Shown here: positions 1 to 4,666 of the stretch, in pieces
How positions within the stretch are numbered: position 1 is the stretch's first letter
Layout: each line of letters starts with the position of its first letter
Virus record (IMG/VR): IMGVR_UViG_2698536369_000003
Length of the DNA stretch: 4,666 bases
Source of the DNA: a virus
Lineage: Duplodnaviria > Heunggongvirae > Uroviricota > Caudoviricetes
Direction: 5' to 3' (one strand)
Position numbers and translations under genes: made by a program
The notes under the pieces: model-generated
What the model was told of the DNA's origin: nothing
Databases searched by the model: none
The model's input: the letters and a program-made list of their open reading frames with translations, nothing else

Positions 1-390
1 AATCGCACCGAGCGTGGTGTCATGCCAGGAGCCTTCACGGCGGGAATTGAGCGTCCCGCGAAAATCTGCACTCCGGGCGCGGATGGTGACCACATCCGGC
101 GCGCCCCGGTGTTCGATCTCATCAACGGTAAATTTCCCTTTGCATACCAGGGCAAAACCTTTCCAGCCGATATACACCGTCAGGACAGCGCCACGAACCG
201 GCAGCCCGACCTGCCCGTCGGCATCATTCAGTTCAATATCAAGCTGGTCAGCCTCAAAGCCCCGGTTATCCGTCAGGGTCATGCTCATCAGACGGTCGCT
301 GATATTGCCGGTAATATCCCTGCTGTCGAGCATCAGCATATAATCCGGCGTCAGCGTACTGCCTGCATCAAATGTCAGCGCATCCAGCAT
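1..390 (-). CDS. D: Phage tail protein D (P2 gpD-like), N-terminal 130 codons only; the C-terminus lies beyond the window start
   Basis: Not in the ORF track because no stop is reached. Manual minus-strand translation from ATG at 390-388 gives MLDALTFDAGSTLTPDYMLMLDSRDITGNISDRLMSMTLTDNRGFEADQLDIELNDADGQVGLPVRGAVLTVYIGWKGFALVCKGKFTVDEIEHRGAPDVVTIRARSADFRGTLNSRREGSWHDTTLGAI, open to position 1. The start overlaps the U stop (TAATG, plus 388-392). Position directly after U matches the P2 order. G-rich Shine-Dalgarno-like run (GGGGGCGGGAT) precedes the ATG. Confidence 0.82.
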   Translation of the reverse strand, partial: MLDALTFDAGSTLTPDYMLMLDSRDITGNISDRLMSMTLTDNRGFEADQLDIELNDADGQVGLPVRGAVLTVYIGWKGFALVCKGKFTVDEIEHRGAPDVVTIRARSADFRGTLNSRREGSWHDTTLGAI

Positions 391-869
391 TATCCCGCCC
401 CCGTCATACCCGTGAATCTGGTCGCCACACTGCCAGCCTTACCGATGAGCGATTCCGCCTGTTTACCGATATCGCCATAAAGCGCGGCCAGTGATTCATC
501 CACGCGGGTGAGCGACAGCGTAAAATCAATTTTCCGGGGTGTGCCGTCTGCAAAGAAAATACTCCCTGTTTCACTCACCCTGCTGATGACATACATGCCG
601 TAAATCATGCCGGTGCCATCCAGCAACGGCCACGCCCGGCCTTCCTCTGCCATCAGTCTGAGCGTGGTCATCGTCAGCTTTCCGCCAGTCAGTTCGGGAT
701 AAAGCACACCGGCAAGTGTGATGTTCTCCTCACCCACACCGAGAAACTGAAAGGCATCCCGTTTGCCGATACGGGAATTTGACGGCCAGCGATAATCTGA
801 TTCACGCTGCATGGTCTGGTGTGGCAGCGTCTGGCGCATAAAAACAAACATACCTAACGCGAGCATCAT
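390..869 (-). CDS. U: Phage tail protein U (P2 gpU-like), 159 aa
   Basis: ORF of 159 aa, the same length as P2 gpU as I recall it. It sits between the tape measure gene and D as in P2. Strong SD GGAGG (plus 879-883) lies 9 nt upstream of the ATG at 867-869. Confidence 0.85.
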   Translation of the reverse strand: MMLALGMFVFMRQTLPHQTMQRESDYRWPSNSRIGKRDAFQFLGVGEENITLAGVLYPELTGGKLTMTTLRLMAEEGRAWPLLDGTGMIYGMYVISRVSETGSIFFADGTPRKIDFTLSLTRVDESLAALYGDIGKQAESLIGKAGSVATRFTGMTGAG

Positions 870-878
870 TTTTCGTCA

Positions 879-883
879 CCTCC
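879..883 (-). promoter_or_regulatory. Shine-Dalgarno GGAGG for U
   Basis: Plus cctcc at 879-883, 9 nt upstream of the U ATG, within the 14-nt T-U intergenic spacer. Confidence 0.7.
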
Positions 884-3322
884 TTAACCGTCATGCATCA
901 TGCTGGCACGGGCGCGCGCACGTTTATCCCGCTCGTATTTTTCGAGCGCATCCTGTAACTGGCGGTCGAGCTGTGTCCCCGGTGCAGTACCACCCGTCAG
1001 GCTGATGTGATATTCGTTTTTACTCTGGTCCACATAAGAGCGGCCAGCCGGTGCCGTGACCGGCTGATAGCCTGCATAAGAGCTGGTCGCCGGAATATAA
1101 CCACCGCTGCCATACGTGGCGGCTTGAGTTCTGGCGGCGGTCTGGTCAAGTGCGTCAGACTCTTTGTTGATGACGCCGAGTTTTTCCAGTACCCAGTCAA
1201 TACCGCTGCGCAGTTTGTTGAACGCATTAAGCGGCAGCATCAGCGCGTCAGCCAGTGCCTGCCCGAACATGACGCCAGTATCACGGCAACGGTTCAGGGT
1301 GTCCTGGGTGGCTTTGACCGGGGCAATCAGGTTTTTAAACCACTGCCACGCGGCCTGTAACTTTTCGCCCAGCCAGTCAAACACCGGTTTCAGTGGCGTG
1401 AACAGCTCCCCCACCGGCGCAAATGCCGCTTTCAGCCCTTCAACCACACCGCCAAAGAATGCGCTGACAGGCTCCCAGTATTTACGGATAAGTAACGCCC
1501 CGGCGACAATTGCAGCCACCACGGCCACAACCGGCCAGCTAATCGCCCCGATGGCGGTCATAACAGCACTGCCAACCGTCGTGAAGACTGCCCCCATTGC
1601 GCCTGCTGCCGCGATGATGGCATTGATGCCGGTGATAACCGGCCAGGCTACGAGGCCAATGGCACCGATGATGCCAATAAGCGCCAGCGCGCCACCGGCA
1701 ATGAGGCCGATGGTTGACGCCAGTGATTTGTTTTTCTGGATCCAGCCGTCGAGTTTTAACACATACTTTGTGGCCGTCTGCGTGAGCTTACGCAGTGTGC
1801 CTTCCTGCTGGTCAAACAGGTCTGTCCCCACCGCCTCATAAGCGGACTGAAACTCCTTAAAGTCACCGCCGAGGTTATCCTGCATGATTTTAACCAGCTC
1901 TTCCGTTTTACCGTCCGAGGCTTTCAGCGTGGCGGTCAGCGTATCCAGTTTTCCGCTTGCTGCCGCTGCCAGTAAAACGTTCGCTGATTTCAGGGCTTCC
2001 TCACCAAAAATGGTTTTAAGGTATTCCCCCTTCTGAGACGTTCCCAGCTTGTGTTTATCAAAGCTGGCCTGAATCTCTTTCAGAATGGTGAACAACGGAC
2101 GCATATTTCCCTTTTTGTCCGAGGTTTTAACGCCAAGCTCTTTGAGTGCATCCCATGCTTTTCCAGTCGGTGCCTGTAATCGGGTGACAACGGCACTGCT
2201 ACCCGTACCCGCCATTGACCCCCTGATGTTATTGTCATGCAGCACACCTGTCATGGCCGCTGCCTGCTCAAGACTTACACCTGCCGTCCTCGCAACCGGC
2301 CCGAGGTAAGTCAGTGCATCACTGAGTCCCTGAAAATCAGCCGCCGACTTATTCATCGTTGCCGACAACACGTCGCCCACATGGCTGACATCATCATTTG
2401 ACAGTTGAAAGGATGCCTTAGTCCCCAGCAACAGTTGCGCGTTTTCTTCCATCGACCGCTGATTCGCCAGCGCCATATTCAGCGTGACCGGCGTTGCCGC
2501 CTGAATAGCCGCAGCATCTCCACCCGCTTTCGCAATGATAATCTGCGCACCGGCCGCATCATCCGCTGAGGCGGCGGTATTGTCACCGAGCTGGCGCGCC
2601 TGCTTGCGTAGTGCAGCCATTTCGGCGGAATCTTTTGCCACACCGAGCACGGCCTGCAATTCTGAGTTTTTCTGCGCAAACTCATAACCGGGCATCAGCA
2701 GCTTAACTCCGGCCATCGTTCCCGCCGCCGCAATCCCCACACCGGCAGCGCCCACCGAGGCCATATTTCCGGCCAGTTCCTTGCCTGCCTGATAACGCTG
2801 TTTGACTGCGTTAAGTTTTGCCTGTTGCGCACTGACACGCGCCAGCGCGTCGCGCTGACGGTTAAGCTGTGCGGTGGTTTCACTGATACGGTTTTTCAGT
2901 CCCTGCTCATCATGTGCAAGATTGCGGGTATTAATTCCCACAACGGCCAGTTCCCGCTGCTGGCGTTTAACGGAATCCGTCAGGCGGTTATATTTCGCCT
3001 GTAAGTCCTCCGCCGCACGCTTTGCGGATTCCAGCACTTTCGCCTGAGCACGGGTCGGACGTTCGGTGTTTTTAAACTGTGTGGCAAGGGCTTCGGCTTC
3101 CTGCCGAGCCTTTTCAAGTGCATGACCAGTCACGGCGAGCTGTGCACTGGTCTTGCGAAATCCCTCAATACGGGATGCCTGACCGTTCAGCTCGCGCAGT
3201 GATTTTTGTGTGTCCCGGATATCCCCCGACAGCGACTTACTCGCTGTACGGATGGATTTAAACGGGCGGGATGCCTGGTCAACAGCCCTGAGCAATACCT
3301 GTAATTTTACATTGTTACTCAT
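884..3322 (-). CDS. T: Phage tail tape measure protein (P2 gpT-like), 812 aa
   Basis: Largest ORF in the window. Residues 1-180 are Gln/Arg/Ala/Leu/Lys-rich and look like a long coiled coil. The centre is Ala/Gly-rich, with a roughly 80-residue hydrophobic Gly/Ala/Ile/Val block at residues 534-612. The C-terminal tail is basic. It lies immediately downstream of the E/E' chaperone pair and its ATG (3320-3322) overlaps the E' stop. Confidence 0.9.
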   Translation of the reverse strand: MSNNVKLQVLLRAVDQASRPFKSIRTASKSLSGDIRDTQKSLRELNGQASRIEGFRKTSAQLAVTGHALEKARQEAEALATQFKNTERPTRAQAKVLESAKRAAEDLQAKYNRLTDSVKRQQRELAVVGINTRNLAHDEQGLKNRISETTAQLNRQRDALARVSAQQAKLNAVKQRYQAGKELAGNMASVGAAGVGIAAAGTMAGVKLLMPGYEFAQKNSELQAVLGVAKDSAEMAALRKQARQLGDNTAASADDAAGAQIIIAKAGGDAAAIQAATPVTLNMALANQRSMEENAQLLLGTKASFQLSNDDVSHVGDVLSATMNKSAADFQGLSDALTYLGPVARTAGVSLEQAAAMTGVLHDNNIRGSMAGTGSSAVVTRLQAPTGKAWDALKELGVKTSDKKGNMRPLFTILKEIQASFDKHKLGTSQKGEYLKTIFGEEALKSANVLLAAAASGKLDTLTATLKASDGKTEELVKIMQDNLGGDFKEFQSAYEAVGTDLFDQQEGTLRKLTQTATKYVLKLDGWIQKNKSLASTIGLIAGGALALIGIIGAIGLVAWPVITGINAIIAAAGAMGAVFTTVGSAVMTAIGAISWPVVAVVAAIVAGALLIRKYWEPVSAFFGGVVEGLKAAFAPVGELFTPLKPVFDWLGEKLQAAWQWFKNLIAPVKATQDTLNRCRDTGVMFGQALADALMLPLNAFNKLRSGIDWVLEKLGVINKESDALDQTAARTQAATYGSGGYIPATSSYAGYQPVTAPAGRSYVDQSKNEYHISLTGGTAPGTQLDRQLQDALEKYERDKRARARASMMHDG

Positions 3323-3742
3323 TCGTGTTTCCGCTTCGCCGGAGCGCCTTTTCGCGCCATGTGATGAGTTCGGTCAGGCTCATGGGGTACAGTTCTGATG
3401 GCGGCCAGTGAAATATCACTGCCACATCCGCCATCAGATCATCGACCGACAGATTTTTCGGAAACGTCACTGCACCGAGTTCGGCGACAAAAAACCGACC
3501 ACCTTACCGGCCAGCGCCACAAGGTCAGGCAGTTCCAGCGCGGCGACTTCCTGCTCGGTCAGCATCGGTGCCGTCATGCGCGGCAGCACCTTAATCAGTG
3601 CATCGACTTCGGAGTTTGCAACCGCAGCCAGACTGACACCGCGCAGCGTCCCGGCATTGGGTTTCATCAGCGTGACCTGTTCGATAACCTGCTCACCACG
3701 TTTGACCGGATTTTCCAGGGTAATGACATTTTCTTTGTTCAT
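3315..3742 (-). CDS. E+E': Tail assembly chaperone E+E' fusion (about 142 aa), made by a programmed -1 ribosomal frameshift at TTTTTTG
   Basis: After a -1 slip at the T6G heptamer the frame reads GTC GCC GAA ... and stays open for 57 codons (VAELGAVTFPKNLSVDDLMADVAVIFHWPPSELYPMSLTELITWREKALRRSGNTNE) to TAA at 3315-3317. That gives about 85 + 57 = 142 aa, the size of the P2 E+E' product as I recall it. The E' stop overlaps the T start (ATGAGTAA). Confidence 0.75.
3394..3438 (-). other. Nested inverted repeat inside the E' extension: 11-bp outer stem enclosing a 6-bp inner palindrome
   Basis: Outer arms tctgatggcgg (3394-3404) and ccgccatcaga (3428-3438) are perfect reverse complements. Inner arms cagtga (3406-3411) and tcactg (3416-3421) flank a 4-nt loop, aata. 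Confidence 0.45.
3467..3742 (-). CDS. E: Tail assembly chaperone E (P2 gpE-like), 91 aa, zero-frame product
   Basis: 91-aa ORF directly upstream of the tape measure gene. It ends GFLSPNSVQ, encoded by GGT TTT TTG TCG CCG AAC TCG GTG CAG TGA, which contains the slippery heptamer. It has a weak SD, consistent with low expression. Confidence 0.85.
   Translation of the reverse strand: MNKENVITLENPVKRGEQVIEQVTLMKPNAGTLRGVSLAAVANSEVDALIKVLPRMTAPMLTEQEVAALELPDLVALAGKVVGFLSPNSVQ
3488..3494 (-). promoter_or_regulatory. Slippery heptamer T-TTT-TTG (minus strand), the -1 programmed frameshift site for E/E'
   Basis: Plus strand 3487-3495 is caaaaaacc, so the minus strand reads GGTTTTTTG in the E frame (Gly83-Phe84-Leu85). 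This is the conserved frameshift motif of tail chaperone genes upstream of tape measure genes. Confidence 0.75.
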
Positions 3743-3770
3743 GGTTTTCTCACTTCTGAATCAGGGTTAA

Positions 3771-3791
3771 CCGGTCAGCCAGGCTGACCGG
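3771..3791 (-). other. GC-rich perfect palindrome / RNA hairpin in the FII-E intergenic region (ccggtcagcc-a-ggctgaccgg)
   Basis: Plus 3771-3780 is the exact reverse complement of 3782-3791. It lies 8 nt downstream of the FII stop (TGA, 3799-3801) on the transcript and 28 nt upstream of the E ATG. What follows it on the minus strand is UUAACCCUGAUUC, which is not U-rich. Confidence 0.5.
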
Positions 3792-3798
3792 ATGAAAA

Positions 3799-4317
3799 TC
3801 ACAGGCCGATATTTCGGCGGTGTTGCTCCAGCCGGTCGACGCCGTTCACCTTCTCAATCATGTTGATGGTGTCGATTTCGACCAGCTCCTTACCGTCCAT
3901 CGTCAGCCGGAAATAGGTGCAGACCACGGAGATTTTCGACTCGGTGTCCTCTCCCTGTTTACCCTCGCCGGTGTCGATTTCTTTCTGACGTCCACGCATG
4001 ACCACTTCGACGGCCACCGTTTCGCCGGTATCGTCGCGCTGGTAAGAGCCTGCAAAACGAATCGGTACGGCATCCACACCGGTTGCGGCGTAAAGCTCCC
4101 AGATAACCGAATCCGGGAAGCCCCCGAGCGACCAATCCATTGACAGCGCATCGTCATCAAGGCCGAGGTCTACCGGTGCGCTGCCGTTCATCCCCGCACC
4201 GCGATAGTTTTCGAGCTTACGGGTCAGTTTTGGCAGCGTGACGGACTTCGCGACGCCCTGATAGCTGTAGCCGTTCAGAAAGACGTTCATTAACTTGAGT
4301 TTGCGCGGCATTGCCAT
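3799..4317 (-). CDS. FII: Major tail tube protein (P2 gpFII-like), 172 aa
   Basis: 172-aa ORF, the P2 FII length as I recall it, between the sheath and E genes. Strong SD AGGAG (plus 4326-4330) lies 8 nt upstream of the ATG at 4315-4317. Confidence 0.88.
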   Translation of the reverse strand: MAMPRKLKLMNVFLNGYSYQGVAKSVTLPKLTRKLENYRGAGMNGSAPVDLGLDDDALSMDWSLGGFPDSVIWELYAATGVDAVPIRFAGSYQRDDTGETVAVEVVMRGRQKEIDTGEGKQGEDTESKISVVCTYFRLTMDGKELVEIDTINMIEKVNGVDRLEQHRRNIGL

Positions 4318-4325
4318 CGGTCAGG

Positions 4326-4330
4326 CTCCT
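4326..4330 (-). promoter_or_regulatory. Shine-Dalgarno AGGAG for FII
   Basis: Plus ctcct at 4326-4330, 8 nt upstream of the FII ATG; it overlaps the FI stop codon. Confidence 0.7.
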
Positions 4331-4666
4331 TAATTGCTGTTAACCGAGGTGACCAGATTTGCCAGGTATTTATCGGTAATACGCTGGCGCAGGGTCAGGT
4401 TTTCAAGAGGAGGCACCGGGGTATAGTCGTAGTCGATATACAGTTTTCCGGCCTTGAGGGTTTCCGCATCGTTGGATTCTTCGCTGAACCAGCAAGTCGC
4501 ATCCACGATATAGCCGTTTGTTTTCAGCTCACGAAATTTGGCATTGATGCCGTCAACGATGTCGCGAATCAGCGTTGCAGTGATGGGCTTGTCCACCGCC
4601 CACATGTGCGCCTCAGCCATCGTGTCGGCCAGCACCTGCGCGGTGCGGGTGTAGTTTTCAAAGAGG
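4330..4666 (-). CDS. FI: Tail sheath protein (P2 gpFI-like), C-terminal fragment of about 111 codons; the N-terminus lies beyond the window end
   Basis: The minus-strand frame is open from the window edge (…[32 protein letters not shown]…VNSN) to TAA at 4330-4332. The ORF-track start at 4635 is an internal GTG, not the true start. Position immediately upstream of FII matches P2. Confidence 0.82.

What the first reader, a model, noticed from the sequence alone, without database searches (positions are those of the whole stretch)
3315..3742. Unannotated programmed -1 frameshift producing the E+E' tail chaperone fusion
The six-frame track shows only the 91-aa E ORF. The sequence contains a T6G slippery heptamer (minus strand GGTTTTTTG, plus 3488-3494) seven codons before the E stop, and the -1 frame is open for exactly 57 more codons, ending in a TAA that overlaps the tape measure ATG. 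This is the conserved recoding arrangement of tail assembly chaperones (lambda G/GT, P2 E/E'). Standard gene callers miss the second product.
Basis: partly seen in the sequence, partly recalled or inferred. Interest (0 to 1): 0.5.

Follow-up and report, generated by a model that had tools for sequence, protein, structure and literature searches.

The report
Phage P2 E/E+E' tail-chaperone frameshift
This is the well-known programmed -1 ribosomal frameshift of bacteriophage P2 that makes two tail-assembly chaperones (E and E+E') from one start codon, here in a near-identical P2-like phage or prophage, so it is real but ordinary.

Summary
On the minus strand, the 91-aa E ORF (3742..3467) holds TTTTTTG at 3494..3488 in the phase T_TTT_TTG. 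The -1 frame then runs 57 codons to TAA (3317..3315), giving a 142-aa fusion. Its ORF overlaps the tape-measure ORF by 8 nt (ATGAGTAA).

The region is 98.1% identical in DNA to bacteriophage P2. The P2 GenBank record annotates gpE, a joined gpE+E' CDS and a "site of -1 translational frameshift" at the homologous base. The conceptual fusion is 140/142 identical to P2 gpE+E' (UniProt O64312, TAPFS_BPP2), and the E' part is 57/57 identical. It matches Pfam PF10109 (E) and PF06528 (E').

In 15 divergent Peduoviridae loci, E' always lies in the -1 frame with an in-phase X_XXY_YYZ heptamer in the overlap; 11 of 15 have TTTTTTG. In 80 close relatives, polymorphism switches to third positions of the E' frame right after the E stop.

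"Unannotated" is only partly true. NCBI's PGAP pipeline and many phage records split E' off as a separate 39-aa "GpE family phage tail protein". Novelty: already known. Interest: low, mainly as an annotation fix.

The parts
3467..3742 (-). Gene E: 91-aa tail assembly chaperone, the zero-frame product
   Evidence: ORF. Pfam PF10109 Phage_TAC_7, 46.5 bits against cut-off 25. 89/91 aa identical to P2 gpE. Homologous CDS annotated gpE in P2.
3488..3494 (-). Slippery heptamer T_TTT_TTG (X_XXY_YYZ phase) where the ribosome shifts -1
   Evidence: Sequence and phase. Same position as the 'site of -1 translational frameshift' in P2 AF063097. Nearest nucleotide differences from P2 are about 150 nt upstream and 38 nt downstream. 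Present in all 80 close IMG/VR relatives. An in-phase heptamer is present in 15/15 divergent Peduoviridae loci, TTTTTTG in 11.
3315..3488 (-). E' segment: 57 codons in the -1 frame (G3488 read twice) plus stop TAA at 3317..3315
   Evidence: Translation. PF06528 Phage_P2_GpE, 78.7 bits. 57/57 aa identical to P2 E', and the 3 nt differences are all synonymous in the -1 frame. Polymorphisms fall mostly on third positions of the E' frame, including upstream of Met104.
3315..3742 (-). E+E' fusion CDS, 142 aa. Proposed annotation: complement(join(3315..3488,3488..3742)), ribosomal_slippage
   Evidence: The P2 protein built the same way (junction ...GFL-VAELG...) is exactly AAD03292.1 / NP_046780.1 / UniProt O64312.
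884..3322 (-). Gene T (tape measure, 812 aa). Its first 8 nt overlap the end of E' (ATGAGTAA)
   Evidence: ORF. Homologous P2 CDS annotated gpT, 'putative tail length determinator'. PGAP names it 'phage tail tape measure protein'.
3799..4317 (-). Gene FII (tail tube, 172 aa), immediately upstream of E. It completes the conserved order tube, chaperone, chaperone extension, tape measure
   Evidence: ORF. Annotations.

Best explanation
The window carries the FII-E-E'-T-U(-D) tail operon of a P2-like (Peduovirus) phage or prophage on its minus strand.

Most ribosomes translating gene E stop at TGA (3469..3467) and make the 91-aa chaperone gpE. A minority slip back one base when tRNA-Phe (UUU, P site) and tRNA-Leu (UUG, A site) sit on T_TTT_TTG (3494..3488), re-pairing on UUU_UUU. 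They then read GUC GCC GAA... in the -1 frame for 57 more codons, making the 142-aa gpE+E' (junction ...VVGFL|VAELGAV...). That product ends at a TAA 8 nt inside gene T.

Both proteins share the N-terminal E domain. Only the minor product carries the E' domain, so the frameshift efficiency fixes their ratio.

By analogy with lambda G/GT, the E domain is inferred to coat the tape-measure protein T, and the E' domain to recruit the tail tube protein FII. Neither protein is expected to stay in the virion.

Shown here: the sequence anatomy, identity with the experimentally characterised P2 site, family membership, conservation and the selection pattern. Taken from the P2 literature: that the fusion is made and that E' is essential. 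Inferred by analogy: the binding partners.
For: 1. Anatomy is exact: an in-phase T_TTT_TTG, a 57-codon -1 extension and a 142-aa fusion.
2. The region is 98.1% nt identical to phage P2. The P2 record AF063097 annotates gpE, a two-piece gpE+E' CDS ('shares amino terminus with gpE; -1 frameshift; essential tail protein') and a frameshift-site feature at the base after the heptamer.
3. The fusion is 140/142 identical to P2 gpE+E' and the E' segment 57/57. The heptamer has about 150 nt upstream and 37 nt downstream identical to P2. The P2 fusion built by the same rule is exactly UniProt O64312, 'Tail assembly protein E''.
4. Pfam gives PF10109 on E and PF06528 on E', both far above their cut-offs.
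5. tblastn of the fusion finds 421 phage records. In 39 of the 40 rows shown the match is two pieces joined; the weakest row (H77) is a single piece covering only the E' part.
6. In 15 divergent loci (31-78% identity; Klebsiella, Yersinia, Salmonella, Burkholderia, Ralstonia, Pseudomonas, Zymomonas, Aeromonas and others), E' is always in the -1 frame. That frame is always open back past an in-phase X_XXY_YYZ: TTTTTTG in 11, TTTTTTC in 2, TTTTTTT in 1 and AAATTTT in 1.
7. In 80 close relatives all keep the heptamer and a 142-aa fusion. Polymorphic sites are 39/41 at E-frame third positions before the heptamer. After the E stop they switch to E'-frame third positions, 5/7 in the stretch upstream of Met104.
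8. Literature: PMC3091744 states that in P2 the -1 shift at TTTTTTG gives the 91-aa E and 142-aa E+E'. [quoted passage not shown] Both cite Christie et al. 2002, J Bacteriol 184:6522.
9. From my own recollection of that paper's abstract (the paper is not held in the library): fusion polypeptides confirmed the shift at about 10% frequency, and complementation showed E' to be essential.
Against: - Nothing in the sequence argues against it.
- No protein-level evidence exists for this particular window.
- No stimulatory RNA structure lies at the usual 5-9 nt downstream. The only strong hairpin starts about 50 nt downstream, so efficiency cannot be predicted from sequence.
- The heptamer alone is not statistically unusual.
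- The proposed roles of the E and E' domains (binding T and FII) rest on analogy with lambda G/GT. They were not tested here and, to my knowledge, have not been shown directly for P2.
Confidence: 0.95

Rival explanations
1. E' is translated on its own as a small protein and no fusion is needed. It would start either at the GTG that overlaps the E stop (GTGA, 3470..3468; 51 aa) by termination-reinitiation, or at ATG Met104 (3434..3432; 39 aa), as PGAP and many phage records annotate it.
For: - Start codons exist in the E' frame.
- The GTG overlaps the E stop in a GTGA arrangement that could in principle support coupling.
- PGAP calls a 39-aa 'GpE family phage tail protein' here, and that exact sequence is recorded on at least 997 contigs.
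Against: - No SD-like sequence precedes any candidate start in the window. PMC3931495 reports the same for P2.
- The GTGA overlap is found only in the window, P2 and one of the 15 divergent loci.
- Met104 is replaced by V, A, I or E in 8 of 15 relatives, with non-start codons (GCC, ATT, ATC, GAG) in 4.
- The ATG lies in the stem of an 11-bp hairpin.
- The E' frame is open back to an in-phase slippery heptamer in 15/15 loci.
- Substitutions show coding periodicity in the E' frame upstream of Met104.
- The P2 record and UniProt curate the fusion.
Confidence: 0.03
2. The frame change happens during transcription. RNA polymerase would stutter on the T6 run and add one U to a fraction of mRNAs, and standard translation of those would give E+E' with junction ...GFFVAELG...
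For: - A one-base insertion in the run gives the same downstream frame.
- Some relatives have longer runs: T7 in L013 and T7G in Smp131.
- A weak hairpin directly precedes the T run (terminator-like scan hit).
Against: - From established knowledge, appreciable transcriptional slippage in E. coli needs runs of about 8-9 or more A/T; six is too short.
- Phase is conserved: X_XXY_YYZ is in the E frame in 15/15 loci. One relative has the non-homopolymeric AAATTTT, which fits tandem tRNA slippage and not polymerase stuttering.
- The literature treats it as ribosomal frameshifting.
Confidence: 0.02
3. The arrangement is a coincidence: a chance T-run and a chance open -1 frame with no second product.
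For: - TTTTTTG alone occurs as often as chance predicts.
- The -1 frame stays open to the T start in about 10% of shuffles.
Against: - Pfam domain in the extension at E=2e-22.
- Conservation of frame, heptamer and phase across 15 divergent and 80 close loci.
- Synonymous-site periodicity in the E' frame.
- Identity with the experimentally characterised P2 site.
Confidence: 0

Closest known systems
Bacteriophage P2 gpE / gpE+E' (GenBank AF063097 / NC_001895; UniProt O64312 TAPFS_BPP2; Christie et al. 2002)
   Same: Same genes, same order (FII-E-E'-T), same TTTTTTG at the same codon, same 91-aa and 142-aa products, and the same 8-nt overlap with T. 98.1% nt identity. E' is 57/57 aa identical.
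   Different: Two conservative substitutions in the E domain (D10E, S29N) and four silent nucleotide changes. This exact 142-aa variant is not recorded as a protein in the collection.
E/E+E' pairs of other Peduoviridae (e.g. Burkholderia KS5/KS14/KL3, Pseudomonas phiCTX, Stenotrophomonas Smp131)
   Same: E' in the -1 frame, an in-phase T-rich slippery heptamer near the 3' end of E, and E' ending at or overlapping the tape-measure start.
   Different: 31-78% protein identity. The distance from heptamer to E stop varies from 2 to 22 codons. Heptamer variants occur: T6C, T7, AAATTTT, and T7G in Smp131.
Phage lambda G / GT tail assembly chaperones (Levin 1993; Xu, Hendrix and Duda 2004, 2013, 2014)
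   Same: Same logic. Two products from one start through a low-frequency -1 frameshift near the end of the gene between the major tail-tube gene and the tape-measure gene. The fixed ratio is needed for tail assembly.
   Different: No sequence similarity: no lambda G or T Pfam family is hit at E<=0.01, and PMC3931495 says the same. From my own knowledge, lambda uses G_GGA_AAG. Lambda has a non-contractile tail and P2 a contractile one. The binding roles of the domains are shown for lambda only.
E. coli dnaX gamma/tau -1 frameshift
   Same: Tandem -1 slippage on an X_XXY_YYZ heptamer in an enterobacterial host.
   Different: From my own knowledge, dnaX has well-defined stimulators: an upstream SD-like element at 10 nt and a downstream hairpin at about 6 nt, with roughly 50% efficiency. 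Here no hairpin lies at the canonical distance. An anti-SD-complementary octamer lies only 2 nt upstream and is not conserved in distant relatives.

Membership tests
P2 gpE / gpE+E' tail assembly chaperone pair | N-terminal part belongs to the E-type chaperone family (Pfam PF10109 Phage_TAC_7) | tested here: met
   46.5 bits against cut-off 25, residues 7-85. 89/91 aa identical to P2 gpE.
P2 gpE / gpE+E' tail assembly chaperone pair | The -1 frame extension belongs to the E' family (Pfam PF06528 Phage_P2_GpE) | tested here: met
   78.7 bits against cut-off 23. 57/57 aa identical to P2 E'.
P2 gpE / gpE+E' tail assembly chaperone pair | In-phase slippery heptamer (T_TTT_TTG) inside the stretch where the E and E' frames are both open | tested here: met
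   Heptamer at 3494..3488 in phase 2 of the E frame. The overlap window is 37 nt. It is at the same position as the P2 frameshift-site feature.
P2 gpE / gpE+E' tail assembly chaperone pair | Gene order: tail tube (FII), E, E', tape measure (T), with E' ending at the T start | tested here: met
   ORFs. Annotation of the homologous P2 and E. coli prophage regions.
P2 gpE / gpE+E' tail assembly chaperone pair | The fusion protein is actually made by frameshifting and is essential for tail assembly | not testable with these tools
   Reported for P2 by Christie et al. 2002, as cited in PMC3091744 and PMC3931495. The primary paper is not held. The frameshift site and its flanks are identical to P2.
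Lambda G/GT-type conserved tail-chaperone frameshift (functional class of Xu, Hendrix and Duda 2004) | Two overlapping ORFs between the major tail gene and the tape-measure gene, related by a -1 shift at a slippery sequence | tested here: met
   The class is described.
Lambda G/GT-type conserved tail-chaperone frameshift (functional class of Xu, Hendrix and Duda 2004) | Sequence membership in the lambda gpG / gpT protein families | tested here: not met
   Only PF10109 and PF06528 are hit at E<=0.01. It works like lambda G/GT but is not a sequence-family member, as the literature also states.
Lambda G/GT-type conserved tail-chaperone frameshift (functional class of Xu, Hendrix and Duda 2004) | Short product coats the tape measure; the extension domain of the long product recruits the tube protein; neither is in the virion | not testable with these tools
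   Shown for lambda (review PMC5009743). Inferred here by analogy.

The most novel reading that the evidence does not exclude
The frameshift itself is textbook. The one thing the evidence leaves open is a strong hairpin inside the E' coding sequence (11-bp perfect stem at 3438..3428 / 3404..3394 plus an inner 6-bp stem).
- It begins about 50 nt downstream of the slip site. The 100 nt that contain it fold with z = -3.4.
- It is kept in P2-, 186- and Yersinia-type relatives with a G.U-compatible change.
- It could be a lineage-specific regulatory RNA element. Possible roles are masking the internal ATG so that no free E' peptide is made, pacing ribosomes, or tuning translation of T.

An anti-SD-complementary octamer 2 nt upstream of the heptamer could similarly modulate shift efficiency. 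Neither has been described, as far as I could find.
Probability: 0.1. Interest if true: 0.3.

Novelty: already known. Interest (0 to 1): 0.07.

Why it matters
Scientifically it adds nothing new. The P2 E/E+E' frameshift has been characterised since 2002, is curated in GenBank and UniProt, and is a standard example of the conserved tail-chaperone frameshift.

Its practical value is for annotation.
- The same locus occurs in about a third of complete E. coli genomes (1695 of 5426).
- There the E' part is routinely annotated as a free-standing 39-aa 'GpE family phage tail protein' and not as a ribosomal-slippage join.
- The correct feature for this window is complement(join(3315..3488,3488..3742)).

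Tried and rejected
- **Primary paper.** I tried to read Christie et al. 2002 by DOI and by PMC135442. Neither is held, so I relied on two papers that restate its findings and on my own recollection, marked as such.
- **NCBIfam.** The scan of the fusion and of E' gave no family at E<=0.01. That was uninformative, and Pfam settled membership.
- **Solved structures.** The sequence search found no relative; the only hit had E=0.98 and is spurious.
- **Downstream stimulatory structure.** Nothing convincing lies within about 10 nt of the heptamer. The strong hairpin is about 50 nt away and is not conserved beyond close relatives, so I rejected it as a classical stimulator.
- **Junction residue.** I tested whether the P2 annotation implies a Phe junction (GFLF...) and not Val. 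Exact look-up shows the deposited protein has GFLVAELG.
- **IMG/VR scan with E.** It returned only relatives at 99% identity or more. These were useful for the polymorphism pattern but not for covariation in the hairpin.
- **First automated frame assignment.** In high-GC relatives it picked the wrong frame. I redid it by alignment score to E and E'.
- **Terminator-like hits.** The hits at 3515-3494 and 3512-3493 are just the slippery T-run after a weak stem inside a coding region.
Full report
**What is in the sequence.**
The minus strand of the window carries a compact run of ORFs:
- the 3' end of a tail sheath gene (4635..4330)
- a 172-aa ORF (4317..3799)
- a 91-aa ORF (3742..3467)
- an 812-aa ORF (3322..884)
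- a 159-aa ORF (869..390)

- TTTTTTG occupies 3494..3488.
- The 91-aa frame reads GGT TTT TTG there, so the heptamer is in the X_XXY_YYZ phase.
- Six sense codons separate TTG from the TGA stop.
- The -1 frame, entered by re-reading G3488, is open for 57 codons to TAA 3317..3315.
- The fusion is 142 aa.

Three details need correction.
- The E' frame does appear in an ORF list, as a 51-aa GTG ORF at 3315..3470.
- The TAA lies 2 nt after the tape-measure ATG and not on it (ATGAGTAA, an 8-nt ORF overlap).
- The -1 frame is open for 62 codons in all, reaching 37 nt back into E.

**Is it more than chance?**
The heptamer alone is not: 1 found against 1.02 expected per window. An open -1 frame from the heptamer to the T start arises in about 10% of shuffles. 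Of all codon positions in the four genes, 4.5% have 57 or more open -1 codons ahead.

The combination is not chance.
- Only 3 in-phase X_XXY_YYZ sites occur in 1234 codons.
- The one in E is the only site followed by a long open frame, and it falls within the 37-nt two-frame overlap.
- The extension encodes a recognised protein domain.

**Identity.**
Megablast of 3200-3900 finds 82 phage records. Of these, 74 are at 95-99% identity, and bacteriophage P2 itself is at 98.1% over the full length.

The P2 record AF063097 annotates FII, E and T. It also carries a two-piece CDS 'gpE+E': shares amino terminus with gpE; -1 frameshift; essential tail protein' and a misc_feature 'site of -1 translational frameshift'. 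That site maps to the base right after the heptamer.

Over the 428-nt E..E' span the window differs from P2 at six bases.
- Two give conservative changes in E (D10E, S29N).
- One is silent in E.
- Three lie in E' and are all silent in the -1 frame.
- The nearest differences to the heptamer are about 150 nt upstream and 38 nt downstream.

The P2 fusion built by my rule (read through G, step back one...GFL|VAELG...) is exactly AAD03292.1 / NP_046780.1 / UniProt O64312 'Tail assembly protein E'' (TAPFS_BPP2). The alternative Phe junction is not on record. Pfam places residues 7-85 in PF10109 (tail assembly chaperone E/41/14) and residues 104-139 in PF06528 (Phage P2 GpE), both well above the gathering scores.

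The whole window matches P2-like prophages in 1695 of 5426 complete E. coli genomes, with a best identity of 97.8%.

**Comparative test.**
tblastn of the fusion finds 421 phage records. In 39 of the 40 rows shown the match is two pieces joined, meaning two reading frames. The weakest row (H77) is a single piece covering only the E' part.

I fetched 15 loci spanning 78% down to 32% identity. They come from Klebsiella, Yersinia, Salmonella, Burkholderia, Ralstonia, Pseudomonas phiCTX, a Zymomonas plasmid-prophage, Citrobacter, Aeromonas, a skin metagenome phage and a phage listed with a Bacillus host. I assigned frames by alignment score to E and E'.

In 15 of 15 loci:
- E' is in the -1 frame relative to E.
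- That frame is open back past an in-phase X_XXY_YYZ heptamer.
- E' ends at or within a few tens of nt of the tape-measure start.

The heptamer is TTTTTTG in 11 loci, TTTTTTC in 2, TTTTTTT in 1 and AAATTTT in 1. The distance from heptamer to E stop varies from 2 to 22 codons. What is conserved is therefore the slip site and the frame relation, not the E terminus.

In 80 IMG/VR loci with E at 99% identity or more (65 distinct haplotypes), all keep the heptamer and a 142-aa fusion. Polymorphic sites behave as follows:
- 39 of 41 are at third positions of the E frame upstream of the heptamer.
- None falls between gene positions 232 and 257, around the slip site.
- After the E stop they switch to third positions of the E' frame: 5 of 7 between the E stop and Met104, and 10 of 17 after it.

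The stretch upstream of the ATG that gene callers use is thus under coding constraint in the E' frame.

**Mechanism.**
The best-supported account is tandem -1 slippage of P-site tRNA-Phe and A-site tRNA-Leu from UUU_UUG to UUU_UUU, followed by decoding of GUC. Most ribosomes would make gpE and a minority gpE+E'.

The literature held in the library states the same for P2.
- TTTTTTG, 91-aa E and 142-aa E+E' from one start (PMC3091744).
- Both cite Christie et al. 2002, which I could not open.
- From my recollection of its abstract, the shift frequency was about 10% and E' was shown to be essential by complementation.

The functional logic is shown for lambda G/GT (PMC5009743) and only inferred here. 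In that model the short product coats the tape measure, the extension of the long product recruits the tube protein, and the ratio is fixed by the shift efficiency.

**Rivals.**
*Independent initiation of E'.* The candidates are the GTG overlapping the E stop and ATG Met104, which is the PGAP model. Several results argue against it.
- No SD-like sequence precedes either start.
- The GTGA overlap is absent from 14 of 15 divergent loci.
- Met104 is replaced in 8 of 15 loci, in 4 of them by codons that are not start codons.
- The -1 frame stays open back to the heptamer in all loci.
- The periodicity data show coding constraint upstream of Met104.

*Transcriptional slippage.* It is disfavoured because six T is too short (established knowledge). 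In addition, phase conservation and the AAATTTT variant fit tRNA slippage. A junction peptide would settle it.

*Chance.* It is excluded by the comparative data.

**Stimulatory elements.**
No convincing structure lies at the canonical 5-9 nt downstream. This agrees with the statement that P2 E+E' lacks such a structure.

The 100 nt downstream do fold unusually well (-39.9 kcal/mol, z = -3.43). This is due to a hairpin with an 11-bp perfect stem at 3438..3428 / 3404..3394. It starts about 50 nt from the slip site and is retained only in the closer relatives (P2, L003-L005). I treat it as a side observation.

An octamer complementary to the 16S 3' end (AGGTGGTC, 3504..3497) lies 2 nt upstream of the heptamer. 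It coincides with the codons for K-V-V and is not kept in distant relatives.

**Verdict.**
The feature is already known, and this is essentially the type example in a 98%-identical relative.

The 'unannotated' claim holds only in one sense. Automated pipelines, and many phage submissions, split E' off as a 39-aa 'GpE family phage tail protein'. That exact 39-aa sequence is on at least 997 contigs, and similar split annotations appear. This window's own 142-aa variant is not deposited.

The correct annotation is complement(join(3315..3488,3488..3742)) with ribosomal slippage. Interest is low.

Noticed in passing
window 3394-3438 (minus strand, inside E'): A strong hairpin lies within the E' coding sequence. 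The arms TCTGATGGCGG / CCGCCATCAGA form an 11-bp perfect stem, with a further inner 6-bp stem (51-nt segment about -26 kcal/mol). The 100 nt after the heptamer fold with z = -3.43. The hairpin starts about 50 nt 3' of the slip site and buries the ATG (Met104) that PGAP uses as the start of the 39-aa ORF. It is kept in P2 and in relatives at 63-78% identity (one A-to-G change gives a G.U pair), but not in more distant Peduoviridae. Its function is unknown, and it may be a by-product of the conserved LMAD...PPSE peptide.
   Followed up: partly
window 3771-3791 (FII-E intergenic spacer, 3743-3798): A perfect 10-nt inverted repeat, CCGGTCAGCC / GGCTGACCGG, with 1 nt between the arms. It sits between the tail tube gene stop and the E start and is not followed by a T-run. 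It could be an mRNA-stabilising or partial-termination element separating the abundant FI/FII products from the low-abundance E/T/U/D products.
   Followed up: no
window 3497-3504 (minus strand): The octamer AGGTGGTC is complementary to the 3' end of 16S rRNA (7 Watson-Crick pairs plus 1 G.U). It lies 2 nt upstream of the slippery heptamer, with 1 match against 0.18 expected per window. It reads AGGTGATC, a perfect match, in three relatives at 63-78% identity, but is absent from distant ones. It might modulate frameshift efficiency or simply reflect the K-V-V/I codons.
   Followed up: partly
L002 1733-1852 (E. coli AMSCJX04 prophage); also L004, L005, L006, L010, L011, L012, L013, L016: There is a systematic annotation split. 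E' is called as a free-standing 37-45-aa protein ('GpE family phage tail protein', 'tail protein', and even 'tail assembly chaperone; P2 E homolog') and not as a ribosomal-slippage join. The window's exact 39-aa version is recorded on at least 997 contigs. Only P2, KS14 and a few other records carry the joined CDS.
   Followed up: yes
L012 (OR820920.1, 'Bacillus phage vB_BpuM-ZY1'): A Peduoviridae genome listed with the Gram-positive host Bacillus pumilus carries a typical proteobacterial-type E/E' cassette (CGGTTTTTTG context, 46% identity to the query). The host assignment looks doubtful.
   Followed up: no
L004 809-1213 (PP537606.1): The tape-measure homologue (P2 T homologue by its own note) is labelled 'tail fiber assembly protein'. 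The 39-aa E' fragment is labelled 'tail assembly chaperone; P2 E homolog'. These appear to be product-name errors in that record.
   Followed up: no
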